In this document: positions 1 through 64,000 of the stretch, one piece after another
How positions within the stretch are numbered: position 1 is the stretch's first letter
How the letters are laid out: each line of letters opens with the position of its first letter
Assembly (NCBI GenBank): GCA_964291625.2
Contig: OZ220089.1
Span: forward strand, 1,056,001-1,120,000
Direction of reading: 5' to 3'
Length of the DNA stretch: 64,000 bases
DNA from: Candidatus Latescibacterota bacterium
GTDB taxonomy: Bacteria > Latescibacterota > UBA2968 > UBA8231
Program-made: the position numbers and the translations under genes
The notes under the pieces: generated by a model
Database searches by the model: none
What the model was told of the DNA's origin: nothing
Seen by the model: only the letters and a program-made list of their open reading frames with translations

Positions 1-547
1 TGATCATGCTGCGGGCGCGGTCGTTGGTCTTGGGGCCGGCCTTGTGCCAGATGCCGTAGCGGGTCATGGCCACGGTGCCGGCAGGCACGGTCAGGGAGAC
101 CTGGCCGCGGATGTCTCCGTAGTGGGCGATCGCCTCGCGGTCGACGGCGCGGCAATGGGAGCCCGGCAGGACCATGGTCGGGCCGTCGTCGAGGGCGACG
201 CTGTGGGGGTAGTAGTAGCACTGCAGCTCGAAGACATCGTAGCCGCTGCCGGAGAGCCCGTCCGAATGCCAGGTCTGGCCGAGGTGCGGCTCCTTGAAGA
301 AGTGGTGGTGGCCGCCGCGGGGCACGAGGAAGTCCTCGCCCAGAAGGGAGCGCGCGACGCCGGCGACCTCGGGATGGAGGAGCACCTGCCGGGTGAACTC
401 CTCCGAGGCGATGAAGGCGTCGCAGTTGCCGGGGGCGAGATCGTCGCAGCGGCGGTTGAAGCTCTCGTCGATGACGCCTTCGAGGACGACCACACCCGAG
501 GCGACGAAGTCCATGACGCCGTCGTCGTTCAGGGTCGGTTCAATCAT
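1..547 (-). CDS. Phytanoyl-CoA dioxygenase (PhyH)-family Fe(II)/2OG dioxygenase, 3' end outside window
   Basis: Manual translation from ATG 547: MIEPTLNDDGVMDFVASGVVVLEGVI...QTWHSDG (HxD)...GPTMVLPGSH...YGIWHKAG (distal His). Not in the ORF track because it is truncated. Confidence 0.8.
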   Translation of the reverse strand, partial: MIEPTLNDDGVMDFVASGVVVLEGVIDESFNRRCDDLAPGNCDAFIASEEFTRQVLLHPEVAGVARSLLGEDFLVPRGGHHHFFKEPHLGQTWHSDGLSGSGYDVFELQCYYYPHSVALDDGPTMVLPGSHCRAVDREAIAHYGDIRGQVSLTVPAGTVAMTRYGIWHKAGPKTNDRARSMI

Positions 548-920
548 GAGGACTGTTCTCCTGAACGAGCTTTTCGAGGACGAACTCGTAGCCGAGGTAG
601 TCGTTGTCCTGACCCTCGTAGGCGTAGAGCTTGGCCATGGGGAACTGCACCACCCGCCAGCCATCGGCCACGGCGGCGAGGACCGATTCATAGGGCGGCT
701 CGTCCCTGGGCAGGGTCGGCCCCTGGGGCCGCGTGGCGTCGTACAGGGCCCAGCTGGCCAGTTGCGAACGCATGTTGGTCGACTTGGAGTAGAGGTAGAG
801 TATCTGCTGCCGGGGTTCGCCGAGCAGCTCGTCGAGACGGTCCAGGTCCTCGGCGGTGATCGCCCCGGTGCGGAGCTTGTCCCGGCACCGGGCCGACCAC
901 TCTCTTGCAGCTTCGTGCAT
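540..920 (-). CDS. Hypothetical protein (126 aa) overlapping the PhyH gene start
   Basis: C-terminal part of ORF 540..2078 from ATG 920 (MHEAAREW...PYESVLAAVADGWRVVQFP...LGYEFVLEKL); upstream GGGGAG RBS; 8-bp overlap with PhyH gene. Confidence 0.7.
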   Translation of the reverse strand: MHEAAREWSARCRDKLRTGAITAEDLDRLDELLGEPRQQILYLYSKSTNMRSQLASWALYDATRPQGPTLPRDEPPYESVLAAVADGWRVVQFPMAKLYAYEGQDNDYLGYEFVLEKLVQENSPHD

Positions 921-995
921 GTCAGGCTCCCCTGTCTGGCATGAGAGAGAAAGGAAACCGCCCTTGCTCGAGGCGGTCAACAGGAGGCGGGAGGC

Positions 996-2117
996 ATGGA
1001 GAACGTCAGGATCGAACGAATCGAATGGGCCCGCCTCACCGGCGAACGCCCCCGGAAAGCGGGCTGCAATTCCCGGCTCGGAGAGCACGGAGTCCACGTC
1101 CGTCCCGCCATCGCCCGCCTGACGACGGCGGACGGCGCCAGCGGCTTCGGCGCTTCGTGGATCTCGCGCGGGGAAGCCGCGTCCATCGTCGGGTTTCGGC
1201 TCAGCGATGCCTTCGCCGCCAGCGGCGTCGCCGAAGAGTTCAGAGTGCTGGAGTACCCCCTGTGGGATCTGGTGGGGCAACTGGCGCAGAGACCGGTGTA
1301 CGAAATGCTCTCCGGCGAGAAGGACGACTTCCGCGTTCCCTGTTACGATACGTCCCTCTACATCGATGACCTGCACCTCGAGGAGAATGCCGAGGCGGCG
1401 GCGCTCATCGCTTCCGAGGCCCTGGAGGGGAAGGCCCGGGGACACGGGGCCTTCAAGATCAAGGTCGGGCGCGGAGCCGTGCACATGCCCCTCGACGCGG
1501 GGACGCAGCGGGACATCGACGTCGTCCACACCGTGCGCCAGGCCGTCGGCCCGGATGCCGCGATCCTGCTGGATGCGAACAACGGCTACAACCTCAACCT
1601 CACAAAGCGGGTACTGGGCGCGACGGCCGGGGCGAGGGTCTACTGGATGGAGGAGGCCTTCCACGAAGATGCCCGTCTCTATGGGCTGCTGAAAGAGTGG
1701 CTGCACGCCGAAGGCCTGGAGACCCGCATCGCCGACGGGGAAGGGGACGCCTCCCCGAACCTCCTCGGTTGGGCGCGGGACGGGCTCGTCGACATCCTCC
1801 AGTACGACATCTTCCACCCCGGCTTCTCGCGCTGGCTCGAACTCGGTCCCGAGCTGGATGCATCCGGCGTCGGCACGGCGCCCCATCACTACGGCGGCCA
1901 CTACGGGAACTACGTCTCCTGCCACCTGGCGGCGAGGGTGGAGCGCTTCGAGTTCGTCGAGTGGGATCACGCCACGACCCCGGGCCTGGACGATTCCGGG
2001 TATTCCATCGCCGACGGCCTCGTGAGGGTCCCGCGCAAGGCCGGCTTCGGCCTGGACCTGGAGGAAGAGCCTTTCCACAGGGCCCTCGCCGAGAACGGAT
2101 TCGAGGTTCGCCTGTGA
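996..2117 (+). CDS. Mandelate racemase/muconate lactonizing (enolase superfamily) enzyme, probable sugar-acid dehydratase
   Basis: KIK motif (FKIKVGRG), metal ligands LDANN, WMEE, ADGE, and PHH; GGAGG RBS. Confidence 0.85.
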   Translation: MENVRIERIEWARLTGERPRKAGCNSRLGEHGVHVRPAIARLTTADGASGFGASWISRGEAASIVGFRLSDAFAASGVAEEFRVLEYPLWDLVGQLAQRPVYEMLSGEKDDFRVPCYDTSLYIDDLHLEENAEAAALIASEALEGKARGHGAFKIKVGRGAVHMPLDAGTQRDIDVVHTVRQAVGPDAAILLDANNGYNLNLTKRVLGATAGARVYWMEEAFHEDARLYGLLKEWLHAEGLETRIADGEGDASPNLLGWARDGLVDILQYDIFHPGFSRWLELGPELDASGVGTAPHHYGGHYGNYVSCHLAARVERFEFVEWDHATTPGLDDSGYSIADGLVRVPRKAGFGLDLEEEPFHRALAENGFEVRL

Positions 2118-3487
2118 CCACCGAAGGCGCGAGGCCCACCCACAAGTCCCGGCGCATCTGGTTCTGCCAGACGGAGTACGTGGCCCGCCATCCCGAGTCC
2201 CTGCAGAGACTCAAGGACGCCGTCGGTCTGACGACGATCATGCCCGAGAGCCCGGTCTGCCATACCTCGGGCTTCAGCCTCTCGGAGGAGCTGGCCCGGC
2301 GGGGTCCCTTCGAGGACTGGCGCCGGCGTCTCGATGCCTGGCCCCGCGGCGCCGAAGGTGTCTACCCGCCCGTGGCGGGAATCGTCAGCGGCTTCGACGA
2401 TGCACCCCTGCTGCGCGTCATCGAAGCGTGCAAGAGCGCGGGGATCGAGGTGTGGGGCCACATCGGCCTGTGGAGCTACGGCGGCGACGTCTATCCCGAG
2501 TTCGCCCTGCGCGACCTGGAGGGACGGCCGCTGGACCGCCGCTACCAGCAGTGGGGCATCGGCCTGTGCCCGAGCCGCGGGGAGGTCAACGAGTGGACGC
2601 GGGACTGCCTGGTGGAGGCGGTGCGGCGCTACGCCGTCGACGGCTTCGACGTGGACCACGCCCGCTATCCGGCCCCGGCCAACGTGCACAGCCTGATGGC
2701 CTGCGGCTGCCCCGCCTGCCAGGACGAAGCCGCCCGCCTGGGCTACGACTTCGCCGCCATGCGCCGCGGCGTCCTGGCCTTGCGCCGGCGCCTGGAGCGA
2801 TTGACCCCGGCCGACGTGCGGGCCCTGGCCGAGGCCCGTCCGGGTTTCATGGACTCTCTGGGCATCCTGGCCCAGGATGGCGCGGTCCTCCACTGGGTGA
2901 GGTTCAGGGCCCACATCCTGGCGGAGCGCATGGCCGAGTTCCGAGGGGCGGTACAGCAGGCCGGTGGCCGCGACAAGCTCTTCGGCAGCGACGTCTTCCC
3001 TCCGTCCACGGCGCTGCTGGGCGGCCACTGGTACAACAAATGGGAAGAAGCGACGGATTTCCTCACCGGGGGCAGTTCCCACGGAGGTGTGGTGGGATGG
3101 GCGACGGGCGTGACCAACCTGGCGCGGGAGTGGACCGCGGCCCTGTGCCGGCACGCCCCGGGGCTGGACGAACGCGAGGTGTTGGCCCTGCTGTGGCACA
3201 TGTTCGGGGTGGAGGACCTCGACCAGCCGGAGACCGCGGCAGCGGTGGCGGCAGGGCCTCTGCCGATCGCCGCGCTCTACGAGCGGGAGGTGGCCCGCCT
3301 GAAGGCGCAGACCAGCGGCGCGGTGCCGCTCTATCCGCCGCTGTCAGCGGGAGCGGCGCCTGAACTGGTGCGGTCTCTGGGGGCGGCTGTCGCCCGCCAC
3401 GGGTGCGACGGGTGCCTGTTCACGGTGAACGCCGAAGACGCGGGGCAGGTCCGGGTGCTGGGCGAGGCTCTGGCGGGGGTGGGGTGA
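2114..3487 (+). CDS. Glycoside hydrolase-like TIM-barrel protein (GHL10/DUF187-like)
   Basis: GTG 2114 overlaps upstream TGA (GTGA); motifs GIEVWGH, LCPSR, YAVDGFDVDHARYP, CGCPAC resemble GHL10-type proteins. Confidence 0.6.
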   Translation: MTTEGARPTHKSRRIWFCQTEYVARHPESLQRLKDAVGLTTIMPESPVCHTSGFSLSEELARRGPFEDWRRRLDAWPRGAEGVYPPVAGIVSGFDDAPLLRVIEACKSAGIEVWGHIGLWSYGGDVYPEFALRDLEGRPLDRRYQQWGIGLCPSRGEVNEWTRDCLVEAVRRYAVDGFDVDHARYPAPANVHSLMACGCPACQDEAARLGYDFAAMRRGVLALRRRLERLTPADVRALAEARPGFMDSLGILAQDGAVLHWVRFRAHILAERMAEFRGAVQQAGGRDKLFGSDVFPPSTALLGGHWYNKWEEATDFLTGGSSHGGVVGWATGVTNLAREWTAALCRHAPGLDEREVLALLWHMFGVEDLDQPETAAAVAAGPLPIAALYEREVARLKAQTSGAVPLYPPLSAGAAPELVRSLGAAVARHGCDGCLFTVNAEDAGQVRVLGEALAGVG

Positions 3488-3564
3488 CTTGCAGTTTTGC
3501 GGTTCTTGGGACTTCTCTCGTTTTGTTACTTGCGAATATCCCGACCCGATAGCTGACGATCCGG

Positions 3565-4029
3565 CTACTCCGGCTGCAGCCGTGCCAGGAATCGCTCGAA
3601 GTCCCGGTCGAAACCGCCCCGGACTCGCGCCGCCCTGGCAGCCAGATCCGCCACCCTCCCGGGGTCCAGGTCCGCCGTGTACGGGTGGCGAAAGAAGTGG
3701 CGGAACCGGCGTAACTCGTCCAGGCCGGAGGCGGTCTCCGCGGACAGCAGCGCCGGGCGGATGCCCTCGATCTCCAGCTGCATTCGCCTGAGCGGATCCG
3801 CGTGATGGCCGCCTTCGTCGACGCGGCTCTCGAAGAACCGCGCCGTCTCCTGGAACAACTGCTCGAAGGCGCCGTAGAGGTTGTGGAGCTGATAGCCCAT
3901 GCTGTCCACCCCTTCAGCGCTTCGGGCAAACGTCCCCAGTCGCGACTGGATGCGATCGCCGAGGCGGGCGATGTCCCGGGAGCGCGACCGCAAGCCCGCT
4001 TCGAGGACCGCCAGGGCTTCCCTATCCAT
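3565..4029 (-). CDS. HEPN-domain (HepT-like) RNase toxin
   Basis: 154 aa with LHNLYGAFE and RX4HXY-type motif RFRHFFRHPY; overlaps upstream MNT gene. Confidence 0.8.
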   Translation of the reverse strand: MDREALAVLEAGLRSRSRDIARLGDRIQSRLGTFARSAEGVDSMGYQLHNLYGAFEQLFQETARFFESRVDEGGHHADPLRRMQLEIEGIRPALLSAETASGLDELRRFRHFFRHPYTADLDPGRVADLAARAARVRGGFDRDFERFLARLQPE

Positions 4030-4375
4030 ACACCTTGACTCCAGCCTGAGTGAAGGACTCGGCAGAAGGGTGTCGGTCGAGGTCGATCACATCCACCGCT
4101 CTGCCCGTAGCCTCCTCCAGGGCTTTCATCACCTCGAGGACCACGGGCGAGCATCCTCCCACGGCCACGTCTACGTCGGACGACTCCTTCCAGCAGTCGG
4201 GTGAACGCAGCGACCCCACTATGTACGCGGACTCGATAGCGAGCGGTTCCCGCAGTTCCTGCAGGGTGCGGCTGACACGGTCGAGCAGCTCGGCCTGCTC
4301 TGCCGCCAGCCGCTGCCGCCGCTCTCTCAGGGCTTTGTCGAGGGTGTTGGTGTGGAACATGGCGATGTGGCTCAC
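4022..4375 (-). CDS. Minimal nucleotidyltransferase (MntA-like antitoxin)
   Basis: GS-x(10)-DVD motif (VGSLRSPDCWKESSDVDVAV) and VDVIDLD; paired with HEPN gene. Confidence 0.8.
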   Translation of the reverse strand: MSHIAMFHTNTLDKALRERRQRLAAEQAELLDRVSRTLQELREPLAIESAYIVGSLRSPDCWKESSDVDVAVGGCSPVVLEVMKALEEATGRAVDVIDLDRHPSAESFTQAGVKVYG

Positions 4376-4471
4376 CTGAAGGGAAGTACACCCCCCGGGG
4401 AAACTCGATCAAGGCTTCGGCGCCGGGGGGGCCACCGCATGACCGGACGGCGGGCTGCACCTTGGCGCTGA

Positions 4472-6526
<2,055 letters not shown>

Positions 6527-6754
6527 AGCCGGGATCGCCCCCCGGACCGTCTCAGGTCCTCCAGCGCCCCGGCGTCTGAGGGCGGAGCTCAGGGCTCAGC
6601 GTCGCGGACCTCCGAAACCCTCAGCGCCCCCATTCCGCCAACAGAACCAGCAGATTTCAGGCGAACCCGGCAGCCCACACAACGACGCCGCCATCGCCGC
6701 AGCCGGCAAGCCGCCAGATCCACACTGAGCAGACCTCGCCCCGGCGGGTCCCCT

Positions 6755-8092
6755 TCAGGCCCCGTCCGTCCCCAGCTGCGCCACCAGGTCGAAGGTGACG
6801 TCCACGGCGAACCCCACGTTCGCCACCGAGACGCGCTCGTCGTGGCCGTGGCAGAGCTCGAAGAAGTCGCAGCCGGGCTCGTGGCGCATGGGCACGAAGC
6901 CGTACACGGTGATGTCGAGGTCGGTGAGGAAGCGGGCGTCGGTGCCGCCGGTCTGCATGTAGGGAGCCAGCACCGCCCCCGGCTCGTGGCGCGCCAGGGC
7001 CGCCTTCATGGCCCCGAGCAGCGGCGATCCGTGATCGAAGGCCACACCCGGCCGGAACCTCTCCATCTCCAGGTCCACGCCATCCCCCGCCAGGGCCCGC
7101 ACCTCGGCGGTGAATTCCGCCTCTGCCACCCCGGGCAGGGGCCGGCCGCTGAGACGCACGGCCGCCTCTGAAGGGATGACGTTGCGCTTCACTCCCGCCT
7201 CGAGCAGGGTCGGGGCGCAGGTGTTGCGCAGCATGGCGTCGAACATGCCCCGGACGGGCGGCTCCACGGGCAGGGCCTGCAGGGCCTCCTCGGCCCGCGC
7301 CGGGTCGAGCAGATCCAGTAGCAGCCGGCCCACCTCGGGCCCCACGGCGCGCGCCGCCGCCTCGAAGAAGGCGGCCACCGCCGGGGTGACGCGGTGGGGC
7401 AGCTTGCCGCCGAGACGGGTCTGGGCGCCGCCGAGGTGCACGATGGGGTTGTCGTCGTGGGGCACCGAGCTGTGGCCGGGGCGCCCGCGGGCGATCAGGT
7501 CCACGTCGGCCCCCCCCTTCTCGGCCACCTGGCAGGTGTAGATCGGCTGGCCGTCGACGAGCACGGCGAAGCCGCCGGCCTCGTTGACCCCGTACTCGGC
7601 GTCCAGCCACTCGGGGTGGTTGGCGGCGATCCAGCCCATCCCGTGGACGCCCCCGCGCTCCTCGTCGGCGGCGGCGATGACCACCACGTCGCGCTTCAGG
7701 GGCAGCTTGCGCCGGTGGCACATGAGCAGGGCCTGCAGGTGCACGGCGGCGGTCAGCTTGGAGTCGATGGATCCGCGGCCGTAGAGCACGCCGCCGGCGA
7801 TCTCTCCGCCGAAGGGCGGGTGACTCCAGCGCTCCGGCTCGGCGGGCACCACGTCGAGGTGCGACATCAGCAGCAGGGGGCGCTCGGAGCCGTCGCCCCG
7901 CAGGCGCACGGCGAGGCTGGCGCGCTCGGGCGCGGCCTCCAGGACCCGGGGCTCGAGCCCCTCGGCGGCCAGCTCGGCGGCCAGGTGGCGCACCAGGGGC
8001 AGCTCGTTCCCGGGCGGGTTGGTGGTGTCGAAGCGCAGCATCTCCTGCAGGCGGGCGACGGCTTCGGCGCCGGGCGTCAGGGGGGCCGTCAT
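6755..8092 (-). CDS. M20/M25/M40 metallo-amidohydrolase (ArgE/DapE-like)
   Basis: From ATG 8092: DTTNPPGNE, SHLDVVPA, RGSIDSK, ADEERGG, NEAGG, GGTDAR, HGHDE; metal ligands intact; ATGA overlap with upstream gene. Confidence 0.9.
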   Translation of the reverse strand: MTAPLTPGAEAVARLQEMLRFDTTNPPGNELPLVRHLAAELAAEGLEPRVLEAAPERASLAVRLRGDGSERPLLLMSHLDVVPAEPERWSHPPFGGEIAGGVLYGRGSIDSKLTAAVHLQALLMCHRRKLPLKRDVVVIAAADEERGGVHGMGWIAANHPEWLDAEYGVNEAGGFAVLVDGQPIYTCQVAEKGGADVDLIARGRPGHSSVPHDDNPIVHLGGAQTRLGGKLPHRVTPAVAAFFEAAARAVGPEVGRLLLDLLDPARAEEALQALPVEPPVRGMFDAMLRNTCAPTLLEAGVKRNVIPSEAAVRLSGRPLPGVAEAEFTAEVRALAGDGVDLEMERFRPGVAFDHGSPLLGAMKAALARHEPGAVLAPYMQTGGTDARFLTDLDITVYGFVPMRHEPGCDFFELCHGHDERVSVANVGFAVDVTFDLVAQLGTDGA

Positions 8093-9549
8093 CGCAGACT
8101 CTCGAAGCGCCAGTCCTCGAGGGGGACCATGGCGCCCGGATCGAAGGCGCTCCCGGCGCCGAGGCCGGGGCAGCGCTGCAGGGAGCGCACGTCGATGGCT
8201 CCGCCGGCGACGTGGAGGAACCCGCTCCCCTCGGAGCGCCGGTAGAGGCCCTCGTGCTCGCGCAGGACCGTCTCCCGCTCCGGCGGCGACAGGTGGTCGA
8301 GGCCGCGCACGTAGTGGTGGCCGTTGCGCTCGGCGTGGTCCAGCCCCAGGGCGGCCACGTGGGCCAGGTCCTGGTGCAGGGGGACGACGGGAAGGTTCAT
8401 CAGGTCCTCGGCGGTGATGAGGAAGGGGACGCCCCGCTCGCCGCTCAACCGGCGGGCGAGGGCGGCGTTGGCCAGGGCCTTGAACAGCCCCTTGCAGTTC
8501 TTGGTGCTGACGCCGCGGTAGCCCAGCTCCGCGGCGCTCTCGAAGGAGTCGAGGTCGCCGTCGCTCTCGTCGATGATCATCGGCTTGCGGGCCGACACCG
8601 AGGCGATTCCCGCCGCCTGCTCCTCGTCGAGGGCGACGCTCCGCTCCAGGGGCTGCTCCACGTAGGCGATGGCGTCGTCGAAGGCGGGCAGGTCCCGCTC
8701 GATGTGCGCCAGCAGCGCCACGAAGCCGTCGAGCTCCGCGTACTGCTCGTTGCCGTCGAGGGAGAGCGCGTAGCGGCCGGCGGCCGGTCCCTCGTCGAGG
8801 AGATCCGCGATGGCGGTGAGCCGCTCGAGGTCGGCCTCGTGGTCGCCGCTGACCTTGACCTTGAGCCAGCGGATCCCCTGGACGGCCAGATAGGCCTCCA
8901 GCGACTGGGGGAGCCCGTCGTCGAGCTTCTCTCCGGCCGGCACGTCGGCGTCGCGGATCGGGTCGGCCAGCCCCACGGTGTGGCGCACGGCGATGCTCTC
9001 CGAGGGGCGCGGCGCAACCGCCGCCGACGGCGGGGTGCCTGCGAGGACGGGCAGGACCGCCCCGAGGTCGAGGCCGAGGGGGTTGGCGGGATCGGTGAGC
9101 AGCTGGTGGTAGCTCCGGCCCGCGGCCCTTCCGACGGCGTCGATGAGGGCGCGCTCCATGAGGGTGCTGCCGTGGGACGCCGTGAGATGGTCGAGGCCCC
9201 GCCGGTCGCCGGCCCGCAGCGACTCGCCGTAACCGTCGCGCCAGATGTCGAAGACCGGGCGCGGCTCCCGCGAGGCCTCGGCAAAGGCCCGCGCCGCCTG
9301 GCGGGCGGCGAAGAGCAGGTCGTCCACGTTCTCCTCGTAGCTCTTGGCCGGATCCTTGTCGAACCACTTCGGCGGCAGGATGTCGGCCGCCAGGCCCTCG
9401 GCCCTGGAGCCGCCGGCCAGCTCCACTTGCGCCCTCACGTGCAGGATCGGCACGCTCGTCAGGGTGGCCACGCCGTAGCGGAAAGGCATGCGGGTGCGCA
9501 CGTTGCGCATGGTGAAGCCGACCTCGCGGAGGCACAGCCGCTCAGGCAT
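8089..9549 (-). CDS. Enolase-superfamily protein (racemase/epimerase/dehydratase-like)
   Basis: LKVKV (KxK), LDGNE, VEQP, IDES, KNCK; N-terminal RMPFRYG capping segment. Confidence 0.8.
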   Translation of the reverse strand: MPERLCLREVGFTMRNVRTRMPFRYGVATLTSVPILHVRAQVELAGGSRAEGLAADILPPKWFDKDPAKSYEENVDDLLFAARQAARAFAEASREPRPVFDIWRDGYGESLRAGDRRGLDHLTASHGSTLMERALIDAVGRAAGRSYHQLLTDPANPLGLDLGAVLPVLAGTPPSAAVAPRPSESIAVRHTVGLADPIRDADVPAGEKLDDGLPQSLEAYLAVQGIRWLKVKVSGDHEADLERLTAIADLLDEGPAAGRYALSLDGNEQYAELDGFVALLAHIERDLPAFDDAIAYVEQPLERSVALDEEQAAGIASVSARKPMIIDESDGDLDSFESAAELGYRGVSTKNCKGLFKALANAALARRLSGERGVPFLITAEDLMNLPVVPLHQDLAHVAALGLDHAERNGHHYVRGLDHLSPPERETVLREHEGLYRRSEGSGFLHVAGGAIDVRSLQRCPGLGAGSAFDPGAMVPLEDWRFESLR

Positions 9550-11095
9550 GGGTCAGGGCCTCTCCGGCGGCCTCCGGCTGCCAGTCGTCCAGGGCCGTCC
9601 ACCTGGATGAGTCGATGGGGAAGCCGATCCCCAGGCCGGGCGCCCGGTTCAGGCTGGCCGCGTCCAGATGGCCCCGGTGAATCGCCAGGGGGGCTCGGCC
9701 TTCCGCCAGCTCCTCGTAGAGGGCGCCGTGGCTCCGGGCGCAGGTCTCCCTCTCGGCCGGGGAGAGGTGGGCGAGTCCCGGGCCGTGCCAGGCTCCCCTG
9801 CACTCCACGGGATCGACTCCGAGGGCCGCCATCTGCGCCAGGTGCTGGTGCAGGCCGGTCACGGCCAGGCTCAGCAGCTCCGCCCCCGACAGCCGGCCCG
9901 AGCCCTGCCCGCCGCCGTCCCAGAGACTGCACAGGGCCTGGTTGGCCAGCGCCTTCGTCAGGCCGGTGCCGATGCGGCACGTGGTGCCCGCGTATCCCAG
10001 GCCGGCGGCGCGCTTGAAGGCGCCGAGGGTCTGGTTCGACTCGTCGATGAAGACCGGCTTGCGGGCGCCCAGGGCGGCCACCTCCCGGCCCAGGGCGGGG
10101 CCCAGGGCCTCGGCCCTCGGGAAGGGCTGCTCCACCCAGGCGGTGGCCGCGTACAGCCGGCGCCCCGCCTCCGGCCCGGACTCGAGCCGGTCGAGGAGGA
10201 TGTGCAGGTCCGCCGGATCGGCGAAGGCCTCGCTGCCGTCGAGCACCACGCAGAGGTCGTCCACGTCGGCCAGGACCTCGGCGATGCGCTCGAGGCGATC
10301 CCCGTCGGATGCGGGGCGGCCCTCGAGCTCGATGCGGAAGTGGCGCAGCCCCTGCCGGCGGACAGCGGCCTCCAGCGCCTCCGGTGCGGCGGTGTCGGCG
10401 CCATCCCCCGCGGGCGGGTCCGCCTCTCGCAGGGTATCGCCGGCGCCGACGGTGTGGCGCCTCTGGAGGCGGCCGGCCGGACGCGGCGGCAGGACATCCC
10501 CCTGAGGCAGGTCGGCCTCGCGCAGGATATCGCCGGGGCCGACGGTGTGGCGCACCTGCAGCCGGCCCGCCGGCCGCGGGGGCAGGACATCCGCCGGGGC
10601 CGCGCCGGCGAGCTCGGGATGGACGTCTCCCAGCTCGATCCCGCCCAGGTTGCGGCGCAGCAGTTCGTGGTACGGCAGGTCCAGGGCCCGGCCGAGCCCG
10701 TCGAAGAGGGCGCGCTCCAGGAGGGCGGCCCCGTGGCCGGCGGCCATGGGGCTCATGCCGCGGTCGCCGCCCAGGGCCACGGCGGCCTCGTAGGCGTCGC
10801 GCCAGATGCGGTAGACCGGGCGCGGCACTCGCGCCGAGGCCACGGCCACGTCGACGGCGGTGCGCGCCCCGGCGGCCAGGGCGCGGGATCCGGTCGGCAG
10901 GAGGGGGTCGAACCAGGCCGGCGCCAGCACGTCGGCGGCCACCCCCCGGGCGCGGCGGCCGTCGGCGGTCCGCAGCTCCAGGGCGAGGTGAAGCTCGTCC
11001 AGCCTGTCCCTGTCGACGCCGCCGAGACGCACGGGACAGCGGACCGGCCGGCTGCGCACCGAGAGCGCGGCCTCGTGAAGGCTGACCGGTACCAT
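9542..11095 (-). CDS. Degenerate enolase-superfamily paralogue with internal 31-aa duplication
   Basis: From ATG 11095 (MVPVSLHEAAL...); colinear with 8089..9549 (ADVLAPAWFD, LLERALFD, RHTVG, VEQPF, IDESN) but KxK is replaced by RIE. Confidence 0.75.
   Translation of the reverse strand: MVPVSLHEAALSVRSRPVRCPVRLGGVDRDRLDELHLALELRTADGRRARGVAADVLAPAWFDPLLPTGSRALAAGARTAVDVAVASARVPRPVYRIWRDAYEAAVALGGDRGMSPMAAGHGAALLERALFDGLGRALDLPYHELLRRNLGGIELGDVHPELAGAAPADVLPPRPAGRLQVRHTVGPGDILREADLPQGDVLPPRPAGRLQRRHTVGAGDTLREADPPAGDGADTAAPEALEAAVRRQGLRHFRIELEGRPASDGDRLERIAEVLADVDDLCVVLDGSEAFADPADLHILLDRLESGPEAGRRLYAATAWVEQPFPRAEALGPALGREVAALGARKPVFIDESNQTLGAFKRAAGLGYAGTTCRIGTGLTKALANQALCSLWDGGGQGSGRLSGAELLSLAVTGLHQHLAQMAALGVDPVECRGAWHGPGLAHLSPAERETCARSHGALYEELAEGRAPLAIHRGHLDAASLNRAPGLGIGFPIDSSRWTALDDWQPEAAGEALTHA
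10418..10592 (-). repeat. In-frame 93-bp tandem duplication (2 imperfect copies)
   Basis: cggtgtggcgc at 10450 and 10543; DVLPPRPAGRLQxRHTVGxGDxLREAD occurs twice. Confidence 0.9.
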
Positions 11096-11097
11096 CC

Positions 11098-12498
11098 CTA
11101 TTCCGCCAGGCTGCCGGCGGCGGCCGTCGGAGGGGACAGCACCCGTTCGATCTCGTCGAGGCGGTATCCGAAGCCGGCTCCCCGGAGCGAGGCCAGGTCC
11201 AGGGCCCCCTCCCGCCGCGAGTACAGCCCCGGATGGACCTGGGCCTCGGCGGCCGAGGCCTCCGGGTAGAACTGCATGCTGTTGGTCTCCACCCCCATGA
11301 TGGTATCGGCGTGGGCGGCCAGCAGCACATGGGGGATCTGGGCCAGCATCGGGTTGGTCAGGTCCTGCACCATCACCCCCATGCCGTGGGCCCGCGCCCA
11401 GCACAGGCTCAGCAGGGCCTCGGTCTGGGTCTTGCACGTCTTCAGGGCGACGCCGTTCCACCCCAGGCTCCGGCCGAGGCGCACCAGCTCCCAGTCGTGG
11501 GCGCTCTCGTCCATGAACAGGGGCTTGCGCGCCGAGACGGCGTGGACGTCGATGCGGTGGGCCTCCAGGTCGTAGGGGAAGGGCTGCTCCACGTAGAGCA
11601 CCATGCCGTAGAGCCGCGGGTGCTCGTCCCGCAGCCGGTCGAGGATGTCGTTGACGTAGGCCGGCTCGGTGACCGTGCAGTTGAAGTCGGCCGACAGCCA
11701 GTGAGTGCCGTGGTCCACGCCGATGGCGCCCACCCGGACGAGGCGCTCGTAGTCCCAGACCTCGTCGGTGCCGCGCAGCTTCACCTTCAGGCACTTGAGC
11801 CCGTCGCGGCGGATCCAGTCGGCCAGCAGCACCGGGTGGCCGTCGTCGGGCTCGTCCCCGGTCAGTTCGTCCGGCGTCAGCGGGTCGAGGCCGCCCACCA
11901 GGTGCCAGGCGGGCAGTCGCCGCAGCGGCCCGGGGGCGAGGAAGTCCCGGGGGTAGCGGCCGGCGAAGTCGACACCCGGCTCCGGCTCGAGGAAGCGGGA
12001 CAGGTCGGCGTTGAGGTACCCGGCGTCATAGGTCTCGTAGACCGGCCGGCCGCAGAGGCGGCCGAAGGCGTCGTGGAGGGCGAGGTCGAAGGGGGAGCTG
12101 CACACCCGCGCCGCCAGCAGCGGCACCTGGAGGGACCCGTGGCGGAAACGGTCCAGGACCGCCGGCAGCTGGAGCTGGAAGGCGTGCCCCACTTCGAGGG
12201 CGTGACCGCTGACCTCGAAGCCGCTCCAGGCGGGGACCAGCCCGGCGGTGAAGGCGATCAGGGCCTGGTGGCGCTCCTCGTAGGACTCCTCGGAGGGCCA
12301 GACCCACTGCACGCTCAGGGGGGTCTCCCCCCACCCCTCGGCGCGGCGGCCGTCGGCGGCGGCCACCTCCAGGCGGACGCGGGCGACGGTGACGCGGGTG
12401 GTCGTCTCCGGCCCGAACTTCAGCGGCATCCGGGTCTCCACCGGCAGCAGGTAGAGGGCCGCGCCGGTGACCCGCACGTCGGTCGGCCGGGACGTCAC
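11098..12498 (-). CDS. Enolase-superfamily protein
   Basis: GTG 12498 overlaps argH stop; RMPLKFG, LKVKLRG, SADFN, VEQPF, MDESA, LKTCK motifs. Confidence 0.8.
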   Translation of the reverse strand: MTSRPTDVRVTGAALYLLPVETRMPLKFGPETTTRVTVARVRLEVAAADGRRAEGWGETPLSVQWVWPSEESYEERHQALIAFTAGLVPAWSGFEVSGHALEVGHAFQLQLPAVLDRFRHGSLQVPLLAARVCSSPFDLALHDAFGRLCGRPVYETYDAGYLNADLSRFLEPEPGVDFAGRYPRDFLAPGPLRRLPAWHLVGGLDPLTPDELTGDEPDDGHPVLLADWIRRDGLKCLKVKLRGTDEVWDYERLVRVGAIGVDHGTHWLSADFNCTVTEPAYVNDILDRLRDEHPRLYGMVLYVEQPFPYDLEAHRIDVHAVSARKPLFMDESAHDWELVRLGRSLGWNGVALKTCKTQTEALLSLCWARAHGMGVMVQDLTNPMLAQIPHVLLAAHADTIMGVETNSMQFYPEASAAEAQVHPGLYSRREGALDLASLRGAGFGYRLDEIERVLSPPTAAAGSLAE

Positions 12499-13892
12499 CC
12501 CTCGGGCCCGGCCTCGGCCAGGATCTCCCTGGCCTGCAGGAGCTGGCGCTCCACGGCGGCCGGGCCCGTGCCGCCGTCGAGGTTGCGCCGGTCCAGGCTC
12601 GCCTCGAGGCCCAGGCGCCCCAGGGCCTTCTCGTCGAAGGCCGGATGGTGAGACTGCAGATCGGCCAGGGTCAGGTCGGTGAGCCCGCATCCCCTGTCGG
12701 ACGCCTCACGGACCACGGCCCCCACCGCCCGGTGCGCCTCCCGGAAGGGCTCCCCCGCCTCCACGAGGAAGTCGGCCAGCTCGGTGGCCAGGGCCCCGGC
12801 GTCGACGGCCCTGGCCATCCTGCCGGCGTTCACCTTCATCGTCTCCCAGGCCGAGGCGAAGACCTCGAGGCAGTCGGAGGCCGTGTCGAAGGCGTCGAAG
12901 ACCGGCTCCTTGTCCTCCTGCAGATCCTTGCCGTAGGTCAGGCCGAGGCCCTTCATCGCCGTGAGCAGAGAGACCAGATCCCCGTACACGCGCCCCGTCT
13001 TGCCGCGCACCAGCTCCAGGGAGTCGGGGTTCTTCTTCTGGGGCATCATGCTCGAGCCGGTGGCCCAGGCGTCGTCGAGCTCGACGAACCCGAACTCCGC
13101 CGAGGAGAACAGGACCAGGTCCTCGCAGTAGCGGCTCAGGTGCATCATCAGGATCGAGAGCGCCGCCAGGGCCTCGAGGAGGAAGTCGCGGTCCGAGACC
13201 GCGTCCAGGCTGTTCGGGGTCACCCCCGAGAACCCCAGCTCCCGCGCCATGAACTCCCGGTCGAGGGCGAAGGCGGAACCCGCCAGGGCGCCGGAGCCGA
13301 GGGGCATGCGGTCGCTGCGGCCCTGGGCGTCCCCGAGCCGCCCCAGGTCCCGCTCCAGGGCCCAGAACAGGGACAGGGCGTAGTGGGCGAACACGATCGG
13401 CTGGGCCTGCTGCAGGTGCGTGTACCCCGGCAGCACCGTCTTGCGGTGCTCTTCCGCGGAGGCCACCAGGACCGCCTGCAGCCGGCGGATGCGCCCGCCG
13501 ACGGCGGCGGCGGCGGCGCGCAGGTAGAGGCGCTCGTCGAGACTGACCTGGTCATTGCGGCTGCGGCCGGCGTGCAGCTTGCCCCCCAGGGGCCCGAGGA
13601 TCCCGGTGAGCCGGGCCTCGACGGCCATGTGCACGTCCTCCAGGCCCGGGTCCCACTCGTGGCCGGGCGCTGAGAGCTCCCGCAGGACCTGGTCGAGGCC
13701 CTCGAGGAGGCGGGCGCACTCCGGCGTTGTCAGCAGGCCCGCACGCTCCAGGGCGCGGGCGTAGACCTTGCTGCCGGCGACGTCGACCTCCAGCAGGCGG
13801 CGGTCGAAGCCGATGGAGGCGTTGAAGCGCTCCATCAGCCTGGCCGTGGCCCCGGAGAACCGGCCGCCCCATGCCTTCTCGGAACCGGACAT
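12495..13892 (-). CDS. argH: Argininosuccinate lyase
   Basis: WGGRF N-terminus, GRSRNDQV, PGYTHLQ, GSSMMPQKKNPD signature. Confidence 0.98.
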   Translation of the reverse strand: MSGSEKAWGGRFSGATARLMERFNASIGFDRRLLEVDVAGSKVYARALERAGLLTTPECARLLEGLDQVLRELSAPGHEWDPGLEDVHMAVEARLTGILGPLGGKLHAGRSRNDQVSLDERLYLRAAAAAVGGRIRRLQAVLVASAEEHRKTVLPGYTHLQQAQPIVFAHYALSLFWALERDLGRLGDAQGRSDRMPLGSGALAGSAFALDREFMARELGFSGVTPNSLDAVSDRDFLLEALAALSILMMHLSRYCEDLVLFSSAEFGFVELDDAWATGSSMMPQKKNPDSLELVRGKTGRVYGDLVSLLTAMKGLGLTYGKDLQEDKEPVFDAFDTASDCLEVFASAWETMKVNAGRMARAVDAGALATELADFLVEAGEPFREAHRAVGAVVREASDRGCGLTDLTLADLQSHHPAFDEKALGRLGLEASLDRRNLDGGTGPAAVERQLLQAREILAEAGPEG

Positions 13893-13908
13893 GATCGGCG
13901 CGGCGGGA

Positions 13909-15105
13909 CTAGCTCTGCCGCAGGATCTCGTCGAAGACGTCGATGACCTGGTCGATGCGGTCCTCGTCGACGATCAGCGGCGGCAGGAAGCGCACCATGT
14001 CCGCCCCGCAGGGCGCCACCAGGATCTCGCGCTCCCGGAAGTCGGCCAGGTAGTCGGCGCCCGGCCGGTCGGTGACCACCGCCGCCTGGATGAGACCCCG
14101 GCCGCGGAGCTCGGAGATCCGCTCCGGCCAGCGCTGCTGCAGCTTCTCAAGCCCCGTCCGCAGCCGCTGGCCCCGGCTGGCCACACCCTCGATGAAGCCG
14201 TCGGCGGTGATCTTGCCGAGCACCGCCAGGGCCACGTTGGCCACCACCGGATTGGCGCCGAAGGTGGCGGCGTGGTCCCCCGGCTCCACGGCGTCGGCCA
14301 CCCTCTGGGTCATCAGGGTGGCGCCGATGGGCAGCCCGCCGCCGAGGGCCTTGGCCAGGGTCATCACATCCGGCTCCACCCCGTACTGCTGGTAGGCCCA
14401 CAGCGAGCCCGTCCGTCCCATGCCCACCTGGATCTCGTCGAAGGCGAGCAGCAGACCGCGGTCGTCGCACAGCTTGCGCAGCCCCTGCAGGAACTCATCG
14501 GTGGCCACGTGGACTCCGCCCTCGCCCTGGATCGGCTCGACGAGGACGGCGCAAGTCTCGTCGTCGACGAGGGCCTCCACCGAGGACAGGTCGTTGAAGT
14601 CGGCGAAGCCGACGCCTGGAAGGAGCGGGCCGAAGCCCTCCTGGTAGCGCGGCTGTCCGGTGGTGGAGAGGGAGCCGAGGGTGCGCCCGTGGAAGGAGTT
14701 GCGGAAGGCGATCAGCTTGTGGCGCCCGCCGGAGGTGTGGCCCCACTTGCGGCAGAACTTCAGCGCCGCCTCCCAGGCCTCGGTGCCGCTGTTGCAGAAG
14801 AACACGCGGTCGGCGAAGGAGCTCTCCACCAGACTCTTCGCCAGGCGGGTGGAGGGCACGGTGTGGTAGAGGTTGGAGACGTGCATGAGCTGCGCCGACT
14901 GCTGCTCGATCGCCTTGAGGACGTCGTAGTCGCCGTACCCGAGGGCGTTGACCGCCAGACCGCTGACGAAGTCGAGGTAGCGGTTGCCGTCGAGGTCGAA
15001 GAGGTAGACGCCGTTGCCGCGCTCCAGGACGAAATCGGGCCGGCCATAGGTCTGCAGGATGTACCTGTGTTCCTGCTCGATGAGGTTGTCGGTCTTTATC
15101 GTCAT
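13909..15105 (-). CDS. argD: Acetylornithine aminotransferase
   Basis: NSGTEA, SFHGRT, EPIQGEGG, DEIQVG, LAKALGGG; position in arg operon. Confidence 0.93.
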   Translation of the reverse strand: MTIKTDNLIEQEHRYILQTYGRPDFVLERGNGVYLFDLDGNRYLDFVSGLAVNALGYGDYDVLKAIEQQSAQLMHVSNLYHTVPSTRLAKSLVESSFADRVFFCNSGTEAWEAALKFCRKWGHTSGGRHKLIAFRNSFHGRTLGSLSTTGQPRYQEGFGPLLPGVGFADFNDLSSVEALVDDETCAVLVEPIQGEGGVHVATDEFLQGLRKLCDDRGLLLAFDEIQVGMGRTGSLWAYQQYGVEPDVMTLAKALGGGLPIGATLMTQRVADAVEPGDHAATFGANPVVANVALAVLGKITADGFIEGVASRGQRLRTGLEKLQQRWPERISELRGRGLIQAAVVTDRPGADYLADFREREILVAPCGADMVRFLPPLIVDEDRIDQVIDVFDEILRQS

Positions 15106-15120
15106 CTTCCCCTCTTTCCG

Positions 15121-15999
15121 CTAACGGAGGATTTGCGAACCCACGCCCTCGTCGGTGAAGAACTCGAGGAGCAGGGAGTGGGGGATGCGTCCGTCCACGA
15201 TATGGGTCTTGCGCACTCCGGCTCGAACCGAGCGCACGCCGGCGCGCGCCTTGGGGATCATCCCCCCCTGGAGCACGCCGGTATCGATCAGGCCCTGCAC
15301 CTCGTCCACGCGCACCGTGGAGATCAGGCTCGACTCGTCGGCGGGATTCTCGAGGATCCCGGTGACGTCGGTGAGGAAGACGAGCTTCTCCGCCCCCAGG
15401 GCTGCGGCGATCTCTCCCGCCGCGGTGTCGGCGTTGACGTTGTAGGCCTCGCCGTCCTCCCCCCGGCCGATGGGAGCCACCACGGGGATCGTCTCGCCGT
15501 CGATCAACTCCCGCAGCGGCGCCGCGTCGACGCGGACCACATCGCCCACGAAGCCCAGGTCCACGGGGCCTTCCCGGGTCTGGGCCACATGGGGGCGTAC
15601 GTGGAGCACGCCGGCCTCGCGGGCCGAGAGGCCGCGCCCGCGCCCCCCGAGGGATTCGATCCCTTCCACCAGACCGCTGTTGATCTCCCCCGCCAGGACC
15701 TCCTCCACCACCTTCATCGTCTCGCGGTCGGTGATGCGCAGGCCGTTGACCCGCCGGGTCTCCACCTTGCGCTCGCGCAGGCGCCGGTCGATGGCGGGGC
15801 CCCCTCCGTGGACGACGACCGGATTGATGCCCACGTGCTCCATGAAGACGAGGTCCCGCAGGACCGTGTCGGCGCCGCCCTCCGGGGCCAGGGTGCTGCC
15901 CCCGTACTTGACGACCACGGTCCTGCCGCGGAAGGCCTGGATGTACGGTAGCGCCTCGGCCAGGACCGACGCCTTGTCGATGTAGCTCTGAAGCTCCAT
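15121..15999 (-). CDS. argB: Acetylglutamate kinase
   Basis: From ATG 15999: EALPYIQ, VVKYGG, VVHGGGP, GLRITD, YNVNAD, GGMIPK. Confidence 0.97.
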   Translation of the reverse strand: MELQSYIDKASVLAEALPYIQAFRGRTVVVKYGGSTLAPEGGADTVLRDLVFMEHVGINPVVVHGGGPAIDRRLRERKVETRRVNGLRITDRETMKVVEEVLAGEINSGLVEGIESLGGRGRGLSAREAGVLHVRPHVAQTREGPVDLGFVGDVVRVDAAPLRELIDGETIPVVAPIGRGEDGEAYNVNADTAAGEIAAALGAEKLVFLTDVTGILENPADESSLISTVRVDEVQGLIDTGVLQGGMIPKARAGVRSVRAGVRKTHIVDGRIPHSLLLEFFTDEGVGSQILR

Positions 16000-16007
16000 C
16001 GGCGGAC

Positions 16008-16481
16008 CTATCCGTCCCCCTCCTGGCCGCCGATGGCGGTGACCCGCCGCACCACGGCGCGCGCCTCGGAGGCGGTGCGGGCGAGGACGAAGATCGTGTT
16101 CTCGCCGGCCAGGGTTCCCATCACCTCGGCCCACTCCAGTCGATCGACGGCCTCGCACACGGCCTGGGCATGGCCCGAGAGCGTCCGGATGACCGTCATG
16201 TTGCCGGCCCGGTCGACGCCGGTCACGTAGTCGCGCAGCTCGCGCTCGAAGACGCCGCGGTCGTTGTAGGCTCCCCGGCCCTCCGGCAGGGAATAGCGGA
16301 AGCCGCCGCCGGCGCGGGGAACGCGCACGACACCGAGCTCGCGCAAGTCCTTGGAGAGGGTGGACTGGCTGACCTCGATGCCCCGGCGCGCCAGCGCCTC
16401 CGCAAGGCGCTCGTGGGTGTCGATGCGTTCGGCCTGCAGCAACTCCCGGATCGTTCCCTGGCGGACTCTTCGGGTATTCAC
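16008..16481 (-). CDS. argR: Arginine repressor
   Basis: GTG 16481 start; VSQSTLSKDLREL wHTH and GTLAGENT arginine-binding motif. Confidence 0.93.
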   Translation of the reverse strand: MNTRRVRQGTIRELLQAERIDTHERLAEALARRGIEVSQSTLSKDLRELGVVRVPRAGGGFRYSLPEGRGAYNDRGVFERELRDYVTGVDRAGNMTVIRTLSGHAQAVCEAVDRLEWAEVMGTLAGENTIFVLARTASEARAVVRRVTAIGGQEGDG

Positions 16482-16483
16482 GG

Positions 16484-16522
16484 CTTGAATAACTATTCTC
16501 TTTTTTTGAATAAGTATGCAAT
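16484..16522. promoter_or_regulatory. Tandem ARG boxes (ArgR operators)
   Basis: TGAATAACTATTCT (16486-16499) and TGAATAAGTATGCA (16507-16520) match TGAAT-N4-ATTCA. The 18-bp boxes are 3 bp apart, in an AT-rich patch directly upstream of argR. Confidence 0.92.
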
Positions 16523-16543
16523 ATAACCCGCTTCCACCGACTG

Positions 16544-17368
16544 TCAATCACCGGAGGAGCGGCGCTTCCGGCCCGCCGCTTCCCGCGGAGAGAGCAGCTC
16601 CGACAGCCGCTGCTTCAGCTCCGGACCGTCGAGGCCGCGCACGAGCCCGCCGCCGACGGTGATCGAGATCGCCCGGGTCTCCTCGGAGACCACGATCGTC
16701 ACCGCGTCGGTCTCCTGGGAGAGGCCGAGGGCGGCGCGGTGGCGCGTTCCCAGACGCTGGTCCTCCACCTCCTCCGCCAGGGGCAGAGTGCAGCGGGCGG
16801 CGATGAGGGACTCCCCCTGGATGACCACCGCCTGATCGTGCAGGGGCGAGCGCGGCGTGAAGATGGCGGTGAGCAGATCGGCGGAGACCTGGGCGTTGAT
16901 GGGCACCCCCGACTCGACGACCCCTCCCAGGCCCGCCTCGCGGCCGAGGACGATCAGGGCGCCGTAGCCGCGCTCGGCCAGTTGCACCGATCCGTTGACG
17001 ACCTGGTCGATCACGCGCGACGGCTCGGTCTTGTAGAACCAGCTGAGGAGGGGGCTCTGGCCGATGGCCAGCAGGAGCCGGCGCAGCTCGGGCTGAAAGA
17101 GGATGACGAGCAGGATCAGGAGGATCGACTGCACCTGCTCCAGCATCCACGCCAGGGCCATCATCTCATGCTCCTGCCATCGCGCCGCCAGGGCCACGGA
17201 GACGAGCAGGAAGAGGCCGACGAGCATGTGGGCTCCGCGGTTGCCGCGGACCAGGGTGAGCAGCCGGTAGATGATCAGGGTGACGATCAGGAAGTCGAGG
17301 ACCGACACCACCGTCACCGGGATGAACCCGAAGAGCTTGAAGAGGACGAGGCTGTCGCTCTGGATCAC
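16544..17368 (-). CDS. cdaA: Membrane diadenylate cyclase CdaA/DacA
   Basis: GTG 17368; three N-terminal TM segments, LFQPELRR, GALIV, LHDQAVV (DGA site), GTRHRAALG, VSEET. Confidence 0.9.
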   Translation of the reverse strand: MIQSDSLVLFKLFGFIPVTVVSVLDFLIVTLIIYRLLTLVRGNRGAHMLVGLFLLVSVALAARWQEHEMMALAWMLEQVQSILLILLVILFQPELRRLLLAIGQSPLLSWFYKTEPSRVIDQVVNGSVQLAERGYGALIVLGREAGLGGVVESGVPINAQVSADLLTAIFTPRSPLHDQAVVIQGESLIAARCTLPLAEEVEDQRLGTRHRAALGLSQETDAVTIVVSEETRAISITVGGGLVRGLDGPELKQRLSELLSPREAAGRKRRSSGD

Positions 17369-18203
17369 GGGGCCGCCTCCAGAAGGCGCACGGCGCGGAC
17401 CGTCTCCTTCACGTCGTGAACGCGCAGGGCCCGGGCCCCGTGAATGACGGCGAGGACCCCCGCCGCCAGGCTGGCTTCGAGGGCGTCGTCGGGTGTGAGA
17501 CCCATCGGCTTCCACAGGAAGGACTTGCGCGACGCCCCCACGACCACGGGGCAACCCCTCACCGAGAACGACCCCGCCCGGCGCAGGAGCTGGTGGTTGC
17601 CGGCGAAGGACTTGCCGAAGCCGATCCCCGGGTCCACGGCGACGCGCTTGGCGGGAATTCCGTGGCGGCCGGCATGATCGACCCGGCCCTGGAGGTATTC
17701 GGCGACCTCACCGGTCAGGTCGTCGTAGTGGGTGTTCCGCTGCATGGTGGCGGGGGTCCCGCGACGATGCATGAGGATCACGGGAGCGCCGGCCTCGGCC
17801 GCCGCTGGAGCCATCTCCTCGTCGTGGGTGAGGGCGCTGATGTCGTTGACGATGTCGGCGCCGGCGGCCAGCGCCTGGCGGGCGACCTCGGCCTTTACCG
17901 TGTCGACGGAGAGGGGGATGTCGCTGTGCCGCCGGATGGCCTCGATCACGGGCACGATTCGCCGCTCCTCCTCCGCCGCGGGCACCTCGGCCACCGGGCC
18001 GTAGAGCGGCGGCCGAGTGGACTCGCCGCCCACGTCGACGATGTCGGCGCCCGCCTCGGCCTGGGACAGGGCCCGCTCCACGGCCGCGGAGGGCTCGGAG
18101 TAGCGGCCGCCGTCGTAGAACGAATCCGGGGTCACGTTGAGGACCCCCATGACCTGCACCCGCTGGCGGAAGTCGATCCGCCGGCCCCCTGCCAGCTCCC
18201 AGA

Positions 18204-18207
<4 letters not shown>
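17365..18207 (-). CDS. folP: Dihydropteroate synthase
   Basis: MGVLNVTPDSFYDGG, DVGGESTRP, DPGIGFGK, SRKSF, RVHDV. Confidence 0.97.
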
Positions 18208-20228
<2,021 letters not shown>

Positions 20229-20236
20229 CGGGGCTC

Positions 20237-21658
20237 CTAGGACTCGAACTCGAGGTAGAGGATTCGACGGCTGCCCGCCGCGACGCGATGTCGGTGGCTC
20301 CGGGCGAGACCGGCGACCCAGAGGATCTCCTCTTCGGCGCCCGGGGTGTGCGGCCTGTGGGTCAGCAGCAGGGCCTCGGGCCGGAGGATCCTCGGCCATT
20401 TGGCGTCGATGAAGCAGTCGCTGAGCTTCTTGTGACGCCCCTTCATGCCCAGGGGTTGCAGGCGATCGCCGGGCCGCGGACTGCGCAACGACAATTCCCC
20501 CTCCGCCGCCCCGGCGTCGAAGGCGGCGCGCCAGCCGTCCAGGGACGGCCGAACTTCGTCGAACCGCGCCGGATCGAGGAACCGCGCCTCGAGGTTGACC
20601 CCGCGCTCCGGGACCTGGGTGCGCCCCGGGAGTTCGACTCTGGCGTGGATACGGGAGGCCGGGCCGCGACGGAGGATCAGGCTGGCGTCGGTTCCCTGCA
20701 CCCACAGACCGCCGGCGATCGACCGCAGGCCCGAGCCCATGGCCGCCGCCTCGGAGGCCGCTTCCACGGCTGCCCGGGAGACCGGGACGTGTTGCGCAAG
20801 CTCTTGAATATACTGACGTAACACGCGCCGCCGGACGGCCCTATGATAGCCGAGCAGACGTCCGGCATCAAGTGTGACCCCCTCCGGGTCCCGGCGCACC
20901 AGGGCCTGCCTCGCCGCCTTGCGGGCGACGCCGTCGAGATAGTCGTCCTCGTCGCGCAGCAACGAGGCGGTACGCGACAGGACATCGACCACGGCGGGGT
21001 TGAGGTGCCGTCTCAGGCTCGGCAGCAACTCGTGGCGCACCCGGTTCCGGGGCACCGCCAGGTCGCGGTTGCCGGCATCCTCGCGGAACTCGATGCCCTC
21101 CCGGGAGGCGTAGTCGCGGATCTGCGCCCGGGTGGCGGCCAGCAGTGGACGGAGGACGCCGGGGGCGCGCACCGGGGACATGGCCCCGAGCCCCGCGGGA
21201 CCCGCACCCCGGAGCAGGCGCAGGAGGAGGGTCTCGGCCTGATCGTCGGCGTGATGGGCGACGGCCACCCACCGGCACCCGGACTGCCGCCGGACCCGCT
21301 CGAACAGTGCGTACCGGGCCTCCCGGCCCTCCTCTTCCAGGGACCGCCCGGACTGCCGGGCCTCTCCGGCGACGTCGACGGCCTCGACCGTGACCAGCAG
21401 ACCGCGACTCTCGGCGGCGGCGGCCACGAAGCGGGCGTCCTCGGCGGATTCCGCGCGCAACCGGTGATCCAGATGGGCGACGTGCAGGTGCAGCCGGCGG
21501 GATTCGTGGGTGCGGTGCAGGAGGTCCAGCAGGACCATGGAGTCGAGGCCGCCCGAGACGGCGGCGACGATGCCGTCTCCAGGGGCAACCCCGGCCTCCC
21601 CCAAGGCGTGATCGAGGACGGCCTCCAGGTCCTTCTGGGGTCCGCTGGCTGGGCTCAT
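20237..21658 (-). CDS. tilS: tRNA(Ile)-lysidine synthase
   Basis: SGGLDS PP-loop, HLDHRLR, AHHADDQAET, RNRVRH, TilS_C domain; start 21658 or 21685. Confidence 0.95.
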   Translation of the reverse strand: MSPASGPQKDLEAVLDHALGEAGVAPGDGIVAAVSGGLDSMVLLDLLHRTHESRRLHLHVAHLDHRLRAESAEDARFVAAAAESRGLLVTVEAVDVAGEARQSGRSLEEEGREARYALFERVRRQSGCRWVAVAHHADDQAETLLLRLLRGAGPAGLGAMSPVRAPGVLRPLLAATRAQIRDYASREGIEFREDAGNRDLAVPRNRVRHELLPSLRRHLNPAVVDVLSRTASLLRDEDDYLDGVARKAARQALVRRDPEGVTLDAGRLLGYHRAVRRRVLRQYIQELAQHVPVSRAAVEAASEAAAMGSGLRSIAGGLWVQGTDASLILRRGPASRIHARVELPGRTQVPERGVNLEARFLDPARFDEVRPSLDGWRAAFDAGAAEGELSLRSPRPGDRLQPLGMKGRHKKLSDCFIDAKWPRILRPEALLLTHRPHTPGAEEEILWVAGLARSHRHRVAAGSRRILYLEFES

Positions 21659-21718
21659 GGTCAAGTCCGGGTGGGCGGCGGCCACGCCCTACCCCCCTGG
21701 GGCCGCCCCCGGCCTAGA

Positions 21719-24700
21719 TCATTCGGCGACCGTGATCCCGAGCGGCTCGGTCCAATCGCTGACACGGTCGTCGATGTCGACCGCCCGCACACGGTAGTAG
21801 TAGGTCTGGCCGCGCCTCACGGTGTTGTCTTCCCGGGTGGTGCTGAACTCGTGGGGCAGGATCTCGGTGTAGTCGCCGTCCCGGGTGCTGTCGGCTACCG
21901 TCGTCCGCTGCACCTCGTAGTGCAGGATGGCACCCTTCGACGCCGTCCAGGTGATCGTCACCACGGGCCGGTCGTTGGAATTGGACGGGGTGGCCGCGAC
22001 GAGCCGCACGTGGGTAGGCCTCTCGACGCCGCCCGTAGTCGCCTCGGCGGTCTCGGACCTCGGTCCCACGTTGCCCTCCGCATCGAAGGCCTGCACCTGG
22101 TAGTAGTAGGTGGTCTGTTGCGACAGGGCCGTGTCGACGAAGGTGCTCGCCACGCTCGAGTCGACCGTCGCGAACTCGCCGCCCTCCTCGTCGGCGCGGT
22201 AGATGATGTAGCCACTCACGCCGGTGAGCCTGCTCCCGTCCTCGTCGCGCCTCGGGGGCCGCCAGGACAGCTCAAGCTCGTCGGGATGCTCCGGCACCGG
22301 CCGCCCCGTGACCTGGGAGGGTGCTTCGGGCGCCTGGACATCCAGCAGGACGGTGGCGCCGCTGAAGGCGGAGGGCGCGCTCTCTCCGGAGGACGTCACC
22401 ACGGTGACACGGTAGTAGAGGACCAGTCCGCTCGTCAGGTTGGAGTCGATGTAGCTCGTCTGGCCGGTGGTGAAGGGCGTGCCCTCGGCGCCGGCGAGAC
22501 GCGCATACCCCTCGTCGGGCCGGCGGGAGCGATAGACGTTGTAGCCGAGCAGCTCGTCGTCGTCGCTGGGACTCCAGGTGAGGACGACGCGGCTCACCTC
22601 GCCGGCGGCGGAGACCGCGGCCGGCGAAGCGATCCCCGGGGTGGTGGCCGGCACGGCGGCGGCGCGAGGACTGACGTTGCCCGAGGCGTCGGCTGCGCTG
22701 ACGGAGTAGTAGTAGATCGTCGCCGGCTCGAGCCCGGAATCCGTGAAGGTGATCGATCCGGCATCGACCGTATCGACCGCGGTCAGGGCCTCCGGACCAT
22801 CCTCGGACCGGTAGACGATGAAGCTCCTCAATCCGGTCAGATCGCCGCCCCCAAGGTCGGTGCGAGGCCTGGTCCAGCGAAGGGACACCTCGGCCCGGTC
22901 TTCGTCGGCGATGGCCACGAGGCCGGTGGGGGTGTCCGGAGCCACATCGTCGGCCCCCGCGGTGCCGCTGACGATCACCGAGGGCTCGCCCTCGAACTGC
23001 GCGGTGACGGCCGTAACCCTGTAGTAGACCAACTCGCCGGCACCGAGGCTGGAGTCGACGAAGGTGGTGCGGCCCGTGCTGAACGTCTCTCCGCCGTCTC
23101 CCTCCAGGCGCGAGAAGGGCTCGTCCGGACGAGCCGCCCGGTACACGTTGTATCCGAGGAGGTCGCCATGGTCCACCGGCCCCCAGCTCAACTCGATGCG
23201 GCCGATGCCGTCCTCGACCGCCACATTCGCCGGAGCCGGTACTCCCGTCGTGGTCACCCGGACGGCGGCGGACGGGACGCTCTCGTTGCCGGCGCCGTCG
23301 ACCGCGATCAAGGCATAGCGGTAGGTCGTGAGCCCAGTCAGCCCGGAATCCTCGAAGCGGCGATCGTCCGAGCCAAGGGCGGCCGTGCGCACGAAGGAGC
23401 CCTCCCCTTCGGCGCGGAGCAGAATGAACCCCGACAGGCCGGTCAGTGGGCCTCCGTCCGAGTCTTGGGACGGGGCGCTCCAGCGCAGGGTGATCCGCGA
23501 AGGATCCGAGGGGACCGGCTCGGCTTCCACTCTCCGGGGCGCCCCCGGGGCCCGATCGTCCGCCAGCGACGTCGCCCCCACGAAACCCGACAGCTCGCTG
23601 CCCATCCCGTCCGTGCCCACCGAGCGCACCTTGTAGTAATAGCGCCGGCCTTCCGGCAGGTTGCCGTCCACGTAGCTCGTCAGACCCGTCGTGAACGACG
23701 TGTTCTCCGCCCCCGGCAAACGACGATACTCCCCGTCCGACGTCGACGAGCGATACACGTCGTAACCCGCCAACGACGGCTCCCCCACCGCCGTCCAGCT
23801 CAACTCGATCCGACCGATCCCCGAGTCCGCACGCAAGCCCGACGGAGACGCCAGACCCGACGTCGTCACCGACACCGAGGCGCTCGCCCGGCTCGTGTTC
23901 CCCGAACCGTCGAACGCCACCACGCTGTACGAATACGTCGTCCGGCTCTTCAGACCCGTGTCCCGATACTCCCGATCTGCCCGAGACAGCGTGTCCAACG
24001 CCACCGAGCCCCCCGACCCCTCCGAACGAAGCACCACGTACCCCGAAAGACCCGACAAAGACGAGCCCCCCGCGTCCGTCTCCGGAGCGCTCCAACGAAC
24101 CACCACCTCCCCCGCCGTCTCCGACGCTACCGCCGACACCGAATGAGGCGAATCCGGCGCCCGATCGTCCGAAAGCGACGTCGCCCCCACGAAGCCCGAC
24201 AGCTCGCTGCCCTCCCCGTCCGTGCCCACCGAGCGCACCTTGTAGTAATACCGCTGGCCCCCCGACAGGTTGCTGTCCACGTAGCTCGTCAGACCCGTCG
24301 TGAACGACGTGTTCTCCGCCCCCGGCAAACGACGATACTCCCCGTCCGACGTCGACGAGCGATACACGTCGTAACCCGCCAGCGACGGCTCCCCCACCGC
24401 CGTCCAGCTCAACTCGATCCGACCGATCCCCGAGTCCGCACGCAAGCCCGACGGAGACGCCAGACCCGACGTCGTCACCGACACCGAGGCGCTCGCCCGG
24501 CTCGTGTTCCCCGAACCGTCGAACGCCACCACGCTGTACGAATACGTCGTCCGGCTCTTCAGACCCGTGTCCCGATACTCCCGATCTGCCCGAGACAGCG
24601 TGTCCAACGCCACCGAGCCCCCCGACCCCTCCGAACGAAGCACCACGTACCCCGAAAGACCCGACAAAGACGAGCCCCCCGCGTCCGTCTCCGGAGCGCT

Positions 24701-27622
24701 CCAACGAACCACCACCTCCCCCGCCGTCTCCGACGCTACCGCCGAAACCGAATGAGGCGAATCCGGCGCCCGATCGTCCGAAAGCGACGTCGCCCCCACG
24801 AAACCCGACAGCTCGCTGCCCTCCCCGTCCGTGCCCACCGAGCGCACCTTGTAGTAATACCGCTGGCCCCCCGACAGGTTGCTGTCCACGTAGCTCGTCA
24901 GACCCGTCGTGAACGACGTGTTCTCCGCCCCCGGCAAACGACGATACTCCCCGTCCGACGTCGACGAGCGATACACGTCGTAACCCGCCAGCGACGGCTC
25001 CCCCACCGCCGTCCAGCTCAACTCGATCCGACCGATCCCCGAGTCCGCACGCAAGCCCGACGGAGACGCCAGACCCGACGTCGTCACCGACACCGAGGCG
25101 CTCGCCCGGCTCGTGTTCCCCGAACCGTCGAACGCCACCACGCTGTACGAATACGTCGTCCGGCTCTTCAGACCCGTGTCCCGATACTCCCGATCTGCCC
25201 GAGACAGCGTGTCCAACGCCACCGAGCCCCCCGACCCCTCCGAACGAAGCACCACGTACCCCGAAAGACCCGACAAAGACGAGCCCCCCGCGTCCGTCTC
25301 CGGAGCGCTCCAACGAACCACCACCTCCCCCGCCGTCTCCGACGCTACCGCCGACACCGAATGAGGCGAATCCGGCGCCCGATCGTCCGAAAGCGACGTC
25401 GCCCCCACGAAGCCCGACAGCTCGCTGCCCTCCCCGTCCGTGCCCACCGAGCGCACCTTGTAGTAATACCGCTGGCCCCCCGACAGGTTGCTGTCCACGT
25501 AGCTCGTCAGACCCGTCGTGAACGACGTGTTCTCCGCCCCCGGCAAACGACGATACTCCCCGTCCGACGTCGACGAGCGATACACGTCGTAGCCCGCCAG
25601 CGACGGCTCCCCCACCGCCGTCCAGCTCAACTCGATCCGACCGATCCCCGAGTCCGCACGCAAGCCCGACGGAGACGCCAGACCCGACGTCGTCACCGAC
25701 ACCGAGGCGCTCGCCCGGCTCGTGTTCCCCGAACCGTCGAACGCCACCACGCTGTACGAATACGTCGTCCGGCTCTTCAGACCCGTGTCCCGATACTCCC
25801 GATCTGCCCGAGACAGCGTGTCCAACGCCACCGAGCCCCCCGACCCCTCCGAACGAAGCACCACGTACCCCGAAAGACCCGACAACGCCGAGCCCCCCGC
25901 GTCCGTCTCCGGAGCGCTCCAGCGAACCACCACCTCCCCCGCCGTCTCCGACGCTACCGCCGAAACCGAATGAGGCGGATCCGGCGCCCGGTCGTCCGAA
26001 AGCGACGTCGCCCCCACGAAACCCGACAGCTCGCTGCCCTCCCCGTCCGTGCCCACCGAGCGCACCTTGTAGTAATACCGCTGGCCCCCCGACAGGTTGC
26101 TGTCCACATAGCTCGTCAGACCCGTCGTGAACGACGTGTTCTCCGCCCCCGGCAAACGACGATACTCCCCGTCCGACGTCGACGAGCGATACACGTCGTA
26201 GCCCGCCAGCGACGGCTCCCCCACCGCCGTCCAGCTCAACTCGATCCGACCGATCCCCGAGTCCGCACGCAAGCCCGACGGAGACGCCAGACCCGACGTC
26301 GTCACCGACACCGAGGCGCTCGCCCGGCTCGTGTTCCCCGAACCGTCGAACGCCACCACGCTGTACGAATACGTCGTCCGGCTCTTCAGACCCGTGTCCC
26401 GATACTCCCGATCTGCCCGAGACAGCGTGTCCAACGCCACCGAGCCCCCCGACCCCTCCGAACGAAGCACCACGTACCCCGAAAGACCCGACAACGCCGA
26501 GCCCCCCGCGTCCGTCTCCGGAGCGCTCCAGCGAACCACCACCTCCCCCGCCGTCTCCGACGCTACCGCCGAAACCGAATGAGGCGGATCCGGCGCCCGG
26601 TCGTCCGAAAGCGACGTCGCCCCCACGAAACCCGACAGCTCGCTGCCCTCCCCGTCCGTGCCCACCGAGCGCACCTTGTAGTAATACCGCTGGCCCCCCG
26701 ACAGGTTGCTGTCCACATAGCTCGTCAGACCCGTCGTGAACGACGTGTTCTCCGCCCCCGGCAAACGACGATACTCCCCGTCCGACGTCGACGAGCGATA
26801 CACGTCGTAGCCCGCCAGCGACGGCTCCCCCACCGCCGTCCAGCTCAACTCGATCCGACCGATCCCCGAGTCCGCACGCAAGCCCGACGGAGACGCCAGA
26901 CCCGACGTCGTCACCGACACCGAGGCGCTCGCCCGGCTCGTGTTCCCCGAACCGTCGAACGCCACCACGCTGTACGAATACGTCGTCCGGCTCTTCAGAC
27001 CCGTGTCCCGATACTCCCGATCTGCCCGAGACAGCGTGTCCAACGCCACCGAGCCCCCCGACCCCTCCGAACGAAGCACCACGTACCCCGAAAGACCCGA
27101 CAACGCCGAGCCCCCCGCGTCCGTCTCCGGAGCGCTCCAGCGAACCACCACCTCCCCCGCCGTCTCCGACGCTACCGCCGAAACCGAATGAGGCGGATCC
27201 GGCGCCCGGTCGTCCGAAAGCGACGTCGCCCCCACGAAACCCGACAGCTCGCTGCGAAGACCGCTGGTGTCGACGGCCGCCACCCGGTAGAAGAAGGTGT
27301 GGATCTCGCCCCGGATGGTGTCGTCGAAGGTGGTCTTGCCGGTGGTGATCCCCGCCGTCGAATCGCCCTCTCCGGAGACGAAGGTGAAGGTGCCGTTGGA
27401 GCGGTCGGAGCGCAGGACGGCGTAGCCCGCCAGATCCGGGTCGGTCACCGGCTGCCAGGCCAGGCGGATAAGTCCGATCTCGCCCCGGGCCGAGACCTCC
27501 GCCGGGGTTGCCGGCCGGCCCTGGACCAGGTCGGCCTGGGGATCGAGGGGGTTGCTGCGGTCGCGATCGCAGCCCACGGCGAGGATGGCGAGCAGCAGGG
27601 CGCCGGCGGCGATGCTCTTCAT
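21719..27622 (-). CDS. Large surface lipoprotein built from fibronectin type III repeats (1967 aa)
   Basis: Signal peptide with lipobox LAVGC; repeated FN3 hallmarks (P..L.A...IELSW, YDVYRS, YYYKVRSV, SELS). Confidence 0.9.
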   Translation of the reverse strand: MKSIAAGALLLAILAVGCDRDRSNPLDPQADLVQGRPATPAEVSARGEIGLIRLAWQPVTDPDLAGYAVLRSDRSNGTFTFVSGEGDSTAGITTGKTTFDDTIRGEIHTFFYRVAAVDTSGLRSELSGFVGATSLSDDRAPDPPHSVSAVASETAGEVVVRWSAPETDAGGSALSGLSGYVVLRSEGSGGSVALDTLSRADREYRDTGLKSRTTYSYSVVAFDGSGNTSRASASVSVTTSGLASPSGLRADSGIGRIELSWTAVGEPSLAGYDVYRSSTSDGEYRRLPGAENTSFTTGLTSYVDSNLSGGQRYYYKVRSVGTDGEGSELSGFVGATSLSDDRAPDPPHSVSAVASETAGEVVVRWSAPETDAGGSALSGLSGYVVLRSEGSGGSVALDTLSRADREYRDTGLKSRTTYSYSVVAFDGSGNTSRASASVSVTTSGLASPSGLRADSGIGRIELSWTAVGEPSLAGYDVYRSSTSDGEYRRLPGAENTSFTTGLTSYVDSNLSGGQRYYYKVRSVGTDGEGSELSGFVGATSLSDDRAPDPPHSVSAVASETAGEVVVRWSAPETDAGGSALSGLSGYVVLRSEGSGGSVALDTLSRADREYRDTGLKSRTTYSYSVVAFDGSGNTSRASASVSVTTSGLASPSGLRADSGIGRIELSWTAVGEPSLAGYDVYRSSTSDGEYRRLPGAENTSFTTGLTSYVDSNLSGGQRYYYKVRSVGTDGEGSELSGFVGATSLSDDRAPDSPHSVSAVASETAGEVVVRWSAPETDAGGSSLSGLSGYVVLRSEGSGGSVALDTLSRADREYRDTGLKSRTTYSYSVVAFDGSGNTSRASASVSVTTSGLASPSGLRADSGIGRIELSWTAVGEPSLAGYDVYRSSTSDGEYRRLPGAENTSFTTGLTSYVDSNLSGGQRYYYKVRSVGTDGEGSELSGFVGATSLSDDRAPDSPHSVSAVASETAGEVVVRWSAPETDAGGSSLSGLSGYVVLRSEGSGGSVALDTLSRADREYRDTGLKSRTTYSYSVVAFDGSGNTSRASASVSVTTSGLASPSGLRADSGIGRIELSWTAVGEPSLAGYDVYRSSTSDGEYRRLPGAENTSFTTGLTSYVDSNLSGGQRYYYKVRSVGTDGEGSELSGFVGATSLSDDRAPDSPHSVSAVASETAGEVVVRWSAPETDAGGSSLSGLSGYVVLRSEGSGGSVALDTLSRADREYRDTGLKSRTTYSYSVVAFDGSGNTSRASASVSVTTSGLASPSGLRADSGIGRIELSWTAVGEPSLAGYDVYRSSTSDGEYRRLPGAENTSFTTGLTSYVDGNLPEGRRYYYKVRSVGTDGMGSELSGFVGATSLADDRAPGAPRRVEAEPVPSDPSRITLRWSAPSQDSDGGPLTGLSGFILLRAEGEGSFVRTAALGSDDRRFEDSGLTGLTTYRYALIAVDGAGNESVPSAAVRVTTTGVPAPANVAVEDGIGRIELSWGPVDHGDLLGYNVYRAARPDEPFSRLEGDGGETFSTGRTTFVDSSLGAGELVYYRVTAVTAQFEGEPSVIVSGTAGADDVAPDTPTGLVAIADEDRAEVSLRWTRPRTDLGGGDLTGLRSFIVYRSEDGPEALTAVDTVDAGSITFTDSGLEPATIYYYSVSAADASGNVSPRAAAVPATTPGIASPAAVSAAGEVSRVVLTWSPSDDDELLGYNVYRSRRPDEGYARLAGAEGTPFTTGQTSYIDSNLTSGLVLYYRVTVVTSSGESAPSAFSGATVLLDVQAPEAPSQVTGRPVPEHPDELELSWRPPRRDEDGSRLTGVSGYIIYRADEEGGEFATVDSSVASTFVDTALSQQTTYYYQVQAFDAEGNVGPRSETAEATTGGVERPTHVRLVAATPSNSNDRPVVTITWTASKGAILHYEVQRTTVADSTRDGDYTEILPHEFSTTREDNTVRRGQTYYYRVRAVDIDDRVSDWTEPLGITVAE
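23550..27255 (-). repeat. Six near-identical 609-bp tandem repeats (203 aa, two FN3 domains each)
   Basis: Near-identical shadow ORFs start at 23895, 24504, 25113, 25722, 26331 and 26940, exactly 609 bp apart. Confidence 0.97.
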
Positions 27623-27641
27623 GGCAGGGGCTTCACCCGGA

Positions 27642-28175
27642 TCAGTGGAAGCGGCGCTGCAGCCGGAGCCCGAGTATCCGGGGCGCCGCGACCGGTACCA
27701 GGGAGAGGGAGGGACTGGCCGCCGAGGCGGCGCCGCGGAACTCGCCGCCGCCGGTGAACAGGAGACGCAAGCCGGTTACGCCGCAGGCCGCGGCCAGGGC
27801 CCAGCTGACCTGACTCTTCACGTCCCGGTTGGTGGTGCGCTGGTAGAGCTTCTGGATCTCGGCCTGGTCGTCGGCGGCCTTGTAGGCCTCGTAGAAGGCG
27901 TCGGCCTCGTCCTTGTAATCGAATCCCCGGGCGGTGAGGGCGGCGCCGCCCGCGAGAAAGGCCAGGCCGAGGGTTCGGCGAAACGTGATGAGGCCGGACC
28001 CGTCGGCCTCGGAGCCCTGCATGGCCGCCGGCCGCTCGACGGCGGCCCCGGACCCCGGGGGCGGCGCCGCGTTGGAGGCCGTGGCCGCGGCCAGGGGCAG
28101 CAGGCCGAGGGCGATGCAAGCGATCAGGGTCCGAAGAAGGGTGGAAGCACTGATGGGAATCAGGGTCATCGGCAC
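27642..28175 (-). CDS. Hypothetical exported/membrane protein upstream of the FN3 lipoprotein
   Basis: Signal-like N-terminus; two hydrophobic helices flanking DEADAFYEAYKAA; C-terminal LRLQRRFH; start uncertain. Confidence 0.6.
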   Translation of the reverse strand: MPMTLIPISASTLLRTLIACIALGLLPLAAATASNAAPPPGSGAAVERPAAMQGSEADGSGLITFRRTLGLAFLAGGAALTARGFDYKDEADAFYEAYKAADDQAEIQKLYQRTTNRDVKSQVSWALAAACGVTGLRLLFTGGGEFRGAASAASPSLSLVPVAAPRILGLRLQRRFH

Positions 28176-28244
28176 GACCGTGAAGGCGCCAAGGAATGCG
28201 CCAACTCCATGAAACTTGTGGACTTACGCTAGGTTGCGAAGACT

Positions 28245-28273
28245 ACGGTAGAGACTAGGGTGGACTTTGTCAA
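28245..28273 (-). promoter_or_regulatory. Putative sigma70 promoter for the leftward operon
   Basis: Minus-strand TTGACA (28273-28268), 17-bp spacer, TACCGT (28250-28245). Confidence 0.5.
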
Positions 28274-28322
28274 CCAGAGTCCAGGGCGCCTTTCTGCCCG
28301 GCGGAAGCCGTGGGTCTGCGCA

Positions 28323-28351
28323 TTGACAAATGAACGAATGTTCAGTAATGT
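28323..28351 (+). promoter_or_regulatory. lexA promoter with LexA operator in the spacer
   Basis: TTGACA 28323-28328, 17 bp, TAATGT 28346-28351; palindrome TGAAC-GAAT-GTTCA at 28331-28344. Confidence 0.85.
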
Positions 28352-28415
28352 TGATGCGATTCGGCAGCCTGGATCGGGACCCGCGCCCGACATCACGGAG
28401 AGAGGAGGCCAGGCC

Positions 28416-29042
28416 ATGGCCAAGCAACTGACCCAGCGCCAGCAGGCGATCTTCGACTTCATCGCCGGCATCATCCGCAGGCGAGGGGCCCCGCCCACGA
28501 TCCGCGAGATCATGGACCAGTTCGGCATCAGCTCCACCAACGGCGTTCGCACCACCCTGGCCGCCCTTGAGAAGAAGGGACACATCCGCCGCCATCCCCG
28601 GCTGTCGCGGGGGATCGAGCTGGTGGACGGGCCCTACCTGCCCGAGCACGGGACGGTGCAGGTTCCCATTCTCGGACGGGTCGCGGCCGGCGCCCCGATC
28701 CTGGCGGAAGAGAACGTGGAAGACACCATTCACGTCGATCCGTCGCTGGCGCCGGCCTCGGGCAGAGCCTTCGCCCTGCGCGTGCGCGGCGACAGCATGA
28801 CCGACGCCGGCATCCTCGATGGCGACATCGTCGTGGCCCGCCAGCAGGAGACGGCCGACCGCGGCGACATCGTCGTCGCTCTCCTCGACGACGAGGCCAC
28901 CGTCAAGCGCTTCGATCCGGTGGCGGGGGCCGTCCGGCTGCTCCCGGAAAACCCCGCCTACGCACCCATCGTCCTCTCCGGAGACGAGGGGACCCAACTG
29001 CGCATCGCCGGCAAGGTGGTCGGCCTCATGAGAAGGGTGTGA
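28416..29042 (+). CDS. lexA: SOS repressor LexA
   Basis: GGAGG RBS then ATG 28416; LTQRQ..I, PPTIREI, VAAGAP cleavage site, GDSM (Ser), ATVKR (Lys). Confidence 0.97.
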   Translation: MAKQLTQRQQAIFDFIAGIIRRRGAPPTIREIMDQFGISSTNGVRTTLAALEKKGHIRRHPRLSRGIELVDGPYLPEHGTVQVPILGRVAAGAPILAEENVEDTIHVDPSLAPASGRAFALRVRGDSMTDAGILDGDIVVARQQETADRGDIVVALLDDEATVKRFDPVAGAVRLLPENPAYAPIVLSGDEGTQLRIAGKVVGLMRRV

Positions 29043-29049
29043 CCCATCC

Positions 29050-30393
29050 ATGAGGCGGCCGGAGGAGGTCGCCGCCCGACACCGTGGCGACGCCCTGGCC
29101 ATTCTCCGCGCCGCCATCGCCGCCGTAGAGCCGGGGGAGTTGGTCGGCCGCGCTCTCTCCCTGCAGGGAACGGGTCTGGTCGCCGGCGACCACCGGCTGC
29201 CCCTTGCCCACGATTCCCGGATCGTCGTCGTGGGGGCGGGCAAGGCCACACCGGCCATGGCAGCCGCCGCCGAGGCCGTCCTCGGGCCCCGCCTCACGGC
29301 CGGCTCCATCAACACCAAGTACGGCCACCGCCTGAGCCTGGCGACCATCCACACGGTGGACTGCGGCCACCCCCTGCCCGACGACGCCGGGGTGGAGGGG
29401 ACGCGGCGCATGCTTCGGCTCGTCGACGGCCTCGGCCCCGACGACGTGGTCCTGTGCCTGTTCTCGGGCGGGGGATCGGCGCTGATGCCGGCGCCCGCCG
29501 ACGGCATCTCGCTGGAGGAGAAGGTCGCCGTCACCGACGCCCTGCTGCGCTGTGGGGCCACCATCGACGAGCTCAACGCCGTCAGAAAGCACCTGTCGGA
29601 GGTCAAGGGCGGACAGCTGGCCCGGCGGGCGGCGCCGGCGAGGGTGGTCTCTCTGATGATCTCCGATGTCATCGGCGACCCGGTGCACACCATCGCCTCG
29701 GGACCGACCTGCGCCGATCCCACCACCTTCGAGGACTGCCTGCGCCTCGTCGACCGCTACCAGCTGCGGGAAGCCCTGCCGGCGTCCGTGGTGGCGCGCT
29801 TCGAGCGAGGCGCCTGCGGACACCTCCCGGAGACGCCGGGCCCCGAGGATCCGTCGGTGCAGGCGGCCCTCAATCTGGTGATCGGCAACAACTCGCTGGC
29901 CCTCGACGCCGCGCGGGAGGAGGCGGTCCACCGCGGCTACCGCACCCTCGTGCTGTCGACGCGTATCGCGGGTGAAACCCGCGAGGCGGCCGGGGTCCAC
30001 GCCGCCATCGCCGCCGAGATCGTCCTCAGCGGACAGCCCGTCCCCTGCCCCGCTTGCGTCATCACCGGTGGCGAGACCACGGTCACCCTCCGGGGCGGCG
30101 GCAAGGGCGGGCGCAACCAGGAGTTCGTTCTCGCCGCCGCCCTCGGCCTGGAGGGAACCACCGGAATCACGGTCATGAGCGCCGGCACCGACGGCACCGA
30201 CGGGCCTACCGATGCCGCCGGGGCGATCGCCGACGGAACGACCCTGGCCCGCGCCGCCGCCGCCGGACTGTCGGCGGGTGACCACCTCGAGCGCAACGAC
30301 TCCTACCCCTTCTTCGAGGCTCTGGGGGACCTCATCGTCACCGGGCCCACCGGGACCAACGTGATGGACCTGAGACTGATGCTGGTCGGCTGA
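29050..30393 (+). CDS. Glycerate 2-kinase (MOFRL/TtuD family)
   Basis: GAGKA, GHPLPD, SGGGSAL, SDVIGD, GGETTV, GGRNQE, GTDGTDG, TGTNVMD. Confidence 0.92.
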   Translation: MRRPEEVAARHRGDALAILRAAIAAVEPGELVGRALSLQGTGLVAGDHRLPLAHDSRIVVVGAGKATPAMAAAAEAVLGPRLTAGSINTKYGHRLSLATIHTVDCGHPLPDDAGVEGTRRMLRLVDGLGPDDVVLCLFSGGGSALMPAPADGISLEEKVAVTDALLRCGATIDELNAVRKHLSEVKGGQLARRAAPARVVSLMISDVIGDPVHTIASGPTCADPTTFEDCLRLVDRYQLREALPASVVARFERGACGHLPETPGPEDPSVQAALNLVIGNNSLALDAAREEAVHRGYRTLVLSTRIAGETREAAGVHAAIAAEIVLSGQPVPCPACVITGGETTVTLRGGGKGGRNQEFVLAAALGLEGTTGITVMSAGTDGTDGPTDAAGAIADGTTLARAAAAGLSAGDHLERNDSYPFFEALGDLIVTGPTGTNVMDLRLMLVG

Positions 30394-30417
30394 GCAAGCC
30401 GTCCGGCCCCTCGCGGG

Positions 30418-31398
30418 TTGAAGTCCCCGGCCCCCACCTCTAGACTTGAACAAGTGACTCGACGGATCCCCTGCACGGCGCTGCTCTGTTCCGCCCTCCT
30501 GTCCTGGCCAGCCCCCCCGGCTCACGGGGCCAGCGCCTACGCCGGCGAGTTCCTGGCCGTCGGCGCCGGGGCTCGGGGCCTCGCCCTCGGCAGCGCCTGC
30601 GTGGCCCTTGGAGACGCGGCCACCGCCGGCTACTGGAACAGCGCCGGTCTCGCCGGCTCGCCCGAGCGCCAAGCCCACTTCACCCACGGCGAGCGCTTCA
30701 ACGGCCTCGTCCGGCAGGACTACGTGGCCTTCGTCACCCCCGGACCGTACTTCGACGGCCTCGGCATCGGCCTGCTGCGCCTCGGCGTCGACGGCATCCA
30801 CTTCACCGACCTGCCCGACCCTTCGGCGCCTCTGGGGCCCGACAACCGCCCCTTCGTCTCGTCCACCGAGTCGGCCGCCGACTACGCCCTGTACCTCTCC
30901 GCGGGCCGGCGCCTGGGAGAGCGTCTCGACATCGGCGCCAGCGCCAAGCTCATCCATCGCTCGGTGGCCGACCTCACCGCCTACGGCGGCGGCCTCGACC
31001 TGGGCCTGCGCTACCGCCCGGCCCCTTCCCTGACCCTGGCCGCCAACATCCGCGACGTGACCACCACCCCCATCCTCTGGGACGGGACCACCGACCGCAT
31101 CCAGCCCTCCCTCCTCCTGGGGGCGGCCTATGGACGCGCTCTCGCCGGGGGCACGGCTTCGGTGGCCATCGGCTCGCGCTCCGGGGGCGATGCCGAGGAC
31201 GAGGCCGGCACCGCCCCGGTCCACGCCGGCATCGAGTACGACGCCGGGCGGCTGGCCCTGCGCGCCGGCCTGGAAGAGCAGCGTCAGACCTTCGGAGTCG
31301 GTCTGCGGGTCAGTCCCCGGCTGCAGGTCGACCTCGCCTACCTGCAGCACGACGACCTCGAGGGCACCTATCTGCTCTCCGCCGACGTCCGCTTCTGA
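30418..31398 (+). CDS. PorV/PorQ (UPF0164)-family outer-membrane beta-barrel
   Basis: Signal peptide, EFLAVGAGARGLALGSA...DAATAGYWN motif, alternating beta-strands, terminal Phe; start approximate. Confidence 0.8.
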   Translation: MKSPAPTSRLEQVTRRIPCTALLCSALLSWPAPPAHGASAYAGEFLAVGAGARGLALGSACVALGDAATAGYWNSAGLAGSPERQAHFTHGERFNGLVRQDYVAFVTPGPYFDGLGIGLLRLGVDGIHFTDLPDPSAPLGPDNRPFVSSTESAADYALYLSAGRRLGERLDIGASAKLIHRSVADLTAYGGGLDLGLRYRPAPSLTLAANIRDVTTTPILWDGTTDRIQPSLLLGAAYGRALAGGTASVAIGSRSGGDAEDEAGTAPVHAGIEYDAGRLALRAGLEEQRQTFGVGLRVSPRLQVDLAYLQHDDLEGTYLLSADVRF

Positions 31399-32308
31399 GA
31401 ACGGCGGCGCCCCCGGACCGATCTCCCGTTTCGGGTACGTCGCCTTCGTCGGCCGTCCCAACGCCGGCAAGTCCACCCTCTTCAACGCCCTCCTCGGCCA
31501 GCGCCTGTCCATCGTCACGGCGCGGCCCCAGACGACGCGGGGCCGAATCCTCGGCATCCTCACCCGTCCCGCCAGTCAGGTCGTCCTCCTCGACACACCG
31601 GGCCTGCTCGAGGCCAGGTACCGCCTCCACGAGACGATGGAACGCCAGATCCAACGGGCCTGCGCCGACGCCGACGTGGTGGTGCTCCTCCTCGACGGGA
31701 CCCGGCCCGACGACCGTGGCCGCCTCGTGGACGCCTTCCTCCGGCGCAACCGCAAGCCGGTGCTGCCCGTGCTCAACAAGGTGGACCGAGTCGATCCCGA
31801 AGGGGTGGAAGCGCTGCTGGCGCGCCTCTCCAATGACCACGGACTCTCCGGCCTCCTGCCGATCTCCGCCCTCACCGGCACCAACGTCGCCTTTCTGCTG
31901 TCCCGTCTCGAGGAGCTGCTGCCGCCGGGGCCGGCGATGTACCCGGCGGACCGGATCGCCGAGCAGCCGGAGCGGTTCTTCGCCGCCGAGTTGATCCGCG
32001 AGGCCGCCTTCGAGCAGCTCGCCGACGAGCTTCCGTACTCGATCCAGGTGCGGGTGGAGGAGTTCCGCGAGCCCGCTGCGGAACACGGACGCAAGACCTA
32101 CCTTCTCGCCACCCTGTTCGTCGAGCGCGAGAGCCAGAAGGGCATCGTCATCGGCCGCAAGGGAACACGGCTGCGCAGCATCGGAACGGGAGCGCGCGAG
32201 AGCATCGAGGAACTCGTCGATGGTCCCGTCTTCCTCGAGTTGCGCGTCAAGGTGCGCCCCGACTGGCGCCGGCGAGAGAAGGACCTGAAGGAGTTCGGCT
32301 ACCTCTGA
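31385..32308 (+). CDS. era: GTPase Era
   Basis: GRPNAGKST, PQTTR, DTPG, NKVD, ELPY, KH-domain QKGIVIG. No canonical start codon near the N-terminus; ACG at 31385 proposed. Confidence 0.93.
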   Translation, partial: TSASENGGAPGPISRFGYVAFVGRPNAGKSTLFNALLGQRLSIVTARPQTTRGRILGILTRPASQVVLLDTPGLLEARYRLHETMERQIQRACADADVVVLLLDGTRPDDRGRLVDAFLRRNRKPVLPVLNKVDRVDPEGVEALLARLSNDHGLSGLLPISALTGTNVAFLLSRLEELLPPGPAMYPADRIAEQPERFFAAELIREAAFEQLADELPYSIQVRVEEFREPAAEHGRKTYLLATLFVERESQKGIVIGRKGTRLRSIGTGARESIEELVDGPVFLELRVKVRPDWRRREKDLKEFGYL

Positions 32309-32368
32309 TCGTCCTCCCGGGGCCGCGGCCTGCCGGCGCCGGGACCCGCCCGGAAGGAGGTCTACTCG

Positions 32369-33727
32369 ATGAAGGTTCTGGTCGTCGGCAAGGGGGGGCG
32401 GGAGCACGCCCTCGCCTGGAAGCTGGCCCAGTCACCCGAGGTCCGGCGGCTCTGGGCGGCTCCCGGCTCTCCGGGGATGGCCCAGGTGGCCGAGTGCCTC
32501 CCCGGCTTCCGTGTCGACCTCGACCTGGCGGAGCGGCCCCGTCTCGAGGGTGAGATCGACCGCCTGGCGGGCTTCTCCGCCGAGGCGGGGATCGACCTCA
32601 CCGTGGTCGGGCCCGACGCCGCCTTGGCGGCGGGTTTCGTCGACCGCTTCGCGGCGGCGGGACTGCTGGCCTTCGGTCCCACCGAGGCGGCCGCCCGCAT
32701 CGAGAGCAGCAAGAGCTTCTCGAAAGGGCTGATGGCCTCCATCGGGGTGCCCACCGCCGTCCACCGCAGCTTCACCGCCAGCGCCGACGCCAGCGCCTAC
32801 ATCCGGTCCCGGGGGGCGCCGATCGTGGTCAAGGCCTCCGGTCTGGCCGCCGGCAAGGGCGCCGTCGTCTGCGCCACCGAGGAGGAGGCGGTGGCAGCCG
32901 TGATCGACATCGTCGACCGGCGCCGTTTCGGCGATTCGGGGGCCGAAGTCGTTGTGGAGGACTTCATGGAGGGCGAGGAGGCGTCGCTGTTCGCCGTCTG
33001 TGACGGCGAGAGCTACGTCAACCTGGTGCCCGCCCAGGACCACAAGCCGATCGGCGAAGGGGACACGGGTCCCAACACCGGCGGCATGGGAGCGTACGCG
33101 CCGGCCCCCGTCCTCACCCCGCACATGGTCGACCGGGTCTCGCGCGAGATCATCGAGCCGGTGCTGGCCGAGATGCGGCGCCGCGGCACCCCGTACCGGG
33201 GCGCCCTCTACTGCGGGCTGATGATCACCGCCGAGGGGCCGAAGGTCGTCGAGTTCAACAGCCGCTTCGGCGATCCAGAGGCCCAGGTGGTTCTCCCTCT
33301 CCTGCGTTCGGACCTGGCCGTGCTGCTGGCCGCCGCCGCCCGGGGGGATCTTTCCGCGGCGGGACCGGTGGAGCTCGACGCCGACCGGGCGGCAGCCTGC
33401 GTGATCATGGCGTCGGCGGGCTACCCTGGACAGTACGAGACCGGCAAGCCGATCTCCGGCCTGGAGTCCCTGGCCGGCTCCGAGGACATCCTCCCCTTTC
33501 ACGCGGGCACGGCGGTGGAGGACGGGGCCACGGTGACGGCGGGGGGACGGGTCCTCGCCATGACCGCCCTCGCCGACGACCTGCCCGCCGCCGTGGCCTC
33601 GGCCTACCGGTCGGTGGGGGAGGTCTCCTTCGAAGGCGCGTACTACCGCCGGGACATCGGCTACCGCGCCCTCCGCCGTCTGGCCGCCCGGCAAGGATCG
33701 GCCGGGGCGGGTCCCGCCGGTCCCTGA
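32369..33727 (+). CDS. purD: Phosphoribosylamine-glycine ligase
   Basis: GGREHAL, KASGLAAGKG, QDHK, GPNTGGMGAY, EFNSRFGDPE. Confidence 0.98.
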   Translation: MKVLVVGKGGREHALAWKLAQSPEVRRLWAAPGSPGMAQVAECLPGFRVDLDLAERPRLEGEIDRLAGFSAEAGIDLTVVGPDAALAAGFVDRFAAAGLLAFGPTEAAARIESSKSFSKGLMASIGVPTAVHRSFTASADASAYIRSRGAPIVVKASGLAAGKGAVVCATEEEAVAAVIDIVDRRRFGDSGAEVVVEDFMEGEEASLFAVCDGESYVNLVPAQDHKPIGEGDTGPNTGGMGAYAPAPVLTPHMVDRVSREIIEPVLAEMRRRGTPYRGALYCGLMITAEGPKVVEFNSRFGDPEAQVVLPLLRSDLAVLLAAAARGDLSAAGPVELDADRAAACVIMASAGYPGQYETGKPISGLESLAGSEDILPFHAGTAVEDGATVTAGGRVLAMTALADDLPAAVASAYRSVGEVSFEGAYYRRDIGYRALRRLAARQGSAGAGPAGP

Positions 33728-33729
33728 CG

Positions 33730-34101
33730 ATGTCCGACGTGCTCCGCCTCACCAACATGACCTTCCACGCCTGCCACGGCCTGCTGCCCGAGGAGACGCG
33801 GCTGATGCAGCGCTTCGAGGTGGACGTGGAGCTGCGGCTGGATCTGCGCGCCGCCGGAGAGCGGGACGACCCTTCCCTCACCGTTGACTACACCGCCGTC
33901 TACGACCTGGTGGGGCAGGTCGTGAAGGGAGGGAGGCGGTACGGCCTCGTGGAAGCCCTCGCCGAAGCCGTGGCCGCGGCCCTGGGAGAACGCTTCGACG
34001 CCCTGGCCTCGGCCCGGGTGCGGGTGCGCAAGCCGACCCCCCCCATGGACGGCCACTTCGATGGCCTCGAGGTCGAGATCGAACGCCACTTTGGCGACTG
34101 A
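33730..34101 (+). CDS. folB: Dihydroneopterin aldolase
   Basis: FHACHG..PEE...QRFEVDV, TVDY, LVEALA, VRKP. Confidence 0.93.
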   Translation: MSDVLRLTNMTFHACHGLLPEETRLMQRFEVDVELRLDLRAAGERDDPSLTVDYTAVYDLVGQVVKGGRRYGLVEALAEAVAAALGERFDALASARVRVRKPTPPMDGHFDGLEVEIERHFGD

Positions 34102-34609
34102 GCGGTGCTTCGTCGGCCTCGGCTCGAACATGGGGGACCGCCGCGGCACCCTCGAATCGGCCCTGGGGGCCCTGCATCGCCAGCCGGCGATCGAGATCAC
34201 CGCCGTCTCCAGCGCCTGGGAGACCTCCCCCGTGGGACCGCTGGCGCAGGCCGATTACCTCAACGCCGCCGCCGAGTTGCGGACCACCCTGGAGCCGCGC
34301 CGCCTCCTGGAGGTGCTGCAGTCGACCGAGGACGCCCACGGACGCCGGCGGCGGCAGCGCTGGGGGCCGAGGACGCTGGACCTGGATCTCCTGCTGGCCG
34401 GTGACCGCCGCCTCGAAGAGCCGGGACTGAGGGTCCCGCACCCGCGCCTGGCGCAGCGCCGCTTCGTCCTCGAGCCGCTCCTGGAGATCGCCCCCGACCT
34501 GGTCCACCCGGTCAGCGGAGAGCGGCTGGCCGCGGTCCTGGCCGATCTGGCGACGGGGGAGCGGGTGCGGCGGTCAGGGCCGCTGGAAGCCGGGGTGAGC
34601 CAGCCCTAG
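34091..34609 (+). CDS. folK: 2-amino-4-hydroxy-6-hydroxymethyldihydropteridine pyrophosphokinase
   Basis: TTG 34091; GLGSNMGD, YLNAA, RWGPRTLDLDLL, PHPR...RRFVL. Confidence 0.95.
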   Translation: MATERCFVGLGSNMGDRRGTLESALGALHRQPAIEITAVSSAWETSPVGPLAQADYLNAAAELRTTLEPRRLLEVLQSTEDAHGRRRRQRWGPRTLDLDLLLAGDRRLEEPGLRVPHPRLAQRRFVLEPLLEIAPDLVHPVSGERLAAVLADLATGERVRRSGPLEAGVSQP

Positions 34610-36219
34610 CGGATCAGCGCCAGACGGCCGAGGCTGGTGGATCCGCCGGTCCGCAGGCGGACGAAGTAGGTGCCCGAGGCCGCCCACCGGCCGGCGTCGT
34701 CGCGGCCGTCCCAGACCGCCTCGTGGCGCCCCGCCGGCCGTCGTCCCATCACCAGGGCGCGCAGCCGCTGCCCGCCGAGAGAGAGAACGCTCAACTCCAC
34801 CGGTCCCTGCTCGGCCAGCGACCAGGGGATCCGCACTTCGGAGTTGAAGGGGTTCGGGTAGGCCTCCCCCAGCGTGGACGATGCGGGACCCGCCCCCGGC
34901 AGGCCGGCCACGGCCAGGTCCGTGGAGACCTCGGCGGACAACTCGAAACCCCCGCCCTGGGGCGAGGTGCCCCCGACGATCAGTACCAGGCTGTCGATGC
35001 CCGCCGCCTGCGCCTGGCCGCGGTTGCCGCCGATGAGGCTCACTCCCTCGAGCCGGGAGGCCCCGGGAGACATGGCGTAGGTCCAGGCGAGAAAGCCGGC
35101 CCCCTCTTCCCCCGCGAAGTCGATGGCGAGGTCGCCGGGGGTCCGGAAGAGGACGTTGATCGTGCCCCAGGCATCGGTGAGGGCGAAGGGCAGCCGCTCC
35201 TGGGGCAGGGAGTCGTAGTCGAAAGTCCGTACCCGGCGCCCGCCAAGGGCCCCGTAGGCGAGTCGCGGGTCGTCCGAGGCGTAGTTGGCGGCGACCCACC
35301 CGGACCAGGCGTCGACGAAGCGGTCGCCGGAACCGATCCCCTCCAGGGCCCTGTCGACGCCGGCGATCCCGTTGGCGGGCTCGGAGACCAGGGCACGGAT
35401 AAGGTCGGGGCCATGCCTCTCCGCCAGGTAGGCGGCGAAGAGGTAGGTGGCGCCGTAGTTGCGCGGAGAGCCCCTCCAGGTGGTGAGGGAGGTCTCGGGC
35501 CGGTCCAGGAAGGCGGGCACGGCGGCCGGGTCCGCCTCGGGAAAACCGGCCACGGCCTCGGCGTAACCCGAGAGGCCCTCGTTCAGCCAGTTCTCCTCGT
35601 TGCGGTCAGAGCCCCAGTGGAGGAGGTGCTGCAGCTCGTGGGCCAGGGTGCCGCGCGCCAGGTAGGCCTGGCGGCGCAGGTGGTACTGGCTCAGGTAGAG
35701 CAGGTCCCGGGGCACGGCCGGGTCGAAGAAGCCCACCAGGTGGGGATCGGCCATGTCGAGGACGAGGAGGAAGATCTGCTCGTACCCGTCCACATCCTCC
35801 GCCTCCCCGAAGGCCTCCACGAGGAGATCGTAGATGCCGCGGTCGGGGTCGGCGGGGGTGCTGGCCTCGAAGAGCTCCGCGAGCTTGTCCACGTCGCTCT
35901 GCAGGACCGGCCCCCCCTCCGTGTCCCACTGCGCGTTCTCGACGAAGACGAAGCAGCGGGGACCCGCGTACCGGCATGTGGCGCGCACCGGGGTGACCGA
36001 TCCGTAGACCGGGAAGAGCTGCTCCGTGCCCACGGCGACGGGCGGCGGCTCGGCCTGGCGGGGGCCCGCAGGACGGGCGGCGGCCAGGGCGGGCAGGGCG
36101 CCAGACGCCCTCTGCTCGGCGAGCCAGCGGGTGCCGCACAGGACCGGTTCCGCCGCCTGCCCCAGGGCCGGCGGCAGGACGGCCAGGGCGAGCACGGTCC
36201 ACCGGCCGGCCGCGGCCAC
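34606..36219 (-). CDS. Secreted zinc metallopeptidase (M30-like) with FlgD-Ig/T9SS-type C-terminal domain
   Basis: Signal peptide, pro-segment LCGT, AHELQH...WLNEGLS, C-terminal YPNPFN...WDGRDDAG...SGTYFVRL. Confidence 0.8.
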   Translation of the reverse strand: MAAAGRWTVLALAVLPPALGQAAEPVLCGTRWLAEQRASGALPALAAARPAGPRQAEPPPVAVGTEQLFPVYGSVTPVRATCRYAGPRCFVFVENAQWDTEGGPVLQSDVDKLAELFEASTPADPDRGIYDLLVEAFGEAEDVDGYEQIFLLVLDMADPHLVGFFDPAVPRDLLYLSQYHLRRQAYLARGTLAHELQHLLHWGSDRNEENWLNEGLSGYAEAVAGFPEADPAAVPAFLDRPETSLTTWRGSPRNYGATYLFAAYLAERHGPDLIRALVSEPANGIAGVDRALEGIGSGDRFVDAWSGWVAANYASDDPRLAYGALGGRRVRTFDYDSLPQERLPFALTDAWGTINVLFRTPGDLAIDFAGEEGAGFLAWTYAMSPGASRLEGVSLIGGNRGQAQAAGIDSLVLIVGGTSPQGGGFELSAEVSTDLAVAGLPGAGPASSTLGEAYPNPFNSEVRIPWSLAEQGPVELSVLSLGGQRLRALVMGRRPAGRHEAVWDGRDDAGRWAASGTYFVRLRTGGSTSLGRLALIR

Positions 36220-36222
36220 GCC

Positions 36223-36852
36223 TCAGAACCTCCGGCGCAGGCCGACGACGGCCCCGTCCGGGCTCAACCTCCAATCGAGGGAGAGGGCGGCGGCCTCACC
36301 GCCCCGCGGGCCCACGGCCCGGCCGGCGTGCACCGCCGAGACCAGGTGGTTGACGACGACGAGACCGGTGAGGTAGAGGGCATTCCGCTTCATGCCGGTG
36401 GCGCCGTTGCGCAGCTCGCGGTAGCGCAGGCGGGAGGCCTCGGCATCCCATTCCCAGGCGAACTCCGGCGTGCCCGGATAGAGCTCGGCCTCGGGACCGT
36501 CCTCGACCTCGGCGAAGAGGTTGTGCTGGTTGTGGCTGCCGTAGAAGCCGAGGTCGTCGAAGTACTCCCCGGACTTGCCGCCGGTCCGGGCGCCGGCGTG
36601 GACGGCGGCGTAGGTGCGGTAGTTCGCCTCGCGGACGTCGGCCACCGCCCGCAGCCCGAAGTAGCCGAGCCACAGCGCGGCCTCCATGGACAGGAACCGC
36701 CGCGCCCCATGCCCGTCACCGGCGGCGTGCTGCCCCCAACCCGGGATGACCAGGGAGCGCCAGAACCCCCCGGCCCCGGAGTCGGCGCCGGCGGGCGCGG
36801 CCAGCAGGAGGGCGGCCAGCGCCAGGAGGCTCGGGCGCAGGGGCGGAGCCAT
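36223..36852 (-). CDS. Hypothetical membrane/exported protein (DUF5683-like)
   Basis: ATG 36852; RSLVIPGWGQ, EAALWLGY, VNHLVSAVHA, terminal Phe; paralogous to 36852..37775. Confidence 0.7.
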   Translation of the reverse strand: MAPPLRPSLLALAALLLAAPAGADSGAGGFWRSLVIPGWGQHAAGDGHGARRFLSMEAALWLGYFGLRAVADVREANYRTYAAVHAGARTGGKSGEYFDDLGFYGSHNQHNLFAEVEDGPEAELYPGTPEFAWEWDAEASRLRYRELRNGATGMKRNALYLTGLVVVNHLVSAVHAGRAVGPRGGEAAALSLDWRLSPDGAVVGLRRRF

Positions 36853-37775
36853 CAGAAGAAGGGGCGCCAGGCCGTCAGCCGGGCGGTGCGGTCGCCGTCC
36901 AGGGTGGCATGGAAGCGGATGCGCCGGGCGATGGCGGCCTCCTCCTGGCCCTGGTTGCGGGCCCGCGCCACGCGCGCCGCGTCGATGGCGCTGAGGACGT
37001 GGTTGACCAGCAGCAGGCCGGCCACGTTGCCGGCGCGTTTCAGGTACTTGTTGCTGTCGTCGCGCTGATCCTCGTACTCCAGCCGGGTGGCGGAGTGGTA
37101 GTTCTCCGCCGAGTCGACCTCCGTGTAGTGGACCTGGTTGCCGGCGCGGTCGGTGATGTCCCCCCAGCCCGTGATGAACTGGTCGTACTTCCCGATGAGC
37201 TCGTAGTACTGCTGGGTCTCGGTGGTACTGCAGTCCTTCAGCACGTCGGCCACGGGGGTGGTGGAGGACGCCTGCACGAAGAGGGAGTCGCAGGGCAGGG
37301 TGTGGGTCCTGGAGGAGTGGCGCGCCTGTCGTGAGTCGCGCCAGGCGAGATAGTTCCACGGGTTCCAGGTGGTGTCGGCCCGCGCCCGAAACTCGGCCTC
37401 CAGGTCGTCCCCCTTGGCGCTCCAGCTCGTGTACGTCCCCCAGCCGAGGACCTCCAGACCGAAGAACAGGGCCGCTCTCATCTTCGATCCGGCCCAGAAC
37501 TCCCCGGCCCCGGGCACCACGGCGGAGTAGAGGAAGGCCCTCTTCGGCGAGCGCACGGCCTTGCGCGGAGCAGCTTCGGAGGCACTCTCCTCCCCCTCGG
37601 CGCCGGCCGCCTGGGCCACGCGCAGGAGCGCCGGGTCGGGGCGGCCGGGCAGGGGCACCGCCGGCAGCAGAGACGGAAGGACCTCCACCGACCTCGATAG
37701 GGCAGGATTGGGCAGTTCCGCCCAGCCGGCGGAGCCGGCGAGGGCCGCGGCGAGCAGGAGACGTAGTGTGTTCAT
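36852..37775 (-). CDS. Hypothetical membrane/exported protein (DUF5683-like)
   Basis: Signal peptide; SAVVPGAGE, QQYYELIGKYDQF, VNHVLSAIDA, terminal FF. Confidence 0.75.
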   Translation of the reverse strand: MNTLRLLLAAALAGSAGWAELPNPALSRSVEVLPSLLPAVPLPGRPDPALLRVAQAAGAEGEESASEAAPRKAVRSPKRAFLYSAVVPGAGEFWAGSKMRAALFFGLEVLGWGTYTSWSAKGDDLEAEFRARADTTWNPWNYLAWRDSRQARHSSRTHTLPCDSLFVQASSTTPVADVLKDCSTTETQQYYELIGKYDQFITGWGDITDRAGNQVHYTEVDSAENYHSATRLEYEDQRDDSNKYLKRAGNVAGLLLVNHVLSAIDAARVARARNQGQEEAAIARRIRFHATLDGDRTARLTAWRPFF

Positions 37776-40700
37776 CGCGTCAGATCACTCCCGGGATCGA
37801 TCCAGTTGAGGTAGTTGAACAGCAGGGTCAGGTAGAGCTTCCAGGGCTCCTTCTCTTCGACCTCGTCGATTCCGTAGGCCAGGTCGATCTCGAGACGGGT
37901 GGGCAGACTGTAGAAGGAGACGCCGTCGACCCGCAACTGCAGACCGGCATCGCGCAGCGGCCCCTTGCGTCCGTACATGGGATCGGGGCCGCCGAGGTCT
38001 CCGTCCCAGGCCTTGCCCAGGTCCCCGTACACGGCGCCGTGGACCCGGTGCAGGTAGAGGAGGCCCACCCGTTGGCGCAGCCGGGGCAGGAGCGGGAACC
38101 GCAGGGTGGCGTTGGCCATGGCCGCCTTGCGCCCCTCGATGCTGTAGTAGGTGTAGCCCCGCATGTAGGGGAGCCCCCCGAGGTGGAAGTCGAAGAAGCC
38201 GCCCACGAGCTCGTCGTCGACACTGTCGGAGAAGATCCAGCCGCCGAAGGCGCGCAGGCCCAGGGCGGTGTCCCCCGGCAGGCCGAGGTACTCCCGCCAG
38301 TCGAGGGTGAGCTGGTTGTAGAACAGCCCCTTGTACTTCTCCTGCAGGAAGGAGATGTTCTCCTCGTCGAAGCCCTCGATGAACCAGTTGTACATGCGAT
38401 CGTAGCGGAGATAGAGGCGCCGCCCGCCGCGGGGATGGATGTCGCGGTCCACGCGCCGCGGCAGGGAGTCGTGGCGGTAGGTCAGGGCCAGGTCGAAGCC
38501 GTGGAGGTAGGTGTAGCCCACCGGCTTGCCCGGGATGCGCTCGAAGCCGGGACGCCCGTCCCGGCGCGGGAAGAGTTGGTCGTTCTCCAGGCTGGCGTCG
38601 TAGCGGTCGTAGGCCAGGGAGAGGTCGAGGGAGCTGGCGCGGTTCAGCTGCCCCCGCCCACCCAGGGTTAGGCGGTTGAGACTGAAGTTCATGCCCTTGA
38701 TGAAGAAGTCCCGCGCCTCCGAGCTGTCACCTCGCGTCGAGTGGCGCTTCAGGTGGATGAAGTTCAGCCGGACGGTGGGCCGGAAGCCGCGGAACCGGTA
38801 CTCGCCGTAGACGTCGCGGTCGCCGTTGCCGGGAGCCATGGAGAGGCTGCCGAAGACCGACTGCCTGTCGAGGGCGTCCCCGGTGGCCACGTAGGCTCCC
38901 ACCTTGGCGTACCCCTCGTCGTGGGAGAGCCGCGGCATGACGGTGGTCCGCAGGATCTCGGTGCCGTAGGAGCGGGCCGGAGAGGGTGTCTCGTCGGCCG
39001 GCAAGGATGGCAGTCCCGGAGCGGCTGCCAGGGCGGCCGAGGGCGCGAAAACCCCGGGCTCCACCGGCTCGGCCCCCGAGCGGTCGATCCGGTAGAGGTG
39101 GAAGCCGTCGCCTCCGTAGCCGCTGTAGACCACGTCCCCGGCGTCGTTGGCCGTTGGAAAGAAGGCGCCGCCGCGCACGTTGGTGACCCGCTCCACGGCG
39201 CCGCTGGCGGGGTCCCGGGCATAGACATTGAAGATCCCGCTCACGTCGGAGACGAAGAGCAGCTCCCCGGCGGGCGACCACGAGGGGTCGCGGTCGGTGC
39301 CGGCCGAGGCGACCAGCGGCTGCAGGCGTCGCGGCTCAGGCCCCTCGCCGTCGGCGTCGACAAGGGCGATGTCCCTGCTTCCTCCGCGGCCATGGGAGAG
39401 GGCCAGCCAGCGGCCGTCGGGCGACCAGCGCGGCGTGTAGAGCTGGGTGCCGTCGTCGAACTCGAGCAGGTAGCGGATCTCGCTGCCGTCCCGGTCCGCC
39501 AGGCCCAGGGCCGCGCCGGTGGGCCCCAGGCGCACGAAGGCGATGCTCTGTCCGTCGGGCGACACCGCCGGGTAGAGGGCGCGAAGGCCGCGGCTCATCC
39601 GGGAGGTGCGAGGATCCTTTGGCGCGTAGACCCCGGTGAGGGCCGGCAACGTCCACAAGAGCCGGCCCGGCCAGGACCGCTCCGGCCCGGTGAGGTCGTG
39701 CTCGAACAGGTCGGCCCGCCGCGAGCCGTAGGGGTCGGCCTTCTCCTTGCGGACGAAGAGCAGACGCTCGCCGTCGGGAAACCAGTCCGGGACGGAGACC
39801 ACGCCGCCGGCGACGACCTCGTCCTCGCCGCTGTCGAGGTCGCGAAGGACCAGGAAGTGGGGGCCGTAGCGGCGGCCCAGGGTAGAGAGGTAGGCCAGGC
39901 GGGCGCCGTCGGGAGCGTACACGGCGCGCGTGTTCGAGTGGCCCTTCCCCGTGAGCCGCTCGCCCTCGCGCAGCTCTCCGAGGGCCGCCACCTGCGCCTC
40001 GTAGCGGGCCGCCATCGAGTCGCGCCAGTCGTGCCACACCTGGTCCGCCGACCGGCCGGTGACGGCGTGCAGGGCCCCGTCGATGTCCGTGGCAGTCCAG
40101 CGCCCCATCTGGTCGCAGATCTCGGCCAGGGACGAGTCGCCATAGGTCGCGGCCAGGTACCTCACGAGGCCGTAGCCGTGGTCGTAGACGAACTCGTTCT
40201 CGAAGCCCGGCTTGCCGAAGACGCCCATGTCGTCGAGGGAGAGCAGGGAGCCGTCGAGGACCGCCGTCCGCAGTACCATGTCGCGGTGGCTGTCCCAGCG
40301 GTCGTGGCGGACCTCTTCCATCTGGTGCTGGGCGACGCCCTCGGCGAACCACATGGGCAGCACCGTGTTGGCCAGCGGCACCAGGGCCAGGCGGTCCGGC
40401 GCCCCCGTGAGGATGTCGTCGCGCTCGCTCTCCGGCTTGTAGGCGAAGTACTCCAGGAAGGCGGCGGGCACCCTCTGGGGCCCCTTGCGGGCGGCCCCGA
40501 GGGAGACGATGTGGACGAGCTCGTGGGTGATCACGTTGCGCAGCCAGTCGGAGGCACCCCGCAGCTCGTAGTCGTGCTCGAGGGGTGTGATCCAGACCTC
40601 GATGGCGTCGTGGTAGAAGAAGGCGGCGCCGTTGGCGTAGTCGTCGTAGTCCTTCAGGATGATTCGCACGGGGCCGGCCGGCCGGTAACCGTAGAGACGC

Positions 40701-40897
40701 GTCACCGGACCGTAGGCGGCCTCGGCCACCTCCGCGGCCTGCCGCGCCGTGAGCTCGAGGCCGTCGTGGTAGAGGACGCGGAAGTGCTCGCTCTCCAGCG
40801 TCCGCCAGGTGAGCTCGGGGTGGTTCTGGGCCGGCGCCGGGGACCCCGCCGCCAGGGCTCCCACCACGACCGAGGCGAGGAGGCCCCGGGCGCTCAC
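37772..40897 (-). CDS. Metalloprotease-like + TolB/PD40 beta-propeller + Omp85-like beta-barrel outer-membrane protein
   Basis: GTG 40897; THELVH...WFAEGVA, several SPDG/PD40 repeats, C-terminal FHLGG..MRGY and ATLRFPL strands resembling Omp85. Confidence 0.8.
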   Translation of the reverse strand: MSARGLLASVVVGALAAGSPAPAQNHPELTWRTLESEHFRVLYHDGLELTARQAAEVAEAAYGPVTRLYGYRPAGPVRIILKDYDDYANGAAFFYHDAIEVWITPLEHDYELRGASDWLRNVITHELVHIVSLGAARKGPQRVPAAFLEYFAYKPESERDDILTGAPDRLALVPLANTVLPMWFAEGVAQHQMEEVRHDRWDSHRDMVLRTAVLDGSLLSLDDMGVFGKPGFENEFVYDHGYGLVRYLAATYGDSSLAEICDQMGRWTATDIDGALHAVTGRSADQVWHDWRDSMAARYEAQVAALGELREGERLTGKGHSNTRAVYAPDGARLAYLSTLGRRYGPHFLVLRDLDSGEDEVVAGGVVSVPDWFPDGERLLFVRKEKADPYGSRRADLFEHDLTGPERSWPGRLLWTLPALTGVYAPKDPRTSRMSRGLRALYPAVSPDGQSIAFVRLGPTGAALGLADRDGSEIRYLLEFDDGTQLYTPRWSPDGRWLALSHGRGGSRDIALVDADGEGPEPRRLQPLVASAGTDRDPSWSPAGELLFVSDVSGIFNVYARDPASGAVERVTNVRGGAFFPTANDAGDVVYSGYGGDGFHLYRIDRSGAEPVEPGVFAPSAALAAAPGLPSLPADETPSPARSYGTEILRTTVMPRLSHDEGYAKVGAYVATGDALDRQSVFGSLSMAPGNGDRDVYGEYRFRGFRPTVRLNFIHLKRHSTRGDSSEARDFFIKGMNFSLNRLTLGGRGQLNRASSLDLSLAYDRYDASLENDQLFPRRDGRPGFERIPGKPVGYTYLHGFDLALTYRHDSLPRRVDRDIHPRGGRRLYLRYDRMYNWFIEGFDEENISFLQEKYKGLFYNQLTLDWREYLGLPGDTALGLRAFGGWIFSDSVDDELVGGFFDFHLGGLPYMRGYTYYSIEGRKAAMANATLRFPLLPRLRQRVGLLYLHRVHGAVYGDLGKAWDGDLGGPDPMYGRKGPLRDAGLQLRVDGVSFYSLPTRLEIDLAYGIDEVEEKEPWKLYLTLLFNYLNWIDPGSDLTR

Positions 40898-43800
40898 CGG
40901 CTCACCGCCAGGCGCACGGTGGCCTCGCCGCGGCTGCCGTCGTCGCCGCGCGCCTCCAGCCGGCAGAGGTAGAGGCCGCTGGCGTAGCCGCCGACCGACC
41001 ACGTGATCTCGTTCGCCTCCGCCGCTCTGACCCCGTCGGCGTCCAGGCGTTCCATCACTTCCCCCATGGCGTCGTAGACCGTGAGGGAGACGCGGGCAGG
41101 CCGAGCGACGAAGAACCGCACGTGGGCCGATTCCTCGCCTCCGGCCGGGTTCGGGTAGCAGTAGGCCCGGGAGGCGGGCAGCAGGTCGAGGTCCTCCGGC
41201 CGCGGCGGAGGCGCCGCCACGGAGGGGTGGGTCCGCTGGCCGGAGGCCGAGCCACCGGGCTGGGACCATCCGGTCGGCAGACCGGCGGCAAAGGCCAGGT
41301 CCCAAGAGACCGGGCGCCACAGGTTCAGCCCTTCTCCGTCGCCCACCGCGAGGTCCAGACCGCCATCCCCGTCGGAGTCGACCAGGACCGGCGCCGTCGC
41401 GGGGACGGCCGGGGACGCCACGGGGAACCCGGACAGGGGCACCGCGTTTCCATCGAATCCGTGTACACCGTTGCCGGCGGAGACGAAGATCTCGGGAACG
41501 CCGTCGGCGTCCAGGTCGGCGGCCACGACTTCGCCGAGCAGGGGTCCCGACTCCTGGTGCACCGGCGGCGCCGCGGGAAAGCCGGGACTGCGCAGGCCGG
41601 CCGCGGACCAGGCGTGCACCGCCTCCGCCGTGGGGACCAGGATCTCGAGCTGCCCGTCGCCGTCGAGATCGGCGAAGGAGGCAGCCGCCATGTTGGGGGC
41701 TCCGGAGGAGACCTGCAGGTCGCCGGCCCCCTGGCCGAAGCTGCGGAGCCGTCCGCCGCTGTCGGCGAGAACGAGGTCGGCGAGACCGTCGCCGTCGAGG
41801 TCGGCCGCCGAGGGCGGCAGCCATGAGCCGGCCAAGTCGCCGGCCACGAGGGCGGCCCCGGCGCCATCGTATCGCAGGAGCTCCCCCTCGCCGAGGATCA
41901 GCAGATCGTCGGCGCCGTCGCCGTCACTGTCGGCCGCGGCCAGCCCCAGGACCGGGGCATCGTGAGTGAAGCGCAACTCTCCGGTGGCCGCGTCGAGGAC
42001 GGACAGCCCGCGGGGCCCGCCCACCACCAGGACCGCGCCCCGGCCGGCGAGATCCGCCGCCAACAGGGCGTGGGAGGGCCGCCCCTCCAGCTGCGTCTCC
42101 CAGGCGGGACCGGCGCCGAGAGGCCGGGCCGCAACCCGACCTGCGGCCGAGCTGGTGAAGAGCAGGCCCTCGTCGGCGGCCAGCAGCAGGTCGTCGACGG
42201 GTGGCCCGTCCGCCGCGGCCGGCGCCAGCACCCGGACCCCGTCCTCGCCCTCGGCCACCAGCTCCGGGCGTCCGTCGCCGTCGACGTCCGCGGCCTGCAG
42301 CCGGCGCACGCCTGCCAGGGGGCGCGGCCAGCCGGCGGCGCTGCGGGTGAAGCTCAAGCGCACGGACATGCGGTCGTCCGGCCCGGAAAGGACCTCGATC
42401 TCCAGGCCGGTGGCCACGCCGGTGTGAGTGACGGTGGCGGGCGCCGTGTCCGCGCCGAAGCGGCTGACGCTGGTGATCGTCCCGACTCCGGGGCCCGTCC
42501 CGGCGAAGAACGGATCCGAGCGGGTTCCCTCGACGAAGTCCTGACGGCCGAAGTAGGGACTGCCGATGTCTCGCGCCCCGTCGGCCTCCACCAGCATCAG
42601 TCCGGGCCGATCGCGCTCGTTGTTGAAGCCTTCGGGTGGAGCCGAGGCCATGACGGCCTCGTCCACGTGCCAGATCAGCACCCCCGATCCGGGGATGAAG
42701 GCATCGTACTCGTCAGCCTGGAGCCAGACCCCGGCGCCGCGGCCGGCGAGGGAGTCGGACTCGGCCGCCGTGATCCGGTGAGACAGCTCCGCCTCCTCCG
42801 GCTCGATCCAGGCGAACTCGCCTGAAGTCGGCGCCTCGACTCCGGGGGGCAGGTCGTGCTCGGTGCGGCCCCGCTGCTGGCGGTTCTCGAGGAGCAGGTA
42901 CTCCGTCGGCGAGAGGGGGACGCGCACGGCGTGGACCTCCCCGCCGCCGACCGCCGGACGGTCCCCGGCGAGGATCTGCACGACCGTGTCGTGGCGAACC
43001 TCTAGCGGCTCGATCCATCCGAGGCGGGCCTTGCTCCAGGCCATGGGGTGGGGGGGCACCATGCCGACGACGAACTCCAGCTCGTCCCCCACGCGGACGA
43101 AGCCGCTGCGGTTGGCCCCCACATCCATCAGGCTCCAACCGCCGACGGCGGGCAACCCGCGGGCGAAGTTCGACAGCCCCGGCAGGCCGAGCTGATGGCC
43201 GAAGAACTTGGCCAGCAGACCGTTGAACCCCCCTCGCCCCCTGAAGTCCACCGCTTCGGGCAGGATCCAGGCCTCGCCGATCACGGCCCCGCCCGCCTCC
43301 ACCGGCCCGCCGTGCTCGTCCAGATCCTCCGGGCGGAGGAAGACGGACCGGATGTCGTTCAACTCGCCGGTCTCGTGGCCGCGGCCGGCGTGGATGACCA
43401 AGTAGCTGTTGAAGGCGCTGAAGTCGGGGCCGTCGGGATCGGCGGCGGCCAGGTCGACGGCGTCGACCAGCAGCTCACGCCAGAGGCGGCCGATCTCCTC
43501 CGGGGAGCGGCCGTTGCCGTAGGAGAGGGCTGGCCGGGGAAGGGTGTAGGCCTCGGCGAGGGCGCGGGGAAAGACACCGGACTCGATGCGCACCCGGCCG
43601 CCGGAGACGACGTCGTAGTAGCGCGCCAGGGCTTCGAGGTGGTGCTCGTAGTGGACCCGGTCGTGAGGCGGCGTGTCGTACGGCTGCGAGTAGTCGGGCA
43701 GGGCCTCGGAGAGGCTGCGCAGGTCGAAGCCGCCGCGCCCGGTGGTGGTCGGCTCGTCGGGCTCCTCGAGGGGGAAGTCGACGCGCAGGACCAGAATGCG

Positions 43801-43926
43801 CCAGTCCTCGACCTCCTGGGCTCCGCCGGGTACCGCCAGGAGAAGAGAGACGACCCCGCACAGGAACCGGGCCGCCCGGCTGCCGAGACGCCTTTCGGGT
43901 GTCCGCCGGCCGCGCTTTGGCTTCAG
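40894..43926 (-). CDS. M6 (immune inhibitor A)-like domain + FG-GAP repeats + T9SS-type C-terminal domain protein
   Basis: ILVLRVDFP, VIHAG, GHQLGLPGL, WSLMDVG, YLLLENRQ, GVLIWHVDE; DxDGDG repeats; YPNP...ASGLYLCRL. Start inferred at CTG 43926 (CTGA overlap with porV stop). Confidence 0.8.
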   Translation of the reverse strand: MKPKRGRRTPERRLGSRAARFLCGVVSLLLAVPGGAQEVEDWRILVLRVDFPLEEPDEPTTTGRGGFDLRSLSEALPDYSQPYDTPPHDRVHYEHHLEALARYYDVVSGGRVRIESGVFPRALAEAYTLPRPALSYGNGRSPEEIGRLWRELLVDAVDLAAADPDGPDFSAFNSYLVIHAGRGHETGELNDIRSVFLRPEDLDEHGGPVEAGGAVIGEAWILPEAVDFRGRGGFNGLLAKFFGHQLGLPGLSNFARGLPAVGGWSLMDVGANRSGFVRVGDELEFVVGMVPPHPMAWSKARLGWIEPLEVRHDTVVQILAGDRPAVGGGEVHAVRVPLSPTEYLLLENRQQRGRTEHDLPPGVEAPTSGEFAWIEPEEAELSHRITAAESDSLAGRGAGVWLQADEYDAFIPGSGVLIWHVDEAVMASAPPEGFNNERDRPGLMLVEADGARDIGSPYFGRQDFVEGTRSDPFFAGTGPGVGTITSVSRFGADTAPATVTHTGVATGLEIEVLSGPDDRMSVRLSFTRSAAGWPRPLAGVRRLQAADVDGDGRPELVAEGEDGVRVLAPAAADGPPVDDLLLAADEGLLFTSSAAGRVAARPLGAGPAWETQLEGRPSHALLAADLAGRGAVLVVGGPRGLSVLDAATGELRFTHDAPVLGLAAADSDGDGADDLLILGEGELLRYDGAGAALVAGDLAGSWLPPSAADLDGDGLADLVLADSGGRLRSFGQGAGDLQVSSGAPNMAAASFADLDGDGQLEILVPTAEAVHAWSAAGLRSPGFPAAPPVHQESGPLLGEVVAADLDADGVPEIFVSAGNGVHGFDGNAVPLSGFPVASPAVPATAPVLVDSDGDGGLDLAVGDGEGLNLWRPVSWDLAFAAGLPTGWSQPGGSASGQRTHPSVAAPPPRPEDLDLLPASRAYCYPNPAGGEESAHVRFFVARPARVSLTVYDAMGEVMERLDADGVRAAEANEITWSVGGYASGLYLCRLEARGDDGSRGEATVRLAVSR

Positions 43927-44978
43927 AAGTACAGGTTCAGCGAGAATCGCGTGCTGTCCTGGAGGGGCGTGTCTTCGCCGGTCACGTAGGCCACGTCGAC
44001 CTGGAGCATGGTGTACTTGAGGCCGAGGCCGAAGGTCGGGGACCGGAGCTCGCCGTCGTAGTCGAGAGAGTACCCGGCGCGCAGGGCCAGGAAGGACTCG
44101 TCCTTGACCGCGGAGAGGCCGTAGCGGTACTCGCCGCCGGCGTGGAGATCCATCTCCTTGAACTCGTTGCCCAGGGGCTCGTCGACCCAGGCCGTGACCA
44201 GGCTCCTGGCGAAGTGCCCGTCGTCGATCAGCGGCTTGTAGACGTCGGCCGACAGCAGCACGCTGTGGTACTCCGTCTCCATGAGGTCGTAGGCGGCGCC
44301 GACGACGATGTGCTGGGGCAGGGGGTCGGCCTGCCGGGGGTCGATGTAGTTGATCTTGGGACCGAGGTTGCGCAGGGCGGCGCCGAAGGCCAGGGCCGGC
44401 GTGGCGCGCCACAGGAGCCCGAGATCGGCGGCGAAGCTGCTGCCAGTGCCCTTGCCGCGCTCGATCCCGGCCCCCTGGTCGGCCAGGTGGCTGCGGATGA
44501 ACTTGAGTCCGATCCCCGCGGCGAGGTTCTCGCCGATGTCGGCGCCGTAGGCCCCGGAGAAGGCGAGATCATAGCTGGAGAACGTGCCCAGCACCTCGCT
44601 TCGCTCCCCGGTGCGGATCTGCTCGCCGAGGTTCATCAGGGTGCCGTGGAGGCCGACGTTCCCCCAGCCCTCGAGGGGCTGCGAATAGGCGAGGAACTCG
44701 TAGGACATGTCGTCGGCCAGCCCGGGGAGCCACTTCTGGTGGGTGAAGTTGAGCTTGCGCTGCCCCTGTCCGGCCAGCGCCGCCGGGTTGAAGTAGGTCG
44801 CCGTGGCGTCGTCGGCGATGGCCACGTAGGTCTCCCCCATGCCGCTGGCGCGGGCCCCGGGCTTGATGAGCAGGAACAACACCGCCGCCCGGCTCTCGGG
44901 GGTGGCCGAGGCGCGTTCGGTCGTACCGGCCAGGCAGGCCAGGGCCGCCAGGGCGGCGATCATCCGTCGAGTCGTCAC
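43923..44978 (-). CDS. porV: PorV-family outer-membrane protein
   Basis: GTG 44978; FLLIKPGARASGMGE...DDATATYFNPA, KWLP, GLKFIRSHL, RNLGPKI, terminal Phe; directly downstream of porU. Confidence 0.85.
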   Translation of the reverse strand: MTTRRMIAALAALACLAGTTERASATPESRAAVLFLLIKPGARASGMGETYVAIADDATATYFNPAALAGQGQRKLNFTHQKWLPGLADDMSYEFLAYSQPLEGWGNVGLHGTLMNLGEQIRTGERSEVLGTFSSYDLAFSGAYGADIGENLAAGIGLKFIRSHLADQGAGIERGKGTGSSFAADLGLLWRATPALAFGAALRNLGPKINYIDPRQADPLPQHIVVGAAYDLMETEYHSVLLSADVYKPLIDDGHFARSLVTAWVDEPLGNEFKEMDLHAGGEYRYGLSAVKDESFLALRAGYSLDYDGELRSPTFGLGLKYTMLQVDVAYVTGEDTPLQDSTRFSLNLYF

Positions 44979-45060
44979 TTTCGGTCGTCCTCCGGTTCGG
45001 TGCCGCCGGACCGCGGGCACCGCAGGAATGAAGATAACCCTCCGAGCCGGGACCCGCGCC

Positions 45061-48000
45061 TCAGGGCGCCACCTGGATCCGCCCGTCGGCCTCCAGGGGA
45101 GGCCCCTCGCCGAGGCGGGCGGAGACTCGGAACAGGTAGGTACCGCCCGCCAACGCCGGTGGGGACCAGGGCACGTGGTTGAATCCCTCCATCGCCCCTC
45201 CCTCGAGGCGGTCCACCTCCCGGCCCGAGAGGGCGTATACCCGTATGTCGACGCTCTCGGCCGGGGCGGCCAGGTTATAGGTGAAGTGCCCGCTGCCATC
45301 GAAGGTCGGGTTCGGATGGAACAGGACCTCGCCCAGGGCGGTCTCCGTCCCCTCGGCCACCACCAGGTCGGCCTCGGCGATGGAGGAGTTGTTGAAGGCG
45401 TCCCACGCTTTGAGACGGATGGTGTGGTCTCCGGGTTCCAGCTCCCCCAGGGGGTACTCCAGGATTCCCTGGCGGTGATCACCCAGACTCGTGTAGAACC
45501 GGGTGACCGCCGTCACGGCCTCGTCGACCCACAGCTCGATCTCGTGGCCCGTCTCGCCGGTGATGTTTATGCCGCTCGGATCCGCCAGACGGGCGGCGAG
45601 GACCGGACGACGTGAGATCGGGTCTCCGCTGCGGAACCGGGGCTTGCCGGCGAAGGCCAGCTCGATGACCGGACCCTCCTCGTCCGCTACCACGTCCGAG
45701 GCGGTACCCGACAGGGCCAGACCGGAGCGGGAACCGAAGGCCGGCGGCGCCCCGTTGGAGCTCGTCACGTAGACGCTCGCCCGGCCCTGCGAGGCGCGGT
45801 AGGTGATGTCCTTCGGGATGCGCAGCCGGGTCCGGAAGCGGCCTCCCTCGACCGGCACGAGGCCCCGGAACAGGGGCGCACCAAGCTTCTCGTACGAGAT
45901 CCCTTCGATCAGGCTCTGCGCCGACGAGTCGAAGAGCCGCACGAGAGCCTGGCCCTCGTGGTCCGCTCTTGGCCGGCCCTCGGCGTCGACGACGGTGCCC
46001 CTCACCTCCAGTTCCATCAGCGCCTCCATCGAGTCGGGCAGGTCGAGGGCCACGCCCACTCGGGGCCGGGCCAGGCGCTGCGCCGAGTCCCCGAAGAGGG
46101 AGTAGCGCTGGATGTTGGTGCGCCACAGGTCGCTCACGTGGACCTGCTTGGCCTCCATCAGGGCCAACCCCAGGGGCACGTGTTGCCTGCCGCTGTGGTA
46201 CATCTGGTGGTGGAACTGGAGAGCCAGCACCATGTTGCTGCTGTGGTAACCGACACGAGTGGCCGAGATGAAACCGATCACCCCGCGGTCGGGCATCTTC
46301 AGGAAGGCCTCGGGCATCGAGTCCTGCGCCGGGTCGTCGAAGACCCCCACGGCGCTCGCCGCGGTGTAGACGAAGGGCAGCCGGCCGCCGTTGTCGATGC
46401 GCCCCACGTCGCGGTTGAGCAGGAAAATGTGTTCGTGGGCCAGGACCTCGGGGTGGCCGTGCCCGATGTAGGTCAGGATCAGCGCCCCTTCGTTGAAGAG
46501 GCGCAGAAACCCCTCCCTGGCCTGGGGTTTCGTGCGGCCTTCGAGAGGGTATGCGCCGATGTAGAACTTGGTCATGTCGAGGTCCCTCGGCATGCCGTGT
46601 CGGGCAACCCTCTCCGCGTCGTGGACGAAGAAGCTCTCCGTGCGCTCCGGAAACTCGGGGTTGGAGACATCGTCGGCCACGAGCAGGATCCGGGTCTGCC
46701 AGGGCCCCGGCTCGGGTGTCTGGTCGTAGCGCAGGATCTTGTCCACCACCCCGTCCGCCTCGGCGGCGGACTGCACGGTGATGCGGGAGACGGCCAGGTC
46801 GGGGATCCTGTCGGTGCCTTCCACCCTCGCGTACCACTCGTCGTAGGTGCTCGGGCCGTCCTGAAAGGGGGGGATCCAGTTCGTGTGACTGAGGCCGGAG
46901 TTGTTCTTGTAGTCGTAGGTCCCGTCGCCCAGGAGAGTGACGTACACGGGCGGGACCGGCCATCTGCGGACGGCCTGGGCCAGGAAGATCCGGATCGCCG
47001 ATGGGTCCAGCAGCCCCCCGGAGAACTCGTCGTAGAGATCCTGCACGTCCACGACCATGGTCTTCAAGGGGGGGCCGAAACGGTCGTCCTCGGCCCGCCA
47101 GTCGGCCAGCCGCCGCGCTGCCGAGGCAAACTCGGCATGGGTGATGATCACGTACTCGGCACCCGCCGGATCACGAGGAGCCTGCACGTCCCTCACCACC
47201 GCCGCCGGGCGCTTCCACCGTCCTGGTTGAAGGGCGACGTACCTCCGAGGCTGCGGCCTGGAGGCCCAGTCCCGGAAGGTCAGCACGCCATCGGCGGCGT
47301 GCTCCAGGCCCACGAGCTCCCGCAGTCCCCTGGAGACCTCGAAGACCCTGGGCGCCCCGTCGGCCGCGGGGAACCCTTCCACTCGGAACTCCAGCACCGA
47401 CCCGGCCTGGGCATCCTCCCCGTCCCCGTCCCCCCGACCCGGTGCGTTGAACCGGATCTCCCCGCCCAGAGCCTTGAGACGGCGAACATACTCCACCTCG
47501 TACCAGTCCAGTCGAATGGGGGCGGAGGCCCGGTGAAACAGCCCCAGCTGGTTGAGCCCCTCCTGAGCTTCCTCCGTGCGTACCTCGATCGTGTGCGGTC
47601 TGGATGTCTTGAAGGAGAACCGCCCCAGGTGGTCGCCATTCCAGCGCAGATCGAAGGCCTGGGAGGTGTTCTTCGACCCCTTGAAGTGCACCCTGGCGAG
47701 GACGGGGACCTCCGGCAGCGCATCGTCGACGACGAAGGTGAAGTTGCGGGCGTTGCCCGCGAACTCTTCCCAGAACCACTCGTAACCCGAGCTGGCTCCA
47801 TTCAACTGGAAGTTGATCAGGTGATCGTCCTCCTCGTGGAGACGCACCCGATATCGGTCGACGACCGCCGAGGGAGCGCCGCCGGGGCCGGATTCCTCGG
47901 TGGCGCGGAGGCCGTCCACGTCGCCGTCGAGGTCGATCCAGTAGACGTTGTCCTTCGTGTACGGGTTCTTCTGCCAGACGAAGCCGGTACCGGTCTTCCA

Positions 48001-48840
48001 CACCCACCGCTCCGGTCCCACGCCATGGAACAGGATGTGGTCCTCCCTGTCGAAGCGGCCGTCGCCGCCGGCCTCCACGACTGACGCCTCCGTCCGCAGG
48101 GACGGGCCGGACGGTATGGCGCGGGTTGCCCCGATTGGCCAACCGCCGCCGTACAAGAGGCGGATCCGCGCCGGGTCGACGCCCTCGAGATCGGCTCCCG
48201 CCTCCTCCAGGTCAGCGGCCGTCACCCGGTAGATGCCCTCGCCGCGCACCACGACCCGGAACATCCCGGTCTCGGGAGTCACCGCCGGGGCCGCCGGTCT
48301 CGCTGCCGGGGGCCTCGGCTGCCGCCACCGGCGTGCCTGCGCATAGTTGAGGATGGTCGCCCGGTAGGATGTCTCGAACGCGTCCGGCCGGGGCGGCCGG
48401 CCCGGGTCGTGGGCGAAACGGACCTCCACCAGGACGCTGTCGTAGATGACGGCCGACCCGTCTGCGTTCCAGCGGGGCCCGAAGGCGAGGGTCACGACCC
48501 GCTGGTGGCGCAGCATCGCCGGCGGCTCCAGGCGCGCAGGGCCGTCCGGCGGCGCGTCCTCCGGCACCTCGGCGAGGGTGGCGATGCCGGCCTCCCGGGC
48601 CTCCAGAACCTCCAGTGCCGCCTCTCCTCCGAGAGGTACGCCGAGCAGGGCCGAGTCGACGAACCGGTGGAGGGGCGGGGCCCCCAGGGAGTCCGCGAGC
48701 CCGGGCCCTTCGTAGAGGACGCGGGCGAACCCCGGGCCGCTGGCGACGAGGCGAACCTCGGCGGAGAGGGTGGACGCCGCCGCCGCAAGGACCGCGATCC
48801 CGAATCTTGCCGTCCGGTGACAGAGGTGGGGGCGATGCAA
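45061..48840 (-). CDS. porU: Type IX secretion sortase PorU-like (peptidase C25 fold)
   Basis: GIYRVT, NPYTKDNVYW, YVIIT, LYDEFSGG..DPSAIR, LLGDGTYDYK, YIGHG, LFGD, DPSGINI..GH, LKAWDAFNNSS, PNP CTD. Confidence 0.88.
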   Translation of the reverse strand: MHRPHLCHRTARFGIAVLAAAASTLSAEVRLVASGPGFARVLYEGPGLADSLGAPPLHRFVDSALLGVPLGGEAALEVLEAREAGIATLAEVPEDAPPDGPARLEPPAMLRHQRVVTLAFGPRWNADGSAVIYDSVLVEVRFAHDPGRPPRPDAFETSYRATILNYAQARRWRQPRPPAARPAAPAVTPETGMFRVVVRGEGIYRVTAADLEEAGADLEGVDPARIRLLYGGGWPIGATRAIPSGPSLRTEASVVEAGGDGRFDREDHILFHGVGPERWVWKTGTGFVWQKNPYTKDNVYWIDLDGDVDGLRATEESGPGGAPSAVVDRYRVRLHEEDDHLINFQLNGASSGYEWFWEEFAGNARNFTFVVDDALPEVPVLARVHFKGSKNTSQAFDLRWNGDHLGRFSFKTSRPHTIEVRTEEAQEGLNQLGLFHRASAPIRLDWYEVEYVRRLKALGGEIRFNAPGRGDGDGEDAQAGSVLEFRVEGFPAADGAPRVFEVSRGLRELVGLEHAADGVLTFRDWASRPQPRRYVALQPGRWKRPAAVVRDVQAPRDPAGAEYVIITHAEFASAARRLADWRAEDDRFGPPLKTMVVDVQDLYDEFSGGLLDPSAIRIFLAQAVRRWPVPPVYVTLLGDGTYDYKNNSGLSHTNWIPPFQDGPSTYDEWYARVEGTDRIPDLAVSRITVQSAAEADGVVDKILRYDQTPEPGPWQTRILLVADDVSNPEFPERTESFFVHDAERVARHGMPRDLDMTKFYIGAYPLEGRTKPQAREGFLRLFNEGALILTYIGHGHPEVLAHEHIFLLNRDVGRIDNGGRLPFVYTAASAVGVFDDPAQDSMPEAFLKMPDRGVIGFISATRVGYHSSNMVLALQFHHQMYHSGRQHVPLGLALMEAKQVHVSDLWRTNIQRYSLFGDSAQRLARPRVGVALDLPDSMEALMELEVRGTVVDAEGRPRADHEGQALVRLFDSSAQSLIEGISYEKLGAPLFRGLVPVEGGRFRTRLRIPKDITYRASQGRASVYVTSSNGAPPAFGSRSGLALSGTASDVVADEEGPVIELAFAGKPRFRSGDPISRRPVLAARLADPSGINITGETGHEIELWVDEAVTAVTRFYTSLGDHRQGILEYPLGELEPGDHTIRLKAWDAFNNSSIAEADLVVAEGTETALGEVLFHPNPTFDGSGHFTYNLAAPAESVDIRVYALSGREVDRLEGGAMEGFNHVPWSPPALAGGTYLFRVSARLGEGPPLEADGRIQVAP

Positions 48841-48932
48841 CCGCAGGTGAGCGCTCTCGAGTCGGTTTGCTGGCGGGCGGAAGGGCCTGGAAAGTTCCCC
48901 TTGGGGCCGAGGACTGTCAAGGGAGACCGGGT

Positions 48933-48961
48933 TTGACCTATCTCCTTGTGGTTTCTATCCT
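48933..48961 (+). promoter_or_regulatory. Putative sigma70 promoter of rpmB
   Basis: TTGACC 48933-48938, 17 bp, TATCCT 48956-48961. Confidence 0.55.
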
Positions 48962-48992
48962 TTTCGTTTCCACTCGCTGATGGAAGGTGAAG

Positions 48993-49220
48993 ATGGCCAG
49001 GGTCTGTCAGGTCTCCGGCAAGCGCCGCATGGTGGGCAACAGCGTCAGCCACTCGCAGCGCAAGACCAAGCGCGTTCAGCGTCCCAATCTCATCAAGAAG
49101 CGCATCTACATTCCCGAGGAAGGCCGCACGGTCACCCTCCGGCTGTCGGCCCGGGCCCTTCGCACGATGAACAAGAAGGGCGTCTTCAAGTATCTCAAGG
49201 AACAGGGCGTCAGGGTCTGA
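48993..49220 (+). CDS. rpmB: 50S ribosomal protein L28
   Basis: MARVCQVSGKR...GNSVSHSQRKTKR...PNL. Confidence 0.97.
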   Translation: MARVCQVSGKRRMVGNSVSHSQRKTKRVQRPNLIKKRIYIPEEGRTVTLRLSARALRTMNKKGVFKYLKEQGVRV

Positions 49221-49233
49221 GCGGGGATTCGGA

Positions 49234-50481
49234 GTGACTACCGCGTCCACCTCGGACGCCGGACTCGCCCTCCTCGGCGGCCCCCCCCTCCGATCCGATC
49301 CGTTCCCGTCCTGGCCCGTCTTCGGCGCCGAGGACGAGGCCGCAGTCCTCGAGGTCCTGCGTTCGGGGAGCTGGTTCCTCGGCGATCGCGTCGCCGAGAT
49401 CGAGCGCCGGTTCCCCCAATTCCATCATGCCCGGCACGGAATCGCCGTCAGCAGCGGCACGGCGGCCCTGCAGGTGGCCCTGGAGGCCGCCGGTGTCCGC
49501 CTCGGGGACGAGGTGATCGTCCCCTCCTACACCTTCGTCGCCACCGCCGCCTCCGTCGCCCTCGTGGGGGCGGTGCCCGTCTTCGTCGATGTCGATCCCG
49601 CTACCTACTGCATCGATCCGGCCTCCGTCGAAGCCGCCGTCACGGAGCGTACCCGCGCCGTCGTCGCCGTCCACTTCGCCGGCCAGCCGGCCGACCTCGA
49701 CGCCCTCGGCCGGCTCTGCCGGTCCCGCGGCATCCTTCTGATCGAGGATGCCGCGCAGGCGCACTGCGCCGAGTGGCGCGACCGCCGCGTCGGTGCCATC
49801 GGCGATCTCGGCACCTTCAGCTTCCAGGCCAGCAAGAATCTGAACTCCGGCGAGGGCGGCTTCATCCTCAGCGACGACGACAAGCTGGCCGAGGCCGCCT
49901 GGTCGATCCACAACTGCGGGCGCACCCGCACCGGCGCCTGGTACGAGCATGCCCTCGTGGGCGGCAACTACCGCATGTCCGAGTTCCAGGCGGCGCTGCT
50001 CCTCAGCCAGATGCGCAACCTCGAGGACCAGAGCCGGCTGCGCTCCCGCAACGCGAGCCTGCTGTCCCAACGGCTGTCCGAGATCGAGGGGATCCGCCCC
50101 CTCGAGGTGGACGCGCGCGTCAGCCGTCACGCCTACCACTTGTTCGTCTTCCGTTACGATCCGGCCGCCTTCGCCGGCGTGTCCAGGGAGCGCTTCCTGG
50201 AAGCCCTGAGCGCCGAGGGCATCCCCTGCGCCTCCGGGTACAGGCCTCTCTACCGCGAGCCCGCCTTCCAGGCCCGCTTCCGCGACTACCCCCTGGACTC
50301 CCCCGCCTTCGGCGGACGCCCGGACTACGCCACCGTCCACCACCCCGTCACGGAGCGCATCTGCGCCGGGGAAGCGGTCTGGCTCACCCAGAACCTGCTC
50401 CTCGGCAGCGAAGAGGACACGGCGGGCATCGCCGAGGCGGTCGCCAAGGTCCAGAAGCACGCCCACCGGTTGGCGGACTAG
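49234..50481 (+). CDS. DegT/DnrJ/EryC1/StrS PLP-dependent aminotransferase (AHBA-synthase-like)
   Basis: SGTAAL, VPSYTFVATA, IEDAAQAH, FSFQASKNLNSGEGG, NYRMSEFQAA. Confidence 0.92.
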   Translation: MTTASTSDAGLALLGGPPLRSDPFPSWPVFGAEDEAAVLEVLRSGSWFLGDRVAEIERRFPQFHHARHGIAVSSGTAALQVALEAAGVRLGDEVIVPSYTFVATAASVALVGAVPVFVDVDPATYCIDPASVEAAVTERTRAVVAVHFAGQPADLDALGRLCRSRGILLIEDAAQAHCAEWRDRRVGAIGDLGTFSFQASKNLNSGEGGFILSDDDKLAEAAWSIHNCGRTRTGAWYEHALVGGNYRMSEFQAALLLSQMRNLEDQSRLRSRNASLLSQRLSEIEGIRPLEVDARVSRHAYHLFVFRYDPAAFAGVSRERFLEALSAEGIPCASGYRPLYREPAFQARFRDYPLDSPAFGGRPDYATVHHPVTERICAGEAVWLTQNLLLGSEEDTAGIAEAVAKVQKHAHRLAD

Positions 50482-50497
50482 GCGGAGCTCTCCACGG

Positions 50498-50803
50498 CTA
50501 TCGAGTCAGCCGCTCGATCTCGTGCTGCACCCGTTCCTGACGGATCTGGTCGATCACCTCCTGAAAGGACTTCGCCGTACCGCTCACGACGAGCCGCTCG
50601 ATGGCGTGGACCTCATCCTCGGTGTACCACCCCGAGTTCCTGACGCGCGCCACATAGGCGAGTCGGTCCTCGATGGGGAGACGGGCGATGGCTCCGAGCC
50701 TCTCGAACAGCTTGTACGCCGCCTCGCTCTCGAGACAGCGTTCGACGACGGCGGCGAGCCTCTCTTCACGGCCGGGTGTCTGCGGGGAATCGATCGTTTC
50801 CAC
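50498..50803 (-). CDS. Hypothetical protein (about 101 aa, helical)
   Basis: GTG 50803 preceded by AAAGGA RBS; typical codon usage; no recognisable motif. Confidence 0.6.
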   Translation of the reverse strand: METIDSPQTPGREERLAAVVERCLESEAAYKLFERLGAIARLPIEDRLAYVARVRNSGWYTEDEVHAIERLVVSGTAKSFQEVIDQIRQERVQHEIERLTR

Positions 50804-51088
50804 GGTCGTCCTTTCTCGACAGGGGAGTCCGAAGGGACTGGCGCCAAGCTCCCATGCAATGCGCGGACCCAACCGCGGAGGAAACCGTGGGGAACTGCCG
50901 CAACTACCATGTTTTACTGACCCTTGGAGACCGCTTCCCCCGAGAGGACGGCGGGACCCGAGGCGGCCCGGATGGGAACAATCCAGCCCCTCGAGGGGAA
51001 GGATCTTCCCCCTCCAGGGGCCGGCTGTCCGGATCGCTGGCACCCCGCTATCTTCTGTCACCCGAGCCTGGACCTGGAGCGATGAAGG

Positions 51089-51379
51089 ATGATCGACAAG
51101 GAACTGCTGGAGATCCTCGCCTGTCCCGAGACGAAGGAGCCGATCCACGTGGCCGATCAGGCCCTGGTGGATGAGGTCAACCGCCGGATCGAGCGCGGCG
51201 AGCTGACCAATCGGGGAGGATCGAAGGTGGAACGGAAGATCGACGGAGGCCTGGTGCGGGAGGACCGGAGGTATCTCTATCCGATCGAGGACGAGATCCC
51301 CATCATGCTGATCGACGAGGCGATCTCCCTCGAGGGGTTCGACCCGGGCGGCGAGGACGCTTCTTCCGGGCAGCCGTGA
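51089..51379 (+). CDS. Trm112-like protein
   Basis: MIDKELLEILACPETK...YPIEDEIPIMLIDEA. Confidence 0.85.
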   Translation: MIDKELLEILACPETKEPIHVADQALVDEVNRRIERGELTNRGGSKVERKIDGGLVREDRRYLYPIEDEIPIMLIDEAISLEGFDPGGEDASSGQP

Positions 51380-51418
51380 CGCCGCCCGTCGGGCGCTCCG
51401 CCCTTTCTGCCGATGGAC

Positions 51419-51454
51419 GAAAGGCGCCTGCAGGTGATCTGCAGACGCCTTTTC
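51419..51454. terminator. Bidirectional intrinsic terminator
   Basis: GAAAGGCGcCTGCAG-GTGAT-CTGCAGaCGCCTTTTC hairpin between the convergent Trm112-like gene and tRNA-Leu. Confidence 0.75.
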
Positions 51455-51461
51455 TCATGAG

Positions 51462-51546
51462 TGGTGCGGAAGCGGGGACTCGAACCCCGACGCCCGAAGG
51501 CACTGCCCCCTCAAGACAGCGTGTCTACCAATTTCACCACTTCCGC
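51462..51546 (-). tRNA. tRNA-Leu(GAG)
   Basis: GCGGAAGTGGTGAAATTGGTAGACACGCTGTCTTGAGGGGGCAGTGCCTTCGGGCGTCGGGGTTCGAGTCCCCGCTTCCGCACCA: cloverleaf, long variable arm, encoded CCA; classic position after secG. Confidence 0.97.
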
Positions 51547-51550
51547 AAGC

Positions 51551-51916
51551 CTATTGTGGGAGGGCCGCATCCGACTCTTTCGGCTGATCCCCCTCCTGCG
51601 GCTGATAGGGGGTGGGAGCGACCGGCGCCGCCCCTTCCTCCGCCTGCAGCAGACGCTCGCTGGCCGTCGTCGGCAGTCCCTCGTCCTCGTCGTAGGCCAC
51701 GGCCAGGGCGAGACACAGAATCAGGAAGCTTGCGGCCAGGTAGGTCGTCGTCTTGGTGAGGAAGGTGCTCGCCGCCCGGCCCCCCAGGACGGAGGAGGAG
51801 CTCAGGCCGCCGCCCACGGATGCGGCCAGTCCGCCGCCCTTGCCGGACTGGAGCAGCACGGCGACGACCAGCATGATGCAGACGAGGATGTGGAGGATGG
51901 TCAGCAGGATGGTCAT
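51551..51916 (-). CDS. secG: Preprotein translocase subunit SecG
   Basis: VLLQSGKGGGLA, FLTKTT; located between tpiA and tRNA-Leu. Confidence 0.95.
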   Translation of the reverse strand: MTILLTILHILVCIMLVVAVLLQSGKGGGLAASVGGGLSSSSVLGGRAASTFLTKTTTYLAASFLILCLALAVAYDEDEGLPTTASERLLQAEEGAAPVAPTPYQPQEGDQPKESDAALPQ

Positions 51917-52701
51917 GGCTGCTCTGCTTCTCGGGTAGCGGCGCGAACGATGGCGGCGAAATCCTCGGCCCGGAGGGAGGCGCCGCCGATCAGGCCCCCG
52001 TCGATGTCGGCCTGGCCGAACAACTCGCCGGCGTTCTCGGGCTTGACACTGCCTCCGTAGAGGATTCGGACGGCGTCGGCGGTCTCGCCGAATCTCTCGC
52101 GCAGGCGGTCACGGATCAGAGCGTGAACGCTCTCGGCCTCCCCGGGGGTGGCGGTGCGGCCCGTGCCGATCGCCCAGACCGGCTCGTAGGCCACGGCGAC
52201 GGCGAGCACTTGCTCGGCGGTGAGCCCGTCCAGGCCCCGGTCCAACTGGCCCAGTACGGTGCTCTCGACCTGACCGGCGTCGCGCTGATCGAGGGTTTCG
52301 CCGATGCAGAGGATCGGATTGAGACCCGTTGCGAGGGCCGCCCGCGTGCGCTGGTTCACGCCCTCGTCGGTCTCGCCGAACAGCTGCCGCCGCTCGGAAT
52401 GGCCTAGTATAACCCATTGGCACGCAAGGGTCAACAGCATCCGGGGGGAGACCTCGCCGGTGTAGGCGCCGCTCTCCTCCCAGTGCGAGTTCTGGGCTCC
52501 CAGGCCGACCGCTCCGTCCTCCAGCACGGCGGCGACGGCCGCCAGGCCGGGGTAGGGCGGGCACAGGACGACGTCGACGAACCCGGTCTCCTCGCGGATC
52601 TGCGGGAGGAGCTCGCGGGCCAGGGCGGCGCCCTCCCGCGGCAGCAGGTTCATCTTCCAGTTGGCGGCGACGAGAGGCCGTCTCTGAATCGACCGCGTCA
52701 T
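51913..52701 (-). CDS. tpiA: Triosephosphate isomerase
   Basis: ATG 52701; ANWKMN, GAYTGEVS, GHSERR, AYEPVWAIGTG, LYGGSV. Confidence 0.98.
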   Translation of the reverse strand: MTRSIQRRPLVAANWKMNLLPREGAALARELLPQIREETGFVDVVLCPPYPGLAAVAAVLEDGAVGLGAQNSHWEESGAYTGEVSPRMLLTLACQWVILGHSERRQLFGETDEGVNQRTRAALATGLNPILCIGETLDQRDAGQVESTVLGQLDRGLDGLTAEQVLAVAVAYEPVWAIGTGRTATPGEAESVHALIRDRLRERFGETADAVRILYGGSVKPENAGELFGQADIDGGLIGGASLRAEDFAAIVRAATREAEQP

Positions 52702-53894
52702 CCCCCCTCGTCGAGGGCCTCGACCCCCGGCAGGACCCGGCCGCCCAGGGCTTCGAGGGAGGCCCCGCCGCCCGTGGAGATGTGGGACATGCGCTTGGCG
52801 GCGCCGGCCTTGTCCACCGCCGCGGCGGTGTCGCCGCCGCCGATGATGCTCACCGCCCCCGACTCCCAGGTGGCCTGCTCCAGGGCCTGGGCCACGGCGG
52901 TGGTGCCGGCGGCGAAGTCGTCGATCTCGAAGACGCCGAGGGGGCCGTTCCAGAGGATGGTCCCGGCCTGGCTGAGGTGGTCGATGAAGCGCTCCCGGGT
53001 CCGGGGCCCGATGTCGACGCCGGCGCGGTCGCCGGGGATGGCGTCGACGGCCACGGCCTCGTGCTCGGCCCCCGGTGCCACTCTGCGGGCGACGACGACG
53101 TCCTCGGGCAGGTGCAGCCTGTCGCCGGCCTTGGCCAGCAGGTCGGCGGCCACCGACACCGACTCCTCGTCGCACAGGGAGTCGCCGATCTCCTGCCCCC
53201 GCGCCTTCAGAAAGGTGTAGGACATGCCGCCGCCGATGAGCAGGGCATCGACCTTGCCCAGGAGGTTCTCGATCACCTCGATCTTGTCCGCCACCTTGGC
53301 GCCGCCGAGGATGGCGACGAAGGGGCGCGCCGGTTCGGAGAGGGCCTCCTGCAGGTACTGGAGCTCCTTCTTCATCAGGTAGCCGGCGACACTGTGATCC
53401 ACGTGCCGGGTGATGCCCTCCGTCGAGGCGTGGGCCCGGTGGGCGGCTCCGAAGGCATCGTTGACGTAGATGCCGCTGCCGAGGCCGGCCAGCTGCCGCG
53501 CGAAACCGCCGTCGTTGGCCTCTTCGCCGGGGTGGAAGCGGAGGTTCTCGAGGAGCAGCACGCTGCCCGGTCTGAGCTCCGAGGCCAGGGCCTCCGTCTC
53601 TTCGCCGATGCAGTCGGGCGCCAGGTGGGCGCTGGTGCCGAGATGCCGGTGCAGGTCCTGGACGATCGGCTCCAGGGAGAGCCCGGGCCGCACCTGGCCG
53701 CGGGGCCGGCCGAGGTGGGACATAAGCACCAGGGAGGCCCCCTTCTCGAGCAGTTGCCACAAGGAGGGCAGGGCGGCGCGGACCCGCCGATCGTCGATGA
53801 TCCGCCCGTCGCCGTCGAGAGGGACGTTGAAGTCCTCGCGCACCAGCACGCGCTTCCCCGCCACATCGATGTCGTCTATCGTCCGCTTGGCCAT
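52698..53894 (-). CDS. pgk: Phosphoglycerate kinase
   Basis: [46 protein letters not shown]. Confidence 0.98.
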
Positions 53895-53913
53895 GTCATA
53901 TGGCTCCTTCCGG

Positions 53914-54951
53914 TCACCCGAAGAATACGCGCGAGATGTCGTACAGCTCCTCCCCCACCCTCTTCAACTCACCGACCCCCCTCTCCAGGGGCAGGGCGAC
54001 GATCTCGTCGCCCTGAAGGGCGACCATCTTGCCCCAGTCGCCGCCTTGGACCAGGTCGATGGCGGCGATGCCGTAGCGCGTGCCGAGGACCCGGTCGAAA
54101 GCCGTGGGAGTCCCGCCGCGCTGCAGGTGCCCGAGGACGATGACGCGGGTCTCGAAGCCGGTCTCCTTCTCGATCACGTCCCCCACGAGCTGCCCCACGC
54201 CGCCCAGCTTGACATGGCCGAACTCGTCGGTGCCCCCCTCCTGCACGGTGTATTCGTCGCCGCCGAACTTCACCCCCTCGGCGACGACGACGATGCTGAA
54301 GTCCTTGCCGCGGCCGTGGCGCATCTTGATGGTGTCGACTATCTCCTGGATCGACGTGCTCTGCTCCGGGATCAGGATCAGGTCGGCGCCCCCGGCGATG
54401 CCGGCGTAGGTGGCGATCCACCCCGAGTGCCGGCCCATCACCTCGACGACCATCACCCGGTTGTGGGACTCGGCCGTCGTGTGGATGCGATCCAGGGCTT
54501 CGGTGACGATGTTGATGGCCGTGTCGAAGCCGAAGGTGTAGTCCGTGTTGGAAATGTCGTTGTCGATCGTCTTGGGCACCCCCACCACGGGGGCGCCGGC
54601 GGCGGCCAGCTTGAGGGCCACGCTGAGGGTGTCGTCGCCGCCGATGGCGATCAGGGCGTCGAGCTTCATGCGTTTCATGTTCTCGAGGACGATGTCGCCG
54701 CCGTCGGGGACCTTGTAGGGGTTGGTGCGCGAGGTCCCCAGGATCGTGCCGCCCTTGGGCAGGATGCCGGAGACCTCCTCGTGGCCCAGGGGCTCCCACA
54801 GGCACTCCAGCATGCCCTTCCAGCCCTTCTCGACCCCGCGGAACCGGTATCCGTAGTGGGAGATCCCCTTGCGGACGGCCGCCCGGATGACCGCGTTCAG
54901 TCCGGGGCAGTCGCCGCCGCCGGTGAGGATGCCGACTGTCTTGATGGTCAT
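53914..54951 (-). CDS. pfkA: 6-phosphofructokinase, probably PPi-dependent (group III)
   Basis: GGDCPGLNA, GGDDT, PKTIDND, EVMGR, LGHLQRGG. Confidence 0.93.
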   Translation of the reverse strand: MTIKTVGILTGGGDCPGLNAVIRAAVRKGISHYGYRFRGVEKGWKGMLECLWEPLGHEEVSGILPKGGTILGTSRTNPYKVPDGGDIVLENMKRMKLDALIAIGGDDTLSVALKLAAAGAPVVGVPKTIDNDISNTDYTFGFDTAINIVTEALDRIHTTAESHNRVMVVEVMGRHSGWIATYAGIAGGADLILIPEQSTSIQEIVDTIKMRHGRGKDFSIVVVAEGVKFGGDEYTVQEGGTDEFGHVKLGGVGQLVGDVIEKETGFETRVIVLGHLQRGGTPTAFDRVLGTRYGIAAIDLVQGGDWGKMVALQGDEIVALPLERGVGELKRVGEELYDISRVFFG

Positions 54952-55076
54952 CTTCCTGCCTGCGGAGGGTGGTCGACCGGCAGATCGCGGCCTGTGGGCC
55001 GGGAAGCGCGCCCCGGCATTCGGGCCGCGGACACCGCCGGGGCAAACGTCTAAAGCTAGGTTCCCCGGAGGTCAGG

Positions 55077-55841
55077 TCAACGCCGTGGCCGGCGAAAGGG
55101 GCCGGCCACGGCGATCGCCCGGACCTCGGCGCCCGGGGCGGCTTCCGCCAGTACGGCGGCGCAGGCGGACAAGGTCGAGCCCGTGGTGAGCACGTCGTCC
55201 ACCAGGCCGATGGCCCGCGGGGAGCCCGCCGCCGAAGCCGCGGGCGCGAAGGCGCCGGCCAGGTTGCCTGCCCGGTCCGCGGCCAGCAGGCGCGCCTGCT
55301 GTCGGGTCGGCCGGACCCGGCGCACCAGGTCCCCGCGGACCGGCACGCCGAGGGCCTCAGCCGCCCCCCGGGCGATCAGGTCGGCCTGGTTGAAGCCGCG
55401 CTCCCGTTGCCGCGCCGGGTGCAGGGGCACGGGTACCACCAGGTCCAGGTCGGACAAGGCGCCGGCGGTCTCCGGGGCGGTCGCCAGCAGACGGCCGAGG
55501 AGGGATCCGATCCTCCGGATCCCGCTGAACTTGAGAGCGTGGACGGCGGACTGGGCGGGACCCTCCAGATCGGTGAGCACCACCGCCCGCGAGTAGTCCA
55601 CCTCGCGCCAGCCGGCACAGTTCGGGCACTCCGGCCCGGAGGAGCCGCTCCCTTGTTGCCGCGGCGCCCCGCAGCGCGGGCACCGCGGACCGAGGGGATC
55701 CCGGAGGTCGGCGATGCAGCGGCGGCAGAGGGCCTCGCGGTCCCCCGGGGCCTGCCACGACTCGCAGGCCGGACAGTGGGGGGGATAGACGAAGTCGAGG
55801 AGGGCGGCCAGGAGGCCGCAGGTCCGGGTGCCGGGGGACAC
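55077..55841 (-). CDS. comF: ComF-family protein (zinc ribbon + PRTase)
   Basis: Four CxxC pairs, VPVPLH..R..ERGFNQ, LVDDVLTTGST; start approximate. Confidence 0.9.
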   Translation of the reverse strand: MSPGTRTCGLLAALLDFVYPPHCPACESWQAPGDREALCRRCIADLRDPLGPRCPRCGAPRQQGSGSSGPECPNCAGWREVDYSRAVVLTDLEGPAQSAVHALKFSGIRRIGSLLGRLLATAPETAGALSDLDLVVPVPLHPARQRERGFNQADLIARGAAEALGVPVRGDLVRRVRPTRQQARLLAADRAGNLAGAFAPAASAAGSPRAIGLVDDVLTTGSTLSACAAVLAEAAPGAEVRAIAVAGPFRRPRR

Positions 55842-55993
55842 GTTCGCGTCTCCTGGAGGTGACGTGAGTCGGCGGTTCCTGCCCGAGGTCAGACGGGCCT
55901 GCAAGGGCCGTGCCCGTCCCGGGGCGGGCTCGGGGGCCGTCAGCGCCCCCCGGGTCGCCCCTGTCTGGCGGGTTCGCTATACTCCGCCGCCCG

Positions 55994-57049
55994 ATGGCCC
56001 CGGAACCGCCTCCGCTGGAGAACCCAATCCACCGCTTCAGGCAACTCCCCACCGATTGCGGCAGCCTGACCCTGATCGCCGCCCCCGAGGACCGGCCGGG
56101 GGCCGACTTCGCCGGCGACGTGCGCGCCGGCCTCGGCGCCCGCCCCAAGCGGCTCCCCTGCCTCTACTTCTACGACGAGCGGGGGTCGCGGCTCTTCGAG
56201 CGCATCTGCGAGCTGCCGGAGTACTACCTGACGCGGGCGGAGCGCTCCATCCTCGAGGCCCGTGCCGACGAGCTGGCCGCCCTCCTCGCGGGACCGGTGG
56301 ACCTGGTCGACCTCGGCTCCGGCAACTCCGGCAAGACCCGCCTCGTCATCGAGGCCCTGCTGCGGTGCCAGGGGCGGCTGCGCTTCATCCCCGTCGACAT
56401 CTCCAGCTCCATGCTGCGGGAGAGCTCCCTGGCCCTGGTGGAGACCTACCCCGGCCTGGAGATCCTGGCCGTGGCCGGCGAGTACCAGGACGGCCTCGAC
56501 TACCTCGCTGCCGAGGGAGGTCCGCCGCGGCTTGTCCTGTGGCTGGGCTCCAACGTGGGCAACTTCACCCCGCCGGAGGCGGTGGGATTCCTGCGGCGGC
56601 TGGGCGGCGCCATGAGGCCCGGGGACGCGCTGCTCATCGGCATCGACCTGCGCAAGGAGCCGGCGGTCCTGGTGGCCGCCTACGACGACGCGGCCGGGGT
56701 GACGGCGCAGTTCAACCTGAACCTGCTGGCGCGCATCAACCGCGAGCTGGGAGGCCGCTTCGACCTCGACGCCTTCGCTCACGAGGCGTGCTGGAACGAG
56801 GCCGAGGGCCGCATGGAGATGCACCTGCGATCGCTGCGCGGCCAGAGCGTGGAGATCGCCGACATCGGCCTGCGGGTCTCCTTCTCCGAGGGCGAGACGA
56901 TCCACACCGAGAGCTCCTGCAAGTACTCCCTCGAAGGGATCCAGGAACTCGCGGCGGCCTCCGGCTTCGCCATCTCGAGGCAGTGGCTCGACGGCGGGAG
57001 CCGCTTCAGTCTCAGTCTGATGGTCCGCGGCGGCGCCTCGGGCCCCTGA
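55994..57049 (+). CDS. egtD: L-histidine N-alpha-methyltransferase (hercynine synthase)
   Basis: PKRLPCLYFYDERGSRLFERICELPEYYLTRAE, DLGSG..KT, LGSNVGNF, AYDDAAGVTAQFNLN, IHTESSCKY. Confidence 0.95.
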   Translation: MAPEPPPLENPIHRFRQLPTDCGSLTLIAAPEDRPGADFAGDVRAGLGARPKRLPCLYFYDERGSRLFERICELPEYYLTRAERSILEARADELAALLAGPVDLVDLGSGNSGKTRLVIEALLRCQGRLRFIPVDISSSMLRESSLALVETYPGLEILAVAGEYQDGLDYLAAEGGPPRLVLWLGSNVGNFTPPEAVGFLRRLGGAMRPGDALLIGIDLRKEPAVLVAAYDDAAGVTAQFNLNLLARINRELGGRFDLDAFAHEACWNEAEGRMEMHLRSLRGQSVEIADIGLRVSFSEGETIHTESSCKYSLEGIQELAAASGFAISRQWLDGGSRFSLSLMVRGGASGP

Positions 57050-57072
57050 GCGCGCTTCGGAGCAGGGCGTCT

Positions 57073-58569
57073 TCAGTCGGCCACGGCCAGGGAGGCCCCC
57101 GAGGCCAGCCGCAGCCGCCGCCGCACCACCTGCGAGATCGAGTCGATCCCCATGTTGAGCAGGGCCGTGAAGCCGATGAGGACCACCGCCTGGTCGAGCT
57201 TGTCCTCGGCGATGGCGCTGTCGATGAAGAACCCGAGGGTTGTGACCCCCAGGATCCCGAGGATCGCCGACTCCCGCATCATCACCTCCCAACGGTAGAA
57301 CAGGAAGGCCAGGAACTGCCCGTAGACCCGGGGCAGGACCTCCCAGGCGTAGCGGTCGAGGGCGCGGCGGGGAGCGTCGAGCCTCAGGCGCATGACGTTG
57401 GCCGAGCCGGCGCCGAGGTAGGAGAGGATCGCCCCGTTGTGCAGCAGGATCGCCACCAGGGCCGGCAGCATCGACGGCCCCCACAGCTGCAGGAAGACGT
57501 AGGCGAGGATGTACTCCGGCGTCGTCCGCCCGACGATCAGGCCGAAGTGAACGAGCCGGCGCACCGCCGCCGGGCTCACGTGGCGGCAGGCCACGCCGAG
57601 GAAGACGACGGCGAAGAGGCCGGTCGCCGCCAGCGCCACCTGGGTGAGGAGGACCGTGTTCCACAGGCCGGGCAGGACCTGGTCGCCCACCAGTCTCGAG
57701 AACCACGCCCACACCTGATCGACGGGGAAGGCGACGTCGAGAGTGCCGTCGAGGAAGCCCTCCCGGCGCATCGGCCAAGGCAGGATCTCCCAGGTGAGGA
57801 AGCGCTTGACATTGACCCAGGAGAGGTGGACCTCGGGCGACACGGCCCAGGCCGACAGGGCCGCGTAGAGCACCACCAGCCGGGGGCGGACCCAGTACCT
57901 CAGCGACGCGATGAGCAGGTAGAAGGCGTAGAGCAGGGCCGCCGCCTCGCCGTAGAGGCCCTCGCGGAAGGCGGTCTCCAGGTGGAACCCCAGGGTCGGC
58001 AGGCCGATGAAGCCGAGGACGGCGCTGGAGCGCAGGGCGCACTCCAGCCGGTAGGAGGTGTAGGCCTTCAGGTTGGGCCAGATGATCGGCAGCACCCCGT
58101 AGCAGAACCGGCTGACCCCCGTCGAGCCCGGCGGCAGGGCCTCCATGGGCCGCCGGTCGGCCTCCTGCAGGATCTCGGCGTAGACCTTGGCGAAGACGCC
58201 GGCGTAGGGGACGGCGATGGCCAGCACGCCGCAGACCGGGTTGAGCCCCACCATGGGCAGAAACAGGAAGGCCCAGAAGATCTCGTGGACGGCGCGCACG
58301 GCGGCGCAGCCGAGGCGCACGACGCGGCGCTCGAAGCAGAAGGCGAGCCCCGAGCCGAGGACCACCGCCAGGGAGAGGCCGCAGAAGGCGAAGGTGACGG
58401 TGTTGAGCAGGGGCTGCCCCAGGCCCGGCAGCGCCCCCAGGTCGGGGCGGGCGAAGCCCGAGAGCAGGCGCCCCATCTCGCCCCACGGGTCGAGGGTGAC
58501 GATCTCGATGTCGGCCAGGGCCAGGCAGGCGAGGCCCACCGCCAGGAACCACAGGCTCGCCTTCAGCAC
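57073..58569 (-). CDS. PhnE-like ABC transporter permease (two fused TM domains)
   Basis: Two repeats: RAVHEIFWA...YRLECALRSSAVLG and RTTPEYIL...YRWEVMMRESAILG. Confidence 0.9.
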   Translation of the reverse strand: MLKASLWFLAVGLACLALADIEIVTLDPWGEMGRLLSGFARPDLGALPGLGQPLLNTVTFAFCGLSLAVVLGSGLAFCFERRVVRLGCAAVRAVHEIFWAFLFLPMVGLNPVCGVLAIAVPYAGVFAKVYAEILQEADRRPMEALPPGSTGVSRFCYGVLPIIWPNLKAYTSYRLECALRSSAVLGFIGLPTLGFHLETAFREGLYGEAAALLYAFYLLIASLRYWVRPRLVVLYAALSAWAVSPEVHLSWVNVKRFLTWEILPWPMRREGFLDGTLDVAFPVDQVWAWFSRLVGDQVLPGLWNTVLLTQVALAATGLFAVVFLGVACRHVSPAAVRRLVHFGLIVGRTTPEYILAYVFLQLWGPSMLPALVAILLHNGAILSYLGAGSANVMRLRLDAPRRALDRYAWEVLPRVYGQFLAFLFYRWEVMMRESAILGILGVTTLGFFIDSAIAEDKLDQAVVLIGFTALLNMGIDSISQVVRRRLRLASGASLAVAD

Positions 58570-58579
58570 GGCGAAGGTC

Positions 58580-59311
58580 TCAGGTCGACGGCTCGGGGTT
58601 CGCCTCGCCGCGGTAGAGGGCTTCCAGCCGCCCGTCCCCGACCTCGGCGGAGCCCAGGTCGAAGGCGACCCGTCCCTCGCGCAGTCCGACGGCCCGGTCG
58701 AAGTGCCGCAGCGCCAGGTCGACGTCGTGCATGGCCACCACCGCGGTCTCGCAGCCGGCCTTGAGCAGCTCGAGGACGTCGCCCGCCTGGTGCGGATCGA
58801 CCGCCGAGACCGGCTCGTCGGCCAGGACCACGCTGCCGCCCTGGTAGAGGGCTCGCCCCACGGCGACCCGCTGCTGCTGGCCGCCGGAGAGCTGGCTCAC
58901 CGCCTCGAAGAGCTTCTCCTCCATCCCGAGGTCGCGGAAGAGGGGGCGCAACTCCTCCACCACCCGCCGCCGGGGTCTCACCAGGTCGACGAGATTGGCC
59001 AGGGTCGAGTTCCGGTCCAGGCGGCCGGCGTAGACGTTGTGGAACGCCGACAACTGCGGCACCAGGGCGTAGTCCTGGTGCACGCAGGCGCAGTCGTCCG
59101 GACGGCGGGCCTGGAGCAGCCGCAGCAGGGTCGTCTTGCCGGCGCCGCTGGGACCGATGACGACCAGCTTCTCGCCCCGCTCCACCCGCAGGTCGACGCC
59201 GCGCAGGGCCTCGGTGGCGCCGGCGCGGACGTGCTCGTCCCGCAGGTCGAACAGCGGTCCACCCGCCTCCGGAGGCCCCTCGGCCGCCGGGGCGGGCATG
59301 GAAGCCATCAC
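58580..59311 (-). CDS. PhnC-like ABC transporter ATPase
   Basis: GPSGAGKTT, LSGGQQQRV, LADEP, H-loop MHD. Confidence 0.93.
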   Translation of the reverse strand: MMASMPAPAAEGPPEAGGPLFDLRDEHVRAGATEALRGVDLRVERGEKLVVIGPSGAGKTTLLRLLQARRPDDCACVHQDYALVPQLSAFHNVYAGRLDRNSTLANLVDLVRPRRRVVEELRPLFRDLGMEEKLFEAVSQLSGGQQQRVAVGRALYQGGSVVLADEPVSAVDPHQAGDVLELLKAGCETAVVAMHDVDLALRHFDRAVGLREGRVAFDLGSAEVGDGRLEALYRGEANPEPST

Positions 59312-60201
59312 TCCTCGAGGATGCCGATGGTCCTGCCGGTCTCGAGGATCGGCGCGTACATGGTATTGTCGGCGGGGATGAACGAGGCGCGCGGGAAGGA
59401 GTCGAGCAGGGCCCGGTCCTCCATGCCGAGAAGGGCCTGGCGGACGCGGTCGGTGAAGCCCTCCCCGTAGCGGCTGTCGACGTCGCCGCGGATCGACCAG
59501 TTGTAGTCGGGGTAGGTCGGCGTGCGCCAGATGAGGCGCACCTTGGAGGTGTCCACGATCCCCGCGGCCATCTCCCTCTCCCAGACCTTGTAGTTGAGCG
59601 CTCCCGCCTGGTAGGCGCCGGACTGCACCAGGGCCAGGGTCTTGGAGTGGTCGCCGCTGAAGCCGACGCGCTCGAAGACCTCGCCCGGGGGCTTGCCGAA
59701 GTGCCGGCGGATGAAGTACTCCGGCATCAGCCGCCCGGAGGTCGATCCCTTCGAGCCGAAGGTGAAGGTCTTGCCGGCGATGCCGGCCGGGAAAGCTGCC
59801 TCGGCATCCTCGCCGCTGCAGGCGCAGGGCTTCTTCTCCCGCAGGCCGGTGCTCGCGTGGGCGATGAAGTAGGTGACGAACTCCACGTCCTCCTCACCCT
59901 GGGCGATCGCCTGCGAGCCGGGCACGCCGCGGCGCGCCTGCACGCCGGAGAGGCCTCCGAACCAGGCCAGCTGCACCTCTCCGTTCTTGAAGGCCGAGAC
60001 CGAGGCGGCGTAGGACTTGACCGGGACGTACTCCACCGGGATTCCGAGCGTCGAGCCCAGGTACACGGCGACCTTGTCGAACCGCTCCTTGAGTCTCGCC
60101 GTGTCCTGGTCGGGGATCGCCGTGAAGCGGAAGACCTCCGCGGCGCCCGCGGGAATCACGAGCGACGGGAGCAGAGCCAGAAGCAGAATCGAGCGTATCA
60201 T
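59308..60201 (-). CDS. PhnD-like substrate-binding protein of the putative selenate ABC transporter type
   Basis: ATG 60201 with signal peptide; FTAIPDQD, QLAWFGGLSGVQAR, FTFGSKGSTSGRLMP, GFSGDHSKT, YPDYNW. As recalled, these match the selenium-associated family TIGR04553. Confidence 0.85.
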   Translation of the reverse strand: MIRSILLLALLPSLVIPAGAAEVFRFTAIPDQDTARLKERFDKVAVYLGSTLGIPVEYVPVKSYAASVSAFKNGEVQLAWFGGLSGVQARRGVPGSQAIAQGEEDVEFVTYFIAHASTGLREKKPCACSGEDAEAAFPAGIAGKTFTFGSKGSTSGRLMPEYFIRRHFGKPPGEVFERVGFSGDHSKTLALVQSGAYQAGALNYKVWEREMAAGIVDTSKVRLIWRTPTYPDYNWSIRGDVDSRYGEGFTDRVRQALLGMEDRALLDSFPRASFIPADNTMYAPILETGRTIGILEE

Positions 60202-60281
60202 CGTTGGTACGGTCCTCTCTACTTTGGATGTGATGATGGACGTGATGGATGCCGCCGGGCGGGCGGCCGGAGCGGAAGGCC

Positions 60282-61336
60282 TCAGCCGAAGACCAGGTGC
60301 ACCTCCCCCTCCTGGGGCTGGACGCGACCGACGACGGCCGAGGCCGGGGCGCCGCCGTCGACGAGGGCGGCCACGGCTTCGCCGGCCTGGTCCGCCGGAA
60401 GGGCGGCCAGCAGCCCGCCGCTCGTCTGCGGATCGACGGCCAGGGCGCGCCACTCCTCCGGAAGGTCCGGCGCGAACCGGGTGGAGGCCTCGACGAGCTC
60501 GCGGTTGGCCCGGTTGACCCCGGTGGACACCCCCGCCGGTACATCTCGAGGGCCTCGTCGTACACCGGCACGGCGCCGGCGTCGATGTTCAGTGTCACCC
60601 CCGAGCCGCCGGCCATCTCGAAGGCGTGGCCCGCCAGGCCGAAGCCGGTCACGTCGGTGGCGGCGTGCACCTCGAAGCCGGCCAGGACCTCGGCGGCGGC
60701 CCGGTTCAGCGTCGTCAGCGACTCCACGCAGGCCGCCAGGGCCCCGTCCGAGACCCAGCCGCGCAGATTGCCGTTGAAGAGCACGCCGCTGCCGATCGGC
60801 TTGGTCAGCACGAGGGCGTCCCCCGGGCGCGCGCCCACGTTGCGCCAGTAGCGCTCCGGGTGCACGAGACCGGTGACGGAGAGGCCGAACTTGGGCTCCT
60901 CGTCGTCGGTCGTGTGGCCTCCGGCGAGCACGGCGCCGGCCTCCAGGACCTTCTCGCGGGCGCCGGCGACGATGCCGGCCAGCACCTCGGGGCCGAGGAC
61001 GTCCCCCGGGAAGCCCAGCAGGTTCAGGGCCGCCAGGGGGCGGCCGCCCATGGCGTAGACATCGCTCAGGGAGTTGGCCGCGGCGATCCGGCCGAAGAGC
61101 ACGGGATCGTCCACCGGCGGCGTGATGATGTCCGCCGTGAGCACGAGGGCGCGCTCGTCGTCGAGCCGGTAGACGGCCGCGTCGTCGCTCGTCTCGAACC
61201 CCACGAGGAGGTCCGGGTCGACCTGCTCCGGGAGCCCTTCCAGCAGTCTGGCGAGTCCGACCGGACTCACTTTCGCCGCTCAGCCGCAGGTCCGGGCCAG
61301 GCTCGTGAGCGTCTTGTCCTTGTCCGTCAGCGCCAT
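60282..61336 (-). CDS. selD: Selenophosphate synthetase (SelD/SenC), selenoprotein form with UGA at codon 19; 1-nt frameshift near 60530
   Basis: ATG 61336 MALTDKDKTLTSLARTCG-UGA-AAKVSP; DDAAVY, TADIITP, AANSLSDVYAMGG, GGHT, DVTGFGLAGH. The C-terminal DPQTSGGLL lies in a different frame after a G5 run at 60530-60534. Confidence 0.95.
61251..61270 (-). promoter_or_regulatory. Putative bacterial SECIS hairpin
   Basis: mRNA GUGAGUCC-GGUC-GGACUCGC starts 9 nt after the UGA at 61282-61280; the G-initiated apical loop is 17 nt from the UGA. Confidence 0.75.
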
Positions 61337-61455
61337 TCCGTCCTCTGGTTTTCCTTCGGGAAGCGCCGGAACCTACTGATCCCCGCCGGGGGAGGCAAAG
61401 CGGCTCCGCCGCGAGGCCTATCTTAGTGGGATACCGCAAATCCGGAAGGGAGACC

Positions 61456-62769
61456 ATGCCCGAACACCGAATCCTCGACATCATCACCCGGGAAGAGCTG
61501 GCCCGCTGGGTCCGGGACGCCCGGCAGCGCACCCTCGAGCTGGTCTCCGACCTCACCGACGAGCAGCTCCTCGGCCCCCAGCTGGCCATCGTCAACCCCG
61601 GCGTCTGGGAGATCGGCCACCACGCCTGGTTCCAGTCGCGCTGGGTGTTGCGCCACGCCGGCGGTCAGCCCGCCGTGCGCGACGACGAGGACGACCTCTA
61701 CGACTCGATCGCCATCGCCCACGACCGCCGCTGGGACCTGCCCCTGCCCTCCCGGGACGGGACCCTGGCCTACGTGCGCGAGGTCCTCGACCGCACCGAG
61801 GAGCTGCTGCTGGCCGCGCCCGACGACGGCGTGATCTACCACGCCCTCTACTCGGTGCTGCACGAGGACATGCACACCGAGGCCCTCACCTACACCCGCC
61901 AGACCCACGGCTGGCCGGCGCCGCGGTTGGGCGTACCGCGCTCCGATGAGGGCATCGGCGCCGGCGGCCTGGAGGGAGATGTCGAGGTCCCCGGCGGCCT
62001 CTACCGCCTCGGCTCCGAGCGCGGCGAGCCCTTCGTCTTCGACAACGAGAAGTGGGCCCATCCCGTGGAGCTGACGGCCTTCCGCATCGACCGCGCCGCC
62101 GTCTCCCAGGAGCGCTTCGCCGAGTTCGTCGACGACGGCGGCTACGCCGAGGAGCGCCTCTGGAGCGACGAGGGCTGGGCCTGGCGCACGGAGGCAGGGG
62201 CCGAGCACCCCTGCTACTGGCGCCGGGCAGACGGCGGCTGGGAGCGCCGTCACTTCGACGCCTGGCGCGGCCTCGAGCCCCACCGGCCGGTGATCCACGT
62301 GAACTGGTTCGAGGCCGACGCCTGGTGCCGCTGGGCCGGCCGCCGGCTGCCCACCGAGGCCGAGTGGGAGGCCGCCGCCGTGGGGGAGCCCGCCGATGGC
62401 GGCGGCCTCTCGGAGAGCCGCCGCCCCTGGCCCTGGGGCGGAGCGGCGCCCTCCCCGGAACGGGCCAACCTCGACTGGAGGGCCATGGGGACGGTCGACG
62501 TGGGCGGGCTCCCGGAGGGCGAAAGCCCCTGGGGCTGCCGCCAGATGATCGGCAACGTCTGGGAGTGGACGAGCACCGTCTTCGGGCCCTTCCCCGGCTT
62601 CGAGCCGGACCCCTACAAGGAGTACTCCGAGCCCTGCTTCGACACCCGCAGGGTCATGCGCGGCGGCTGCTGGACCACCCGGTCGCGCCTGATCCGAACG
62701 GGGTACCGCAACTTCCAGACCCCCGACCGGCGCGATGTCCTCACCGGCTTCCGCAGCTGCGCCGCGTGA
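61456..62769 (+). CDS. senA: Selenoneine synthase SenA (EgtB-like DinB + FGE-sulfatase domains)
   Basis: WEIGHHAWFQ and HEDMHTEA 3-His iron site, YDS.AIAHD.RW, FDNEKWAH, RLPTEAEWE, GNVWEW, GFRSC; adjacent to senB and selD. Confidence 0.9.
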   Translation: MPEHRILDIITREELARWVRDARQRTLELVSDLTDEQLLGPQLAIVNPGVWEIGHHAWFQSRWVLRHAGGQPAVRDDEDDLYDSIAIAHDRRWDLPLPSRDGTLAYVREVLDRTEELLLAAPDDGVIYHALYSVLHEDMHTEALTYTRQTHGWPAPRLGVPRSDEGIGAGGLEGDVEVPGGLYRLGSERGEPFVFDNEKWAHPVELTAFRIDRAAVSQERFAEFVDDGGYAEERLWSDEGWAWRTEAGAEHPCYWRRADGGWERRHFDAWRGLEPHRPVIHVNWFEADAWCRWAGRRLPTEAEWEAAAVGEPADGGGLSESRRPWPWGGAAPSPERANLDWRAMGTVDVGGLPEGESPWGCRQMIGNVWEWTSTVFGPFPGFEPDPYKEYSEPCFDTRRVMRGGCWTTRSRLIRTGYRNFQTPDRRDVLTGFRSCAA

Positions 62770-63770
62770 GTCCCCGGGCCTTGCGAGTCCTGATCGTCAC
62801 CCCGGCGCCCCCAAGGTCGCGCTCCGGCAACCGGGTGACGGCCCTGCGCTGGGCCCGGGTCCTGCGCGGCCTCGGGCACGAGGCCCACATCGCCACCGCC
62901 TTCGAGCGCCAGCGCTGCGACCTGATGGTGGCCCTGCACGCGCGGCGCAGCCGCGACTCCATCCTGCGCTTCCGCCGGCGGCGGCCCGGGCGGCCGCTGG
63001 TCCTGGCCCTGACCGGCACCGATCTCTACGGCGACATCCGCACCGACGCCGGGGCCCGCGACAGCCTCGAGCGGGCCGACCGACTGATCGTGCTGCAGGA
63101 GGCCGGCGCGGCGGAACTCCCGGAGCGGCTGCGGTCCCGGGCGCGGGTCATCGTCCAGTCCCTGCGGGCTCCGCGGCGGGCTTCCCGGCCGGTGAGCGGC
63201 GCCTTCCAGGTCTGCGTCCTCGGTCACCTGCGGTCGGTGAAGGACCCGCTGAGGACGGCGGCGGCCTCGCGGCGGCTGCCGCCGGAGTCGAGGCTCCGCG
63301 TCGTCCAGGCCGGCGGCGCCCTGGAGGAGCGGGAAGCCCTCCGCGCCCGGCGCGAGGAGGACCGCAACGAGCGGTATCGCTGGGTGGGAGAGCTGCCCCG
63401 GTGGCAGGCCTTGCGGCTGCTGGGGCGCAGCCACCTGCTCGCCCTGACCTCGCGCATGGAGGGAGGGGCCAACGTCGTCTGCGAGGCCCTGGCCCTCGGG
63501 GTGCCCGTGGTCTCCTCGAGGATCTCCGGCTCCATCGGCCTGCTGGGCTCCGCCTATCCCGGCTACTTCCCCGTGGGCGACACCGGGGCCCTGGCCGCCC
63601 TGCTGTCCCGCGCCGAGACCGACGCCGCCTTCTACGAGCGGCTGCGGCAGGCCTGCCGCGAGCGCGCCCCGCTCGTCGATCCCGAGCGCGAGAGCGAGGC
63701 CTGGAGCGGCCTGCTGGCGGAGCTGAGCGGCGGGGACGGGGCCGCCCGAGGCGAGCCTTGCCGGCCCTGA
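62766..63770 (+). CDS. senB: Selenosugar synthase SenB (TIGR04348-type GT-B glycosyltransferase)
   Basis: GTG 62766 overlaps senA stop; IVTPA...SGNRVTALRW, ALHARRS, LTGTDLY, GHLRSVKDP, SRMEGGANV, GLLG..YPGYF. Confidence 0.92.
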   Translation: MSPRALRVLIVTPAPPRSRSGNRVTALRWARVLRGLGHEAHIATAFERQRCDLMVALHARRSRDSILRFRRRRPGRPLVLALTGTDLYGDIRTDAGARDSLERADRLIVLQEAGAAELPERLRSRARVIVQSLRAPRRASRPVSGAFQVCVLGHLRSVKDPLRTAAASRRLPPESRLRVVQAGGALEEREALRARREEDRNERYRWVGELPRWQALRLLGRSHLLALTSRMEGGANVVCEALALGVPVVSSRISGSIGLLGSAYPGYFPVGDTGALAALLSRAETDAAFYERLRQACRERAPLVDPERESEAWSGLLAELSGGDGAARGEPCRP

Positions 63771-63818
63771 CAGCCGCCGCCAGGCTGCCGCGCACCCCGC
63801 AGAGGAGTTACTGACGCC

Positions 63819-64000
63819 ATGGACTCCCATCTCGGCACCGGTCCGCAGCTCCCGGTCTCGACTGCGCCCATCCTGAACACGGAGGGTCGGCCCATCTCGC
63901 GCCGGCCCGCCTCCCCGGCGTCGGCCTTGCCAGGCCCCTTCGGCTCCCGGCCCCGGGAGAGCGTCGCCGGGTCACCCCGTTCCCGGGAGATCCGGCGCCG
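63819..64000 (+). CDS. Possible CDS start, truncated by window edge
   Basis: GAGGAG RBS then ATG 63819; frame open to the edge (MDSHLGTGPQLP...); no motif visible. Confidence 0.35.
   Translation, partial: MDSHLGTGPQLPVSTAPILNTEGRPISRRPASPASALPGPFGSRPRESVAGSPRSREIRR

Follow-up and report, generated by a model that had tools for sequence, protein, structure and literature searches.

Gene content and layout of the locus

NCBIfam profile searches of the window (the whole 64,000-nucleotide stretch of DNA that was analysed) confirmed a block of seven real genes whose content, order and strands are those given by the first-pass annotation. EgtD, the binding protein, SelD, SenA and SenB passed their family cut-offs, and the family scores (E from 1e-59 to 1e-150; 2e-46 for the ATPase) were far beyond chance. 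The genes and the elements discussed below are as follows.

55994-57049, + strand: egtD, histidine N-alpha-trimethyltransferase (TIGR03438, 361.7 bits, cut-off 290.9; PF10017)
57073-58569, - strand: ABC permease, two fused PhnE-like halves (TIGR01097 in two stretches, 201.5, below the cut-off of 216.7)
58580-59311, - strand: ABC ATPase, PhnC-like (PF00005; TIGR02315, 158.4, below the cut-off of 266.1)
59308-60201, - strand: substrate-binding protein of the TIGR04553 "putative selenate" family (363, cut-off 250)
60282-61336, - strand: selD/senC, selenophosphate synthetase (TIGR00476, 324.5, cut-off 125)
61253-61268, - strand: SECIS-like hairpin, 6-pair stem with GGUC loop, 15-30 bases from the UGA of selD
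61370-61398, - strand: sigma70-like promoter candidate for selD and the importer (TTGCCT-17-TAGGTT), a conserved pattern
61419-61424, + strand: weak -10-like hexamer TATCTT, 37 bases before senA
61456-62769, + strand: senA, non-heme-iron selenoxide synthase (NF041186, 500.6, cut-off 420; EgtB model TIGR03440, 328, cut-off 360)
62766-63770, + strand: senB, selenosugar synthase (TIGR04348, 401.5, cut-off 300)

senA and senB overlap in the sequence GTGA, and the ATPase gene begins before the binding-protein gene has ended. The permease is internally duplicated, with halves that align at 30% over 198 aa and about eight hydrophobic segments in a rough scan. The stop of egtD lies 23 bases from that of the convergent importer operon, and no terminator was seen in this gap; across the terminator scan the single terminator-like site was at chance level (1 vs 1.5). 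The GC content of the locus (70-76%) resembles that of the rest of the window (67-75%), with no island in the profile, and an Rfam scan of the window gave no match at the gathering score. The host is a sponge-associated, uncultured bacterium of Latescibacterota type. Its nearest records belong to Candidatus Latescibacterota or Gemmatimonadaceae, which supports the earlier placement in the FCB lineage.

The proposed divergent control region between selD and senA (61337-61455) does hold conserved promoter-like elements. Patterns of the TTGCCT-17-TAGGTT type occurred in 8 of 12 intergenic regions compared to 0.76 expected from shuffles, a pattern picked after inspection in regions that come from kin and are not independent. 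A strict sigma70 consensus scan returned no promoter-like site and missed this candidate. On the senA side, a TAnnnT hexamer lay 28-59 bases ahead of the downstream gene's first aligned base in 11 of the 12 regions (78 bases in the twelfth), and no consensus -35 was seen with TATCTT. The block is thus likely read as two divergent transcripts, selD-binding protein-ATPase-permease and senA-senB, with egtD transcribed separately. Contig pieces from one metatranscriptome run covered all seven genes; RNA-library contigs are no proof of transcription, so these were not counted as evidence of expression.

SelD is a probable selenoprotein

selD carries an in-frame UGA at codon 19 (61280-61282), within a CGU..K motif, which the first-pass annotation did not report. 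The hairpin downstream of this catalytic-site codon folds with a z score of -2.45. Among 11 distinct sequences all 66 of 66 cells were paired, with two pairs changed on both sides, whereas control stems slid along the alignment were 14-47% paired. selA, selB and tRNA-Sec (selC) are present in the genome. The UGA, the hairpin and selABC together point to Sec read-through and to a selenocysteine-containing SelD, which would share with Sec-type SelD (TIGR00476) both the U-x-x-K active site and the SECIS-like hairpin after the UGA. SelD figures among the most widespread bacterial selenoproteins in a passage of PMC9312934. Two more candidates that pair a UGA with a hairpin and have redox motifs were among the 8 hits of a crude scan.

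As assembled, selD also contains a one-base frameshift in a C run (60530-60534), likewise unreported by the first-pass annotation. Together with the UGA, this could be read as a pseudogene and hence as a cluster that is dead in this strain. Short-read contigs carry the missing base and restore the frame: the extra base was present at full depth (11.4/11.4) in the best-covered DNA run, and two other runs also had a one-base insertion at this place, making three of the four sequencing runs compared, the fourth having no cover there. In nine of 11 related loci the selD frame stays open as far as a stop at codon 351-352; the other two are a locus truncated at a contig end and one with frameshifts of its own. 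Outside this genome, 36 of 37 selD matches carry one TGA, which, with the covarying hairpin beside the conserved UGA19, also speaks against decay. The frameshift is an assembly error, and we reject the pseudogene reading as having next to no probability. A similar one-base slip occurs in selA of the same genome.

This selD is the genome's sole selenophosphate synthetase gene, so it must also supply SelA, and SelD, unlike the usual Sec-type enzyme, doubles as SenC. The block is accordingly not "self-contained" as had been proposed. selU was not found in the genome.

SenB, SenA and EgtD

In SenB, N22, T25, H58, R61, T83, T85, D86, R156, V158, K159, E232 and E240 coincide with those that were tested in Variovorax SenB; they cover the N20/T23/E231 set (here N22, T25 and E232), K158 (here K159) and the selenophosphate pocket (H58, R61, T83, T85 and R156). 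The EGGAHV motif reads EGGANV. The key residues were kept in all 23 loci checked, save for N/H at position 236.

SenA is less canonical. Its composite motif reads VNEH--HRHMHYYNFQR, with Gln421 at the second F/Y position of the published motif xNEH--HRHxHYYN(F/Y)(F/Y)R (PMC11030361), the site occupied by Phe397 in Variovorax SenA (NF041186; PDB 8K5I, 8RYZ). The iron triad H55/H136/H140 and catalytic Y387 are intact, as are N47/E52/H89/R92 on the sugar side and Y390/N419/F420, the hercynine-selecting residues that turn OvsA into SenA. We judge that the protein falls outside the strict motif class yet probably works like SenA. The concern that it might be a sulfoxide-synthase EgtB is answered by the profiles, as it passed the SenA model and fell below the EgtB cut-off; where EgtB types I and II have an Arg87 equivalent and S/D or S/H thiol-binding residues, it has H89, N47 and E52. 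Among solved structures it scored best against OvsA-YNF (327.7 bits) and OvsA (317.4; PDB 8U41, 8UX5; PMC11030361), ahead of Variovorax SenA (257.1) and EgtB-I (256.3). Identity as OvsA was nevertheless rejected, since Y390/N419/F420 stand in place of the M/Q/A histidine-binding residues and no OvsM-like methyltransferase over the cut-off was found in the genome (best match 33.6 vs 170 bits to TIGR04345, the proxy model chosen for OvsM). Sub-cut-off matches to the SenA model in three relatives (G005, G009, G022) were likewise rejected as SenA, as they carry an EgtB-II-type motif.

Position 421 corresponds to Asp416 of EgtB, a named specificity site, and Gln or Met occupies it in 48 of the nearest 120 homologues; the Gln/Met-421 sequences group into a single clade (64 tips, support 0.936). 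This clade might therefore use another donor, either another selenosugar or a thiol, and make a product other than selenoneine. We consider this quite improbable: the remaining 16 of the 17 motif positions are identical to Variovorax SenA, senA overlaps an ordinary senB, and the genome yielded no OvsM-like match over the cut-off. Moreover, a different selenosugar would yield the same product, since elimination removes the sugar. If the enzyme is a working SenA, motif-based SenA counts miss a lineage.

egtD gave one profile match in the genome and is the only copy. A second hercynine-type EgtB lies 2.2 Mb from the cluster and is probably served by the same EgtD, so egtD cannot be called "dedicated" to selenoneine.

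The importer tracks sen genes in relatives

Among 41 genomes, 14 had both sen and the importer, 3 sen only, 1 the importer only and 23 neither, with two of the 14 scored for sen on the strength of a senA truncated at a contig end. The importer was thus present in 14 of 17 sen-bearing relatives compared to 1 of 21 selA-bearing relatives without sen, counts whose significance is overstated because kin are not independent. The three near-complete sen genomes without it are G011, G019 and G030. In this class, the importer tracks sen and not the selenocysteine trait. It is probably kept because selenoneine is a bulk selenium sink.

The expected adjacency to senAB recurred in a neighbourhood survey: 22 of 80 importer loci had senA and/or senB in the available flank, some of them in Poribacteria, Caldithrix and Cytophagia records where the genes are ordered differently. 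Neither gene flanked the remaining 58, and 53 of the 80 lacked any selenium gene tested, many flanks being short. Clustering of ORFs around the 80 loci gave no general partner beyond the ATPase, the permease, sen genes, selD and egtD.

Ligand of the binding protein

The importer had been called "selenium-type" from its family name. That name was given by gene neighbourhood, and ligand data for the family concern phosphorus oxyanions only: the measured ligands reported in sections of PMC10284923 and PMC5700983 are phosphite, phosphate and methylphosphonate, and our literature search found no selenate or selenite ligand data for TIGR04553. Picocyanobacterial PhnD1 proteins (PDB 7S6G, 5LQ5, 5LQ8) were the top sequence and fold matches (43% and 38% identity), and near-identical proxies of these crystallised phosphite binders pass the TIGR04553 cut-off. 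All 9 pocket residues (D31, Y64, S153, T154, S155, H185, N203, D232 and Y233) equal those of PhnD1. An 11-residue CxC insertion is confined to close kin. An AlphaFold model built from 8 sequences for the binding protein reached a mediocre pLDDT of 72.8 (below 50 in pocket region 125-158), and the pocket was therefore compared by sequence alignment to the crystallised proteins.

The pocket itself is the reason to think that the importer more probably carries selenite than selenate, as a site shaped like that of phosphite-binding proteins should fit selenite better. At the pH of sea water, selenate is a tetrahedral ion without a proton. In PhnD1 the pocket is Tyr-capped and, according to PMC5700983, its aspartate needs a protonated ligand oxygen; phosphate, likewise tetrahedral, binds at least tenfold more weakly than phosphite (PMC10284923). 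Selenate has in its favour the NCBIfam name (a hypothetical equivalog), used in two papers (bioRxiv 10.1101/2022.04.13.486033, PMC13674229), and we regard it as an improbable ligand.

A stronger competitor is a phosphorus oxyanion. The importer might carry phosphate, phosphite or methylphosphonate as PhnD1 does, and lie near selD and sen through lineage history or selenite leakage. The identical pocket and the PhnD1 proxies that pass TIGR04553 fit this reading, as do the absence of a selenium neighbour at most importer loci and several importer-bearing relatives without a PstS-like match. PhnD1-like loci, unlike the importer here, also lack selD or sen neighbours: selD, senA and senB were all absent from the flanks of 118 metagenome loci (flanks that reach no further than 4 kb on either side, many of them much shorter), and one locus had selA and selB. 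The PhnD1 authors read their proteins as phosphate importers, and the word selenium is absent from the main texts of PMC10284923 and PMC5700983; selenite may have been among the ligand cocktails tried on PhnD1 (PMC10284923). Against the phosphorus reading, the genome has its own pstSCAB (with a TIGR02136-type PstS; the TIGR00975 type was not found) and a Na/Pi cotransporter (PitA-type PHO4 was not found), and phnJ had no match in this 95% complete genome, so the importer is not needed for phosphate or C-P lyase substrates. Nor does the binding protein belong with C-P lyase-linked PhnD (TIGR03431, 102.4 vs 261.1), whose pocket is large and lacks a Tyr cap, as the Y233 cap is present here. No phosphorus-catabolic neighbour recurred among the top clusters around the 80 loci, which were judged by eye with a few scanned and with ptxD and phnY/phnZ left out. 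Adjacency to selD, selAB and sen recurs in unrelated phyla, where a LysR near a selenium-linked LysR model also recurs beside the importer. On balance we find a phosphorus oxyanion somewhat unlikely here. Only slightly less doubtful, and short of an even chance, is our tentative proposal that TIGR04553 proteins, PhnD1 included, are dedicated selenite importers, and that sponge Latescibacterota keep the importer together with sen and a Gln-pocket SenA.

Proposed pathway and its relation to described clusters

We are fairly confident, from gene content and conserved residues, that this is a sen (selenoneine) cluster around which the genes that supply selenium and hercynine to the cell at large have gathered, and the assignments proposed earlier for SenC/SelD, SenB, SenA and EgtD held at the family cut-offs. 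The ABC importer would take up a small, pyramidal oxyanion of selenium, of which hydrogen selenite is the likeliest, and general thiol/thioredoxin chemistry outside the block would reduce it to selenide. The block has no selenite-reducing gene and so is not the complete uptake-to-product module first envisaged. Sec-containing SelD would make selenophosphate, the established function of its family, to be divided between SelA (for selenoproteins, including SelD itself) and SenB. From a UDP-sugar, SenB would form a 1-selenosugar, as established for Variovorax SenB. With hercynine presumably supplied by EgtD, SenA would couple the selenosugar to hercynine C2, and the selenoxide would eliminate to selenoneine, as for Variovorax SenA.

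The cluster is real but largely described already. Kayrouz 2022 defined sen clusters by an egtB homologue and a selD homologue within 5 kb of senB; here the TIGR04348 gene is overlapped by senA, and selD starts 1.4 kb away. Of its 827 clusters, that study noted that many have a putative selenate transporter nearby and that some include egtD (bioRxiv 10.1101/2022.04.13.486033), and a 2026 paper tabulates the importer-sen link (PMC13674229 Table 1), so that the linked importer and egtD, first taken as potentially new, are not. Supplementary Fig. 1 of Kayrouz 2022 may show the same layout or hosts. The senA-senB-senC clusters of Variovorax paradoxus and Amycolatopsis palatopharyngis hold the same three families within 5 kb. 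Here, in contrast, selD points away from senAB and is the first gene of the importer operon; it is also the only copy in the genome and probably encodes a selenoprotein. SenA has Gln421, and the host is a sponge-associated, Latescibacterota-type bacterium. No literature linking this lineage with selenoneine was found among the matches listed or in the text of a paper on sponge Latescibacterota. The cluster thus mainly extends the described pathway to an uncultured, sponge-associated lineage.

The most useful lead is the phosphite-binder pocket of the importer, which makes selenite a likelier cargo than selenate. Should the selenite proposal be true, TIGR04553 would be the high-affinity selenium uptake system that passages in PMC9312934 and PMC11097638 describe as not yet identified. 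Hydrogen selenite being a pyramidal, protonated phosphite mimic, the crystallised PhnD1 proteins would already be structures of the family. Picocyanobacteria bind phosphite tightly yet cannot use it (PMC10284923), which would then be explained as selenite mimicry. A selenite Kd below that for phosphite would mean the first dedicated bacterial selenium importer and would reopen the question of what PhnD1 does in marine cyanobacteria. The sponge-dwelling Latescibacterota would, on the same proposal, become candidate concentrators of sea-water selenium and a candidate source of selenoneine in sponges.

Gene content and conservation of the locus

The seven genes lay where the first-pass annotation had placed them (bits on NCBIfam models against the family cut-off):

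55994-57049 (+) egtD, 361.7/290.9
57073-58569 (-) PhnE-like permease, below that cut-off
58580-59311 (-) PhnC-like ATPase, below that cut-off
59308-60201 (-) TIGR04553 binding protein, 363/250
60282-61336 (-) selD, 324.5/125
61456-62769 (+) senA, 500.6/420 on the SenA model, 328/360 (below) on EgtB
62766-63770 (+) senB, 401.5/300

The scores also bore out the choice of SenA over EgtB. senA and senB overlap in GTGA, the ATPase gene start overlaps the stop of the binding-protein gene, and the ends of egtD and the permease gene are 23 bases apart; base composition did not distinguish the block from its surroundings. The locus belongs to the known sen clusters; its SenA carries a small pocket variant, and its layout is typical of the lineage. 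The annotation was confirmed as observation and only partly supported as interpretation. We infer that the host is of FCB lineage as proposed, Latescibacterota belonging to that group. The locus was matched in two sponge metagenomes of separate studies (the best matches after the possible source run) and in one marine metagenome.

Positions 49234-55904 hold housekeeping genes, named from translations (comF by an HMM score below cut-off): a DegT-type aminotransferase, a Trm112-like ORF, tRNA-Leu, secG, tpiA, pgk, pfkA and a comF-like gene. The order pgk-pfkA-comF-egtD was kept in 3 same-genus loci, and comF-egtD in a fourth.

The importer also stood beside senAB in relatives: senAB diverged from selD-binding protein-ATPase-permease in 7 of 14 senB loci (one cut in the permease, one frameshifted), with egtD abutting as here in 4 of these 7. 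Of the remaining 7, two were truncated by the end of the contig, within selD or the binding-protein gene, and in 5 senA, selD or the importer was missing from its place. For the postulated shared divergent control region (61337-61455), a divergent promoter region is supported by TTGCCT-17-TAGGTT toward selD (8 of 12 intergenic regions against 0.76 expected, for a pattern picked after inspection of the regions) and a -10-like hexamer toward senA, but no shared operator was found in it.

Among 41 genomes, which are kin and in some cases incomplete, importer and sen occurred together in 14, sen only in 3, importer only in 1 and neither in 23. The near-universal selenium genes selD and selA were present in 38 and 37, and the importer in 1 of the 21 selA-bearing genomes without sen. 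Of 329 importer loci in genome contigs, the 80 best were compared; within the available flanking sequence, senA and/or senB accompanied 22 (titles: 16 Latescibacterota or Gemmatimonad-, 2 Poribacteria, 1 Caldithrix, 1 Cytophagia); 2 more had selD or selAB-selD, 3 had LysR and 53 none of these. In the sen-less loci L104, L114 and L120, the importer was directly preceded by a divergently oriented LysR gene close to the selenium-metabolism LysR model (for L104, 241.9 bits against a cut-off of 250). One of three plasmid importer loci stood beside fdnG-selAB, and two had no selenium gene.

The annotation had considered the linked importer potentially new; its association with sen is already published. 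The accessible text of bioRxiv 10.1101/2022.04.13.486033 places a putative selenate transporter near "many" of 827 sen clusters and egtD near "a small subset", and that of PMC13674229 gives co-encoding with all NHISS genes (the enzyme class of SenA, EgtB and OvsA) as 3.1% for the transporter, 8.1% for SenB and 69.9% for EgtD.

Supply genes probably shared with the rest of the genome

The block has no selenite reductase and is therefore not the complete uptake-to-product module that had been proposed. Nor does its egtD appear dedicated: it is the single copy, and the genome encodes a second NHISS, of the EgtB class (409.1/360) and carrying the N/F pair for hercynine; EgtD therefore probably supplies both enzymes. 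egtD was single-copy in each of the 21 of 41 genomes having it. It lay far from senAB in G017, G019, G023 and G030, all near-complete sen genomes, and in G009 and G022 adjoined an EgtB-II-type gene without senB.

The second NHISS (L148:6964-8331; contig C1 of the host genome, G000:C1 ~3,357,000-3,358,330) is 37-39% identical to relatives' EgtB-II-type genes. Set against the EgtB-II motif it has S-N-H, Gln for one Arg, and N-F-W, and no egtC or egtD was seen beside it in L148. Genes of similar score occur in G002, G006 and G011. It possibly represents an uncharacterised subfamily. Separately, a betaine-type ABC binding protein-permease fusion, OsmF/ProW-like, adjoins egtD in 6 of the 80 importer loci compared (L056:19106-20623; similar in L058, L062, L079, L109, L112). 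It presumably resembles ergothioneine importers (EgtU), and its substrate might be hercynine, ergothioneine or selenoneine.

SenA and SenB residues

Aligned to the composite motif in the accessible part of PMC11030361, xNEH--HRHxHYYN(F/Y)(F/Y)R, SenA here reads VNEH--HRHMHYYNFQR. It keeps the iron ligands, the catalytic Tyr, the Y/N/F set selecting hercynine and C2 attack, and the equivalents of N63, E68 and R120 of Variovorax SenA, whose mutation affected selenosugar binding (PMC11237966, available text). Gln421 replaces Phe397, a site for which the accessible text of bioRxiv 10.1101/2022.04.13.486033 states Phe or Tyr in "all SenA proteins". Among the best 120 of 7,992 homologues, this residue was Gln in 44, Met in 4, Asn in 1 and Phe/Tyr in 71. 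The Gln/Met SenAs formed a single clade of 64 tips (FastTree support 0.936) in a tree rooted on the genome's own EgtB, with frameshifted or cut SenA loci left out. A simple reading is complicated by the PDB scores, which were highest for OvsA-YNF and OvsA rather than Variovorax SenA. SenB keeps all residues named in the accessible text of PMC10891094 except H235, replaced by Asn, as in 21 of 23 loci.

SelD as a probable selenoprotein

selD starts at 61336 and has UGA at codon 19 (CG-UGA-AAK). UGA occupied this codon in 12 of 12 loci examined, and 36 of 37 selD matches of the other genomes had one TGA. Over 11 distinct sequences, a six-pair hairpin 3' of the UGA was paired in 66 of 66 cells, both sides having changed at two of the pairs; slid controls were 14-47% paired. 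The sequences are related, hence the counts are not a probability. selA, selB and tRNA-Sec form one block elsewhere in the genome. The assembled selD is frameshifted within a five-C run (60530-60534). One extra base stands there in the contigs from 3 out of 4 public runs, in the best of them at full depth, so selD is intact. Its product has 351 aa, the same as in relatives, and it is the sole copy, a second match being a 93-bit paralogue below cut-off.

The selA-selB-tRNA(Sec) block (L149, G000:C1 3,423,100-3,427,300) is adjoined by a short Rdx/SelW-like ORF (CSSU), and a one-base slip near the 3' end of its selA looks like another homopolymer assembly error. A candidate selenoprotein is encoded by an AhpC/TSA-like ORF (G000:C1 ~4,518,900-4,519,350, +) whose UxxC motif includes an in-frame UGA, with a hairpin downstream. 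In L046 (G020), the assembly has frameshifts in selD, senA and senB alike, which may reflect either assembly errors or gene decay. The Caldithrix- and Poribacteria-titled sen loci L100, L109 and L112 have a selD of 68-69% identity that shares the AKTCG-UGA-AAKVS motif, which may point to transfer of the selenium module among marine lineages.

Ligand of the importer

The solved proteins nearest to the binding protein by sequence and fold were PhnD1 of Synechococcus and Prochlorococcus. PhnD1 ligand residues in the accessible text of PMC10284923 and PMC5700983 map to D31, Y64, S153-T154-S155, H185, N203, D232 and Y233, and were identical in 80 of 83 importer loci. A metagenomic protein 3 of 270 aligned positions off the 5LQ5 chain scored 302.5 on TIGR04553 (cut-off 250), and a close 7S6G relative 332.2; the "putative selenate" family therefore already has structures. 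The same accessible texts give phosphite (sub-micromolar to low micromolar), phosphate and methylphosphonate as measured PhnD1 ligands. All are phosphorus oxyanions, which favors such a cargo here, although we consider it rather unlikely. The genome carries pstSCAB as well as a Na/Pi cotransporter; phnJ had no match in it.

As far as the available structural accounts go, a PhnD1-type pocket wants three trigonal oxygens, has room for only a small fourth position beneath its Tyr cap and, judging by the Asp contact, calls for a protonated ligand. By shape and pKa, hydrogen selenite satisfies these demands and selenate does not, and selenate, the cargo implied by the family name, is the least probable of the three. 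We lean slightly toward selenite as the ligand of this importer. Neither selD nor sen was found near any of 118 PhnD1-like loci (short flanks), which counts against extending the selenite reading to PhnD1. No dedicated selenium transporter is known, according to the accessible text of PMC9312934 and PMC11097638; our literature search, with subscription papers mostly outside its coverage, found no selenite test on the TIGR04553 family.

The binding protein also has an 11-residue surface-loop insertion with CxC (PCACS; window 59779-59811, residues ~121-135), found only in close kin (16 of 120 homologues). It may form a disulfide or act as a loop reactive toward selenium or thiols.

The selenite hypothesis concerns the TIGR04553 importer family, not this locus alone. 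Here the Sec-dependent selD (60282-61336) is the first gene of the importer operon, and in selenium starvation translation of selD would end at codon 19, ahead of the uptake genes.
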